A stretch of DNA of 64,000 nt, taken from IMG/VR virus record IMGVR_UViG_3300045988_042567, positions 1 to 64,000 of that record. The stretch is one strand, 5' to 3'. This document shows, one piece after another, positions 1 through 64,000 of this stretch (position 1 is the first letter of the stretch; every line of letters begins with the position of its first letter). The DNA is from a virus. The notes below the pieces were generated by a model. That model was not told the DNA's origin, ran no database searches, and was given only the letters and a program-made list of their open reading frames with translations. The translations under genes and the position numbers were made by a program.

Positions 1-137
1 CCTGGAATAGACAGGCAATTAAAACTCAAATTACTCCCAAGACATTGAGGTGTCAGTTTCTCTATTATAAAATGTAAGCAAACTATTCCTGTGAATGTGA
101 GTTGCGACTTATAGAGTTTAAGATGTAGTTTGAGTTA

Positions 138-241
138 GAACCAGTAGCTCAGTTGGTTGTTAACGAAGGCGAAGCCTTTGGCAGCTGTGGTAGAGCGTTC
201 TCATCCGAGAAAGGTCAGTAGTTCGAATCTACTCTGGTTCA
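138..241 (+). ncRNA. tRNA-like element; not a functional tRNA
   Basis: The acceptor arms GAACCAG and CTGGTTC are complementary. There is a D stem GCTC/GAGC and a T arm AGTAG-TTCGAAT-CTACT. About 33 nt are inserted in the D loop, and the anticodon arm is reduced to TTCTC-ATCC-GAGAA, a tetraloop. Confidence 0.45.
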
Positions 242-569
242 CATCTTCTATGATAAATCTTCTTTTTATATTATTTAGCATCATAATGGGTACGCCCGGA
301 GACTAATGCAGAGCATCTCTTATACCAAACAGTATGACCTTGATACTGGAGAGATGTCTTATCGTGAGATAAGGCAAAGGAGTGTGGCACAGGAAGGTGC
401 TATTTTACGTTTAAATTTAAGTTAATAAATACAGTAAGTTAAAATTATTCATTCTCCCGTGATGGGAGCGGCATCATGACTAAGCCTTTACGTGGCGATG
501 CTATAAGTAAGCTAATAAGCTGAAACTAATTAGTCACTAACAATTAGAACCTCACAACGTATAGGTAAG

Positions 570-875
570 TTGTATAAGATTATGAAACAGTATTTCTTCT
601 TAGTAACTGAATTAGTAAATGGTAAATTAACGCCACTCAAAATTACTCTTCAGTCTTACAATGCCGTTAAATTTGGCAGAACGTATGCAGAGAAACATCC
701 TAATTCTCTGATATCGCTTTACAAGCAACCAATCTCCAACAGTGGTAAGGTTACTTGGATTTGTCACCTGGAACCGTGGAGCTCAAATGAGGAAGAGTCT
801 CTTATGTCTGCTGAGGAACAAATAAGACTTGACATTCTTTCTGATAATGACATGTTGGTTAAAATTAATCACTGA
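570..875 (+). CDS. hypothetical protein
   Basis: 101-aa ORF; overlaps the next ORF in a different frame. Confidence 0.3.
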   Translation: MYKIMKQYFFLVTELVNGKLTPLKITLQSYNAVKFGRTYAEKHPNSLISLYKQPISNSGKVTWICHLEPWSSNEEESLMSAEEQIRLDILSDNDMLVKINH

Positions 876-1503
876 TAGTATGATTACAGAAACATTCACA
901 ATCAAGGAGATGGAAGCTGAAATATCTAAGAATTATTCAGCAATCATGGGAGCCTTACTGAAATATGCACCTCAGTATAAGAAGGACTTCACGAAGAGAC
1001 GTCATGCATTTGATTATCCAATGGTTTACACTACTACTAAGAGAGTAGTTATCAAGGGTAATACTTATATAGGAGTGTTTGGTTCTAACACTCCTGATCC
1101 TAAGGATTTCGGTGTTCAATGTTATCTACAATTAGAAACGTCTCAAGGTAGACGTTATTATAGAATAATTGTAGGTGGCATTGTGCTGGCAATTAGTAAG
1201 CACTTCATCGAAAGATTCATTGAGAGAAGCCCTTATCCATGTACTAAAGACAATTTCTTAATTTACATGTCTAAGGAACTTCATACTTATATGAGAATGG
1301 ATATTAGAGAAGACCGTGTATCTTATGGAGCTTCTGTTAATGGCTTAGTAGTTATTAAAGGTAATACATATATTACATATATGACTGACCTAACCCAGCT
1401 AAAGCAGAAACTCATGGAAGAAGTAATGGCTGAAGTAGCTGCCGTTCCACATAAGAGACAGGAATCTATTCGAGCTCAAATTAAAGCATTATTAAATAGT
1501 TAA
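829..1503 (+). CDS. hypothetical protein with an internal repeat (VVIKGNTYI occurs twice)
   Basis: 224-aa ORF in a same-strand gene array. Confidence 0.5.
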   Translation: MTFFLIMTCWLKLITDSMITETFTIKEMEAEISKNYSAIMGALLKYAPQYKKDFTKRRHAFDYPMVYTTTKRVVIKGNTYIGVFGSNTPDPKDFGVQCYLQLETSQGRRYYRIIVGGIVLAISKHFIERFIERSPYPCTKDNFLIYMSKELHTYMRMDIREDRVSYGASVNGLVVIKGNTYITYMTDLTQLKQKLMEEVMAEVAAVPHKRQESIRAQIKALLNS

Positions 1504-1545
1504 TATTTCACTAAAACCTCGTGAGTGTATAGGTAACTCATTAGA

Positions 1546-2328
1546 TTGACTATGTTTAGACACAAAGTTGAAAAGATTACTCCGGAAATAGCAAAGATTT
1601 ACTACAGTAGATCAACAGGCAATAGAGTAATTAATCGTCAAGCAGTTAAGACCTACATTGCCCAAATGAAAACAGGTCGTTGGGTTTTAAATGGAGAGAC
1701 TATTTGCTTCGATTCTAATGGTGTTCTTAGAGATGGGCATCATCGCTTGCTGGCAATTATTGAATCTGGAGTAACCATAGAAGTTCTTGTTGTTAGAGGA
1801 GTTGATCCTGCTGCATGGTATACTTATGACCAAGGTAAATCACGTTCTGGTGGTGATATATTCCAGATTGCTGGAGTTACTAATCCATTTGCAACTAAAG
1901 CAATAGTTGCTAAATGTGAGGCCATTAACGAGAAGAAGATTCTGCATAGCAGAAACAATGCTCAATATACAAGTAAATCGAATGCTGAACTTCTTGGAAT
2001 TTATAAAGAGCATGAGAAGGTGTTCAGAGATGCACTATCAATGTATTTGAAATACCAAACTGACTTCAGAAGACTGCTGTCTCCAGCCTATATTGGTGGA
2101 GTTGCTGCATTCTTAATGCTTTATAAAGGCTGCACTAAAGAATGTGTTGACAGATTCTGGGAAGGTTTCGCACTTGGCATTCTTCCAGCATATAAACAGG
2201 CTCGTATGGCATTAACAGTGGCATCTGGTTCTAAGGCTATCATGCAGATAGTTTACAGTGCTTGGTATGCATATGAGCATGACAATATTACAGAGGACTT
2301 CGTAATGATCGAGGGCTCATTCGTATAA
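1546..2328 (+). CDS. ParB/sulfiredoxin-like nuclease-domain protein
   Basis: Carries the motif LRDGHHRLLAI, which resembles the ParB N-terminal domain and the DGQ(Q/H)R motif of DUF262/DndB proteins. Confidence 0.55.
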   Translation: MTMFRHKVEKITPEIAKIYYSRSTGNRVINRQAVKTYIAQMKTGRWVLNGETICFDSNGVLRDGHHRLLAIIESGVTIEVLVVRGVDPAAWYTYDQGKSRSGGDIFQIAGVTNPFATKAIVAKCEAINEKKILHSRNNAQYTSKSNAELLGIYKEHEKVFRDALSMYLKYQTDFRRLLSPAYIGGVAAFLMLYKGCTKECVDRFWEGFALGILPAYKQARMALTVASGSKAIMQIVYSAWYAYEHDNITEDFVMIEGSFV

Positions 2329-2360
2329 AGTAGTTTTTATATTTGTCATAAAACCTGGCA

Positions 2361-3212
2361 GTGAGTAGGTTAACTGCCAATTTATTTATGAATAGTAATT
2401 TTGATGAGAATTTAGAGAATCTCAAGAACATATTAAAGAACAGAGCTGTGTGGAGAGCTGTTGATCGTGCATATGAAGAAGCTCTTTGTGAAATAGCCGG
2501 CAGAGCTAAAATGGGCTCTCTAGTTTCTAGTAAACTGTTTCTAAAATATAACTACGGTATAGAAGTAAGATCTTCAAAACCTCTAAAGCCTAGTCAGAGA
2601 GCATTATTTATTAATGACAAGCTATATACCATTATTGACACAACTCCCGCTGATGCAATCATAGTTACTAAAGGACTGTTGTGGATAGGCATACTTGAAG
2701 TAGCGACTAGAGACGATTACCAGCCTGGCATATGGAAAACTAATATTCCCAATTTGAGATATCAGCTTCTTAGAGTAGCTGGATTTGATAGTTTCAGTAA
2801 AGCTACTTTAGTAAAATTAGCTAAGGCACTAGGTAGTACTATTCGCTTCGAAGTAGTTAATCCTAATAGTCCCAGAAGGATTGTGGTAGTCAAAGAAATA
2901 TCAATTTCTGAGATTGGTCGTTTAGAGACTTTTATTACCGATCCTAACGAAGACATATGGGAAATAAAGAAGGCTAAAGAGGATTATTACATAAAGAAAC
3001 TCGCAGATCTAGAGACTGGTTCATTTATAAAGGGAGCTACTGCATGGTTTGATAATAAGTCATTAGCATTATCCACATTCAAAGCTAAGTCTCTGGGTCA
3101 AGTATTATTAACTTGTCCATTTGAAGTTTACATTAAGAGGAGTGAAACTCAGGTGGATAAATTAAATACTTGTAATATGTCTGTTACTTCGTATACTATA
3201 ACATATAAGTAA
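2361..3212 (+). CDS. hypothetical protein
   Basis: 283-aa ORF. Confidence 0.5.
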   Translation: MSRLTANLFMNSNFDENLENLKNILKNRAVWRAVDRAYEEALCEIAGRAKMGSLVSSKLFLKYNYGIEVRSSKPLKPSQRALFINDKLYTIIDTTPADAIIVTKGLLWIGILEVATRDDYQPGIWKTNIPNLRYQLLRVAGFDSFSKATLVKLAKALGSTIRFEVVNPNSPRRIVVVKEISISEIGRLETFITDPNEDIWEIKKAKEDYYIKKLADLETGSFIKGATAWFDNKSLALSTFKAKSLGQVLLTCPFEVYIKRSETQVDKLNTCNMSVTSYTITYK

Positions 3213-3219
3213 AATAATT

Positions 3220-3873
3220 ATGATAGATGTAGATAAATACAAAGCTTTATTGCAGCAGAATGAACAAGCTGAGAAATCTTCTGACTCTGATGCAGCCAGA
3301 AAGATATTGGAGGAAATGGTAGAATTAGCTGTTATGAACCTTACAGATGCAAAGGTTCCAGAGAATACTCATTTTGATAAGGTTGAAATTGGCTGTAATA
3401 GAATAACCGACTGCCTCAGCTTAGTAGGAGTTGCAAGGAATGGCAGAAGGCTTATAGTGGAGTTCAGTTTGGATTACACTAAAGCTTATGTAGGTAATAG
3501 ACGTATCGAGGTTGACTTGTCTCCAGAGGAATCTGAATTAGTAGCCTCATTAAGGACTAAGGCAACAAATAAGATGCGTCACGCTCTCAGAGAACTTATT
3601 GATAATTTTAATGTGTTCTCTTATACTTGTAACACTTTTATAGGTACTACTCGTTACGGTACTAAAGGGCAACTGATGCAAGAATTTAAGGAAATACTTA
3701 CTAAGAACATTCGTGAGGCTATTATAGACAACATCAGAGACGAGGATGATATACATGCTAGACTGTTTGAGTATGTTCCAAATCTGTATGACGAGGAACT
3801 TACATCTGGTGATATTATTGAAGTCTTAGAATCTCACGGATATCCTTCATGTGATGTTCATGTAACCAAATAA
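3220..3873 (+). CDS. hypothetical protein
   Basis: 217-aa ORF. Confidence 0.5.
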   Translation: MIDVDKYKALLQQNEQAEKSSDSDAARKILEEMVELAVMNLTDAKVPENTHFDKVEIGCNRITDCLSLVGVARNGRRLIVEFSLDYTKAYVGNRRIEVDLSPEESELVASLRTKATNKMRHALRELIDNFNVFSYTCNTFIGTTRYGTKGQLMQEFKEILTKNIREAIIDNIRDEDDIHARLFEYVPNLYDEELTSGDIIEVLESHGYPSCDVHVTK

Positions 3874-3877
3874 AACT

Positions 3878-4219
3878 ATGAAATTGTACTTTAACTTTAA
3901 AGGTAATTACATAGTAGCTAAACATAACGGTGTTGTCATTGATATGCGAACTGGTATTCCTACTGATGCTACAGCTGACGCAGTTCTCAATTCTTATAAT
4001 AAGGAGACCAGCAGTGAGTGGAGACCTGTCAATATGGCCCAATTCGGCAAAGCTATGTTTGAATTAGCTGACGGCTCTGCCCACTACGCATTCATTGATC
4101 ACCATAAAGTCAGAATCTGTTATAAATCTGATGATAAGGCTACGTATGTAAAATTTACTGGTGACTTTCCTAGATATTTCTGGAAAGGACTGTTTAAACT
4201 GATTGGCGATGTTATCTAG
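3878..4219 (+). CDS. hypothetical protein
   Basis: 113-aa ORF. Confidence 0.45.
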   Translation: MKLYFNFKGNYIVAKHNGVVIDMRTGIPTDATADAVLNSYNKETSSEWRPVNMAQFGKAMFELADGSAHYAFIDHHKVRICYKSDDKATYVKFTGDFPRYFWKGLFKLIGDVI

Positions 4220-4450
4220 AATACAATTTAATGATGGACAGGTGGTTAACGTGAATCACCAATCCATTTCATTCAAGGACGACGCAGTTCTATTGGGTCT
4301 TGGCAGTAATAGAGACCAGTTAAAACATGTAGAGAATGCTTTAATTGATGTTACTTACAAAGTACATCATACACCCCTGATAGCTGTAGAGATAGCCTGT
4401 AGTGATGTATCTCTAATTACAACTATCTGATCAGCATTCTTTCCATCTAA

Positions 4451-4523
4451 AGAGAGTCTGATGAGTCGCTGGAAATTGCGACGAAACACTTCACCGAGGG
4501 CAGGCGGTGGAGTGTCACTTTTA
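4451..4523 (+). ncRNA. hammerhead self-cleaving ribozyme (type I), predicted cleavage after C4516
   Basis: The core reads AGAGAGU-CUGAUGA-GUCGC-UGGAAAUU-GCGAC-GAAA-C. A 9-bp stem III (CACUUCACC/GGUGGAGUG) follows, then the cleavage triplet GUC. Stem I pairs AGAGAGU with ACUUUU. Confidence 0.75.
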
Positions 4524-4709
4524 ATCAATACTAATAATTATGAAGGTGGATAATATTATCATAGATATAATACTAGCATTAGGTGTTATATTTATGTTAT
4601 GTATGGCTTCTGATGATTTTACATTAATCACAGCAACCATTATGATTGTGACAGCCGTAGGTATCTGGTATATGCCAGATAGTAAATCAATTAATAAATT
4701 TAACAAGAA

Positions 4710-5315
4710 ATGAGAACATTAGAAGAAATTTTAGCGTCAGAAAGACCTCAAGTGGATGAAACTCCTAAACGCAACTATGAGGAAGTTATAGGAGAAATTA
4801 AATCTCATATGGCTAGAGCTCTTGACGAGATAGAATCGTTCAAAGAAGGTATTTCATGGGGAGTTGCAGAAGGTATCACAAAAGATACCAAACATACGGT
4901 ATATATCCTTAGAGAGGATAACGAGCCTGTATTCTGTCTGGAAATGAGTGAACCTCCTTGTATCCAAAGCCCTGAACTTACTGACAAGAATGGCGGCTTT
5001 GATATTACTGAAGAAGACGCTGCTATGTTGATAAAGGCATTTGACCGATTGAATACAAGTATAGATGTTTATAAGGAACACTTTGGAATGAATGATACTA
5101 CTAAGAAATCAGGCATTGATGTACTTAAACTCTTAAAGGAATTAGATCCAGGTACGTTTGATAAAGCTTTGGAAGAAGCGATGAACAGGACCAAGGATTT
5201 CCGTGAAGACATCATTAAGAATAAGATGAAAGAACTCGGCATTGAAGCTCCAGAAGTGGTATCCGAACTAAGAGAAGTATTTGATATTTTATTCAAGGCT
5301 AAACATGGATTATAA
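4710..5315 (+). CDS. hypothetical acidic protein
   Basis: 201-aa ORF. Confidence 0.5.
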   Translation: MRTLEEILASERPQVDETPKRNYEEVIGEIKSHMARALDEIESFKEGISWGVAEGITKDTKHTVYILREDNEPVFCLEMSEPPCIQSPELTDKNGGFDITEEDAAMLIKAFDRLNTSIDVYKEHFGMNDTTKKSGIDVLKLLKELDPGTFDKALEEAMNRTKDFREDIIKNKMKELGIEAPEVVSELREVFDILFKAKHGL

Positions 5316-5400
5316 ATCTCATAAGTTATCATAAGTAAAATATTTTAATATTCTAGGGCAGACATGTTGTGAAACACTCTGCCTCTCTTATTTATTAACT

Positions 5401-5742
5401 ATGCATAAAGTTATAGAAGGTTCTCACATCCTTATATGTGATGTAGACAAGTTTAACAAAGAACTACTTAAGTTCCTTATTACTAATGTGTATGGCATTA
5501 GGCTCCATGTGTCCCTAGAACGTATTAGAGACAATATTGAAGCAGAGCTTAAATGGCCTTATGATGAGCATATAGATATGAAACAAGTTATTGAGGAATG
5601 GGTATATACTTCTAAGTATCCTTCTGTAATAACCACTTCAATGTCTTATGAATCCTGCATTGAACTTATTAAGGATATAAAACCAGAAATTGTAGTATAT
5701 AGCTGGATGCGTAAACAATCTAACGTACAATACCCGTTTTGA
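5401..5742 (+). CDS. hypothetical protein
   Basis: 113-aa ORF; its stop overlaps the next start (ATGA). Confidence 0.45.
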   Translation: MHKVIEGSHILICDVDKFNKELLKFLITNVYGIRLHVSLERIRDNIEAELKWPYDEHIDMKQVIEEWVYTSKYPSVITTSMSYESCIELIKDIKPEIVVYSWMRKQSNVQYPF

Positions 5743-5975
5743 TGTCACATGCCGAAATATTCAATGCAGTAATGACTGCTCTTGATACGTACAACGAAGG
5801 TTGGAAACCTAACTGGGAGGATGGAACTTATAAATACTGCATCACTAGATGTGGTAACAATATAATTCCAATAACATCTCGATTCGATTATCATTTTATT
5901 TCTTTTAATAGTGCTAGTGTTAGACGGAAGTTCATGAAGGAGCAATGTAAGTTGCTTAAGGAGTTCTTCCGTTAG
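5739..5975 (+). CDS. hypothetical protein
   Basis: 78-aa ORF. Confidence 0.4.
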   Translation: MMSHAEIFNAVMTALDTYNEGWKPNWEDGTYKYCITRCGNNIIPITSRFDYHFISFNSASVRRKFMKEQCKLLKEFFR

Positions 5976-6002
5976 CATTCTGTGGCTATATTCATCTTTC
6001 AT

Positions 6003-6650
6003 TTTATTAATAAGCTTTTAAGTCTGAAATGGGTACGCCAGTGGCACAGGAGGATACTGGAAGCTTTGGGTTGTTTCCCCACTCCTAGCATGAGAGTATA
6101 ATCATGCTACTATGGGCCATACATGGAATTGATTCATAATGACTGGGTAGTAAGACGTGTAGAGTTCGTACCAACTCTTATAAAATGATACACAAATTTT
6201 AAGTGGCAACACTGAAGTAAGAATGGCAGCGTAAGCTGTGGCTTATCGATATTATATTGATTAAGTCGGGTTAATCGGAGAGACCTAGAGACAGAAGAGG
6301 TGTGGGAAGAAGCATTATAGAGCAGCCCACTTAACTTGAACGCCAAAGGTTAGTAAAGCTGAAATCTCCACTACCTATCTATGGGTTACAAATAGACGTT
6401 CTCCAACGTAAATGGAGTGGTGGCGTGGGACTTCGGTCACTCCTAATTTTGATAGTTTGTAAGTTAGCTTTAAGTGTACTGGCTTGATCACTGTGATTTA
6501 ATTGCCTGGTTCTGAGTAAGACTAATAAAACTGTCTACATGCTGAACTCAACAGCTGATGTAATAAAATAGAGACACACGTAATCTTGTTATTTAGAGTT
6601 GTGAAGACCGCGGTTCGAGTCCGCGATGGTCCACTTATTAACTAATTAAA
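6003..6650 (+). ncRNA. ORF-free structured region of about 650 nt that ends in a tRNA-like T arm and acceptor 3' half (6609-6633); candidate large ncRNA or intron-containing tRNA
   Basis: No ORF of 60 aa or more. The region is visibly G/C-enriched relative to the surrounding coding sequence and contains many local hairpins. It ends CGCGG-TTCGAGT-CCGCG-ATGGTCC-A. Its 5' part shares the motif AATGGGTACGCC...GTGGCACAGGA with positions 288-400. Confidence 0.35.
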
Positions 6651-6660
6651 TCACTTTGAC

Positions 6661-7461
6661 ATGGAAAGAGGTAACATTGATTTTGGTAAACTTCTAAATG
6701 GAGTTACCACAGAGAACGTTTATGTTCTTACTAATGATAACCGAAAGGTTATCGAAGCTTTAAGGTTCTTACCCGGAAATAGAGAAATTAAACCTAAGAA
6801 GGTTGAGGACTTGGTGAAAGCTTATCAAAACAAGGAGTATATTCCTCCTATTCTAGTATCAACTCCTTTCAGATTTGTAACTGAAGGTAATCACAGACTC
6901 GCAGCTGCTTTGGAATGTCTTAAAAGGAATATTCCATTTACATTAAGAGTATACTTCTATGCCGACGAATCTGCATTAGAAACTGCCCGTCTCATTAATA
7001 ATACTCAGAATAGATGGAAGGCACATGACAAACTTATGTCTTATGTATATGAGAAGAAAGAACCATATATGATACTAAAACAGTTTATGGATAAGTACCC
7101 ATCTATATTTATTCGTAATGGTGAGTATATGGTACAGGCTGGCTTAAGTCTTCTTTCTGGAGGTAGGACAAGAGCATCTTTAAATACTGCATTCTCCAAC
7201 GGTAAGTTATTAATTAACGAAACTCAGTTGGAATTAGGAGAAGCTATGATGGATGAATTGTCGTTAATCTCGGAAGTATTAGGAACTCAATCTGTATACG
7301 CTAGAGACCACAGTACTGGTTGGATGAAAGCACGTACAAGACTTGGCATTCCTTTTACTAAGTTCATAGTAAGACTTAAAAGAAGAGCTACAACTTGGGA
7401 AGAGCCCAAGGACACTACTGAAGCATGGTTTAATATGTATATGAAGATAGCAAGTTTATGA
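6661..7461 (+). CDS. ParB-like nuclease-domain protein
   Basis: Carries the motif FVTEGNHRLAAAL, a ParB/Srx-like G-x-x-R signature. Confidence 0.5.
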   Translation: MERGNIDFGKLLNGVTTENVYVLTNDNRKVIEALRFLPGNREIKPKKVEDLVKAYQNKEYIPPILVSTPFRFVTEGNHRLAAALECLKRNIPFTLRVYFYADESALETARLINNTQNRWKAHDKLMSYVYEKKEPYMILKQFMDKYPSIFIRNGEYMVQAGLSLLSGGRTRASLNTAFSNGKLLINETQLELGEAMMDELSLISEVLGTQSVYARDHSTGWMKARTRLGIPFTKFIVRLKRRATTWEEPKDTTEAWFNMYMKIASL

Positions 7462-8156
7462 AATTAACAATTAGTAGTCAATCCCAATTTGGGGTGCACA
7501 TCTGTCAGTATCTATATGATATGGACAGCAATTTCGCTAAAGAGAACCAATCACTTCCCTTACAAGATATTGTAGCACATATCTTATATGCTACGAATAG
7601 AATTAGAATGGGAAATGAGCCAATCACAACCAAAGCAATTGCTAGGATTGCAGACTTTATAAATGAAAGCCTGCCAATCTCTGTAGCTTGCGTATTTGGC
7701 GATGAAGAATCTGAGAAGGATTATATTGACATCTCGGAACTGCAATCACTTCAAACGCTAAAGGATATTAATTCCAGAGTTAAGCAGTTTTATGCTCCAG
7801 GCTTGAAGATTTCTCTGCAAGTAGTTGGCAGAACTTCTTATGTTGAGAAGGTTACTAAATTGGCAACTGTATTGGGAGGTTTTACTATAGGCAACCTCTC
7901 TGATGTTCCAATCACTGTATCGTTCGCACATTATAGAACGGCTGACTTCTACTATAAGAGTATTCCCTCTAAGAATATCTTGAGAGGAGGTTATATACCT
8001 GCTTGGGACGGTAAAGGCTATTTGCACATTGAGTCTCCGCATGAGATTAGAAGTGCTATCGTTAATAATGGTCAACTGGAAACGATATCCACAACAGTTA
8101 CTCTAGAAGACAACGGAACGTCCGTGGATTTGCAAATTGCATATTTAATAGGGTAA
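7458..8156 (+). CDS. hypothetical protein
   Basis: 232-aa ORF; its start overlaps the upstream stop (ATGA). Confidence 0.5.
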   Translation: MKLTISSQSQFGVHICQYLYDMDSNFAKENQSLPLQDIVAHILYATNRIRMGNEPITTKAIARIADFINESLPISVACVFGDEESEKDYIDISELQSLQTLKDINSRVKQFYAPGLKISLQVVGRTSYVEKVTKLATVLGGFTIGNLSDVPITVSFAHYRTADFYYKSIPSKNILRGGYIPAWDGKGYLHIESPHEIRSAIVNNGQLETISTTVTLEDNGTSVDLQIAYLIG

Positions 8157-8183
8157 CTTAATCTTAGATAATTCTAAGCGCAA

Positions 8184-8390
8184 ACTTGGTCTGATGAACT
8201 AAGAGTATGTTCCGGAGCATACTTTGACTTAAAGGCGTTATAAAGAGTTGAAACCTGTACTATTAGAATAATGGAAAGTTCGCCCAACTAGGACTTGGGT
8301 GGCGATGGTTTGAGTCCATCATAGTATTGTGTAAGAGAGAATCTGCACGGTCTACGTTATATAATCAGCACGTAGATAGGTCATCAAGTG
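8184..8390 (+). ncRNA. candidate Y-RNA-like (YrlA-like) structured RNA enclosing a tRNA-like domain
   Basis: The 5' segment ACTTGGTCTGATGA (8184-8197) can pair with TCATCAAGT (8381-8389), leaving a GGTC bulge. Enclosed are a tRNA-like module at 8257-8328 and two further hairpins. The module has acceptor arms GTACTAT/ATAGTAT, a T arm GATGG-TTTGAGT-CCATC, and an anticodon-position loop CTAGGAC. Confidence 0.3.
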
Positions 8391-8528
8391 AACCTCTTTC
8401 CTCATTTGATATGGGGCATGTAGCGTGTAAGTAGCGAGTTGTATTAAGCTGGCTCGATGTCTATGTGTCCCATTTTATCAATTAGAATAAAGAACTCTCA
8501 GATTAACCTGCTAATTTAATTTTACAAG

Positions 8529-24971: not shown

Positions 24972-26410
24972 TGGCGAAGAACATTATTCCGCAAGGAACT
25001 ACAGCTGCTATTAAGCAGAGAGTTAACAAGTACGAGGAAACTCAGAAACAGAGAATGATTGAAGTGCTCCAAAGCAATGTGAAGTATGCTGATGCTCTGG
25101 GATTCATCGAAGGTGAAATCAAACAGTCCAAGAAAATGGCAAGTTTCAAATACTCGCTGCTTTGTTGGAAACCAGACGGTGTATATCAGTTGAACAGAGC
25201 AATCAATGAAATCTTCGGTTCTGCCGTTAGTAAGGAGGATAACAGTCCTTCTGGAAACAGCAATATTGATACCGTAGATGTCATCTTAGCTGACGGCTCT
25301 CGTACTAAAGTACCTTTTGGTAAAATCTCTTTGGAAGAACTTGGTGAGGATTCTGAAATCAATATTAACTATGACAACGACCGTCATTTACTATTGGTTA
25401 AAGGTCAATGCCAATTCAAGTACCAATCTCTTATTGATGATATTGTTGACAGAACTAAAGAATTGCTCGCAACTGAATCTATCTATAAGAACCAGGCACT
25501 TGAAATTACCAATCTGAGTGAACCGAAGATTATGACTCTAGCTGGTATTGATAAGCAGTTTATGGTCCTGTCAAAGAAGACAGAATTTGAGCTGCAACCG
25601 CTTCGTTCAAGAATCTTGTACCCAGAGAAATGTATTGCAAAGGGTATTCCTTTGAAGTATGGCTGCTTACTGGAAGGTAAATACGGCACTGGTAAGACCC
25701 TACTGGCATTTAAACTGGCCAAAGATGCGGTAAACAACGGATGGTCATTCGTATATCTAAAAGACCCTTCTCTGTTAGCTGAAACTCTCCGTATGTGTAA
25801 AGTAGTAGACCGTTCAGGTCATGGTGTTATTGTCTTTGTAGAGGATATTGACCAGGTAACTAGAGGTAACAGAGATTCTGCAATGCAGGATATTCTGAAT
25901 ACTTTGGATGGCGGCGATACCAAAGATATGAACGTAATCACTTTATTTACTACTAATCATATTGAGCTGATTGAACCTACCTTCTTAAGAGGTAAGAGAA
26001 TTGGTTCTGTGATTACTATGGATTGTCTTGATGCTGAGACAGCCGAAAGGTTTATTCGTGAAACATTCTCCGAAGCTGAAGGTTATAGCGTAGACGACGA
26101 CTTGTCAGATGTATGTAACTACATTGCTAAGGCACAGATTGCTCCGGCATTTATGGCTGAAATTGTAGAATCTACTAAGTCTAAGCTTATCTTTACTGAG
26201 GAGACCCATGTAACATCGTTCCATATTAAGACCAGTGTTGAATCCTATCAACGTCAAGTTGGTCTTGCTTCTAAGAAAGCTATTATCGAAACTCCTGCTG
26301 ATAAATTAGCCGCTGGGTTAATAGGATTGCTCGGAGCTGATAAGATTGAAACGACGTTAAAGATGTGTGAAACTTATTTCGAATATAGTCGTAACGACTT
26401 TAAGGATTAA
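24971..26410 (+). CDS. AAA+ ATPase
   Basis: Walker A motif EGKYGTGKTLL, Walker B motif VIVFVEDID, sensor-1 TTN, and an arginine-finger region RGKRIG; the roughly 200-aa N-terminal domain is unknown. Confidence 0.65.
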   Translation: MAKNIIPQGTTAAIKQRVNKYEETQKQRMIEVLQSNVKYADALGFIEGEIKQSKKMASFKYSLLCWKPDGVYQLNRAINEIFGSAVSKEDNSPSGNSNIDTVDVILADGSRTKVPFGKISLEELGEDSEININYDNDRHLLLVKGQCQFKYQSLIDDIVDRTKELLATESIYKNQALEITNLSEPKIMTLAGIDKQFMVLSKKTEFELQPLRSRILYPEKCIAKGIPLKYGCLLEGKYGTGKTLLAFKLAKDAVNNGWSFVYLKDPSLLAETLRMCKVVDRSGHGVIVFVEDIDQVTRGNRDSAMQDILNTLDGGDTKDMNVITLFTTNHIELIEPTFLRGKRIGSVITMDCLDAETAERFIRETFSEAEGYSVDDDLSDVCNYIAKAQIAPAFMAEIVESTKSKLIFTEETHVTSFHIKTSVESYQRQVGLASKKAIIETPADKLAAGLIGLLGADKIETTLKMCETYFEYSRNDFKD

Positions 26411-26440
26411 CACTGACTTTGGGTTAAAACTAGAAAGGGA

Positions 26441-26683
26441 GTGGCAACACTCCTCTTTCTTTTATTTATAATGAAGTATCTAATAGTTATTTTATTTATG
26501 TTGCTATGTAGTCCTAGTAATGATGCTAGAGACTTTCATGTTAGCGTAGTTGGAGAAGAAAGAGTAATTGAGTTTGAGAATAAATTCCCTCAAATAGTTA
26601 AGAATGAAGCTGTATATATAGCATATCTTCAGCAATACTATAAGGGAAACGAAGATGAATTCATTAAATTATTAAAACAGTAA
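26441..26683 (+). CDS. small protein with an N-terminal hydrophobic segment
   Basis: 80-aa ORF. Confidence 0.35.
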   Translation: MATLLFLLFIMKYLIVILFMLLCSPSNDARDFHVSVVGEERVIEFENKFPQIVKNEAVYIAYLQQYYKGNEDEFIKLLKQ

Positions 26684-26684
26684 C

Positions 26685-26765
26685 GGGGTAGTGGTGGAAT
26701 GGTAGACACGTCAGTTTTAGGCACTGATACCTTCGGGTGTGAGAGTTCGAGTCTCTCCTACCCTA
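26685..26765 (+). tRNA. tRNA-Leu (anticodon TAG), type II
   Basis: Acceptor arms GGGGTAG/CTACCCT; anticodon arm TCAGT-TTTAGGC-ACTGA; long variable arm; T arm GAGAG-TTCGAGT-CTCTC. Confidence 0.7.
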
Positions 26766-26947
26766 CTAGAGTATTAACTTTAAAATGTATTTAATTATGG
26801 CAGATAATTTGAAAGAAATCTTTGAAGAGGCAGGCGAGTTTGCTGAAGCAAATGGTAATAAGCTTACATTAGCCGATGCAGTAGTATTAATTGCTGAAGC
26901 ATATGAATTAGGAATGGATAAGGCAACTCAATTATTAAGTGTAGAAG

Positions 26948-27421
26948 ATGCCAACAATAATTGACTTAAGACCTGAAGTCGAAAAGGTTTCAGGAAGGAT
27001 TGCGATAGTAGCTTTGTTAATATTATGTTTGTGTATTAAAGTGTATACTACTCAGTTCTGGCATGATATGAATGTTGACCACATAGTCAAATGCAAAGTC
27101 ATAGACAGAATAGTAGAGGATGAAACTATTACACAAGATGGTAATTCTACTACTAAGAAAGTAAATAAACTTGTATTGCAAGCTGAAGGGTTTAATAATA
27201 CATTTAAGCTAGCCGTAGACACTCCAACTTGGAATAGAGCTATTATTAATGGTGTTAAGAACACATTCTATTTTAATATATCTAGAACCGAGTACGGACC
27301 TTGGTACAATCAGCTTATATGTGTACTCCTACTCTTAGTAACTGGAAGTAGCGGCTGTACGTTCATAGTGTATAGTGCACGTTATATAAACAGTATAATA
27401 AGTCATAACAATGGTAAATAA
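26948..27421 (+). CDS. membrane protein
   Basis: 157-aa ORF with N- and C-terminal hydrophobic segments. Confidence 0.4.
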   Translation: MPTIIDLRPEVEKVSGRIAIVALLILCLCIKVYTTQFWHDMNVDHIVKCKVIDRIVEDETITQDGNSTTKKVNKLVLQAEGFNNTFKLAVDTPTWNRAIINGVKNTFYFNISRTEYGPWYNQLICVLLLLVTGSSGCTFIVYSARYINSIISHNNGK

Positions 27422-28214
27422 TTTGAATGCAGAAGCTCTACGTAATGCCCTAGTAGTTGCTTCTATGGAGTATTGTAAGAAATACTTGGAAGGGCAGAAT
27501 GTTGATAAGACAGAAGATATTAAAGCTCAGATTGCTAAGCTAGAGGCTAATGGATTGGGTAAAACTAAGAATGCTGAAGCACTTCGTACTTTATTAACTG
27601 CTAAAGGTTCTAGTAAATCTATAGATGAAATTGCCTCTCTTATTGGTAGAATCAAGGAAGTGAGTCCTTCTTGTATGATAGTTCCTTATGATGATTTCTT
27701 TAAAGTATTGAAGAAATACAACTTGGCTTGTGGTCCTATTTCAACTTATAAGGGAGTTATTCCTGAGGAGAACGTTGAAGCTATCGTAAAGGCTGGAAAG
27801 GAATTGCATAAAATAAAGAATATTAATAACATGCAATGGGTTCCTAGAATAGATATAAATTCCGATATGCCAAAGAGTATAGTAAATGAAATCGTTGAAT
27901 ATTTCTCAAGATTCCCGTTTGTAGTGGATGGCATCTCTTCTGGATGGCAATATATGCGTGCTATAGGACACCCAGAAGTTGAGGACAGTGTAAGCTTCAG
28001 TTCATATACCTTAAATGACAATGACTGGTGTATAGCAGCTCCCTATGATACTATGACAGATAATATAACTATCAGAATGTATTCAGGTAAAGAGGAGGCT
28101 AGAAAACGTCAGCTTGAGGATCCAATCGTATTTAAGGCAAATGAAATAGGAGCAATTATTGCTACTATGTGGGATACCGAAGCTACAGATAGCATATTCG
28201 ATAAATATCGTTAG
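27411..28214 (+). CDS. hypothetical protein; a paralogue of 32003-32824
   Basis: Shares the blocks CGPISTYKGVIPEENVE and DWCIAAPYD...IRMYSGKEE with the second copy. Confidence 0.5.
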   Translation: MVNNLNAEALRNALVVASMEYCKKYLEGQNVDKTEDIKAQIAKLEANGLGKTKNAEALRTLLTAKGSSKSIDEIASLIGRIKEVSPSCMIVPYDDFFKVLKKYNLACGPISTYKGVIPEENVEAIVKAGKELHKIKNINNMQWVPRIDINSDMPKSIVNEIVEYFSRFPFVVDGISSGWQYMRAIGHPEVEDSVSFSSYTLNDNDWCIAAPYDTMTDNITIRMYSGKEEARKRQLEDPIVFKANEIGAIIATMWDTEATDSIFDKYR

Positions 28215-28465
28215 CTTATAAATCCACCACCTGTAGTGAACAAGGGTATAGAAATGACAAGAGCCTCTCCAATGTTAGCTGACGAGCTATTTAAGTAAGG
28301 GCAGGTGAGTCAATAATTAGCATAATAGTTCACATTTTGCTAGGCGGATTACTATATAAGAATATAAGGAGACAACATCATCCCACCTAGGTTGGAGAGC
28401 ATACGGGAGAGAGTAAGGTCACATTAGTAATGATGTAACACGATGAGCTTTATGTTCTTATTAAT

Positions 28466-28539
28466 GGCGAGATAGCTCAACTGGCTAGAGCGTGCGACTC
28501 ATAATCGCAAGGTTGGGTGTTCGAGTCACCTTCTCGCCA
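28466..28539 (+). tRNA. tRNA with anticodon CAT (Met or Ile2)
   Basis: Acceptor arms GGCGAGA/TCTCGCC; anticodon arm TGCGA-CTCATAA-TCGCA; T arm GGGTG-TTCGAGT-CACCT. Confidence 0.75.
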
Positions 28540-28564
28540 CATTATTAATTAACAGATAAAGATT

Positions 28565-28966
28565 ATGTATGTAAAGTTTATAAAAGATGATAAGGTAGTA
28601 GAAGAGGTATCAATCTCATCAGAGATGATTCCACTTCCTACAGACATAGTAGTGCTAGAAGCTGGTAAGTTCACTGTAGAGTCCAGAGAGTATGATATAC
28701 TTGACGGAACCTGTTCAGTTATCTTAGACCAGCAAATCACCTGGGCAGAAGCTCCTAGAGAGTACGACGATGCTATGCTTGCTTATAAGAAGTGCTGCAA
28801 TAACGAAATTGACTTGTCAGTTGAGGATTTCTTTAAAATGAAGAATGTTGTAAAACAAGACGGTAAGCTATGGGCAGTTAAGCATGTGAAGGAATCTGCT
28901 AAATGTGGTTTAAAAGAAGCTAAAGATTTTGTTGATACTTATTGTGATTGTGTACAGAATGACTAG
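28565..28966 (+). CDS. hypothetical protein
   Basis: 133-aa ORF. Confidence 0.45.
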   Translation: MYVKFIKDDKVVEEVSISSEMIPLPTDIVVLEAGKFTVESREYDILDGTCSVILDQQITWAEAPREYDDAMLAYKKCCNNEIDLSVEDFFKMKNVVKQDGKLWAVKHVKESAKCGLKEAKDFVDTYCDCVQND

Positions 28967-29228
28967 GAGTAAACGTAAAATCCCTATTGTTAAAGAACCT
29001 AAAGTTAAACGCAATTGGTATAACCGAAAGGTTAAGAGACGCCAAAGACAGCAGACTAGAGATATTCTAACACTTAAAGATATCCTAGACTATGAGATTT
29101 CTTCTAGTAGGGAGATTGTGAACGATTATGATGTATGTGATTATAAATTCGATTATAGGTTTCCAACTCCGTTTATGAAGAGACATGGTACCTATGGTGA
29201 GTATGCAAAGAAAGTATTAAGGAAATGA
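28929..29228 (+). CDS. hypothetical basic protein
   Basis: 99-aa ORF with a Lys/Arg-rich N-terminus. Confidence 0.4.
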   Translation: MLILIVIVYRMTRSKRKIPIVKEPKVKRNWYNRKVKRRQRQQTRDILTLKDILDYEISSSREIVNDYDVCDYKFDYRFPTPFMKRHGTYGEYAKKVLRK

Positions 29229-29458
29229 AATGGTTATATCGTCTATTAATCAATTGGATTGATAGATTAAATGAAGAGCAGTGTGAAATATGATGGTTTT
29301 AAGATGTGTATTGGTAACTTTAGCTGCAATGTCCCTAGGAAGTGCAGTTCTAGCAATGATATGGAATGTCAATGATAAATTCGTTAAAGTAATGTTCTCC
29401 ATATCAATAGTAACTATAATAATGTTACTTCTTCTTGCATGTATTGTGTAGTAATGAT

Positions 29459-29542
29459 GGCGCAGTGCTGGAATTGGTATACAGACGGGTCTTAAACACC
29501 CGTGCCCATTTGGGATTGAGGGTTCGACTCCCTTCTGCGTCA
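29459..29542 (+). tRNA. tRNA-Leu (anticodon TAA), type II
   Basis: Acceptor arms GGCGCAG/CTGCGTC; anticodon arm CGGGT-CTTAAAC-ACCCG; a variable-arm hairpin CCCATTTGGG; T arm GAGGG-TTCGACT-CCCTT. Confidence 0.7.
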
Positions 29543-29705
29543 CAATTAAAATTATGTTGTATGCATCAGTGTGATTATTGCTGTTGGTATAATCCAACAG
29601 GTTATTGTGAGTGTCCGTTAGTAATGAAAGCTAAAGCGTGTAAAGCTGCTATCAAGACTAAAGAAAGGACTGAAAGTAAAGTAATAACGTCTAAAGCAGT
29701 TAATA

Positions 29706-30203
29706 ATGAAGATTTATGAATTTCTAAGAAAGGTTACTAAAATTGAATTGTCACAAGTCAAATATGTATTCGGTGACTGGGATTTAGCTTTAGAAGAATA
29801 CGTCAATAAATGTGAAAGGCATCGTGCGCCCAATGTAATGGCATTATTAAAACTGTCATCTACATTGGGCGAACTTGTTGATTTATACAGAGGTCTCGAA
29901 CTTAAAAGATATCCCATTCCAGAAACTGAATTAGAGGCTAAGAAACAGCGATATGACACCTTAATGGAATATTGTTTATGTGGCAATGGAGGACATTTAT
30001 CTATGTTTGAGAGAGTGACTAACGGTTCCAGAATGGAACAGAGATTAAATTTTATCTATGAAATGCAATTAATGGCTAATGCTATACAAGGTAAAGATGT
30101 TGGCAGAAGGAAACTCCTTCGTAACTTCAGAGAAGGGAAATTCCATGACTCCTCTAATCAAATCGGGACAAAAGCATGTCTTAAGTCCAATAACCCTAGA
30201 TGA
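29706..30203 (+). CDS. hypothetical protein
   Basis: 165-aa ORF. Confidence 0.4.
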   Translation: MKIYEFLRKVTKIELSQVKYVFGDWDLALEEYVNKCERHRAPNVMALLKLSSTLGELVDLYRGLELKRYPIPETELEAKKQRYDTLMEYCLCGNGGHLSMFERVTNGSRMEQRLNFIYEMQLMANAIQGKDVGRRKLLRNFREGKFHDSSNQIGTKACLKSNNPR

Positions 30204-30363
30204 AGTAGAAGTGGGAGATATCGTCTTTTGCAAAGTTAAAGGAAGGTATTATACTCACTTAGTTAAAGCTAAGGGAGATAGAGGAGTTCTCATAGGAAAC
30301 AATCACGGTAGAATTAATGGATGGACTAAATCTGTATTTGGTAAAGTGACTAAAATACTGTAA
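30079..30363 (+). CDS. S24 (LexA/UmuD-like) peptidase-domain protein
   Basis: The motif GNSMTPLI (a GxSM serine motif) and a downstream Lys, in a 94-aa ORF. Confidence 0.45.
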   Translation: MLYKVKMLAEGNSFVTSEKGNSMTPLIKSGQKHVLSPITLDEVEVGDIVFCKVKGRYYTHLVKAKGDRGVLIGNNHGRINGWTKSVFGKVTKIL

Positions 30364-30674
30364 TATGAAAGAGCTATTAAAGAATTGGATACTGAAACTA
30401 ACATGTCGGCATACTTGGAAGGAATTAAAGCACATGAATGTATACATGAATGATGAAGAAGTTCCTTGTTCCCATGTATACCTTTTTGTATGCACTAAGT
30501 GTAGTAAGCTTAAGCAAGTGAAAATGAAACCAGGCTAGAGACTGGATTATAATTAACTCTAGCGATGATGACTAAAGCAGAGTCTAGTATATGAAATAAG
30601 ATATGCTCCGAAGTACAAGGAGTGGGGTGGGTGCAGCATACCTCTTTAAAGACATAAGTCTTAATCACTGCTCC

Positions 30675-30746
30675 AACGCCATTGACAATCGTTTCGATCG
30701 GGTCTACAGTACGCGTAGTGGCAGGGGTTCGAATCCTCTGGTGGCG
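30675..30746 (+). ncRNA. tRNA-like element with an intact T arm and acceptor stem but a non-canonical D/anticodon region
   Basis: Acceptor arms CGCCATT/GGTGGCG; T arm AGGGG-TTCGAAT-CCTCT. The anticodon region can be folded as CTAC-AGTACGC-GTAG (putative TAC), but the loop has no U at position 33. Confidence 0.35.
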
Positions 30747-30779
30747 ACATCCCTTAAGTCTTGTAACTAAATAACTCTT

Positions 30780-31022
30780 ATGATAATAGGTAAGAAAGTA
30801 AATAAAATTACTAGTTCTTCTCTGGCAGAGGAATCCTCCAAGATTATTGATGCATTTCAGTCTACTGTTAATAAGTTACGTGATGTAGCTAAAAGAGCAG
30901 ATGATGAGAAAGCAGCTAAAGAACAAGAGATTATTTTATTACAAACTGAGACAGCTAATCTTAGCGAAGTCTCTACTAAAGCAACTTCCATGGCCGATAA
31001 AATTGGAAGTTTACTTCAATAA
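30780..31022 (+). CDS. hypothetical coiled-coil protein
   Basis: 80-aa ORF. Confidence 0.4.
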   Translation: MIIGKKVNKITSSSLAEESSKIIDAFQSTVNKLRDVAKRADDEKAAKEQEIILLQTETANLSEVSTKATSMADKIGSLLQ

Positions 31023-31026
31023 TCAA

Positions 31027-31479
31027 ATGGGTAAATTAATAGACATTAAAGACATCGAATTTGAATTAGATGAGTTTCTTAATGCTGAATCTTTCTTGGA
31101 TTTAGCTAAAGGAGACATAACCAGAGCCTTTGCATTAGGATATCTTAGAGATGAGTTACAAGAACCTTTTCATGCAGCTATAGATGCTGGTGATAAGGGT
31201 TTGCGACTATCTAAGTCATTTGATATGGCTATACAGAAAGTTAGACCTTATATAGATGATATGACTAAGATATCTGATGAAGAAATGTCTAAGGATGATT
31301 TCTCATTGATGGAAGTATGTAATGCCGTATTAGAACAGCTTACATATGAAGAGCCTGAGGATGAATTGTATGTTGCATTCGTATTAGGAATGTGGACATT
31401 ACATTTACTTCACAAAGCAACAGAAGCTGAAACAGATTCCGACGAAGATTTCGTTGAAGATCCTACAGCTGATGCATAA
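31027..31479 (+). CDS. hypothetical acidic protein
   Basis: An ORF whose start is taken as the internal Met (MGKLIDIKD), just after the upstream stop. Confidence 0.45.
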   Translation: MGKLIDIKDIEFELDEFLNAESFLDLAKGDITRAFALGYLRDELQEPFHAAIDAGDKGLRLSKSFDMAIQKVRPYIDDMTKISDEEMSKDDFSLMEVCNAVLEQLTYEEPEDELYVAFVLGMWTLHLLHKATEAETDSDEDFVEDPTADA

Positions 31480-31912
31480 GTATACAATATTCACTGATGG
31501 AGCATACTCTCCTGCCAGAAACCAAGGTGGAATAGGATTCGTTATCGTGGAAGATGGAAAGGAAGTATTCTCCTACAGTAAAATGTATGTAAATAGTACT
31601 AATCAAAGAATGGAGCTAATGGCAGTTATAGTCGCATTAGAATCCATTAAAACTAGCTCAGAAGTCATTATAGTTACTGATTCCATGTATATAGTAGGTA
31701 CTCTTACTAAGAACTGGAAAAGGAAAGCTAATACTGACTTATGGGCTAGACTTGATAAGGCTATTGAACGTCATAAGCTTATAGACGTGAGATGGGTTAA
31801 AGGACATAATGGTTCTGAGTATAATGAGAAAGCTGATAAGCTTGCTTATAATGCCAGCAATGAATTAAACTTAAATGTGTATGAAGTACAAGAAGAAACA
31901 ACAACGTCTTAG
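31454..31912 (+). CDS. rnhA: ribonuclease H
   Basis: RNase H1 motifs: TDGAYSP, ELMAV, VTDSMY, and VKGHNGSEYNEKADKLA. Confidence 0.8.
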   Translation: MKILQLMHKYTIFTDGAYSPARNQGGIGFVIVEDGKEVFSYSKMYVNSTNQRMELMAVIVALESIKTSSEVIIVTDSMYIVGTLTKNWKRKANTDLWARLDKAIERHKLIDVRWVKGHNGSEYNEKADKLAYNASNELNLNVYEVQEETTTS

Positions 31913-32002
31913 AGACCGTCAAGCATGGTGGGATAAGCAGTCTGATACATTCAAGAGGGCTACTACAAGACCAGGTTCTATTAAAAAGAAAGCATAAAGA
32001 TT

Positions 32003-32824
32003 ATGGACACACAAATCGGTACTAGGCCCCAAATAGGAGCTCTAGAGATTCATCAAGCTTATATATTAGCTAGCTTAAACTGGTTGCAACAAACTAGAAG
32101 CTTAGAGATGAATCATGTTGCAATTGAGAAAGCTGAGAAAGCTAAGTTACTAGGGTTTGATCACTCTTCAGTTATTACAGATGCTGAGAAGTATATGAAT
32201 AACTTAGAGACTTTTAAATGCTATAACTTCTTCTCACAGAACTTTCCTGGATGCATTATACTCAAAGAGGAAGATTTTATTAATCTGAATGTTAAGTATG
32301 GATTGGTATCCGGGCCACTGTCGTATTATAAAGGTGATATACCAGAGGATAATCTGGATGAAATCTTGGCTACTAAGACTACACTAGACTCGTTAACGGA
32401 TAATAAATACTCTAATTGTGGTAATGCTCTTATTACTAATGTAAAAGTCAATGTCAGAAGGTTTAGTACTCCAAATCCATACTCTCACTATAACTTTTAT
32501 CGTGAAGAGCCTGCTTCCGAAGGTCTAATATTCTTACAATACCACAAGAAAGAACTTACAGCATATCCGTTTGCCAAATATTGGAAGGGAAGAACTGAGG
32601 GAGTAACTATATCTCATACTGCCTGTAAATCTACAGACTTATTTATAGCCGCACCAGTAGACGATATGCAACAACTAGTATCTTTTACTGAAACTGAGAT
32701 AAGAGTAATGCCACGAAGTATTGATCCGTTTGTATTCCAAGTGACCCCAGTAGGTGTTGTTATCTACTCTAAATGGGGAGAAGAAGCTAGTGATGCTATC
32801 TTTGATAATGTAAAACCTTTGTAA
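32003..32824 (+). CDS. hypothetical protein; a paralogue of 27411-28214
   Basis: Shares the blocks SGPLSYYKGDIPEDNLDE and DLFIAAPVDD with the first copy. Confidence 0.5.
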   Translation: MDTQIGTRPQIGALEIHQAYILASLNWLQQTRSLEMNHVAIEKAEKAKLLGFDHSSVITDAEKYMNNLETFKCYNFFSQNFPGCIILKEEDFINLNVKYGLVSGPLSYYKGDIPEDNLDEILATKTTLDSLTDNKYSNCGNALITNVKVNVRRFSTPNPYSHYNFYREEPASEGLIFLQYHKKELTAYPFAKYWKGRTEGVTISHTACKSTDLFIAAPVDDMQQLVSFTETEIRVMPRSIDPFVFQVTPVGVVIYSKWGEEASDAIFDNVKPL

Positions 32825-32836
32825 AATTTAATTATC

Positions 32837-34849
32837 GTGGAATTTATTGATTTTAAACGAGCAGTTTACAAGCAATTTGATGCATTAGCTAATAATGCTG
32901 ATAGATTGTATTTAACTAATGTTAATAAGGATGAGCTGTGGGATTGTTACATAAATTCTTATCCAGAAGATGAAAGACAATCACATACATGTAATTGCTG
33001 TCGTCAATTTATCAAACCTTATGGCAATGTAGTTGCAATAGTTAATAACAAGTTAGTAAGTATTTGGGATTCCTTAGTGTTAGATGAACCTTATGCTACA
33101 GTAGCCAGAAACTTAGCTCAGCTTGTTAAGTCTAAACCAGTATGTGACGTATTTGTTAGTAAGGTGGTTAAACTGGGTACAGATAAGAACAATGTATGGA
33201 TAGAAACTCCTACAAGACACGTACATACATGGAACCATTTATTTTACAAGCTTCCTAATCATTTACTTTGTGCAGTATCTGATTCCGAAGAAGCAGTAAA
33301 GGGAGCACTTCGTATCAACAAAACAGTATTGAAGCGGGCTTTGGATGAGTTATCCATGGATGCTTTTGACATTGTTTTGGATTTGATTTCACAAGGTTCT
33401 TTGTATCGTGGAGACCAGTATAAATCCGATCTAGAGGCATTTGTTGCACTCAAGAAGAAATATGAAGTAGTTCCTCGTGAGGAACGTGATAATTTCTGCT
33501 GGGTTGAATCTGCTAAAGTTGGTTATGTAGGACGTATTAGGAATACTGCTATAGGTACTCTACTTGTAGATATTACTAACGGACGTGATCTCGATGCCAG
33601 TGTTAGTGCCTACGAAAGAATAGTAGCTCCTGCTAATTATCAAAGACCTAAGACATTAGCTACTAAGAAGATGATTCAGGCTGCTGAAGCTAGGGTTGTT
33701 GAACTAGGGCTAATGGATGCACTTCCAAGGCGACATGCAGAAATCACTGACATTACAGTTAATGATGTAATCTTTGCTGATAGAAATGCTAAGAAGTCAA
33801 TGCTTGGGAATAGTATATTCCAAGATTTAGCGGAAGATGTTCCAGTTAATCCTAAGAAATTAGGTACTATCGCCGAAATATCAATTGAGGACTTTATTAA
33901 GGATGTTGTTCCTAATGCTACCAGTATAGAAGTTCTATTAGAAGGTAGACATATAAGCAACCTTATGACTCTAACAGCTCCATCTAATAAAGATACAAAG
34001 AATCTATTTAAATGGCCAAATAATTTCGCCTGGACATACAATGGAGACCTTGCAGATTCTTCTATTAAGGATAAGGTACAGGCTGCTGGAGGTAAGGTGA
34101 ATGGATATCTAAGGTGTTCTCTTGCATGGTATAATGGTGATGATTTAGACATCCATATCATACAACCTCGGGGTAGTGAAATCAATTACTCGTGTAGAGC
34201 TGGAGCCTCTGGTGGGGTGCTAGATGTCGACATGAATGCTGGTGGTGTACATTCTCGTAAACCAGTAGAGAACGTTATCTGGGAGGATGAACCGCGTATG
34301 GAAGGTATGTATACCGTATATGTACACAATTTCAGCAAAAGAGAATATCACGATGTTGGATTTACTGTTGAAATTGAATGTAATGGAGAAGTACGTGAGT
34401 ATACCTACGCAACAGATCTTCGAGGTCATGATAGAGTGACAGTAGCTAAATTTGAGTATTCTAAAGCCAAGGGAATTGTCATACATGATGTCCTTTCGAG
34501 TAACTCAAGTGGTAAAGAGACGTGGAACTTGTCTACTAACAAATTCTATAAGGTATCGTTACTCACTCTGTCTCCAAATTATTGGAACGGTGCAGAAGTA
34601 GGCAATAAACACTATTTCTTCATCTTAGATGGATGTAAGAATCCATCTCCAGTAAGGGGATTCTTTAACGAATATCTTAGGAGTGAACTATCTCAGGATC
34701 GTAAGACGTTTGAGATGTTAGCTAATAAGATGAAGGCTCCTTATTCTGATAATCAGTTGAGTGGTTTAGGATTCTCATCTACTATCCGCAATAGCGTTAT
34801 CTGTAAAGTTACTGGCAGCTTTACAAGAACCATTAAAGTTAACTTTTAA
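32837..34849 (+). CDS. large hypothetical protein
   Basis: 670-aa ORF with no confident domain assignment. Confidence 0.55.
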   Translation: MEFIDFKRAVYKQFDALANNADRLYLTNVNKDELWDCYINSYPEDERQSHTCNCCRQFIKPYGNVVAIVNNKLVSIWDSLVLDEPYATVARNLAQLVKSKPVCDVFVSKVVKLGTDKNNVWIETPTRHVHTWNHLFYKLPNHLLCAVSDSEEAVKGALRINKTVLKRALDELSMDAFDIVLDLISQGSLYRGDQYKSDLEAFVALKKKYEVVPREERDNFCWVESAKVGYVGRIRNTAIGTLLVDITNGRDLDASVSAYERIVAPANYQRPKTLATKKMIQAAEARVVELGLMDALPRRHAEITDITVNDVIFADRNAKKSMLGNSIFQDLAEDVPVNPKKLGTIAEISIEDFIKDVVPNATSIEVLLEGRHISNLMTLTAPSNKDTKNLFKWPNNFAWTYNGDLADSSIKDKVQAAGGKVNGYLRCSLAWYNGDDLDIHIIQPRGSEINYSCRAGASGGVLDVDMNAGGVHSRKPVENVIWEDEPRMEGMYTVYVHNFSKREYHDVGFTVEIECNGEVREYTYATDLRGHDRVTVAKFEYSKAKGIVIHDVLSSNSSGKETWNLSTNKFYKVSLLTLSPNYWNGAEVGNKHYFFILDGCKNPSPVRGFFNEYLRSELSQDRKTFEMLANKMKAPYSDNQLSGLGFSSTIRNSVICKVTGSFTRTIKVNF

Positions 34850-34861
34850 AATGAAAGTGTT

Positions 34862-35236
34862 ATGTTTGAGAAAGCATCAAGAATAAAATTACGTTATTCC
34901 ACTAATCGAGGAGTATTATCTGTTGAAGATTTGTGGGATTTATCTCTGGAACAACTTGATCCTATTGCTATTAATCTTAATAAGAGGCTAAAGGAATCAC
35001 AAACCGAAAGTTTCATCAAGACTCGTACTAAAGATACCACTGAACTTGAACTGAAATTCAATATTGTAAAACACATTATTGACGTTAAGTTACAGGAACA
35101 GGAAGAACGCACTGTAGCTGCTGAGAAGAAAGCTAAGCGTCAGAAGATTCTTGATCTCATGGCTAAGAAGCAAGATGCAGAACTTGAGAGTAAATCTTAT
35201 GAAGAGCTGGCTAAAGAGCTTGAAGCATTGTCTTAA
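34862..35236 (+). CDS. hypothetical coiled-coil protein
   Basis: 124-aa ORF. Confidence 0.45.
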   Translation: MFEKASRIKLRYSTNRGVLSVEDLWDLSLEQLDPIAINLNKRLKESQTESFIKTRTKDTTELELKFNIVKHIIDVKLQEQEERTVAAEKKAKRQKILDLMAKKQDAELESKSYEELAKELEALS

Positions 35237-35239
35237 GTT

Positions 35240-35500
35240 ATGAATTCCGAGAAAGAATTAGAGAAGTGGCAAAAGGTAAATAGCGCAGAGACTAAAGAAC
35301 AGTTATTTGAAGCTGTAGATTTTATTTGTGCTGATGAACCTAATGGACTAATTGGTACCACTGGTAAGTTATTTACTGCCGACAAATTGAAAAGGAGCAT
35401 TAATGCGGCCATAACTGGAAGGTTTAATGCTAACGTTGTTACACGTAAATACGGTTTAAGGCAGCAAGTATTATACTTGATGTACTATGGTATAGAATGA
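35240..35500 (+). CDS. hypothetical protein
   Basis: 86-aa ORF. Confidence 0.4.
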   Translation: MNSEKELEKWQKVNSAETKEQLFEAVDFICADEPNGLIGTTGKLFTADKLKRSINAAITGRFNANVVTRKYGLRQQVLYLMYYGIE

Positions 35501-35536
35501 TTATAATAGAGGGTGTGGGCACATCCTCTATTCTTT

Positions 35537-35608
35537 AGTCTTATAGTTTAACGGATAGAATACCATACTACGGATATGGAGGTTTCAGTTCGATTCTGAA
35601 TAAGACTA
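35537..35608 (+). tRNA. tRNA-Arg (anticodon ACG)
   Basis: Acceptor arms AGTCTTA/TAAGACT; anticodon arm CCATA-CTACGGA-TATGG; T arm TTCAG-TTCGATT-CTGAA. Confidence 0.7.
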
Positions 35609-35783
35609 CTAATTTAATAAATATGGAAAGAGAATTGTATAACTGGTTGGAAAGAGAGTTCTATAAAAGTAATCACACTAAATATCATAGATATTTTAAA
35701 GAATGGATTACTAATATATGTCCCCATCAAGTTGAGGGCTTTAGAAATCAAATGATTGGCCAACTAACTAAATCTAAAGTGAA

Positions 35784-36092
35784 ATGACAGATGTTGTAAG
35801 TGTTCTTAAAAGAGCTAAAGAATTATTTGTAACCCATCCTGAATATTGGGGAATGTGTTTCTGTATAGAACATGCTATGGCAGGAACCGAACGTGGAATC
35901 ACTATTTACAGCCATCGTGATATAGTTACCATGATTCCGGAATTTAATAGAGAGTTTCTAGAGGCTCCTAAAGATAGATATGGTAAAGCTTATTGGTGGA
36001 CCCCTGATAGTGAGGAGGGACATAATGCTAGAGTTAGGGCGTTTGATAAACTTATTAAGTACTATGAACTGGATAAGAAGAATCATGAATAA
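35784..36092 (+). CDS. hypothetical protein
   Basis: 102-aa ORF. Confidence 0.45.
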   Translation: MTDVVSVLKRAKELFVTHPEYWGMCFCIEHAMAGTERGITIYSHRDIVTMIPEFNREFLEAPKDRYGKAYWWTPDSEEGHNARVRAFDKLIKYYELDKKNHE

Positions 36093-36429
36093 ACTGTTTG
36101 TTGATAATGAATCGTTTGATATTGATGAAGATGATATTACCATATCACAAATAAAGAATAGAATTTATGTGAATGGTAAATTAATATCTGAAGTCAATAA
36201 TGATAGCGTACATATCAGTTTTACTGGTAATGTAAAGGAACTCAACTGTAATACATGTGACATTGACGGAAACGCTCTTACTGTACATGGTAATAGTGTC
36301 GAAGTTAAAGGTAATGTAGGAGGTAGTATAGAAGCTAACAGCATCGAAGTAGGTGGTGATGTAGAGGGAGATATTACTGCTAACTCTGTTAAAGTAAGAG
36401 GTAAACATACCGGATCTATTAGTATGTAA
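36085..36429 (+). CDS. bactofilin-like protein
   Basis: Beta-helical repeats of the form V..G.V.G.V.G.I.A..V (NVKELNCNTCDIDGNALTVHGNSVEVKGNVGGSIEANSIEVGGDVEGDITANSVKV). The start is taken as the internal Met overlapping the upstream stop. Confidence 0.55.
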   Translation: MNKLFVDNESFDIDEDDITISQIKNRIYVNGKLISEVNNDSVHISFTGNVKELNCNTCDIDGNALTVHGNSVEVKGNVGGSIEANSIEVGGDVEGDITANSVKVRGKHTGSISM

Positions 36430-36436
36430 CTGTCAA

Positions 36437-36510
36437 GGCTTGATAGCTCAATAGTATAGAGCATCTCCGTCCTAAGGAGCAGGTTGTGGGTTAGAGTCCC
36501 ACTCAAGTCA
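36437..36510 (+). tRNA. tRNA-Arg (anticodon CCT)
   Basis: Acceptor arms GGCTTGA/TCAAGTC; D arm GCTC-AATAGTATA-GAGC; anticodon arm TCTCC-GTCCTAA-GGAGC with a mismatch at the top of the stem; T arm GTGGG-TTAGAGT-CCCAC. Confidence 0.6.
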
Positions 36511-36538
36511 CTAAAAGAAGGCTCAAATTAATTAGATT

Positions 36539-36862
36539 ATGAGAAAGTTATTTGATTTCAGTAAACTGTTAGAAGGAAGTTCAATGAATGCGGAGGAAGC
36601 ATATTCGGTTGCAACGTACAATGAAGTAGTAACTCAAGAAATTATATTTAAGAGGTTCATTAGTACTACTGACAGCTTTATTAAGGCTAAAAGTGAGAAT
36701 AATTACTTTAGCTTAGTAATGGATTTAAACGATGACGAACTAAAATCTATTGATGACATTCTTAAATATTACGAGGAGAAGCAATTCTTTGTAAAAGTAA
36801 TTAATAAGGAAGGTTATCCCGGATTAGTAGGTAATTACTTGTTTATATCTTGGAAGAGGTAA
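36539..36862 (+). CDS. hypothetical protein
   Basis: 107-aa ORF. Confidence 0.45.
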   Translation: MRKLFDFSKLLEGSSMNAEEAYSVATYNEVVTQEIIFKRFISTTDSFIKAKSENNYFSLVMDLNDDELKSIDDILKYYEEKQFFVKVINKEGYPGLVGNYLFISWKR

Positions 36863-37033
36863 ATTCTTTATTCTAATATAACTAGTGGATGTATATGAGA
36901 GGATATGTCTACTTTAGGCATTACGAATGCCGTGAAATTCAATACTATTGAATTATATCATTACGTAGTAGTAATAACTTCTTACGAAGTGTGTGTTAGC
37001 TGTTGCTAGCATTTGTAATTATCATATACGCAT

Positions 37034-37387
37034 ATGAACTATAAAGAACAATCACAATTGGTCACTGTGCTTAGGGATAAATTTAAAGAACCTATCAGTG
37101 ATGATGTTATCAAAGAGTTATTCGATAAGAAGAATGAGATTGCTGCCTCTGATGTAGGTACCTCTCTTGAGTTCGATGATTTCTTTGTAGAAGTTATAGT
37201 CAGCTGGATTGGTACTGATTTAACTTCCCAGAAAGCAAACCTTCTTATTGAATTGATTAACTCCGATAATGGTGCAGTGGATGATTCAGAGGACGCACTT
37301 CTGGAGGAACTGGCGGTTTGTGAGGATTTGGATGGACTTAAAATTGATGACGCCTTCCGAAACAAATTTCCTGATTATTTCGAATAA
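37034..37387 (+). CDS. hypothetical acidic protein
   Basis: 117-aa ORF. Confidence 0.45.
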   Translation: MNYKEQSQLVTVLRDKFKEPISDDVIKELFDKKNEIAASDVGTSLEFDDFFVEVIVSWIGTDLTSQKANLLIELINSDNGAVDDSEDALLEELAVCEDLDGLKIDDAFRNKFPDYFE

Positions 37388-37657
37388 CATAGCAGGTCAT
37401 GGTATTTACCAGCCAATTGCTATGAGGGGGGGGGTTAGTCTCCTTCTCACTACTAATATGTAGTACACCTAGTAATAAATATTACTATTATCGCAATTAT
37501 GTGCGATGAAACCTAGCCGATTAGCGGCATTTATCGAGTAGTGCATACTTGTACTGCCGTATTGGGTCAAATTTAGATTAGTTTATTTAGATTATGCTTT
37601 ATCTTTAACAGAGGTAAGGTCTAACCTATATAGCTGTCTGGGTTTGACCCTTATTTT

Positions 37658-37951
37658 TTGAATCTAATTATGATTACATTTAAATTTGTTGATGGTTACA
37701 TATCACCTGTTTTAAGTACAGGAGACATCATTGAGGTGGATGGTAGTTACTTTGAAATAGCTGAACCAGTTAATTCTAATACTTCGTGTAAACATTGCTA
37801 CTTTAGAGATGAGCACAACGAATGTAGGTTAGAGTACTGTCCATTAACTGGTGCTCAGGTATTTCTGAAGACATTGAAGAATAATAAACAAGATGAGAGG
37901 GGTGAGCAAGCTAAGAGCATGGTTGAGGAGGAAGGGATTTACTTCTACTGA
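37658..37951 (+). CDS. Cys-rich zinc-finger-like protein
   Basis: CKHCYF...ECRLEYCPLTG. Confidence 0.4.
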   Translation: MNLIMITFKFVDGYISPVLSTGDIIEVDGSYFEIAEPVNSNTSCKHCYFRDEHNECRLEYCPLTGAQVFLKTLKNNKQDERGEQAKSMVEEEGIYFY

Positions 37952-38360
37952 TTATGTAGGAACCTCAGAATATTTTACTATTGAAGGATTTCCGCCTGTA
38001 ATAAGAATCTCTGACCATGTAGGGAGAAAGGGTACGGAGACTGATAAATATGTAAATATAATACCAGATGGAGTTGACACATATATATTTGTATATGACA
38101 GAGTTACTAAAGCTATGACTTATAAGGAACTCACTAAAACTCTGGATGCATTATTACATTTATATATTACCATTCCGACCTTTCTAGCTAATAGAGCTTC
38201 TATGAAGAAGGGTTATAATGATTCTGTTAATGCAGTTAAATTAGAATACGCTAGTAAAATAGCCGACCAGAGAGCAGCCCTTGTTAAAGGTGCTGGTACG
38301 TTAGTCCCCATTATAGCAGACTTACAGAGACTCTGTAATATATTAAACAGAGAGAAATGA
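37893..38360 (+). CDS. hypothetical protein
   Basis: 155-aa ORF. Confidence 0.45.
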   Translation: MRGVSKLRAWLRRKGFTSTDYVGTSEYFTIEGFPPVIRISDHVGRKGTETDKYVNIIPDGVDTYIFVYDRVTKAMTYKELTKTLDALLHLYITIPTFLANRASMKKGYNDSVNAVKLEYASKIADQRAALVKGAGTLVPIIADLQRLCNILNREK

Positions 38361-38572
38361 CAGTCGTAATTATAGCATTGGTAATGTATGGAGTATCTTT
38401 CCTATTGTCTACATTGGCTGATTACTTAATAAATAGTCACTGTGAAGACCCAGATACCTTTTATGAATCTCTAAGTGATGAGTTTTATACTATGTCTCTG
38501 TGTCCATTCATATCACCGTTTGTATTTATTTGGCTAATTCACAAGATACTCAAGGAAATGGAGATTAACTAA
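38357..38572 (+). CDS. small membrane protein
   Basis: 71-aa ORF with TM segments. Confidence 0.35.
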   Translation: MTVVIIALVMYGVSFLLSTLADYLINSHCEDPDTFYESLSDEFYTMSLCPFISPFVFIWLIHKILKEMEIN

Positions 38573-38594
38573 TTTATAAATTAACATTACAAAG

Positions 38595-38870
38595 TTGATG
38601 GTAATAGAAGAAGCTGATTTCAGAATGGAATCTGTAGGTGATAGTTCACACTTCTGGGATTTGTCGGTGTTAAGAACTGTCAAATCCAAGGAAGGAGAAC
38701 GGCAAGAATTAAAGATAGCAGCGTATGGGGTGCCGTTGCTTACATGTCTTAAGATTATTGCCAATTATCGTGTTGAAATGAAACATCCAGAACCCATGTC
38801 TTTGGCAACTTATATTGCAGATTATAGAGAAGCAATACAGAGATTAGAAGAACTGACTAAAGGTATTTAA
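38595..38870 (+). CDS. hypothetical protein
   Basis: 91-aa ORF. Confidence 0.4.
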   Translation: MMVIEEADFRMESVGDSSHFWDLSVLRTVKSKEGERQELKIAAYGVPLLTCLKIIANYRVEMKHPEPMSLATYIADYREAIQRLEELTKGI

Positions 38871-38873
38871 CTA

Positions 38874-39041
38874 TGACTTCAACTGTAGGGGTGACTCCCA
38901 AGAAAAGGTCAAGGAGAGTATATGAATCCGTAAAAGTTATGAATTGTACTAGGTGTGGTAGACTTACTAATCACACGCTGTATGATTATGAGAAAGGTAT
39001 CTATAAGTGTAATACTTGTGGTACTATTCATACGAAGTAAT
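38874..39041 (+). CDS. possible 55-aa zinc-ribbon protein (CTRCG...CNTCG)
   Basis: An ORF below the track cutoff: MTSTVGVTPKKRSRRVYESVKVMNCTRCGRLTNHTLYDYEKGIYKCNTCGTIHTK. Confidence 0.3.
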
Positions 39042-39064
39042 TAACATTTAATCTTATCAGTAAA

Positions 39065-39529
39065 ATGGAGAAGAAGACTTTTAAGGAGAAGGAAAGTCCA
39101 GAGGACAGAGTTAAGAGACTTAGAATTAGAGACTGGAATGATGATGCTTTCCTAGTAGCTGAGCATCTAAGACAGCCTAGTGTTAAACCTCGTGACCCTA
39201 ATGTTTGGACTAAAACTCCAAAGGAGCGTAAGCTGTGGAAGAAATTTAGAAGATTTCCTGCTCCTAATTACAATTGGTCTGAGCCAGTTAAAACCATAGA
39301 CATACCTGGAACTTTGGTAGTCTATGTAAAGGGTGGTAATTTCACTACAGGTAAGCTTAACCCGAAGACCAAGAAACCTATACCTAAGACTACGTTTAGT
39401 CATAAGTGTATCCAGTCTGACATTCCTTATATTTTAGGGAAGTATAAGACGCCCAAATCGGAAGTACTAAAGTATTCCTGGAATGGTAAAACGTACAGCC
39501 CAGATAATCTACCATTCTGGGGACGTTAA
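39065..39529 (+). CDS. hypothetical basic protein
   Basis: 154-aa ORF. Confidence 0.45.
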   Translation: MEKKTFKEKESPEDRVKRLRIRDWNDDAFLVAEHLRQPSVKPRDPNVWTKTPKERKLWKKFRRFPAPNYNWSEPVKTIDIPGTLVVYVKGGNFTTGKLNPKTKKPIPKTTFSHKCIQSDIPYILGKYKTPKSEVLKYSWNGKTYSPDNLPFWGR

Positions 39530-39753
39530 ACTAACAGAATATCCCACCTTTTTATATGAAGTGCAATTATATCTCATTAGAAAGGATGGGGCAGAATGTG
39601 TAGGTACCAAATTCTTCTCTTCTGATAAACCTTTAAAAGTTAAAGAGTCGCAGTTCATCAAGATGGATAAAGAGATTACCTGTGCTAAGTACATTACTTG
39701 GATAGGAGCGCCGTTAGATTATTTGCGAAATAATAACTTTAAAGTATTTAACA

Positions 39754-40395
39754 GTGAGAAAGCTAGACAAAGACGGAAATCCAATACAAGAAGTAACAAG
39801 TGATGGAGTTCAGACAGTGGGTGCAGAACCTACTATGAAATATACTGAGAGAGTTATTGATACTACAAGACGTAAATGTCCTTTATCGTCAGTAATGATT
39901 GAAATGTTAGTAAAGCAGATGTCTGCTGAACTAGCTAATCATGCTTTGTATATGACATTCGCTAATTACTTTGAAGTAGAAGGGCTTCCTAAACTTGGCA
40001 TCTACTGGAGAGGTAGAGCTAAAGAAGAGTACCTACATCATTCGTGGATATTTGAATATCTAACCGAGAATGATGCCTTGTTCCAGTACCCTCCAGTTCC
40101 TCCTATTAAAGTGGATATAGTGGATAGAATCATGCCTTTTGCTGCTACGGTAGACAGGGAAATTGAAACTACTATGAGTATCAACAAGATTGTGGACCAG
40201 GCTCAGAAAGAAGGAGATTGGGCTACATTCCAGTGGCTAAATGGAGATGATGAAGATACTGGTATGCTAGTTAAAGAGCAAGTAGAAGAAGAGTCCATTA
40301 GTAGAACTATTCTTGATATGGCTAGAGAACAAGCTACATGGCTTCGTAAAGAGAACGCCATACTTGACTTCTATAATGGTTTAGGTAGGAAATAA
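39754..40395 (+). CDS. hypothetical protein, possibly a ferritin-like diiron fold
   Basis: Contains ELANH and EEYLHH (E-x-x-H-like) pairs. The real start may be an internal Met. Confidence 0.35.
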   Translation: MRKLDKDGNPIQEVTSDGVQTVGAEPTMKYTERVIDTTRRKCPLSSVMIEMLVKQMSAELANHALYMTFANYFEVEGLPKLGIYWRGRAKEEYLHHSWIFEYLTENDALFQYPPVPPIKVDIVDRIMPFAATVDREIETTMSINKIVDQAQKEGDWATFQWLNGDDEDTGMLVKEQVEEESISRTILDMAREQATWLRKENAILDFYNGLGRK

Positions 40396-40458
40396 TATCT
40401 GAATAGAAGATTAGACCATCTAAAGAGATAAGACTTATTATCTTATAAAGTTAATCTT

Positions 40459-40980
40459 ATGAAAGAGAGAGTAGAATATAGAATTGATTCCTTTACTGAT
40501 TACGCAAACATTGAACGTAAATTCATTATGGCAGCAGTATCACAAGAAGTAGATGCTGTTATTACTGATTATAGTGATTCTAATGCAGTTCAGCATGATG
40601 GCGTAAAGAGACTATCAATAGGAGTTGCAATATGCAACCCCGAAGATGAGTTTAACGAGGAAGTAGGTAAAACAATTGCCTTAGGTAAAGCTCGCAAAGG
40701 AAACAAACATGCTTTCTACAGTACAGATTCAGGTTTAATCAATCGTGGTGTGGTAAATGCACTCTTAGATCAAGAAGTTGCATTCTTTAAACAATGCCCA
40801 GGGAAGTATATTGCTGGTTATAATACAGCAAAGGAAGTATATGAATTAGATTCCCGAATGGTAGAAGTTGAACTTAATCTGAATGATAAGGAAAGAGAAT
40901 GCTTAGATACATTGCTCACAGCCTCACCAGAGAAAGTGAATAACATTGTAGATTTGTATAATCATTACTATCTGCAATGA
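40459..40980 (+). CDS. hypothetical protein
   Basis: 173-aa ORF. Confidence 0.45.
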   Translation: MKERVEYRIDSFTDYANIERKFIMAAVSQEVDAVITDYSDSNAVQHDGVKRLSIGVAICNPEDEFNEEVGKTIALGKARKGNKHAFYSTDSGLINRGVVNALLDQEVAFFKQCPGKYIAGYNTAKEVYELDSRMVEVELNLNDKERECLDTLLTASPEKVNNIVDLYNHYYLQ

Positions 40981-41285
40981 GTAAACCATTTATAATAGGA
41001 GCTACTATAGCCATTATAATAGTTGTAGTTGGTTTATTACTAAAGGAAGATCCTGTAGTAATGCCAGATACTGACAAATATGAGATGACTATTGATTCGC
41101 TTAATAAGGAAATAAGAGATTTAGCAAATACTAACGATAGTATTCTTGGTGTTATCGCTACTAGTAACGGTAAAATAGATACTATAAAGTATACGTATGA
41201 AAAGGAGTTTATTAATATTACTAATCAGCCTATTGCCGACGATGTGGTGTTCTTCACAGAATATCTATCCGAAGTTGGTAAATGA
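40977..41285 (+). CDS. membrane protein
   Basis: 102-aa ORF with an N-terminal TM segment. Confidence 0.4.
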   Translation: MSKPFIIGATIAIIIVVVGLLLKEDPVVMPDTDKYEMTIDSLNKEIRDLANTNDSILGVIATSNGKIDTIKYTYEKEFINITNQPIADDVVFFTEYLSEVGK

Positions 41286-41610
41286 CTCATTAATAGTTAT
41301 AACTCCTAAACAGCTAAAGTCGACTAATCTTATATTCCTGGAGCATAAGAAGTTAAAACTTGAGAAGGTAGAACTTATAAAGCAAGTAGATTCTTATGCC
41401 TTACTAACTGCAAACTTGGCTAAAGCTGATAGTCTACGCAAACTTCAACTGGAAAGAGCTAATATGCACATTAAGTTACAAGATACGGCTATTCAAACAC
41501 AGCAAGAGCAGTTACGTAAAATAACTAAGAAGAATAAAAGATTAACCACTTTATCAACAAGTCTAGGAGTAGTTACTGTAGGAGTAATAATGGCCTTATT
41601 ATTCAAGTAA
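41197..41610 (+). CDS. signal-peptide/coiled-coil protein with a C-terminal TM segment
   Basis: 137-aa ORF; overlaps the previous ORF in another frame. Confidence 0.35.
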   Translation: MKRSLLILLISLLPTMWCSSQNIYPKLVNDSLIVITPKQLKSTNLIFLEHKKLKLEKVELIKQVDSYALLTANLAKADSLRKLQLERANMHIKLQDTAIQTQQEQLRKITKKNKRLTTLSTSLGVVTVGVIMALLFK

Positions 41611-41640
41611 TTTACTAAGACACAACTAAATCAGAGGCGC

Positions 41641-41835
41641 ATGGCTAAGAAGCAATCCGAAGACTGTGACAAAGACAGAGATGGAGTTAAATACAAGTAT
41701 CCTGAGCGCACCTGTAAAGAATGTGCTAAATATCCCTGTTTCAGAGGTATTGAGAAGAGTGTATGTGACTTCGCTAAATACGGTTGTGTAACTTATAAAG
41801 ATGGTAAAATTAACACTAACGAATCAGAAGAATGA
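41641..41835 (+). CDS. small Cys-rich protein
   Basis: 64-aa ORF with six Cys residues. Confidence 0.4.
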   Translation: MAKKQSEDCDKDRDGVKYKYPERTCKECAKYPCFRGIEKSVCDFAKYGCVTYKDGKINTNESEE

Positions 41836-42053
41836 CTGAATACAACATTTATGCAGGGTTGAAGGGTAATATTACCTATCAAGAAACAGAAGAATTCGAA
41901 ACACAACAAGAAGCCCTAGATAGAGGTAGAGATATTGCCCACGCAGATGCAGAAGCATTTGGATGGAATCCGGACGATCTAGAATGGAAAGCAATTCCAT
42001 TTGAAGAAGATAATATTCCTGAAGATATGCGTGTAGGCTCAAGATATCTATGA
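41832..42053 (+). CDS. hypothetical acidic protein
   Basis: 73-aa ORF. Confidence 0.4.
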   Translation: MTEYNIYAGLKGNITYQETEEFETQQEALDRGRDIAHADAEAFGWNPDDLEWKAIPFEEDNIPEDMRVGSRYL

Positions 42054-42352
42054 TAATAGAGACCTTACGTGTGCGGCTTGTAGCTGCACAAGAGAACGTA
42101 GGTGGCTATATTCAATATGTGTTTGAGGACTTAAAAACTGGTGCATATAAAGCGTGTACGCGATGTCCCAATTGGGATAGTCCATTCCTAGTAGTTGGGG
42201 ACATCGGATTCTTAAAATATAGGGAAGTAGTAGCTGGTAAGGATACTTGGTACGATTCTGAGAATAATATTCAAGTTCCTTATAAGAATACTGACTTTTA
42301 TTTTGAGACTTTTATTTACGAGAAGCCACCAGAAGATGAGATTATACTGTAA
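42050..42352 (+). CDS. hypothetical protein
   Basis: 100-aa ORF. Confidence 0.4.
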   Translation: MIIETLRVRLVAAQENVGGYIQYVFEDLKTGAYKACTRCPNWDSPFLVVGDIGFLKYREVVAGKDTWYDSENNIQVPYKNTDFYFETFIYEKPPEDEIIL

Positions 42353-42410
42353 AAGATTATCTAAATTAAAGAGATTAGACCATTACATCAAATTAATATG
42401 ATATATCTGT

Positions 42411-43238
42411 ATGTTTAAAGAGAAATTGGCAGCTGCTATGAATAATATTAACTCCTTCGTATGGAAGGGTCGTAAACAAGAAGTTAATGGAGAATTAGTA
42501 CAAGAGGAGAAGCGTTTGGTTGATTGTACTGAGGAAGAACTTCGTAGTTTCTACGCCCATTGTGAATCTATGCTTCACAATACTAGCAAGGAGTATCCTG
42601 GTCGTTATGTTTTATTGGACATTATTAATGACCAGAAGCAGCGTTGTAATGCCGAGCTATTCTTAAGATGGCTAGAGCAAGAGCAACATCTGCCTAGATT
42701 TAAATTCTTAGAGGCCCTAGTATCTTTCCTAGACATTAATAAGGATGCTATAGACCCTAAGGATTATCCGATTGACGGAACCATGAATAATTGTCCGGAG
42801 GAATTCAAAGATATTCCTACTGAACTTGTTCGTGAAGGTTGTTTGGACAGACTGGGAAAGTTCAACAAGCAACATATTACACTCACATTCATTCTCAAGC
42901 AAGGTCTCTGGTTTACTGCTCAAGAGAGTAAGGACTTAGTAGAGAAAGACTCTGATGGTCAACTGAGAGACAAGCTTGTAGTGGCTAGAGAGAGATTAGG
43001 TCTTAAACCTACCGCTCCTATCTATATTACTCCCAAAGGATTGAATTATACTCAATTAAGAGCTATGGTTAATCTGAAGAGTAAGAAATATACAGAGTTA
43101 ACTACAGACCAACTTAAGGTTCTCAGAAATAGAATACTCTATTCTTTGGCTGAAGAAGTTAAGTTCCACATCTCTCAATGGGAAACTCGTAAGGAACAAA
43201 TTAAAATGGTATGTGATGCTAAAGGATTTACTCTGTAA
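42411..43238 (+). CDS. hypothetical protein
   Basis: 275-aa ORF. Confidence 0.5.
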   Translation: MFKEKLAAAMNNINSFVWKGRKQEVNGELVQEEKRLVDCTEEELRSFYAHCESMLHNTSKEYPGRYVLLDIINDQKQRCNAELFLRWLEQEQHLPRFKFLEALVSFLDINKDAIDPKDYPIDGTMNNCPEEFKDIPTELVREGCLDRLGKFNKQHITLTFILKQGLWFTAQESKDLVEKDSDGQLRDKLVVARERLGLKPTAPIYITPKGLNYTQLRAMVNLKSKKYTELTTDQLKVLRNRILYSLAEEVKFHISQWETRKEQIKMVCDAKGFTL

Positions 43239-43389
43239 ATTATATCTGAATTGTAATTGGTTGACAGTTATTAATCCAGATTATTATGTAATAGCTATGC
43301 ATTACTTAATTTAATTTCATTATAGTCATATCACAAGACTTAAGGGATAGATGATTTAATTTAAGGTGTAATAGCTCTTTACATAACAA

Positions 43390-44664
43390 ATGGCAGACTT
43401 ATTTGGAAATATTACCAGAAGTGAACGTCAAGCTTTAGGTGTTCAACGATGGGTTAATAACAGATTATGTGGAAGTCTAGTCTATTGTACCGGTTTCGGT
43501 AAGACTAGAACTGCCATTATGTGTATGAAGAGATTCTTGGCTAAGAATCCTGGAAAGAGTGTTATAATAGTAGTACCTACAGATGCTTTGCAAAGACAAT
43601 GGTTAGCAGATTTAGCTGAGCAAAAAGTACCTAAAGTTTATCAGGTGCTTATCATTAATACTGTAGTAAGAAAGGAATGGAATTGTGATCTATTAATACT
43701 TGATGAGTGTCATAAATACGCTTCCGATTTATTTGGAAAGGTGTTTGAAGTAGTTAAGTATAAAATAATTCTAGGTTTAACAGCAACTATGGAAAGGCTT
43801 GATGGTAAAGACAGTTACATCAAGAAGTATTGTCCTGTAGTTGATAGAGTAGATGTTGGTGAAGCTACTGCCAGAGGCTGGTTGTCTCCTTATAGGGAGT
43901 ACAAAGTCTTAATAGAAGTAGATGATCTAAGCAAGTACCTAGAACTAAATAGAGAGTTTTATGATCATTTCTCTTTCTTTAACCATGATTTTACCTTAGC
44001 TATGGCATGCGCTTCTAAATGGCAGAAACGCGTTGAATTAGCTAAGAGAATGTGTCCTGATTATGCTAATAAACCTGACGAATTTAAGGCTATTAATAAA
44101 CAGATTCTAATACATGCAATGGGGTTTAACAGAGCCCTGCAAGGAAGGAAACAGTTTATATATAACCATCCTAAAAAGATAGAACTTACTGATTTAATAT
44201 TGAAGCACCGTCAAGACAAGAAATGTATTACGTTTAGTAAGACAATTAAAGTCGCGGAGAAGATTGGATACGGTAAAGTGTTATCTAGTAAGGAAACTAA
44301 GAAGAAAGGGCGTATGACCTTGGAGGAATTCAAGGAAGCTAAAGTAGGAGTGCTTAATACCTCTAAAATGTTGGACGAAGGTGCTGACATTCCGGGATTG
44401 TCTGTAGCTGTTATTCTTGGATTTGATTCTAGTCCTACTACCAAGACACAAAGAATTGGCAGAGTTATTAGGAAGGCAGAGAATAAAGTGGCAGAAGTAT
44501 TTACCTTTGTAATTAAAGGAACTGTTGAAGAAGAATGGTTTCGTAAAAGTACTAGTGGTAAAGATTTCATAACCATAGACAGCTCTAATCTGCTAGATGT
44601 CTTAGAAGGAAGAGAATTTACTCCTAAGAAGAACAAGGAAACTAAAATGATATTTAGATTCTGA
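43390..44664 (+). CDS. SF2 DEAD/DEAH-box helicase
   Basis: Motif I CTGFGKT, motif II DECH, motif III TAT, and motif VI QRIGRVIR. Confidence 0.7.
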   Translation: MADLFGNITRSERQALGVQRWVNNRLCGSLVYCTGFGKTRTAIMCMKRFLAKNPGKSVIIVVPTDALQRQWLADLAEQKVPKVYQVLIINTVVRKEWNCDLLILDECHKYASDLFGKVFEVVKYKIILGLTATMERLDGKDSYIKKYCPVVDRVDVGEATARGWLSPYREYKVLIEVDDLSKYLELNREFYDHFSFFNHDFTLAMACASKWQKRVELAKRMCPDYANKPDEFKAINKQILIHAMGFNRALQGRKQFIYNHPKKIELTDLILKHRQDKKCITFSKTIKVAEKIGYGKVLSSKETKKKGRMTLEEFKEAKVGVLNTSKMLDEGADIPGLSVAVILGFDSSPTTKTQRIGRVIRKAENKVAEVFTFVIKGTVEEEWFRKSTSGKDFITIDSSNLLDVLEGREFTPKKNKETKMIFRF

Positions 44665-44887
44665 TGTATACCGTGAACTATTATGACGTAATGGACCAAG
44701 AAGTTGTATTACCTTTGCCAGTTACTACTGCGAATGTAGACATATTTGGTCTGTTGCACCTATTAGAGAGACATTCTAAGGCTAGCATTTGCATTGTCTC
44801 TGCTTCTATAGGGAATAAGGTGTTAGATGTGCCAAGCCTTATGAGAAACCTCAAATTTAGGTAGATTCAGTTGGTAGTATAAATAGA

Positions 44888-45145
44888 TTGGATTATCTTT
44901 GTAACTCATATCGAGAATTTGAAATGACAGTTGAACGTATAGTTGAACTATTTACTCTCACTTCTGTATTTGATGCTGTTGTTACTAATGGCATAAATGG
45001 GAAGGGAGAATTTACCTTTAATGGTAAAGTATATGATTCTAAGGCTATGGCTAAAAGACAGGAAGAACTCATTGAGGATTTCTTATCTCCATTTGAAGTA
45101 GCTGAGGATGCTTATGTAATTGAGGACACTGAGAAATCAGAATAA
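44888..45145 (+). CDS. hypothetical protein
   Basis: 85-aa ORF. Confidence 0.35.
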   Translation: MDYLCNSYREFEMTVERIVELFTLTSVFDAVVTNGINGKGEFTFNGKVYDSKAMAKRQEELIEDFLSPFEVAEDAYVIEDTEKSE

Positions 45146-45196
45146 CACTATTGCAGCATAATAGATTGGTAAGTTACTAACTTATTAATCATTAGC

Positions 45197-45820
45197 TTGG
45201 ATAAATTAAAGACGTCTTTGGACAACCAATTGTTAATGATGGAGCAGTATAGACTTACTGCTGAGGAGTTGTTAATGATTGAGTTATTATTTATAGCGCA
45301 ACCAGAGGAAGGTCATGGAGAATTCCTTACTAAATATCTTGGATTGCCTATTACTAAAACTGGATTGAGGACTATCTTACTAAGTCTTCAAACTAAGGGA
45401 ATTATTACTAAGAAGTATAAAGTCCCTGAAGCGGGTCAGAAGTTTGACCCCGAAACTGTGATCTTTAATGAGAATTTCATGAGAAATTACAGAAAGTACT
45501 CAGGAGAACTGGGTCAAGAATTATGGGATGCTTATCCTCCAATAGGTATTATTAACGGCAAAGAATATGATATGCGGAATTTCGCCAAACGATTCTTTAC
45601 TGAAGATGAAATGTTCTTCCGATATGGTAAGAATATCGGATGGAGTAAAGATAAGCATAAAGAAGTACTAGAGTTAATCGACTGGGCTAAGAAGAATAAA
45701 TGTAATCTGCTTAATAAGAATATAGCTGATTTCATTATATCTAAATCTTGGGAATCTATTAAAGCATTTAAGGAAGGTCACTTTGATGAAATGGTATTTG
45801 ATACTATAACAGAATTATGA
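45197..45820 (+). CDS. hypothetical protein
   Basis: 207-aa ORF upstream of the helicase. Confidence 0.5.
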   Translation: MDKLKTSLDNQLLMMEQYRLTAEELLMIELLFIAQPEEGHGEFLTKYLGLPITKTGLRTILLSLQTKGIITKKYKVPEAGQKFDPETVIFNENFMRNYRKYSGELGQELWDAYPPIGIINGKEYDMRNFAKRFFTEDEMFFRYGKNIGWSKDKHKEVLELIDWAKKNKCNLLNKNIADFIISKSWESIKAFKEGHFDEMVFDTITEL

Positions 45821-46899
45821 CACATACTAATAGCTTATTGAATCTAATCGAAAGAGGTAGAAGAGGTGATAATCAAGGATTATCACTAGGTCTGCCCAAA
45901 TTAGAACAGATTATTGACGGATTAACTCAAGAAACATATTACTTAGTAGCAGCAGGAACTGGTAATGGTAAAACCAGTTTAGTACTTCACTCTTTTATTT
46001 ATAAAGCACTTCTTGATACAAGTCAAGATAGAGATTTACAGTTTATTATATTCTCACTGGAAATGAGTGCAGAACAGCTATTAGCTAAACTGCTTTCTAT
46101 TCACATTTATGAGACTTATGGTAAACAGATATCTTTTAAAGAATTGCTTTCTAGAGGTAAGGGAGTAACACTATCTGACGAGGATTATGATTTAGTTCAA
46201 GAATGTATTCCATGGCTGGAATCAATAGAAGACAGACTCATAATACATGATGGAACTTTAAATTCAGAGAAGTATAAAGAAATGGTTATAGCAGACTTGA
46301 AGAAGTTTGGAACCTTTGTTGATGAAGACACTTATATACTTAATAATCCTAATCAGATCATAGCTATAATTACTGACCATTTGGGCTTAGTAAGACCGTT
46401 GCCAGGTCGTAGTAAGAAAGAAGAGATTGATACTATTTCTGCATATGGGGTATCATTTAGAAATAAATGTAAAGTATCCCCAATTAATATTATGCAGTTT
46501 AATAGAAATTCTAATAATTCTGAAAGACTAAAGCAAGGATTACAGGAGCCAGATTTGTCCGATTTGAAGGAAAGTGGTTCTCCTAGTGAGGATGCTAATG
46601 TTGTATTAGTATTGTATAATCCATTTAGGAACAAATTGTCTTCTTATAGAGGATATGACATAAAGGAACTAAAGGATGGATTCAGGTCATTACTGGTTCT
46701 TAAGAATAGATTTGGTTCGTCTGACATAGCTATTGGTACAGGATTTTATGGTAGATGTGGTATCTTTAAAGAGTTACCTATTCCATCTGAAATCAATGAC
46801 TATGAGAGGTATAAACATCCAGATTGGACTATCATCGACTTTCCAGAAGATGAAGTCAAAGCTAAACGAGATGATTTACGAGTAACCATAACATTATAA
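45817..46899 (+). CDS. DnaB-like replicative helicase (RecA-fold C-terminal domain)
   Basis: Walker A motif AAGTGNGKTS and the H4 motif SDLKESGSPSEDANVV, compared with DnaB SQLRESGSIEQDAD. Confidence 0.7.
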   Translation: MTHTNSLLNLIERGRRGDNQGLSLGLPKLEQIIDGLTQETYYLVAAGTGNGKTSLVLHSFIYKALLDTSQDRDLQFIIFSLEMSAEQLLAKLLSIHIYETYGKQISFKELLSRGKGVTLSDEDYDLVQECIPWLESIEDRLIIHDGTLNSEKYKEMVIADLKKFGTFVDEDTYILNNPNQIIAIITDHLGLVRPLPGRSKKEEIDTISAYGVSFRNKCKVSPINIMQFNRNSNNSERLKQGLQEPDLSDLKESGSPSEDANVVLVLYNPFRNKLSSYRGYDIKELKDGFRSLLVLKNRFGSSDIAIGTGFYGRCGIFKELPIPSEINDYERYKHPDWTIIDFPEDEVKAKRDDLRVTITL

Positions 46900-46903
46900 C
46901 TTA

Positions 46904-47596
46904 ATGAGCCAAATTATAGGACTTGGAGGATTTTCAGGTAGTGGTAAGTCTAGTTCGCTGCAATATTTGAATCCTAAAGAAACATTTATTATTAGTTGTA
47001 CTCCAAAACAATTATCTATTCCAGGATTTAGAAAGAATTATAAGAAGTTAACTCAGGATAAGGACAAGAATTACGTTGGTAACTGGTATTTTAGTAATGA
47101 ATTTGCTAAGGTAATGAATATTATGAACGTAGTTAATGTTAAACTGCCGGAGATTAAAGTCTTAGCTATTGATGATAGTAATTATCTTCTCTCTCAAGAA
47201 GTAATGTCTAGAAGTGCTGAGAAAGGATATGATAAGCATATTGACTTTGCAAAGCATTATTATGACTTAATTCTTAAGGCAATGACTCTCCGAGACGATT
47301 TAATCGTAATCTTCATATCACATATTGTGAATGATGGTAACGATTATGATCCTAAATATAAACTCTTCACCACCGGTAAGATGTTGGACAGAAGTGTTAA
47401 TATTGATGGACTGTTTAATTACTTGCTCTATGCAGAGAAGATAGTTAATGATGAGGAAGTTACGTATAAATTCAGAACTAAATCCTTAGGTCCTGATACT
47501 TGTAGAAGTACTGCTGGATGTTTCTCTGACTTATATATCGAACCTAATATGAAGATGGTTATTGATACAATTAATAAGTTTGAATTAGGAGAATGA
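46904..47596 (+). CDS. P-loop NTPase
   Basis: Walker A motif GLGGFSGSGKSS. Confidence 0.5.
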   Translation: MSQIIGLGGFSGSGKSSSLQYLNPKETFIISCTPKQLSIPGFRKNYKKLTQDKDKNYVGNWYFSNEFAKVMNIMNVVNVKLPEIKVLAIDDSNYLLSQEVMSRSAEKGYDKHIDFAKHYYDLILKAMTLRDDLIVIFISHIVNDGNDYDPKYKLFTTGKMLDRSVNIDGLFNYLLYAEKIVNDEEVTYKFRTKSLGPDTCRSTAGCFSDLYIEPNMKMVIDTINKFELGE

Positions 47597-48147
47597 TAGT
47601 TAAAATGCTATTAACCCTAGACTTTGATCCTGCTACTGGAGAATATAAATCTCTGAAGCAGGAGATAGTCAAGGAGGAACCTACCAAGAAGGTTACAGTA
47701 GAGGTTGAAGATACAGCGGAACCTCAAGTAACATTAGATTCCAATAAGTATATACTTAATAAGGCAGCTGCTGCTATGATAGGTGCTGCCTGGGGAGATA
47801 GAATTAGTATTAATTACCAGAAGATTGAAGGAGTAACATTCCCGATTATTGGTACCGATGAAGCTTTTGGTACCAAAGGTGGTAATAAGCTTACTAAAGG
47901 TCTATCTGTAAGCTGTAGAGGTAAATCCAATGAGTTATTAAGACAGTATGGAGATACATTTACAGTAACTAAAATGAAGGGCTATGATGATTTGTTTGTA
48001 TTAGTTGGTAATGCTGACAGACCTATAGAACCTGAAGTAGATAACATAGAAGTTAAGGAAGATTTTGACAATGTAGATTTGCCACTAGACACAGAGATTG
48101 AAGATGAGTCAGCTAAAGAGATTGACCCATTAACTTTCGAACTTTAA
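47593..48147 (+). CDS. hypothetical acidic protein
   Basis: 184-aa ORF. Confidence 0.45.
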   Translation: MIVKMLLTLDFDPATGEYKSLKQEIVKEEPTKKVTVEVEDTAEPQVTLDSNKYILNKAAAAMIGAAWGDRISINYQKIEGVTFPIIGTDEAFGTKGGNKLTKGLSVSCRGKSNELLRQYGDTFTVTKMKGYDDLFVLVGNADRPIEPEVDNIEVKEDFDNVDLPLDTEIEDESAKEIDPLTFEL

Positions 48148-48162
48148 TATTCTATTAGAACT

Positions 48163-48846
48163 ATGTCAATGAATTTCAACTTATCCAACACTAACGGTAC
48201 ATCATCAATCAAACCTAGACTGAAACCTTGGGAAATCCATACTGTACTCTTTAAGGGTGTAACTTATAGCGAATTCGCTGGTAAGAAAGACCCAAGTACT
48301 ACTTGGAAGACCATGAAGATTTCGTTTGAGAATGAGAATGGAGTATATGAAGAAACTATATTCTGTCCTAAGGAAGGTGATGATGTGAGACCAGTAACCT
48401 CTAATGGTGGGGTAGAACGTGAGAATCCGTCTAATTTGGAGAAGTTTAAGTTTATGTTAGCTCATGTTGGAGAGCAACTATCTCCTAAGAAATATGAGAA
48501 GTTTAAATCTATGACCTTTGCACTTCCCGATGAATTTGAGAAGTTAGCTAAGACTTTTATTGAGATTACTAAGGATGCTGTTAATAAGCAGACTAAACTG
48601 AAACTGATTGCTAATAAGAAGGGTGAACCTTGTTTGCCATACTTCGTTAATATTAGTAAAGCAGGTGATGCTTATATCTCTAATAACTGGCTGGGTGATA
48701 AGGTCTTCTTCTCTGATTATGAAACTAATCAGATGAATAAACAGAAGAGTAACGGTCCTACAGATATGCCGGGAACAAGTTCTGATGATTTTGGGGTAGC
48801 AGGAGATGCTGCATCAGCTAATTCAGACCTTGACTTTGATGTATAA
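48163..48846 (+). CDS. hypothetical protein
   Basis: 227-aa ORF. Confidence 0.5.
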   Translation: MSMNFNLSNTNGTSSIKPRLKPWEIHTVLFKGVTYSEFAGKKDPSTTWKTMKISFENENGVYEETIFCPKEGDDVRPVTSNGGVERENPSNLEKFKFMLAHVGEQLSPKKYEKFKSMTFALPDEFEKLAKTFIEITKDAVNKQTKLKLIANKKGEPCLPYFVNISKAGDAYISNNWLGDKVFFSDYETNQMNKQKSNGPTDMPGTSSDDFGVAGDAASANSDLDFDV

Positions 48847-48893
48847 GAAATAATTAGTAACTTTAAGGTTCTAACATTAAGTATCGAATCAAT

Positions 48894-49895
48894 ATGGTAT
48901 TAGAGTATGAACCTAAAATTACTAAGAAGTATTTACTTGAAAGGCAATCTCAGGAGACATATCTTGAGTATTATCTTGGTATCCCAGTAAAGAAGGGACT
49001 GTTTAAATCTCCGTTGAGAAATGATAATTCTCCTACGTGTTCCTTTTATAGGAATGCGTCTGGGGATATCATCTTCAATGATTTCAGTGGACAATTTTAT
49101 GGCAATTTTATCAGTGTAGTAATGTATAAGTATAGCTGCTCTTATTATAAGGCTTTACAAATCATTGCTAATGACTTTGGTTATATCAAACACAAGACGT
49201 TGCCTAAAGGTAGTAAGCCAGTAATTAGCAGTACTGAGTTTAAAGACAAGGGACCTGCTGTTATACGGGCTGAAATACAGGAATTCACTGATAAAGAGCT
49301 GGAATGGTGGCATAGATATGGAATTACTAAGGATGTTCTAAAGAAATTTAGAGTGTATTCATGTAAAACTGTATTCCTAAATGGGAATTATTATGCTACT
49401 ACTGGTTCTCAGAACCCCATATTCGGCTATTATCGAGGTAAGAACGATAAAGGCATTGAGTTATGGCGTATATACTTTCCACTTAGGGACAAGGGAACTA
49501 CAAGATTTCTCTCTAATTGGAAGGCTGTCATGTTGCAAGGAGCTCATCAACTCCCAGCAGAAGGTGATTTGTTAGTAATTACTAAAAGTATGAAGGACGT
49601 AATGTGCCTATATTCTTTAGGAATTACTGCAATAGCTCCTAATTCTGAGAATCTATTCATAACTGAATCTCAGTTTGAGAAACTCAGCAAGAGATTTAAG
49701 AAGATAGTAGTGTTCTATGACAATGACTTAGCTGGAATTCATAATATGAATCGGATAAGGAAGCAATTTGGAGTAGAATGCCTATGGATTCCTAGATCTT
49801 ATGGAGCTAAGGATATATCCGACTTTCATGCTAAATATGGTAGAGATGCAACACTTAACTTAATTAACGAAGCATGGAAGGTACTGAAGAAGTAA
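48894..49895 (+). CDS. DnaG-like primase (TOPRIM domain)
   Basis: TOPRIM acidic motif VVFYDNDLAG, with an upstream E (LLVITKSMKD), in a replication-gene context. Confidence 0.6.
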   Translation: MVLEYEPKITKKYLLERQSQETYLEYYLGIPVKKGLFKSPLRNDNSPTCSFYRNASGDIIFNDFSGQFYGNFISVVMYKYSCSYYKALQIIANDFGYIKHKTLPKGSKPVISSTEFKDKGPAVIRAEIQEFTDKELEWWHRYGITKDVLKKFRVYSCKTVFLNGNYYATTGSQNPIFGYYRGKNDKGIELWRIYFPLRDKGTTRFLSNWKAVMLQGAHQLPAEGDLLVITKSMKDVMCLYSLGITAIAPNSENLFITESQFEKLSKRFKKIVVFYDNDLAGIHNMNRIRKQFGVECLWIPRSYGAKDISDFHAKYGRDATLNLINEAWKVLKK

Positions 49896-50263
49896 AACCA
49901 AAGAAGAAACGTAACGGTGCTTATGCTAAACGTAAGGGTAATAATTATGAACTTAAAATTATTAAGGAATTAATTGAACTCGGTTATAAAGGATTAAAAT
50001 CGTCTCGTAGTGAATCTAAGAATTTGGATGATGCTAAGATTGATATCGCAGAAACCGAGGACAAATTACCTTGTTATGTTCAATGCAAATGTACTAAGAA
50101 TACTCCATCTATTGCTGAAATCATCAAAACTTGTGGACGTAAAGACAGGCCATTAGTAATAGTCTGGAATAAACAAGTTGATAAAGGTGTGAATATGGGC
50201 TCTGATGGAGAATACGTTATGATGAGTAAAGATTTCTTTTACGAACTTATTAAGAAGTCTTAG
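49874..50263 (+). CDS. hypothetical basic protein
   Basis: 129-aa ORF. Confidence 0.45.
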   Translation: MEGTEEVKPKKKRNGAYAKRKGNNYELKIIKELIELGYKGLKSSRSESKNLDDAKIDIAETEDKLPCYVQCKCTKNTPSIAEIIKTCGRKDRPLVIVWNKQVDKGVNMGSDGEYVMMSKDFFYELIKKS

Positions 50264-50372
50264 TAAGAGATGGTTGAAATTTATGAAGACACTTTAACTG
50301 AAGTAAGACTTACCTACGGCTTTGATTTGTCTTATGAAGTTCTATATTGCCTTAAAATTTTAAACTAAATAA

Positions 50373-50594
50373 ATGAGTACTTACATTCTACCATGTTATG
50401 GTCTTAATAATGGAGACTTGTGGTTAGAGAAAGTGAGAGCCAGAAGCTTCACAGAAGCTGAAGACAAGTTCATAAACTTGTTCGTTGAAGATTATGATAT
50501 TGATCTACCTGGAGATTATGAAGAACTAGGGGTAATCATGTCAAGAGACAGAGAGATAATTATTGGTGACATCTATGATATAGAAGAATTCTAA
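50373..50594 (+). CDS. hypothetical protein
   Basis: 73-aa ORF. Confidence 0.35.
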   Translation: MSTYILPCYGLNNGDLWLEKVRARSFTEAEDKFINLFVEDYDIDLPGDYEELGVIMSRDREIIIGDIYDIEEF

Positions 50595-50616
50595 AATCAT
50601 AACAAGATGCTATTGA

Positions 50617-51120
50617 ATGTTCAGAATAGGATTAGATATAGATGATTGTTTGGCTGGTTTTTGGGGTGCTTATTGTGAGCGTTTCGATACAGCTAACAAT
50701 CCTCACATGCTTAAAGACCATATAATTACTAGGAATGTACAACAAATCCTTAGTAAGGAGAGAGATTTCTGGTTAAATCTCCCAGTTATTAATAGACCTG
50801 ACTTTATTCCAGAGCTGTATTGTACTAAGAGAGTCAATAATAAGGCATGGACTAGAGAATGGCTCAGGAGGAATGGATTTCCTGACAGACCAATTTATCA
50901 AATGGTATACCAGCATGGTAATAAAGCTGATATGATTAAAGGTAAAGTGGATGTCTTTATTGATGATTCTTTAAGTAATGTAATCAAATGTCAACGTTCT
51001 GGGGTGCCAGCGCTACTGTATCATACAGACAGAACTGTTGATTTCCCTATGTTCAAGGTATTCTCACTAAATAGAACTGAGATAATCGATGCTTATCTAT
51101 TTATGAAGCAATATGCTTGA
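50617..51120 (+). CDS. 5'(3')-deoxyribonucleotidase (HAD/NT5C family)
   Basis: An N-terminal motif IGLDIDDCLAGF matches the DxDx(T/V) HAD motif I as found in NT5C; there is also a C-terminal DD motif. Confidence 0.55.
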   Translation: MFRIGLDIDDCLAGFWGAYCERFDTANNPHMLKDHIITRNVQQILSKERDFWLNLPVINRPDFIPELYCTKRVNNKAWTREWLRRNGFPDRPIYQMVYQHGNKADMIKGKVDVFIDDSLSNVIKCQRSGVPALLYHTDRTVDFPMFKVFSLNRTEIIDAYLFMKQYA

Positions 51121-52150
51121 GGAAATTAAAATAACACCACTAATTGAAACCATAGAATATTTAGACATAAGTGATGAAGAATACTTCGGGGATGCTTATT
51201 CTGATTACATCAGTAACTCTAGATTGAAGCTAATAAATCCAGAGCAAGGTGGAAGTCCTGCTTTGTATAAAGCTGGTTTAGAAGCAGACTCTAGGTATTC
51301 TGACTCACTGTATTTTGGTTCAGCAGTACATGAATTAATACTGCAACCAGAATCATTTATTCTTGTAGAAACAGTTAATAGACCTACAGCTAAAGCTGGA
51401 TTCATGGCGGATGAATTATATCCTACATTTGTAGCTAATCATGTTGTTACTGCTGATGAAATTATAGCAGCATCAGATAAAGTTAGCTATTATAAGGGTA
51501 AAATGGATGCTGATAAGATGGAAGCTCTACGTATTAAATGCGAAGACTACTATGCTCAGCGTACAGCCTATGAATGGGGAAGTAAATATGTTGCCGATAA
51601 GGTTCCTATTTATTTAGATCCCAAGTCTAGAGACAAGCTACGAGAATGTCTCACATCAGTTGAATGCAATAAGCAAATACAGTCATTATTAAAACCAGAA
51701 GGTTTATTTGCAGAACCTGTTATAGCTAATGAAGCAGCCTTATTAATGTCTGTGTTGGTAGAACATGGTGGCAAGAATAAGGTATTAAAACTTAAAGCTA
51801 AGCTTGATAATTTCACATACTGTCCTGATAGCGATGAGTTAACACTCAATGACTTAAAGACAAGTGGGCATTATCTTACTAAGTTTGGCGAGAGTTTTGA
51901 TAAGTATCATTATGCTAGACAAATGGCTATGTATATGTGGATGCTTAAACTGTATATTGAGAGCACATATAAGGTCAAACCTTCTTTAAAGGCTAATATG
52001 CTAGTAGTATCTACAGTTCCTGATTTCAGGTCTGGAGTATACCCAGTCACTAATGGTCATATGAAAGAAGGATTCTTAGAGTTTACTAAGTTGTTACGTA
52101 TGGTAGCATACTACGAACTGTATGGATACGATGCTGATGGAATACTATGA
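51113..52150 (+). CDS. putative PD-(D/E)xK exonuclease (YqaJ/lambda-exo-like)
   Basis: FGSAVHELIL...LNDLKTSGHY resembles the D...E-x-K layout; the assignment is weak. Confidence 0.4.
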   Translation: MLEEIKITPLIETIEYLDISDEEYFGDAYSDYISNSRLKLINPEQGGSPALYKAGLEADSRYSDSLYFGSAVHELILQPESFILVETVNRPTAKAGFMADELYPTFVANHVVTADEIIAASDKVSYYKGKMDADKMEALRIKCEDYYAQRTAYEWGSKYVADKVPIYLDPKSRDKLRECLTSVECNKQIQSLLKPEGLFAEPVIANEAALLMSVLVEHGGKNKVLKLKAKLDNFTYCPDSDELTLNDLKTSGHYLTKFGESFDKYHYARQMAMYMWMLKLYIESTYKVKPSLKANMLVVSTVPDFRSGVYPVTNGHMKEGFLEFTKLLRMVAYYELYGYDADGIL

Positions 52151-52514
52151 ACCAACTCTGAATGACTTAAGGGAGTATTATAAGGATTACTTCAGTTTGG
52201 GGTGTTTAGCTTGTGATATAGGAACTAAGTTTGCCTTGATCTCACTAATATGCTTCCTTACTAAGCAAGCCAGAAATAAGACTCCTAATGCTACTACTTG
52301 GCAAGTAATTCAGAAAGTTCGTAAGGGTAAAGAGTCTCATAACTCTGAAAGGATTCTTAAAGGTCTTGCAGTTATCTGCGATGACTTCATGAGAAATACT
52401 ACAGAGTTCCTTACATTCGATATGAAGTCTTCTAAGGAAATGGTTGATAAAATCAATGAGATTCTTGATAAAGAATTACCCTGGGAAGATTCAACTCCAG
52501 ATTTACCATTTTAA
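52122..52514 (+). CDS. hypothetical protein
   Basis: 130-aa ORF. Confidence 0.4.
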   Translation: MDTMLMEYYEPTLNDLREYYKDYFSLGCLACDIGTKFALISLICFLTKQARNKTPNATTWQVIQKVRKGKESHNSERILKGLAVICDDFMRNTTEFLTFDMKSSKEMVDKINEILDKELPWEDSTPDLPF

Positions 52515-52519
52515 AGTGT

Positions 52520-52741
52520 ATGAATAACACTAGATATGTAAACAACAAAGCTATTCTTAATAAGTTATCCGATTTAATAGACAAGTATCCAGACATGAGA
52601 TTTAATCAACTGTTATGGGCTACTGGGATAATCACTAATGATGAGAATGGCATAATAGATAAATTCTATGAAGAGAGTGAAGCTACATGGCGTGGAATGT
52701 GCAATAATACATTTTGCTTTCCACCTAATGATAATAGTTAA
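52520..52741 (+). CDS. hypothetical protein
   Basis: 73-aa ORF. Confidence 0.35.
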   Translation: MNNTRYVNNKAILNKLSDLIDKYPDMRFNQLLWATGIITNDENGIIDKFYEESEATWRGMCNNTFCFPPNDNS

Positions 52742-52772
52742 AATAATTTAGCGCATTATTTATTAGTCATTA

Positions 52773-52804
52773 CTTGTCCAATTGGAGATAAAGTAGTACC
52801 TTTG
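52773..52804 (+). promoter_or_regulatory. Bacteroidetes-type promoter (TTG-N20-TAccTTTG), copy 1
   Basis: A cTTG at 52773-52776 and TACCTTTG at 52797-52804 match the -33 TTTG and -7 TAnnTTTG consensus. Confidence 0.5.
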
Positions 52805-52872
52805 CAGCATCCTCCCTGAAAGAAGAGGTCAGATTGAGAATACAACATTAAGATTATTTTACATCAGTATTG

Positions 52873-52904
52873 CTTGGTAATCCAATATTAAAGCAGTACC
52901 TTTG
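52873..52904 (+). promoter_or_regulatory. Bacteroidetes-type promoter, copy 2 (a 100-bp tandem duplicate)
   Basis: A cTTG at 52873-52876 and TACCTTTG at 52897-52904, in the same register 100 bp downstream of copy 1. Confidence 0.5.
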
Positions 52905-52940
52905 TAATACAATAACAAAGAGATTACACTCAATGGAATA

Positions 52941-53498
52941 ATGTTTAAAACTCAATTAATTATGACTAATCAAGTAAATTTTAAGAAAGTAGAAGTTAAA
53001 GGTTACACTAAACAAGAAGCAGTTGCACAAGCCCCATTCCAAGTAATTCGTGATGCTACTCAGGCATGGAAAGCTGCTGGTAAGCCCATCACTGACAAAG
53101 CATTGAAGGAATTCTGTGCTGAGTATCTTACTAAACATACTAAGATGGCTGCTGGTGTTGGATGTTCCATTACGTTTGAGGCAGGTTCTGCTGACACTCG
53201 TGAGCGTCCGTACACTATGATTGACATCAAGAATGAGAAAGGCAAGAGAAAGTATAAGACTGGTTATCAAGGTATTAATCCTGCAACTGGTGAAGTACTG
53301 TTTATCAATTTCGAGACTAAGACTAAGGCTAAAGAAGTAGCTAAGGAACTGTACACTAAGAAAGACTACACTGGTGACGTATATTGCAAGTATATTAAGG
53401 CAGTAGTTGAAGGTGAGGATGGTGCTTTTGAAGTTAAGTACACTCCGTCTAAGTCAGCTAAGATGGGCACATATATCTGCTTTGGGGTTGAAGGATAA
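52941..53498 (+). CDS. hypothetical protein, probably highly expressed (own promoters and terminator)
   Basis: 185-aa ORF flanked by two promoters and a rho-independent terminator. Confidence 0.55.
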   Translation: MFKTQLIMTNQVNFKKVEVKGYTKQEAVAQAPFQVIRDATQAWKAAGKPITDKALKEFCAEYLTKHTKMAAGVGCSITFEAGSADTRERPYTMIDIKNEKGKRKYKTGYQGINPATGEVLFINFETKTKAKEVAKELYTKKDYTGDVYCKYIKAVVEGEDGAFEVKYTPSKSAKMGTYICFGVEG

Positions 53499-53526
53499 GT
53501 TATAACTTCTATTGACCTTAAATATC

Positions 53527-53572
53527 AAGGGGATTATCTTATGTTTAATAAGGTAGTCCCCTTATTCTTTAT
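53527..53572 (+). terminator. rho-independent terminator
   Basis: A hairpin AAGGGGA...TCCCCTT (7-bp stem) followed by a T-rich tract ATTCTTTAT. Confidence 0.5.
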
Positions 53573-53643
53573 AGATACTTAGTAGCAAAGAGATTAGAAA
53601 TTTTATATTAAGGCCGAAAGGCTATCTAATTTACATCAGTAAT

Positions 53644-55206
53644 ATGAGAAACGAAACTCTAGTCAAATTGATCAGTCACTTACATAACGTAATTAAAGAT
53701 AACGTCAGTATGAATGCTTATGCTGAGAAGACAGGTCTTCCTCAGAATTATTTCTGCAATAAGCGTAAGCAACTAGAATTTGACTATGAGGCTAACAAGG
53801 TATCTAATGAACAGTATTCTACTGTCATGGATTTGTTTAAACAGATTAAAGAACGAGGTTATGTTGGAACTACTAAATCCAAAGCCAAGAATACCTCTGA
53901 AAAGACTAGTACTGGAACCATTCAGTATATAAGAGACACAGAAGGTAGGATTATTGCCTATGAATTTACTGTGCCTTTGCGTGATAAAGCTCCTTTAGCC
54001 GGAAGACTTACACGTGATGAAATGAATATGATTTATAGATTGTATTCATATTATGGCTCTTCTATCACGCAAAGAGAAGTTAGCCGTAGCTTCCCAGAAT
54101 ATTCATTGGAAGATTTCAAGAAGATTCTGAGAGTATTTAATATTACTAAGGCTTCAGCTCCGTTTGCTCCTCATATTATAGAGGAGAATACTCCTGAACA
54201 GCTTCAAGTTATGCAACTAAGAGAGAAGGAGAATGACTTTCTTAGAGGCATAGAAGCTCAAAGGATAAAACAGAACGAATCCTTATTAAAGAAGTATGCA
54301 TTAGAGAATGCAGAATTAAAGTCTAAGATTGAAGATGGTAAACATATTCTAGAAGGTTTAGACATTAATAATTTGTATGATTGGGGCAAATCACCTACGA
54401 TAACCAATGGTAAAGACTTAATCATTTGGTTATCTGATATTCATACTGGAGCAGCTGTATCTCCACAATCTATTTATCAAAATCCTTATAATGAGGAAGA
54501 GATGAAGAGAAGATTTGATATGATTCTTAAAAGAGTATATACAGAAGCCTATCATATAGGTGGAGGATTTGAGAATATTGTTATCTGTAATCTTGGGGAC
54601 TCTCTAGATGGATATAATGGTCAGACTACTAGAGGTGGACATGACCTAGCTCAGAATATGAGCAATAAAGAACAACTGCATACTTATATAAAACTAATGA
54701 CTAGTTTTGTTAAGTCTATACAGGAAGAGATTAAGCATTCCAATTTATATTATTACTGTGTTGGGGAATCTAACCACGATGGTGATTTTGGATATGCTGC
54801 TAATATAGCATTGGCTGCTATACTTGAACAGTTCGATATTAAGTGTCAAGTATTTGATAAATTTATCGGAGAGTTCAAACTTGGTGACGTTACTTATGTA
54901 ATGTGTCACGGTAAAGATAACAAGGATATGTTCAAGAATTTGCCGCTAACCCTAGATGTAAAGACTGAGAACTTTATTAATGAGTATCTGGATAATAGAG
55001 GAATCTCCGGTAATGTAGTCTTTGTAAAGGGAGATTTACATCAATCCGCTACTACCTATGGTAGAAGATTTACTTATAAGTCTGTAGGCTCATTATTTGG
55101 AAGTTCTGAGTGGATACACAAGAACTTCGGTAATACTCTTGCATCCTGTGATTATAGCATTGTAGATGGTAAGAACACGTTAGATGGACGAATTATCTTA
55201 CAATAA
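53644..55206 (+). CDS. calcineurin-like metallophosphoesterase (Mre11/SbcD-like) with an N-terminal extension
   Basis: Motifs LSDIHTG (DxH), NLGDSLDG (GDxxD), VGESNHD (GNHD/E) and MCHGKD (H). Confidence 0.55.
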   Translation: MRNETLVKLISHLHNVIKDNVSMNAYAEKTGLPQNYFCNKRKQLEFDYEANKVSNEQYSTVMDLFKQIKERGYVGTTKSKAKNTSEKTSTGTIQYIRDTEGRIIAYEFTVPLRDKAPLAGRLTRDEMNMIYRLYSYYGSSITQREVSRSFPEYSLEDFKKILRVFNITKASAPFAPHIIEENTPEQLQVMQLREKENDFLRGIEAQRIKQNESLLKKYALENAELKSKIEDGKHILEGLDINNLYDWGKSPTITNGKDLIIWLSDIHTGAAVSPQSIYQNPYNEEEMKRRFDMILKRVYTEAYHIGGGFENIVICNLGDSLDGYNGQTTRGGHDLAQNMSNKEQLHTYIKLMTSFVKSIQEEIKHSNLYYYCVGESNHDGDFGYAANIALAAILEQFDIKCQVFDKFIGEFKLGDVTYVMCHGKDNKDMFKNLPLTLDVKTENFINEYLDNRGISGNVVFVKGDLHQSATTYGRRFTYKSVGSLFGSSEWIHKNFGNTLASCDYSIVDGKNTLDGRIILQ

Positions 55207-55214
55207 TGTAAACA

Positions 55215-55868
55215 ATGACTTTAACTATTGATGATGTAATAGCTCTTAGAGCTAATTGTGATGACTATGTGAATGCTTTTAAGGTGTTAGAACAAAGTAA
55301 GCTAGACTTTCAACGAGCAGAGGATAATCTTATGAGTAATTTGCCAGCTGTTGGATTTAGAGTAACTGGTCAAACTAACATAGATGATCTTCCTACTATT
55401 GTTAAAGATAGTATGGTTTCTAAAGCCTCAAAGCAACTAGATTCCAGTAAGATAACCATTAATGATAGAGATGTAGAGAAACCTGTTCATCCTGTACAGG
55501 GACTAATGGGAACTCCTATTGAAATGGAGAACGGTGAAGTAAAGTATGCTGAGGGTGCATTCTGCGGAGTCACTGTGCGAACAATTGTGATAGACAGTCA
55601 TACATTTAGCGGTGGTGATACCAGAGCTACTTGCAGAGAAGCTCTGAAGTATTTGATAGATCAGCTTCTGTCAAATAAAATTGATCCAACAAAAAGTCAA
55701 TCTACTGAGTTGTTAGTGAGATTATATAATATTGCCAAAAAGTATGGTGTTAATTATTTTAATTCTAACACTATACCTATTGATGGCAATGGTGCAAATC
55801 CATTAAGAGCTGTATATTATGCTGCTAGATTACTAGAATTACCAAAGCCGATATTGTACTGTGTATAA
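55215..55868 (+). CDS. hypothetical protein
   Basis: 217-aa ORF. Confidence 0.5.
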   Translation: MTLTIDDVIALRANCDDYVNAFKVLEQSKLDFQRAEDNLMSNLPAVGFRVTGQTNIDDLPTIVKDSMVSKASKQLDSSKITINDRDVEKPVHPVQGLMGTPIEMENGEVKYAEGAFCGVTVRTIVIDSHTFSGGDTRATCREALKYLIDQLLSNKIDPTKSQSTELLVRLYNIAKKYGVNYFNSNTIPIDGNGANPLRAVYYAARLLELPKPILYCV

Positions 55869-56647
55869 TGCAACTGACGATTGATCAACTGTTAAATGGT
55901 AAAGCAACCAGAATAGGGAAGCGTAACTACTTCCCTACGGCTGCTTATGTAGAACCCTTCCTAGAAAGAATGTATAAGTTTACTAGTAACTTTATAGTAG
56001 AAGCAGAACTTCCTAAGCAAGTTACTAGAACAGCAGATGGAGAGGTTAATGCAGATGATATCACTTATAATCGTGTACTTATTCAAGCTGTAATGCCAGA
56101 GAATTGCAGAATAGATAATCACGATGAAGTTATTGGTATGGTATATGGATTAGATGTACGCAAACCAGTAGCTAAGATTTATAGAGGTGCTCTTAATAGA
56201 GCATGCACAAATTTGTGTGTCTTTGACCCAGAGTTCTTACAAGTTCAGAACTTAGAGTCTGAGAAGCCCATCAATTATAAAGCTGTCGAACACCTTTTAT
56301 CACAAACCAGTGATATTAAATTGATGTTGGACACCTTACATAATACTACATGGGAAGGAACTCCAAGTAATATAGACTCTAATCTAGGTAGATGGGTTAG
56401 AAACGCTATATCTATGACCTATAACGGTGGGTATGGAGACGTAAAGATAGGAACAGACCTTGTTGTTAAGGCTTATGGTTCTATGTTTGAGGACCCTGAT
56501 TCTAGCTATTATATAGGAGAGGGTAATGAAGTGGATATGTTTACTGTGTATAATGCATTTACTCAGTTAATTAGTAATGACAAGGGCAAAGATTTGATGA
56601 ATAGAGCAGAGAAGACTCTATTACTAAGAAACATATTAAACTTCTAA
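55868..56647 (+). CDS. hypothetical protein
   Basis: 259-aa ORF. Confidence 0.5.
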   Translation: MQLTIDQLLNGKATRIGKRNYFPTAAYVEPFLERMYKFTSNFIVEAELPKQVTRTADGEVNADDITYNRVLIQAVMPENCRIDNHDEVIGMVYGLDVRKPVAKIYRGALNRACTNLCVFDPEFLQVQNLESEKPINYKAVEHLLSQTSDIKLMLDTLHNTTWEGTPSNIDSNLGRWVRNAISMTYNGGYGDVKIGTDLVVKAYGSMFEDPDSSYYIGEGNEVDMFTVYNAFTQLISNDKGKDLMNRAEKTLLLRNILNF

Positions 56648-56652
56648 ATTGA

Positions 56653-58476
56653 ATGTTAGTAATTAAAAGAAACAAGAGAGTAGAACCTTTCGACATTAAT
56701 AAGATTGACGCGGCTATTACTAAGGCGTTCAATGCTGTTAACGAACCAATTGATTCCGACATTTTGGATGATATTAAAGATGAATTGTATATTAACAACA
56801 TAGTATCAGTAGAAGAGCTTCAAGATCAAATTGAAAAGGCTTTGATGGCTTGTGATTACTATGATGTTGCTAAAGCATTCATTTTGTATCGACATAAACA
56901 AGCTGAACTCAGAGCATTAGCTGGGAAGAAGCAGTTTATTAAGGATTATGCCAAAGCATCTAATGCTGCTACAGGCAGTAAATATGATGCTAATGCCAAT
57001 GTTACTGAGAAGAATATAGTAACTTTAAATGGAGAGTTGTTTAAGGGTGATGTAATTAAAGTTAACAGAGCTATTCTTACAGATAAAATTAGGCAGTTAT
57101 ATGGTGAAGATTTAGCTAAGGAGTATATCAGACAACTGGAATCTCATGAACTTTATAAGCATGACGAAACATCAATTATGCCCTACTGCGTGGCTATCAC
57201 TATGTATCCGTTTCTACTTGAAGGGTTACAACCAATTGGAGGTTTGTCTGCCAAGCCTAAGAATCTGGACTCCTTCTGCGGTATGTTTGTTAATCTGGTA
57301 TTTGCTATCAGCTCGCAATTCGCTGGAGCAGTAGCTACTGGTGAGTTCCTAATGTATTTCGATTACTTCGCTCGTAAAGAGTGGGGTGATGATTATTGGA
57401 AACGTCCAGAAGAGATGGTTGATAAACATAGAAATATTGATAAGACGTTAGAGCAGAAGTTCCAACAGATTGTATATTCAATCAATCAGCCAGCAGCTGC
57501 TCGTAACTTCCAATCAGTATTCTGGAATATCAGTTATTTTGACAAGAATTACTTTGAAGGCTTGTTTGGGGAGTTTGTATTCCCTGATGGAACTAAGCCC
57601 ATATGGGATTCTCTGAACTGGTTACAGAAGAAGTTCATGATTTGGTTTAATAATGAACGCACTAAGTGTATCTTAACATTCCCTGTGGAAACTGTAGCAC
57701 TTCTTACCGATGGTGAGGATGTGGTAGATAAAGAATGGGCAGACTTTACAGCAGAAATGTATAGTAAGGGACACTCATTCTTTACTTATATGTCTGATTC
57801 GGCAGACAGTCTATCAAGTTGTTGTAGACTTCGCAATGAAGTAACTGATAATCAATTTAGTTATTCTCTTGGAGCTGGTGGTATTGCTACTGGTAGTAAG
57901 TCTGTAATGACTTTAAATATTAATAGGTTAGTTCAAGATGCAGTCAATAATGGATATGATATGATTGAGTATTTACGTGAAAACGTTCAGAAAGTTCATA
58001 AATATCAAACTGCATATAATGAATTACTCAAAGACTATTTAAATGATGGTTTACTAACTGTCTACTCTGCTGGATTCATTCATATGAAGAAACAGTATTT
58101 AACTGTAGGTGTTAATGGAGTTATCGAAGCTGCTGAGTTCTTAGGAATTCCAGTTAATGACAATCCTACTTACAGAGAATTTATGCAATCTATCCTTAAG
58201 ACTATTAGCGATGAGAATCGCAAAGCTAAGACTAAGGAGTTGATGTTTAACTGTGAGTTTGTTCCAGCGGAGAACCTGGGAGTTAAACATGCTATGTGGG
58301 ACAGGAAGGCAGGTTACTTTGTACCGAGAGATTGCTACAATAGTTACTTCTATGCTGTAGAAGACACTTCCTTGACTATACTTGATAAATTTAAACTACA
58401 TGGTAAAGATTATATCAAGTATCTTGATGGTGAACAATCGCCTGTTATATCTTTGCGTCTAACCAGACGGGTATAG
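56653..58476 (+). CDS. nrdD: anaerobic ribonucleoside-triphosphate reductase NrdD, N-terminal and catalytic part (split gene)
   Basis: An N-terminal ATP-cone (VIKRNKRVEPFDINKIDAAITKAF). It is 607 aa but lacks the C-terminal zinc-ribbon and glycyl-radical segment, which is encoded downstream of an inserted homing-endonuclease gene. Confidence 0.75.
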   Translation: MLVIKRNKRVEPFDINKIDAAITKAFNAVNEPIDSDILDDIKDELYINNIVSVEELQDQIEKALMACDYYDVAKAFILYRHKQAELRALAGKKQFIKDYAKASNAATGSKYDANANVTEKNIVTLNGELFKGDVIKVNRAILTDKIRQLYGEDLAKEYIRQLESHELYKHDETSIMPYCVAITMYPFLLEGLQPIGGLSAKPKNLDSFCGMFVNLVFAISSQFAGAVATGEFLMYFDYFARKEWGDDYWKRPEEMVDKHRNIDKTLEQKFQQIVYSINQPAAARNFQSVFWNISYFDKNYFEGLFGEFVFPDGTKPIWDSLNWLQKKFMIWFNNERTKCILTFPVETVALLTDGEDVVDKEWADFTAEMYSKGHSFFTYMSDSADSLSSCCRLRNEVTDNQFSYSLGAGGIATGSKSVMTLNINRLVQDAVNNGYDMIEYLRENVQKVHKYQTAYNELLKDYLNDGLLTVYSAGFIHMKKQYLTVGVNGVIEAAEFLGIPVNDNPTYREFMQSILKTISDENRKAKTKELMFNCEFVPAENLGVKHAMWDRKAGYFVPRDCYNSYFYAVEDTSLTILDKFKLHGKDYIKYLDGEQSPVISLRLTRRV

Positions 58477-58614
58477 TAATTAACTATGCTAACGGGGAAG
58501 CCTGAAGCTTGAGTCGTGAGACTAGATGTATGGTAATCCCGTGGGAAATTAATTATGATGTATGAGTTGCACATCTCCATTTAAATTAGTAAATTTGTAG
58601 AAATTATTAATATA

Positions 58615-59397
58615 ATGATTATCTATAAAATTACTAACAGTATTAACGGCAAGGTGTATATAGGTTTAACTACAGTTACACTAGAAGCAAGATGGAGAGG
58701 TCACATAAGAGACAGTAGAGTGTGTGATAGACATTTATATAGGTCTATGCGTAAATATGGTCTTGAGAACTTTACTATAGAAGAGATAGATAATACTGAC
58801 GACTTTAAGAAGCTTGGGGAATTAGAGAGATATTATATAAAGGCCTTTGATTCCAGAAATCCTGATAAAGGATATAATATTACTGGAGGAGGTGAATCTA
58901 ACCAGTTAGACGGAAACCCTAGAGCTAAACTTAAAGTGGAAGATGTAATTCAAATTCGAGAGATCTATTCTTATGGAGACTTGAGATGTAAAGAATGTTG
59001 GGAGATGTTTAAGGATAGAATTTCCTACTCAGCATTTCAGAAGATTTGGGAAGGAATTACTTGGCAGTCTATTATGCCAGAAGTTTATACCGAATCTAAC
59101 AAAGCACATCACAGTTCTCAAAAGAGTAATCCAGGAAGTTTGAATGGTAATGCAATATACTCTGACGAAGAAGTCTTAGAGATACGTAAGTATTATACTA
59201 ATCATACTCTGACAGAAACATATGAGAAGTATGGTAGCAGAAGTAAATCTAAAGATAGTTTTAGAGGTTTAATTGCTAATTCATATAAACATCTTCCAAT
59301 CTATAGTAAAGTTAAATCTGCCTGGCTACTTAATGGTCAGGAGATAAACATTGATAATTATAATCCTGTATCGACTATCCTCGGATCGGAGGAGTAA
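58615..59397 (+). mobile_element. GIY-YIG homing endonuclease gene inserted in nrdD
   Basis: GIY-YIG motifs IYKITNSINGKVYIGLT...R...H...E...YNITGGG, lying between the two nrdD parts. Confidence 0.75.
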
Positions 59398-59479
59398 GGC
59401 AGCTATTGGTACGCTGTTTGAAATGGATATTGCGGAAGTGCTTCCGTTAAGATATAGTCAGTGCTAATGGAAACATTAG

Positions 59480-59776
59480 ATAAACACGGGTTCTGCTCTT
59501 CATATGAATTTAGATGAACATCTTAGTAAAGAACAGTATCGTAATTTATTAAAGGTTGCGGCTGTCAATGGTACTAACTATTTCACATTTAATATTCCAA
59601 ATACTATTTGTAATGATTGTGGACATATTGATAAAAGATATCTCAAGGAATGTCCTAAGTGTGGTAGTAAGAACATTGATTATGCTACTAGAGTTATCGG
59701 TTATTTAAAACGTGTTAGCAACTTCAGTCAAGCAAGACAAGAAGAAGCTAGCAGAAGATTCTACGCACATGCTTAA
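59480..59776 (+). CDS. nrdD: NrdD C-terminal part (zinc ribbon plus glycyl-radical motif)
   Basis: CNDCGH...CPKCGS followed by ATRVIGYLKR, matching the RVxGY glycyl-radical motif. The open frame extends upstream to 59480, with the first ATG at 59504. Confidence 0.7.
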   Translation: MNTGSALHMNLDEHLSKEQYRNLLKVAAVNGTNYFTFNIPNTICNDCGHIDKRYLKECPKCGSKNIDYATRVIGYLKRVSNFSQARQEEASRRFYAHA

Positions 59777-60344
59777 ATATGTAGGATATGATATAGTATT
59801 CAGGGAAATTCCTGATGAAACCACTCTTGCCATTAATATATCCAATTGTCCATGTCATTGTAAGGGCTGTCATAGCTCTTACTTGGCAGAGGATATTGGA
59901 GAACCTCTAACAATTACTAGGATAGAGAAACTCATTAATGAGAATAAAGGTATTACTGCTATCTGTTTTATGGGTGGCGATAATGACCCTAAACTCATTA
60001 ATCACTATGCTGGTTTAGTAAGGACATTAACTACTACTAAGATAGTAGATTCCTTTACTATTCATAAAGAGGTAAAGTTTCCTAAGGTAACAATTCCAGC
60101 CGAAACTGAAATGCAATGGCAAGAAACAGTACCACTTAACATAAAGATTGGGTGGTATAGTGGTAGAGCTACTTTGGCAGAGGAAATTGAACTGAAGAAC
60201 TTTAATTACGTTAAGCTCGGACCTTACATTGAAGAATGTGGACCGCTTAATAATCCAAACACTAACCAAAGGCTTTATAAGGTTATAGTTGAGGATGGAG
60301 AGTACAAGTTAACAAACATAACTTACAAATTTTGGGATAAATAG
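59769..60344 (+). CDS. nrdG: anaerobic RNR activating protein NrdG (radical SAM)
   Basis: A CPCHCKGC cluster matching C-x3-C-x2-C, lying directly downstream of nrdD. The start is taken as ATG 59769, overlapping the nrdD-C stop; the track ORF begins at 59712. Confidence 0.7.
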   Translation: MLKYVGYDIVFREIPDETTLAINISNCPCHCKGCHSSYLAEDIGEPLTITRIEKLINENKGITAICFMGGDNDPKLINHYAGLVRTLTTTKIVDSFTIHKEVKFPKVTIPAETEMQWQETVPLNIKIGWYSGRATLAEEIELKNFNYVKLGPYIEECGPLNNPNTNQRLYKVIVEDGEYKLTNITYKFWDK

Positions 60345-60346
60345 TT

Positions 60347-61711
60347 ATGAACAAGATAGCTTGGTCAGATGAGCAGTTGTATGCTATTGATAAGATGATT
60401 AAATTCTTAGATAGTCCGGAAAGGATATTAGTTCTTACTGGATATGCTGGAGTAGGTAAAACAGCAGTCATGAATGAGTTCGTACAGTATTTAGATAGTA
60501 CCAAAGGAACAGAATTCTTTAAGTTGTGTGCTCCTACTCACAAGGCTAAAGCAGTCCTAGAGATGGCTACAGGCTATACAGCTACTACATTACATAAACT
60601 ATTAGCATTATCTCCCAAGCTAGATATATTTAACTTAGACTACAAGGATTTAAAGTTTTATTCTGAAGGTATGGGTAACATTCCTAATAAGGGATTAATT
60701 ATCATAGATGAAGCCTCTATGGTTAGTGATGAACTTTATGATTTACTTGTAGACTATTGTGAATTTTATCAGTGTAAGATTCTGTTTATAGGAGATATTG
60801 CCCAAATAGCTCCCGTGAATAATGGAGGTCTTAGTAAGGTATTTGAACATGAGAATGTGATACGTCTTACTAAGATATTCAGACAAGATGAAGACACTGC
60901 CCTAGCACCCATATTATTAACATTAAGAGAGAATCCTATAGCTAGATTTGAAACACGAATCGGAGAGAAGGGTTCTCTCTTTTGTTATAATAATGCTAAA
61001 GAGTTTATGCTAGATGCCTTGCCAGAAATTAAGTATGGTATGACACATAATAATGTAAACCATACTAAACTTATAGCATATACTAATAAGCGCGTAAAAG
61101 GTTTTAATGATTGTGTCAGAAGATTATTATTTACGGATAATGAGCCATATCATAAATCAGAATTTCTAACTGGATGTGAGAATTTTGAATACGATGGCGA
61201 CATATTCTTTAATTCTTCTGACTACATTATTGTTAACATACGCAGAACCTCTAGAAACATTCCTCATTTTATGAGACTTTCAGGGTTCGAGCTGAGCCTA
61301 TATGATAGCGTTGATAAGAGATTAATGAACGTATTCATAATAGACCCAGATAATATAAATCCTGACTACTTACATACACTTGCTCAGAAGATAGAATCTG
61401 TAAGGCTTGATGCAATACAAGCTAAAAAGTGGAGTAATAGGACTAAATCTAAGTATTTATGGGGTATATATTTCGATATGGTAAAATCGTTTGCTACTCC
61501 AGTTCCTCTGTTATTTGATAATAGAGTTATTAAGCCACAGACGTTCGACTATGGTTATGCCATAACTGCACACAGAAGTCAAGGGAGTTCCTATAACAAT
61601 GTGTTCGTAGACATGGGTAATCTAAAGTTGGATAGAGACATTAACGAGCTTAGACAGCTTCAATATGTATCTTTATCAAGAACCAAAACTAATGCTTATA
61701 TATTAAGTTAA
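60347..61711 (+). CDS. Dda/RecD-like SF1 DNA helicase
   Basis: Walker A motif LTGYAGVGKTAV, Walker B motif LIIIDEASM, and C-terminal SF1 motifs (AITAHRSQGSS; YVSLSRTK). Confidence 0.7.
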   Translation: MNKIAWSDEQLYAIDKMIKFLDSPERILVLTGYAGVGKTAVMNEFVQYLDSTKGTEFFKLCAPTHKAKAVLEMATGYTATTLHKLLALSPKLDIFNLDYKDLKFYSEGMGNIPNKGLIIIDEASMVSDELYDLLVDYCEFYQCKILFIGDIAQIAPVNNGGLSKVFEHENVIRLTKIFRQDEDTALAPILLTLRENPIARFETRIGEKGSLFCYNNAKEFMLDALPEIKYGMTHNNVNHTKLIAYTNKRVKGFNDCVRRLLFTDNEPYHKSEFLTGCENFEYDGDIFFNSSDYIIVNIRRTSRNIPHFMRLSGFELSLYDSVDKRLMNVFIIDPDNINPDYLHTLAQKIESVRLDAIQAKKWSNRTKSKYLWGIYFDMVKSFATPVPLLFDNRVIKPQTFDYGYAITAHRSQGSSYNNVFVDMGNLKLDRDINELRQLQYVSLSRTKTNAYILS

Positions 61712-61716
61712 TTACT

Positions 61717-62133
61717 ATGCACTACACAGATTTTATTCAATTAGCAAGATCAAAGGGATTTGAAAATCCAGGGCAGTTATATATGACTGCCTATCATTTA
61801 GGACTTAATACTGCCACTGAAGCAGAGTTAGAACCATTTCTAAACACATGTTCCGAAGAAGAAAGTATATGGAATGGCATCTATGAATACAGAATTAACG
61901 GTAAAGTTATTCTTATTCTAGATGATGGCGATGCTAATAGAGTAGTTAACAACTATAGAGACTCACTTAAACAAACAATGGAGGGTCAGTCTAATCAACC
62001 ATCTGTAGTGACATGTAAAGAGATGGCTGATGCTTACTATGACAGTATATTTGATGTGTTTGATACTGTTCAGGAAGTAGAACTAGAAATAGATGGAATT
62101 ATATTTCCTAAATATTATATAGTTGAATGCTAA
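61717..62133 (+). CDS. hypothetical protein
   Basis: 138-aa ORF. Confidence 0.45.
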   Translation: MHYTDFIQLARSKGFENPGQLYMTAYHLGLNTATEAELEPFLNTCSEEESIWNGIYEYRINGKVILILDDGDANRVVNNYRDSLKQTMEGQSNQPSVVTCKEMADAYYDSIFDVFDTVQEVELEIDGIIFPKYYIVEC

Positions 62134-62648
62134 CGTTTAAATATGTTTATGATAGCCAGTCTTCCACTAAGTTGAGAGATCAATTAACAGAAATGGCTGG
62201 GTATTGCTTCAATTTAGAAACCTTCGATATAAACCATTACAAGGAGCGTAAGAAGGCATTCAAGATTAAAGGAAGTTGCAGTGCCAGAGAGAATCCATTC
62301 CTAGCAGTCTATGATAATGATTTATTAGTAAAGGCATTTTATACCGAAGCTGACGAATGTAAATTTGAAGTTATTATCAAATGGTTCAAAGAGTACTCTT
62401 TAGAACATGCTAAGAAAGGATATATGGTTATCACTAAGATTGAGGGAATTAATAATGCTAGACAAAAGGTAGGGTTTACAGAATCAGGTACAACCCCTGC
62501 CTTTATAGAAGGTCTACCATTAGTCCTTGATAATACTGATAGGTGGTACACTACTTCCAATATAATGTCTATAGATTGGAATAAAAAGATATTTAAAACT
62601 AAGAATTCAATTTATTCGTTTACACTCAATGAAAGTACAAGTAATTAA
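62127..62648 (+). CDS. hypothetical protein
   Basis: 173-aa ORF. Confidence 0.45.
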
Positions 62649-63159
62649 TTTATCCAACAACAAACTTCCTCAGTATGAAACTTCCATGTCAGCAGGCATG
62701 GATGTACGTGCAGACTTTAGTAGAGTAACAGTTGATAATCCTATTAAAGCCTTTGGTGACTGTGAGGTCGTATTTGCATCACCTAAAATGGACGGTAATA
62801 AAGTAACTATGCTAAGATTGGATCCAGGAGCTAGAGCACTTATTCCAACTGGACTAAGAATTGCTCTTCCAGAGCCTACAGATGGATTAGTAGCAGAATG
62901 TCAAGTAAGACCTAGGAGTGGACTAGCTCTGAAAAAAGGAATTACTGTACTTAACACGCCTGGCACTGTAGATGCAGATTTCAGAGATGAAGTACATATC
63001 ATTCTTATCAATCAAGGTCATGAAGCAGTATGGATTGAAGACAAGGAACGCATTGCACAGTTAGTCTTTGGCTGGGCTGCTAAGGCTGAATGGGAAGAAG
63101 TTGCTAGATTAAATGAGACAGATCGTAAAGGTGGATTTGGACACACTGGAACTAATTAA
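62629..63159 (+). CDS. dut: dUTPase (trimeric dUTP pyrophosphatase)
   Basis: Motifs [26 protein letters not shown] and the C-terminal glycine-rich segment RKGGFGHTG. Confidence 0.8.
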
Positions 63160-63176
63160 TTATTGTTTAAATTTGT

Positions 63177-63389
63177 ATGTTAAGCTCAGAAGAAGTAATA
63201 ACTAGAAGTAAGCAAATTACGGAATTAGGCATAGAAATCCAGAAAGCCTATGCTATGCAATTTGAATATCGTGCGAAGGCAGAGGAAGCAGAGGAGATGG
63301 CCAAGAAGTTAGCCACAGAGCGTGCTGAATTAATAAACTCGCTCATTAAAGATTGTAATGAATCTGTAACTATTGACGATCTTGATTAA
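63177..63389 (+). CDS. hypothetical coiled-coil protein
   Basis: 70-aa ORF. Confidence 0.4.
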   Translation: MLSSEEVITRSKQITELGIEIQKAYAMQFEYRAKAEEAEEMAKKLATERAELINSLIKDCNESVTIDDLD

Positions 63390-63411
63390 TTGCATAAGAG
63401 TGTAAATTAAT

Positions 63412-64000
63412 ATGGACATATTAGTAACTAAAGACAACAAGGGTAAAACTAGAGTAGTTGAGATTAGTTACGAATGGGATGATGCTCAACATGGGTTTGT
63501 TATTAGAAGAAAGACATATCAATATGGTGGTAAAGTAACTGTACAGCCAGAGATATGGATTTATAAAGGTAAGGTTAAAAGAACCGTATCTGAACAGGCA
63601 CGATTAGAGTATAATTCTCATTTAAAGAAATACACAGATAAAGGGTATAAACTGCTACCATCTTCAATTAAAATTAATAATGCTGTAGCAGTTGAGGCAT
63701 TTGTTGAGGAACACTTAGGTAATGGTGTTACTGATTCAAATGGATTTAAGAAGCATATGTTAGCTAAACAAGCTGACAAAGTTGCTACTAGTGTGTTTGA
63801 TAAAATCAAATACTGGTACGGTAGCAGAAAGATAGATGGAGTTAGATGCTCCTTCTATTGGAAGGATGGGGAAGTAAGAACTGCCTCTAAAGGAGGTGGT
63901 GATTACGATGCTTCAACCTCCTTCATGCGTCATAATCCAAAACTTATTCAATTCTTTGAAGAACATCCTGATATTGTATTAGACGGTGAACTATATAAAC
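63412..64000 (+). CDS. ATP-dependent DNA ligase (5' part; it runs off the window end)
   Basis: An open frame from ATG 63412 with no stop before the window end. It has ligase motif I SRKIDGVRC (KxDGxR) and motif III LDGELY. It is absent from the ORF track because no stop codon falls in the window. Confidence 0.65.
   Translation, partial: MDILVTKDNKGKTRVVEISYEWDDAQHGFVIRRKTYQYGGKVTVQPEIWIYKGKVKRTVSEQARLEYNSHLKKYTDKGYKLLPSSIKINNAVAVEAFVEEHLGNGVTDSNGFKKHMLAKQADKVATSVFDKIKYWYGSRKIDGVRCSFYWKDGEVRTASKGGGDYDASTSFMRHNPKLIQFFEEHPDIVLDGELYK

Follow-up and report, generated by a model that had tools for sequence, protein, structure and literature searches.

Hammerhead ribozymes of all three types flank genes in prophages, arrays of them cleave in vitro, and a triple from Agrobacterium cleaves also when transcribed in E. 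coli; it was proposed that they process the long transcripts of phages into shorter mRNAs (Perreault et al., 2011, PLoS Comput Biol, PMC3088659). A different class, the theta (HDV-like) ribozymes, adjoins tRNAs in gut phages (Kienbeck et al., 2024, PMC10879173), and hammerheads are not mentioned in that study. In Rfam, the type I hammerhead is represented by RF00163 (clan CL00010) and the type III hammerhead by RF00008.

The window analysed here is the whole 64,000-nucleotide stretch of the IMG/VR record IMGVR_UViG_3300045988_042567 (positions 1 to 64,000). To judge from its sequence, the segment at positions 4451–4523 of the + strand quite probably encodes a type I hammerhead self-cleaving ribozyme, situated in a 109-nt spacer of a large tRNA-rich uncultured human-gut phage. 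With RF00163 it shares the catalytic core, the three-helix junction and the GUC triplet, as well as an open helix I and loop-capped helices II and III. As with the phage and prophage hammerheads of Perreault et al. (2011), its site is a short spacer flanked by co-directional phage genes whose functions are unknown, and the same role may be proposed for it, the conversion of long phage transcripts into gene-length or operon-length mRNAs. Unlike those elements, the window hammerhead is single in 64 kb and is not part of a flanking pair or triple. Theta ribozymes resemble it in being a small self-cleaving class found in gut phages for RNA processing, but they have a different fold and chemistry context and are tied to tRNA 3′ ends, whereas the window hammerhead is found between protein-coding genes. 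Phage intergenic hammerheads have thus been known since 2011, and the window element adds another.

The strand order is that of type I, i.e. helix I 5′ strand, core, helix II hairpin, GAA, helix III hairpin, C17 and helix I 3′ strand, with both ends in helix I and with loops closing helices II and III. The helix I 5′ strand GAGAGU (4452–4457) is partner to ACUUUU (4517–4522) in both the sequence reading and the fold, and the helix consists of 6 bp, four Watson-Crick and two G·U. The limits of the complete element, 4451–4523, take in one additional A on each side of this helix. The core nucleotides C3 U4 G5 A6 U7 G8 A9 (CUGAUGA) occupy 4458–4464. The helix II hairpin (4465–4482) is formed by GTCGC at 4465–4469 and GCGAC at 4478–4482 (GUCGC/GCGAC in the RNA) around an 8-nt loop, TGGAAATT, at 4470–4477 (UGGAAAUU in the RNA). 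G12 A13 A14 follow at 4483–4485 and, together with A15.1, make up the GAAA at 4483–4486. The helix III hairpin (4486–4515), seen in both sequence and fold, has 11 bp, including A15.1-U16.1 and C15.2-G16.2, and an 8-nt loop; it consists of A4486-T4515, then CACTTCACC (4487–4495) with GGTGGAGTG (4506–4514), which contain one G·U pair, and then G4496-C4505. The cleavage triplet GUC is at 4514–4516, and C17, the position after U16.1 in canonical numbering, is C4516, which places the predicted scissile bond at C4516/A4517.

The hammerhead-defining core is therefore complete in C3–A9, G12 A13 A14, the A15.1-U16.1 pair (A4486-U4515) and H17 (C4516), and the core-adjacent pairs G10.1-C11.1 (G4465-C4482), C15.2-G16.2 (C4487-G4514) and A1.1-U2.1 (A4517-U4457) are canonical. 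An earlier reading made from the sequence only had described all invariant core nucleotides in the correct type I order on the + strand, CUGAUGA at 4458–4464, helix II with its 8-nt loop, GUC at 4514–4516 with a cut after C4516 and a helix I of about 6 bp from the flanks, and direct reading of the sequence agrees on each of these, the cut itself being a prediction. Two of its details need correction: the GAAA is present but had been put at 4482–4485, one base off, and the 9 bp given for helix III exist but fall short of its full length by A4486-T4515 and G4496-C4505. When positions 4445–4530 are folded alone, the minimum free energy structure is exactly the hammerhead three-way junction (−27.3 kcal/mol, z = −2.8). 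By every feature of sequence and structure open to examination here the element is a real type I hammerhead, with predicted catalysis.

Rfam does not report it. Scanning the whole window at the gathering score yields tRNAs, a tmRNA and RAGATH-34 but no hammerhead (RF00163, RF00008 or RF02276), and no hammerhead is reported window-wide at E ≤ 0.05. The sequence-only reading had expected a significant covariance-model hit with the cut after 4516, and that expectation failed. On a 301-nt stretch, the only match from the hammerhead clan is a mis-permuted one to RF00008, which reaches 20.8 bits where the gathering score is 48.5. That this model alone gives a hit is due to the core-plus-helix II segment, CUGAUGAGUCnCUGAAA..GnGACGAAAC, which comes very close to the RF00008 consensus; the alignment rests on the core and helix II and imposes an incorrect permutation. 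Since the window element has a capped helix III and an open helix I, helices I and III have to be broken for it to align with RF00008.

The same behavior is seen with related elements. None of 18 family hammerheads in 17 related phage loci reaches the gathering score, and the sole RF00163 score obtained, in E-value mode, is 31.2 bits against a gathering score of 34, from a member with a short helix III (L016). Because clear family members with covariation also fall below threshold, the Rfam miss is read as a sensitivity limit of the models and not as a refutation. The low RF00163 score is likely a consequence of the 11-bp helix III and 8-nt loop II, which exceed the compact 45-position model.

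The family was retrieved from IMG/VR contigs with a pattern in which core and helix II are fixed and the loop is free, CTGATGAGTCGC N4-14 GCGACGAAAC. The pattern matched 50 phage contigs. In about 40 of these the type I hammerhead is complete, with helices I and III unlike those of the window in sequence yet always complementary. Though the loop was left free, most hits have loop II as UGAAAAUU or a near variant of it, comparable with UGGAAAUU in the window. Most members also have a 6-bp helix I with an unpaired A on each side, as in the window. Thus the loop (UGRRAAUU) and the A residues flanking helix I are conserved in the family. In hammerheads, fast cleavage at physiological Mg2+ comes from a tertiary contact between helices I and II; no particular contact or covariation between the conserved loop and these A residues emerged.

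In an alignment of 29 of these sequences, 96.5% of cells form standard pairs. CUGAUGA is invariant in 29 of 29, which is not independent evidence, these bases being fixed by the retrieval pattern; the GUC triplet is invariant as well. The covariation score is 0.62, compared with 0.13 for column shuffles (0 of 500 reach 0.62) and at most 0.14 for slid controls with partners shifted by 1–3 columns. Changes on both sides are found at 10 of 17 pairs, with helix I contributing 6 of 6 and helix III 4 of its 6 modelled pairs. A covariance model made from this alignment detects, in these loci, more hammerheads whose helix II has another sequence. Among 57 hits obtained from the covariance model alone, with the window's clade excluded, helix II covaries at 4 of 5 pairs. 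In the MAFFT alignment A4 the 3′ strand of short helix III hairpins is misplaced, and the model-guided alignment A5 was used for the model.

The model built from these 57 hits (R2), again with the window's clade left out, gives the window element 59.5 bits over model positions 1–61, with E about 4e-18 by a rough calibration, and the runner-up site in the 64 kb scores 11.3 bits; since the window's own helix II served to retrieve the family, the helix II identity and part of the R2 score are not independent. Helices I and III and the overall architecture, as read from the aligned sequences, are independent of the retrieval pattern. A custom type I scan of both strands returns 4451–4523 as the sole type I candidate in the window, and two covariance models agree that the hammerhead is present in a single copy.

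With regard to placement, about 18 of the 29 hammerheads overlap a stop codon of their own strand by up to 9 nt or begin no more than about 3 nt behind one, and a candidate open reading frame start is found within about 75 nt downstream in about 21 of the 29. The window element fits this layout, after a stop codon and before an open reading frame. It is a member of a widespread phage intergenic hammerhead family missed by Rfam thresholds, and is not a new kind of element. Neither the helix II nor the loop sequence, searched as exact strings, turned up in the papers of the library covered. Loci retrieved by the hammerhead pattern are ribozyme-rich and, like those of Perreault et al. (2011), can carry several hammerheads each, e.g. 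eight of type I in L008 and six in L043. Pistol ribozymes are found in L043, L048 and L049, a twister-P5 in L012, a near-threshold type II hammerhead in L016 and RAGATH-36 in L050.

At the window locus, the upstream open reading frame (4203–4430, + strand) encodes 75 aa with no family match and ends in a TGA at 4428–4430, 21 nt before helix I. The position of this stop is constant in relatives and the length of the open reading frame varies. Downstream, 17 nt separate the end of helix I from a 57-aa open reading frame (4540–4713, + strand), hydrophobic by inspection, whose stop overlaps the ATG of open reading frame 4710–5315 in ATGA. This 57-residue gene is called by independent gene callers in four related contigs (among L057–L061). 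As it starts at 4540, the true intergenic gap is 109 nt (4431–4539) and not the roughly 280 nt of the earlier reading. In a 221-nt fold, C17 and the helix I 3′ strand (4516–4523) pair with 4541–4548, which overlaps the AUG region of the 57-aa open reading frame; this helix is weak, with 8 bp, two G·U pairs and a 17-nt loop.

Pfam and PHROGs tell nothing about what the flanking genes do. Ten neighbouring open reading frames show no Pfam match, and PHROGs yields for these ten only a ParB-like assignment for 6661–7461 and an unnamed phrog for 1546–2328. A megablast search with 3800–5400 against deposited phages gave no match. The NrdD sequence encoded in the window is 92% identical to that of an unannotated human-faecal phage record, MT835470, and less than 60% identical to anything else deposited. 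The phage occurs in hundreds of samples, and many of its contigs originate from human faeces.

The element is kept in all 11 syntenic relatives (L001–L006, L057–L061). These are 95–100% identical in nucleotide sequence to the window over most of the region and are therefore too similar to yield covariation at the locus. A search with the 201-aa downstream protein found no distant orthologues; all 82 hits are at least 82% identical, which leaves no divergent syntenic loci for a covariation test of the ribozyme or of the competing hairpin described below. The five relatives added after this search (L057–L061 of the 11) are likewise almost identical in 4409–4560, and this block is nearly invariant even where the upstream open reading frame and the downstream gene differ.

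Five singleton variants fall inside the 73-nt element when the window and its 11 relatives are compared. With C4494U the pair is retained as G·U, and U4520 is the window's own variant, being C in 11 of 11 relatives (G·U in the window, G-C in the relatives). The other three are disruptive: G4454A gives a helix I mismatch, G4468A a helix II mismatch, and A4485G changes core A14 to G in one relative (L005). Each is seen once, and they fit either rare deleterious alleles or sequencing errors. Variable sites are about as dense in the element as in the adjacent conserved sequence, and no less so, and for this reason selection for ribozyme function finds no independent support at the locus.

From its homology to characterised hammerheads, cleavage of the folded RNA is expected between C4516 and A4517. 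In a polycistronic + strand transcript, helices I, II and III would assemble around the core of CUGAUGA, GAA, the A-U pair and C17, and the 2′-OH of C4516 would attack its own phosphate. The upstream mRNA, which carries the small-gene block ending with open reading frame 4203–4430, would receive a 2′,3′-cyclic phosphate end; it would retain nearly the whole ribozyme, and the stable helix II and III hairpins could cap a structured 3′ end. The downstream mRNA would start at A4517 with a 5′-OH and an A/U-rich leader, 23 nt before the AUG of the 57-aa open reading frame (4540). Cleavage would in this way uncouple the fates of the two halves of the transcript. The sequence-only reading had the cut separating an upstream block of small genes from the gene at 4710; the upstream side agrees, with open reading frame 4203–4430 ending 21 nt before helix I, but the next gene is the 57-aa open reading frame at 4540. 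We infer catalytic activity, transcription through the + strand and effects on mRNA stability or translation, and the processing of a long phage transcript into shorter mRNAs appears the best-supported role by analogy with the described phage hammerheads.

A reading that accepts the hammerhead by descent but supposes that it is held off, or is conditional, in the real transcript is rather unlikely and is the alternative that survives best. It concerns a predicted hairpin whose 5′ arm (4430–4442, + strand) would pair with 4451–4462, i.e. with the helix I 5′ strand and core C3–U7. Positions 4430–4434 (AUCAG) would pair with 4458–4462 (CUGAU) and 4436–4442 (AUUCUUU) with 4451–4457 (AGAGAGU), resulting in 12 bp with one bulged C; helices II and III persist. 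This hairpin would be transcribed first, and cleavage would be rare, or would occur only once the hairpin is melted, for example by a ribosome terminating at the UGA of 4428–4430. The first base of the arm is the last base of the upstream stop codon, and a terminating ribosome would therefore be expected to melt it.

The alternative fold is predicted at −35.9 kcal/mol against −27.3 kcal/mol for the hammerhead fold, and is thus about 9 kcal/mol more stable, and in every context that includes 4425 onward its probability is 0.6–0.9 and that of helix I about 0. These nearest-neighbour energies leave out hammerhead tertiary contacts and Mg2+. The probability of helix I was considered as a statistic for the competitor and set aside as uninformative, as shuffled upstream sequences also suppress this weak helix, most of them out-competing it in silico, and the cost of enforcing the hammerhead fold was used in its place. 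With 50 nt of upstream context this cost is 10.4 kcal/mol in the window, a value reached by 1 of 100 upstream shuffles, and 6.8 kcal/mol in the relative L002 (2 of 100 shuffles as high), whereas in 26 other family members it is 0.1–7.4 kcal/mol with a median of about 1, none being significant. These statistics are post hoc and modest, from an energy model that ignores tertiary contacts, and a p of about 0.01–0.02 for one clade among 28 elements is not robust. The single variant seen in the competitor arm, C4432U in L059, keeps the pair as G·U, and the near invariance of 4409–4560 among relatives with differing flanks is also in line with a held-off element. Against it, the alternative hairpin has no covariation support and no other family member shows a significant competitor. 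Taken from the fold predictions, the competitor hairpin may act as a regulatory switch or keep the ribozyme off, or it may be coincidental. A pseudoknot between GGAAA of loop II (4471–4475) and UUUCC (4440–4444) was also considered and rejected; the upstream complement is absent in other members, including L044 with the same loop.

A more specific form of this idea, which we consider improbable, is that the 21-nt spacer after the stop codon evolved into an anti-ribozyme arm (4430–4442), with cutting only after the upstream open reading frame has been translated. On this model the arm would trap helix I and core C3–U7 in the 12-bp hairpin upon transcription, and a ribosome terminating at UGA 4428–4430, its footprint assumed to lie over most of the arm, would free the ribozyme to fold and cut. 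If this were true, the wider family, with helix I typically beginning at the stop codon or within a few nt of it, would show the inverse arrangement of the same ribosome-ribozyme coupling. The in vitro construct suggested by the sequence-only reading, 4430–4560, includes the competitor arm and could yield a false negative.

Another alternative takes the G+C-rich helix III hairpin (4486–4515), with the CACUUUUAAU that follows it, as an intrinsic terminator, in which case the resemblance to a hammerhead would be incidental or vestigial. A consensus scan does give one terminator-like site here, with a stem of 11 bp (6 of them G-C), a loop of 8 nt and CACTTTTAAT as its tail, but 0.5 such sites are expected by chance in the 1.6-kb stretch scanned. 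The hairpin is thus present, and the tail CACUUUUAAU passes the loose scan; its U tract is just 4 U in the window, however, and is interrupted in 11 of 11 relatives, where the tail is CACUCUUAAU and the broken U run is CACTCTTAAT. A terminator leaves CUGAUGA, helix II, GAA and the complementarity of helix I unexplained. Moreover, about 40 other type I hammerheads match the element, often with a helix III of just 4–6 bp and no U tract. A terminator is accordingly very doubtful.

Chance was evaluated on both strands of 6000 random 64-kb sequences with the dinucleotide statistics of the window. A relaxed type I motif (helices of at least 4/3/3 bp) appears in 174 of them (2.9%), a motif with helices of at least 5/4/5 bp in two, and one of the observed quality (at least 6/5/8 bp) in none. 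A match without function, for which one could cite the Rfam models' silence and a motif so short and degenerate that its relaxed version turns up in about 3% of such windows, is scarcely credible and is excluded as a mere chance motif by this test and by the phage family, given helices of a length never reached in the random windows, the agreement of loop II, of the A-flanked 6-bp helix I and of genomic placement with an independent family, the score from R2, and a G+C content in the element of 52% as against about 36% genome-wide.

Other RNAs are found in the window. RAGATH-34 (RF03103) is at 8164–8261 with 86.7 bits, and its last 5 nt are shared with the beginning of a tRNA at 8257–8328 (52.1 bits in Rfam; tRNA-Pro with anticodon AGG by ARAGORN). 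RAGATH-34 is the second-best window hit of both hammerhead models because its hairpin loop has CUGAUGA and its tail GAAAC. A tmRNA match (RF00023, 58.3 bits, E = 2.8e-20) at 6114–6636 spans 523 nt for a 374-position model, and ARAGORN does not call a tmRNA there; the centre of the match, 6310–6509, shows 53–60% identity among relatives that are otherwise 95–99% identical. About 28 tRNA genes, all on the + strand, are distributed among protein-coding genes over 26 kb (10355–36511). The window also encodes the anaerobic ribonucleotide reductase NrdD (56653–58476), adenylosuccinate synthetase, a DnaB-like helicase and an SPFH/Band 7 protein. The tRNA set together with NrdD and the other genes would suit a large phage whose host is an anaerobe of the gut. 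The whole window has 43 copies of the heptamer CTGANGA on the + strand and 10 on the − strand, which is probably a codon-usage effect, since every sizeable open reading frame in the window is on the + strand.

An amber-suppressor tRNA (anticodon CTA) is called by ARAGORN at 12768–12840. After it, the 3′ end of the segment at about 12843–12921 resembles a tRNA T-arm and acceptor strand, and directly thereafter, at 12922–12985, there is a sub-threshold match to the HDV-like ribozyme RF02682 (38.1 bits where the gathering score is 44; E = 0.0018). The layout of 12768–12985 is that of the theta ribozyme beside a tRNA described for recoded gut phages (PMC10879173). This arrangement hints that TAG may be reassigned in the phage, and if so, open reading frames listed under table 11 could be incorrect for late genes.

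For annotation, the window provides a bona fide-looking ribozyme that goes unreported in standard Rfam annotation, as does a sizeable family of type I hammerheads in phages; such elements are recoverable with the covariance model R2 or the alignment A5. What is known of hammerheads would be left unchanged unless the competitor hairpin turns out to be regulatory. For phage biology, the element would be a further case of putative ribozyme-based mRNA processing in a tRNA-rich gut phage, one that also carries a RAGATH-34 RNA, a tmRNA, an amber-suppressor tRNA and a candidate HDV-like ribozyme.

What the first reader, a model, noticed from the sequence alone, without database searches (positions are those of the whole stretch)
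6003..6650. 650-nt ORF-free structured region sharing a motif with positions 288-400
This is the longest stretch without an ORF in a genome that is otherwise gene-dense. It is visibly richer in G/C than the coding DNA and is full of local hairpins. It ends in a perfect tRNA T arm plus an acceptor 3' strand (CGCGG-TTCGAGT-CCGCG-ATGGTCC-A, 6609-6633), but no canonical 5' half lies directly upstream. A possible 5' acceptor partner, GGGCCAT, lies at 6113-6119, about 480 nt away.

Its 5' end shares AATGGGTACGCC...GTGGCACAGGARG...GATACTGGA with positions 288-400. That region lies just downstream of the tRNA-like element at 138-241 and contains a GGAGACTAATG segment reminiscent of a group I intron P7 strand.

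Candidates are an intron-containing or permuted tRNA, or a large ornate phage ncRNA of the GOLLD or ROOL kind, which I recall as sitting next to tRNAs in phages. I looked for a tmRNA tag-peptide frame and for RNase P consensus blocks and found neither.
Basis: seen in the sequence. Interest (0 to 1): 0.55.

Follow-up and report, generated by a model that had tools for sequence, protein, structure and literature searches.

The report
Oversized phage tmRNA gene with leader motif
The "ORF-free structured region" is a phage-encoded transfer-messenger RNA gene, the RNA that rescues stalled ribosomes and tags their unfinished proteins; it is a known kind of gene in an unusually long form, and it is preceded by a small conserved RNA hairpin motif of unknown function that has a second copy near the start of the window.

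Summary
Window 6114-6633 (+) is a one-piece tmRNA (ssrA) gene. Rfam RF00023 matches it end to end (58.3 bits, cutoff 47); ARAGORN missed it.

I recovered 65 distinct relatives from about 95-270 kb viral contigs, most from one IMG metagenome. All keep a 9-11 codon frame ending (R/K)MAA, an A four bases before the resume codon, and covarying helices.

The family is 507-601 nt without an intron, with a conserved extra domain of about 175 nt. One near-identical relative carries an 865-nt group I intron with an HNH-type endonuclease gene in the T-loop.

The motif shared with 288-400 is real but separate from the tmRNA. It is a stem / conserved internal loop / hairpin RNA element (6012-6066; long copy 277-401) with compensatory changes and no Rfam match. 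Only 17 of 66 distinct tmRNA upstream arrangements have it.

The intron-tRNA, permuted-tRNA, GOLLD/ROOL and group I readings are rejected. Verdict: known kind, new large variant, plus an uncharacterised leader motif.

The parts
6114..6633 (+). One-piece tmRNA (ssrA) gene, 520 nt from G1 to discriminator A73. CCA is not encoded (next bases CTT), as for the window's 26 tRNA genes.
   Evidence: Rfam RF00023 hit at 6114-6636, model positions 1-374 of 374, 58.3 bits against GA 47, E 3e-22. 65 distinct homologues with covarying helices. 3' ends of the tRNA genes checked.
6114..6120 (+). Acceptor stem 5' strand GGGCCAU. It pairs with 6626-6632 (AUGGUCC) and gives G3:U70.
   Evidence: 7 of 7 canonical pairs in 50 of 50 sequences. 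Five stem variants with compensatory changes. G3:U70 invariant.
6609..6633 (+). T arm (CGCGG / UUCGAGU / CCGCG), acceptor 3' strand and discriminator A.
   Evidence: T stem 5 of 5 canonical in 50 of 50 sequences, with seven stem variants. In L004 the T-loop between 6615 and 6616 holds a group I intron.
6133..6160 (+). Helix H2 5' strand. It pairs with 6576-6605 and joins the tRNA-like domain to the mRNA/pseudoknot ring.
   Evidence: Helices 2-4: 24 pairs, 96-100% paired, 12 pairs with changes on both sides.
6161..6193 (+). Candidate pseudoknot PK1. Stem 1 is AGAGUU/AACUCU. The loop is CGUACC, whose G-U-A-C may pair with G-(A)-U-A-C at 6187-6191.
   Evidence: Stem 1 is invariant (helix 5). For stem 2 there is one compensatory change, GUA/UAC to GCA/UGC, in L014, L031, L133 and L114. 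Not resolved in the second PK1 sequence type.
6205..6234 (+). Tag reading frame: resume codon GGC, nine codons GNTEVRMAA, stop UAA. The stop lies in the loop of helix H5 (6226-6239).
   Evidence: Frame conserved in 65 of 65 sequences with 13 tag variants. Indels come in multiples of 3. All tags end (R/K)MAA. A is at -4 in all. Stops are UAA 62, UGA 3, UAG 0.
6268..6443 (+). Conserved extra domain of about 175 nt, closed by GGGUU/(A)CUCC. It contains GGAGA/UCUCC and the hairpin CGUUCUCCA-ACGUAAA-UGGAGUGG. Most of the excess length over ordinary tmRNAs is here.
   Evidence: Rfam skips 133 nt here. Helices 10, 11, 16, 17 and 18 are supported. The hairpin covaries (CUUCA/UGAAG, CCUAC/GUAGG) in members found with an independent search key. 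No other Rfam family matches.
6447..6562 (+). 3' structured region: a domain closed by UUUGAUAGUUUG/AAACUGUC..., then the hairpin UACAUGCU...AGCUGAUGUA, ahead of the H2 3' strand.
   Evidence: Helices 20-23, 82-99% paired. The inner modules are swapped among lineages.
6086..6109 (+). 8-bp hairpin four bases upstream of the tmRNA 5' end. Its loop, GAGUAUAA, contains TATAAT (6097-6102).
   Evidence: MFE -9.7 kcal/mol, z -4.6. Other lineages keep a hairpin at the same place with a similar loop (GAGUAUAA, GAGGAUAA, AGAGAUAA) and different stems. Whether it acts as a promoter -10 element or a leader structure is inferred.
6012..6066 (+). Short copy of the shared motif: P1 AAGCUUUUA(A)GUCU / GGAU(AC)UGGAAGCUU; internal loop GAAAUGGGUAC ... 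ACAGGA; apical hairpin GCC-AGU-GGC (5 bp plus a 5-nt loop in relatives).
   Evidence: Nine variants. 93.1% of cells paired against 29-57% when slid. 5 of 18 pairs change on both sides. The MFE fold agrees. No Rfam match.
277..401 (+). Long copy of the same motif: P1 AGCAUC/GGUGCU, internal loop AUAAUGGGUAC ... ACAGGAA, apical part expanded to about 90 nt (44-98 nt in relatives).
   Evidence: P1 is fully compensated in five sequence versions: AGCAUC/GGUGCU, AGCAUC/GAUGCU, CCACC/GGUGG, UGAAGC/GCUUUG, CCAGGU/ACCUGG. Fold z -2.7. No Rfam match.

Best explanation
Positions 6114-6633 encode a phage-borne one-piece tmRNA.

Proposed mechanism, by homology with bacterial trans-translation (inferred, not tested here):
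1. The precursor is cut at G6114 by host RNase P.
2. It is trimmed at the 3' end and given CCA, like the phage's own CCA-less tRNAs.
3. It is charged with alanine by host AlaRS through G3:U70 and A73.
4. It is delivered with host SmpB and EF-Tu to ribosomes stalled on broken or stop-less mRNAs.
5. Translation resumes at GGC (6205), adds A-GNTEVRMAA and stops at UAA (6232-6234). This frees the ribosome and marks the protein for proteolysis through its C-terminal Ala-Ala.

For the phage this would keep ribosomes available during infection.

The first 110 nt of the finding are not part of the tmRNA. They hold an independent conserved RNA element (6012-6066), a paralogue of 277-401. Its most likely role is a cis-acting leader structure, such as a protein- or ligand-binding site, at the head of a transcription unit. 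In this lineage it has come to lie directly upstream of the tmRNA after loss of a small gene. A hairpin (6086-6109) also lies there, and its TATAAT loop may serve as the tmRNA promoter -10 element. The confidence score below refers to the tmRNA identity. The motif's role carries only about 0.3.
For: Shown:
- Full-length Rfam tmRNA match above gathering score in the window (58.3 bits) and in a 70%-identical relative (68.8 bits).
- Acceptor stem and T arm are 100% canonical in 50 sequences with multiple compensatory variants. G3:U70 is invariant.
- The consensus structure is 93.8% paired against about 40% when slid, with 42 pairs changed on both sides.
- The tag frame is conserved in 65 of 65 sequences, with indels in multiples of 3, synonymous change in the last Ala codon, an invariant (R/K)MAA end, and the stop in the H5 loop.
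- A lies at -4 and U mostly at -5 before the resume codon. This matches the E. coli U85/A86 frame-setting rule (PMC2481249).
- tRNA genes of the window also lack encoded CCA.
- Phage tmRNAs are documented, in 402 of 18,146 phage genomes (PMC9004378).

Motif: covariation in P1 and P2. It lies 60-69 nt upstream of the tmRNA in 15 distinct arrangements and upstream of a small gene in 2.
Against: - No expression, processing, charging or tagging data exist.
- No SmpB gene was found in the window or in about 1.3 Mb of related loci, so host SmpB must be assumed.
- PK1 stem 2 is weakly supported. The canonical PK2-PK4 cannot be mapped one-to-one.
- The Rfam score is modest.
- One relative (L007) has deleted the gene, so it is dispensable at least in that contig.
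- The motif is absent from 49 of 66 distinct tmRNA upstream regions, so it is not required for the tmRNA.
- The window's copy has a shortened apical hairpin (3 bp). In L001 and L003 one of those pairs is broken, which may mean decay.
Confidence: 0.96

Rival explanations
1. A tmRNA-like decoy. The RNA keeps the tRNA-like domain and binds SmpB and ribosomes, but it acts to block or divert host trans-translation rather than to tag proteins, as reported for the CDS-less tmRNA-like RNA of mycobacteriophage DS6A.
For: PMC11915505 cites a phage tmRNA-like RNA that inhibits endogenous tmRNA in E. coli. The extra domain and the unusual RMAA tag show divergence from host forms.
Against: The tag frame, the resume-codon context and the stop codon are conserved in all 65 sequences, with codon-wise indels. 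A decoy would not need them.
Confidence: 0.04
2. An intron-containing or circularly permuted tRNA gene.
For: A T arm and 3' acceptor strand lie far from the 5' acceptor strand. A group I intron does sit in this gene's T-loop in L004.
Against: - There is no anticodon arm.
- The 480 nt between the acceptor strands align to the tmRNA model and hold a conserved tag ORF.
- No group I or II intron model matches in the window.
- The 5'-to-3' order is standard, not permuted.
Confidence: 0.01
3. A large ornate ncRNA of the GOLLD/ROOL/HEARO kind, or a degenerate intergenic remnant.
For: Size, local G+C enrichment and the neighbourhood of tRNAs.
Against: No such Rfam family matches at E<=1. Sequence and structure are conserved with covariation across 66-90% identical relatives.
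Confidence: 0.01
4. For the 5' part only (6012-6066 and 277-401): the shared sequence is the start of a small protein-coding gene or its remnant (AUG at 6029: MGTPVAQEDTG...), not an RNA element.
For: - The AUG is conserved.
- The short-copy indel is 6 nt, so it is in frame.
- In L054 the frame runs on into the 81-aa gene.
- The A/G difference in CAGGARG is synonymous.
Against: - The long copies stop after 4-6 codons (MGTPGD*, MGTP*) yet keep the nucleotide sequence.
- L133 changes most residues (MGRPRNEV...) while keeping the pairings.
- Bases upstream of the AUG covary with bases 30-45 nt downstream.
- The small protein in other lineages starts without the motif.
Confidence: 0.15

Closest known systems
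Standard one-piece bacterial tmRNA (Rfam RF00023; E. coli SsrA)
   Same: - tRNA-like domain with G3:U70 and A73
- T arm UUCGANU and a D-loop analogue
- A long H2 helix
- Tag ORF of about 10 codons that ends in Ala-Ala
- A at -4 before the resume codon, and the stop codon in the H5 loop
   Different: - It is 507-601 nt without an intron. [quoted passage not shown]
- It has a conserved extra domain of about 175 nt instead of a recognisable PK2/PK3.
- The tag ends RMAA, not LAA.
- It is carried on large phage contigs, and only one bacterial-genome contig holds it.
- ARAGORN fails on 11 of 12 loci tested.
Other phage-encoded tmRNAs (e.g. methylophage Melnitz, mycobacteriophages)
   Same: A tmRNA gene sits in a large lytic-type phage genome beside tRNA genes. 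In Melnitz a structured regulatory RNA, a glutamine riboswitch, adjoins the tmRNA (PMC9004378).
   Different: Melnitz's tmRNA is two-piece and permuted. The adjoining element here is a different motif absent from Rfam, and it is present in only about a quarter of arrangements.
Intron-form tmRNA genes (group I intron in the T-loop; PMC11915505)
   Same: Relative L004 has a group I intron (Rfam 94.4 bits) in the T-loop, with -1 U and a terminal G. The window carries the intron-less allele of the same site.
   Different: - The intron sits after the second loop base, which is subsite 3. That subsite has been reported only from Bacteroidia.
- The intron is 865 nt, and the gene is about 1448 bp against 1152 bp for the longest in that database.
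- It carries an HNH/EndoVII-like endonuclease ORF on the opposite strand rather than a LAGLIDADG one.
Small cis-regulatory RNA motifs built as stem / conserved internal loop / variable hairpin (riboswitch aptamers, protein operators, nut/put-type sites)
   Same: The 6012-6066 and 277-401 elements have that architecture, with two copies per genome at the heads of gene or RNA units.
   Different: No sequence or covariance-model match to any Rfam 15 family. The ligand, partner and effect are unknown.

Membership tests
tmRNA (RF00023, standard one-piece form) | Covariance-model match over the whole model above the curated gathering score | tested here: met
   58.3 bits against 47, model positions 1-374 of 374. 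The relative L008 scores 68.8 bits.
tmRNA (RF00023, standard one-piece form) | tRNA-like domain: 7-bp acceptor stem with G3:U70, discriminator A, T arm, no anticodon arm | tested here: met
   All pairs canonical in 50 of 50 sequences, with compensatory variants and an invariant G3:U70. The D-loop analogue UGGAAUUGA aligns to the model.
tmRNA (RF00023, standard one-piece form) | Internal tag ORF: resume codon without a start codon, A four bases upstream, about 10 codons, C-terminal Ala-Ala, stop in helix 5 | tested here: met
   6205-6234, GNTEVRMAA*. The frame and the (R/K)MAA end are kept in 65 of 65 sequences with 13 variants, and A is at -4 in all.
tmRNA (RF00023, standard one-piece form) | Long helix H2 linking the tRNA-like domain to the pseudoknot ring | tested here: met
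   24 pairs, 96-100% paired, 12 with changes on both sides.
tmRNA (RF00023, standard one-piece form) | Pseudoknot PK1 just upstream of the tag | tested here: inconclusive
   Stem 1 is present but invariant. Stem 2 is 3-4 bp with one compensatory change in one sequence type, and no convincing partner in the other type.
tmRNA (RF00023, standard one-piece form) | Three downstream pseudoknots PK2-PK4 | tested here: inconclusive
   The region is structured and covaries, but it is organised as a hairpin, a large closed domain, a second domain and a hairpin. Rfam leaves 133 nt unaligned. Pseudoknots were not resolved.
tmRNA (RF00023, standard one-piece form) | Works with SmpB; alanylated; stable processed RNA | not testable with these tools
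   No SmpB homologue in the window or loci, so host SmpB is assumed. No expression data.
Intron-containing or permuted tRNA | Anticodon arm and D arm reconstituted after intron removal or permutation | tested here: not met
   No tRNA call here by ARAGORN or Rfam. The intervening 480 nt are tmRNA body.
GOLLD / ROOL / HEARO / RNase P / group I intron (in the window) | Match to the family covariance model | tested here: not met
   cmscan of 5950-6700 and of 1-600 at E<=1 returned only tmRNA, one tRNA and two chance-level hits.

The most novel reading that the evidence does not exclude
These phages carry a distinct class of giant tmRNAs. The conserved extra domain of about 175 nt and the RMAA tag would give the RNA a phage-specific function, such as recruiting a phage or host factor or sending tagged proteins to a different fate. 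One possible link is to the extra load of stop-less translation created by the phage's amber-suppressor tRNAs. Separately, the twin stem / internal-loop motif (6012-6066 and 277-401) would be a new ligand- or protein-sensing regulatory RNA class.
Probability: 0.2. Interest if true: 0.65.

Novelty: new variant of a known kind. Interest (0 to 1): 0.4.

Why it matters
Phage tmRNAs are known but little studied. This family is common in large viral contigs, most of them from one IMG metagenome. More than 90 contigs were recovered with two short search keys. The closest GenBank relatives are unannotated phage scaffolds from human faeces. The standard tRNA/tmRNA finder misses the family, so it is probably unannotated wherever it occurs.

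At 507-601 nt these appear to be longer than essentially all catalogued intron-less tmRNAs, and they carry a conserved new domain. That makes them a natural test of how much extra cargo the tmRNA scaffold tolerates and what that cargo does.

The intron-bearing allele extends the rare 'subsite 3' T-loop intron, so far seen only in Bacteroidia, to a phage, with an HNH-type homing endonuclease. Together with Shine-Dalgarno-free gene starts, this points to a Bacteroidota host.

The twin leader motif is a candidate new cis-regulatory RNA. None of this changes the basic verdict: the region is an ordinary kind of gene that was misread.

Tried and rejected
- ARAGORN on the window found 26 tRNAs and no tmRNA. 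It found the tmRNA in only 1 of 12 related loci, and with a wrong tag.
- The alternative tag frame GCA ACA CUG AAG UAA (ATLK*), one base downstream, was rejected. Relatives conserve the ...RMAA* frame instead.
- HDV-like (theta), hammerhead and other self-cleaving ribozyme readings of the shared motif were rejected. Theta ribozymes abut tRNAs within 5 nt (PMC10879173), whereas this motif starts about 36 nt after the tRNA-like element. No ribozyme family matched in Rfam.
- A Y-RNA/Ro reading is unsupported. It was prompted by a weak TROVE-like hit for ORF 8529-10247, but there was no Pfam hit above cutoff and no PDB sequence hit.
- A riboswitch-like switch between the motif's CAGGAG and a downstream CUCCUG was rejected. 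That pairing partner belongs to the tmRNA-proximal module and is missing where the motif precedes the small gene.
- Complementarity between the motif's GGUACG and the PK1 loop CGUACC does not covary (L054 and L014), so it is treated as chance.
- A collection scan for the motif pattern returned about 25 unrelated contigs, roughly the number I estimated by hand to arise by chance. These were discarded.
- One 19-mer hit (L011) was a chance match inside a coding region.
- The sigma-70 promoter and terminator scan gave nothing above shuffled expectation near the gene.
- TAG recoding inside the window was tested and not seen.
- Pfam on neighbouring ORFs gave no hits, and PHROGs found only a weak ParB-like match for the downstream ORF 6661-7461.

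Full report
**What is at the coordinates**

The region 5976-6660 has no + strand ORF of 60 aa or more. Its G+C is 40.1% against 36.2% for the window, the 95th percentile of 648-nt windows. It is not the longest ORF-free stretch, because two tRNA arrays are longer.

A gathering-threshold Rfam scan of the whole window places a full-length tmRNA match at 6114-6636 (+). It covers model positions 1-374 of 374 and scores 58.3 bits against a cutoff of 47. A permissive scan of 5950-6700 adds nothing else of note. ARAGORN reports 26 tRNAs in the window but not this gene.

**Anatomy of the gene (position 1 = 6114)**

- The acceptor stem is GGGCCAU/AUGGUCC, with G3:U70 and discriminator A. CCA is not encoded: the next bases are CUU. 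None of the window's 26 tRNA genes encodes CCA either.
- A D-loop analogue UGGAAUUGA follows the acceptor 5' strand.
- A long helix H2 pairs 6133-6160 with 6576-6605.
- A PK1-like hairpin AGAGUU-CGUACC-AACUCU comes next.
- The tag frame is UUAAGU|GGC AAC ACU GAA GUA AGA AUG GCA GCG UAA (6205-6234), which reads GNTEVRMAA*. Its stop codon lies in the loop of helix H5.
- After the tag come a hairpin (6240-6267), a closed domain of about 175 nt (6268-6443), a second structured region (6447-6562), the H2 3' strand, and the T arm.

**Relatives**

GenBank phages hold only two unannotated scaffolds from human faeces. One of them (L008, 70% identity) has a 561-nt tmRNA scoring 68.8 bits with the tag AEIAPVRMAA*.

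I scanned IMG/VR with a 19-mer from inside the gene and then with an independent key from the tag/H5 region. This returned more than 90 contigs of about 95-270 kb, most from one IMG metagenome (taxon 3300045988). Ends defined with nhmmer gave 65 distinct full-length sequences of 507-601 nt, 66-90% identical to the window.

Only one bacterial-genome contig holds the 19-mer. It is a 29.8-kb contig of a MAG labelled "uncultured Clostridium sp.". The family therefore looks phage-borne.

**Tests of the tmRNA reading**

- Acceptor stem and T stem are canonical in 50 of 50 sequences, with five and seven compensatory variants respectively. G3:U70 never changes.
- On 25 representatives the RNAalifold consensus is 93.8% paired, against 38-45% when partners are slid. 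It has 42 pairs changed on both sides, and the H2 helices are the strongest.
- The hairpin CUCCA/UGGAG was invariant in the first set only because it was the search key. In members found with the second key it covaries (CUUCA/UGAAG, CCUAC/GUAGG).
- The tag has 13 variants of 9-11 codons: GNTEVRMAA, GNTTYRMAA, ATYSEVRMAA, AEIAPVRMAA, AERSDYRMAA, GETEGYLRMAA and others. Indels come in threes. The last Ala codon varies synonymously. The end is always (R/K)MAA. Stops are UAA (62) or UGA (3), never UAG.
- The resume codon is GCN or GGN. It is always preceded by A at -4 and usually by U at -5. These are the positions of E. coli A86 and U85, which set the frame (PMC2481249).
- PK1 stem 2 is supported by a single compensatory change, and PK2-PK4 could not be mapped. 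I score both as inconclusive.
- No SmpB homologue is present in the window or the loci, so the host protein must be assumed.

**How it most likely works**

By homology (inferred), the RNA is processed by RNase P and 3' trimming, receives CCA, and is charged with Ala. With SmpB and EF-Tu it enters stalled ribosomes, which then translate GNTEVRMAA and terminate. The phage would gain a larger ribosome-rescue capacity during infection.

A link to the phage's amber-suppressor tRNA (12768-12840) is attractive, because read-through creates stop-less translation. It is untested, and TAG recoding is not visible inside this window.

**What is unusual**

- *Length.* A recent 97,179-sequence tmRNA database excluded all non-intron forms by combining a 500-bp size cutoff with a bit-score cutoff. 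It lists 1152 bp as the longest gene of any form (PMC11915505). This family is 507-601 nt without an intron.
- *An intron allele.* The near-identical relative L004 carries an 865-nt group I intron (Rfam 94.4 bits) inserted as GCGGUU|intron|CGAGUCC. That is after the second T-loop base, with -1 U and a terminal G. The intron holds a 194-aa HNH/EndoVII-like endonuclease ORF on the opposite strand. By the database paper's numbering this is subsite 3, so far seen only in Bacteroidia. The gene totals about 1448 bp.
- *Host hint.* Only 3 of 55 ORFs have a Shine-Dalgarno-like motif upstream, below the background rate. This also fits a Bacteroidota host (inference).
- *Detection.* ARAGORN finds the gene in only 1 of 12 related loci, and there with a wrong tag.

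**The shared motif**

The two long shared words are real. In relatives they belong to a discrete RNA element:

P1 - NNAAUGGGUA(C/G) - P2 hairpin - ACAGGA(A) - P1'

- The short copy (6012-6066) has nine variants. Its cells are 93.1% paired against 29-57% when slid, and 5 of 18 pairs change on both sides.
- The long copy (277-401) keeps the same internal loop. Its apical part is expanded by 44-98 nt, and its P1 is fully compensated in five different versions.
- Neither copy matches any Rfam family.
- The third shared word, GATACTGGA, is not homologous between the copies.

The motif is not part of the tmRNA. It lies 60-69 nt upstream in 15 of 66 distinct upstream arrangements, precedes a small 81-aa gene that itself precedes the tmRNA in 2, and is absent in 49. 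The window lacks that small gene.

A small-ORF reading (MGTP...) is unlikely. The long copies stop after 4-6 codons, and L133 changes the residues while keeping the pairs.

I take the motif to be a cis-acting leader element of unknown partner, at low confidence.

**The hairpin next to the tmRNA**

Between the motif and the tmRNA lies an 8-bp hairpin (6086-6109, z -4.6). Its loop GAGUAUAA holds TATAAT, which ends 11 nt before G1. Other lineages keep a hairpin with a similar loop and different stems. It may be the promoter -10 element or a leader structure (inferred).

**Verdict**

The region is a tmRNA gene, which is a known kind of gene and is also known in phages (PMC9004378). Here it takes a new, unusually large form, and it sits next to an uncharacterised conserved RNA motif.

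Noticed in passing
window 138-241: This tRNA-like element (Rfam tRNA, 43.5 bits) is a disrupted paralogue of a CUA (amber-suppressor) tRNA. The intact form is in relatives (L001 1687-1760, L002, L007). The window copy has a 35-nt insertion in the D-loop and a shortened anticodon loop.
   Followed up: partly
window 12768-12840: An intact tRNA with anticodon CUA (called 'Pyl' by ARAGORN), which is an amber suppressor. ORFs inside this window show no sign of TAG recoding.
   Followed up: partly
window 8164-8261 and 8529-10247: A RAGATH-34 RNA (86.7 bits) overlaps the start of tRNA-Pro (8257-8328). It lies just upstream of a 572-aa ORF with a PHROG 'RNA-binding protein' hit (1e-8) and a sub-threshold DUF2828 hit, which I recall as a TROVE/Ro-like family. 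This may be an RNA-protein pair.
   Followed up: partly
L004 9094-9958 (insertion at window 6615/6616): An 865-nt group I intron in the tmRNA T-loop of a near-identical relative. It carries a 194-aa HNH/EndoVII-like endonuclease ORF on the opposite strand (L004 9295-9879). The window carries the empty site.
   Followed up: yes
L007 about 7269 (window 6033 to about 7117): A relative has deleted the whole tmRNA gene and the 5' half of the downstream ParB-like gene. The deletion lies between two AATGG microhomologies, one of them inside the short motif.
   Followed up: partly
L051 (contig IMGVR_UViG_3300045988_063986): The tmRNA loses its 3' acceptor strand right after the T stem (CCCGTT|GGCGTTAC...). 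This suggests a rearrangement or integration event at the tmRNA 3' end.
   Followed up: no
L054 2517-2759 (-), L008 2603-2857 (+) and others: A small 81-86 aa protein gene of unknown function lies directly upstream of the tmRNA in 19 of 66 distinct arrangements. It is absent from the window.
   Followed up: partly
window about 455-520: A conserved block lies downstream of the long motif. It has the hairpin CUCCCGUGAUGGGAG, then GGCAUC...GAUGCU, with a possible 15-codon ORF (MTKPLRGDAISKLIS). It is conserved at the nucleotide level in the L010 group, while the flanking AT-rich DNA is not.
   Followed up: no
L007 1178-1251: A RAGATH-1 hammerhead ribozyme (80.8 bits) in a relative, at a position that would fall beyond the left edge of the window.
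   Followed up: no
window 10355-10424 and 21949-21999: Two weak Rfam tRNA matches (40.6 and 31.2 bits) that ARAGORN does not call. They may be degenerate or unusual tRNAs in the tRNA arrays.
   Followed up: no
whole window: Only 3 of 55 ORFs of 120 aa or more have a GGAG/GAGG/AGGA motif 4-20 nt upstream of the first ATG, against a 13% background. Translation starts look Shine-Dalgarno independent, as I recall for Bacteroidota and their phages.
   Followed up: partly
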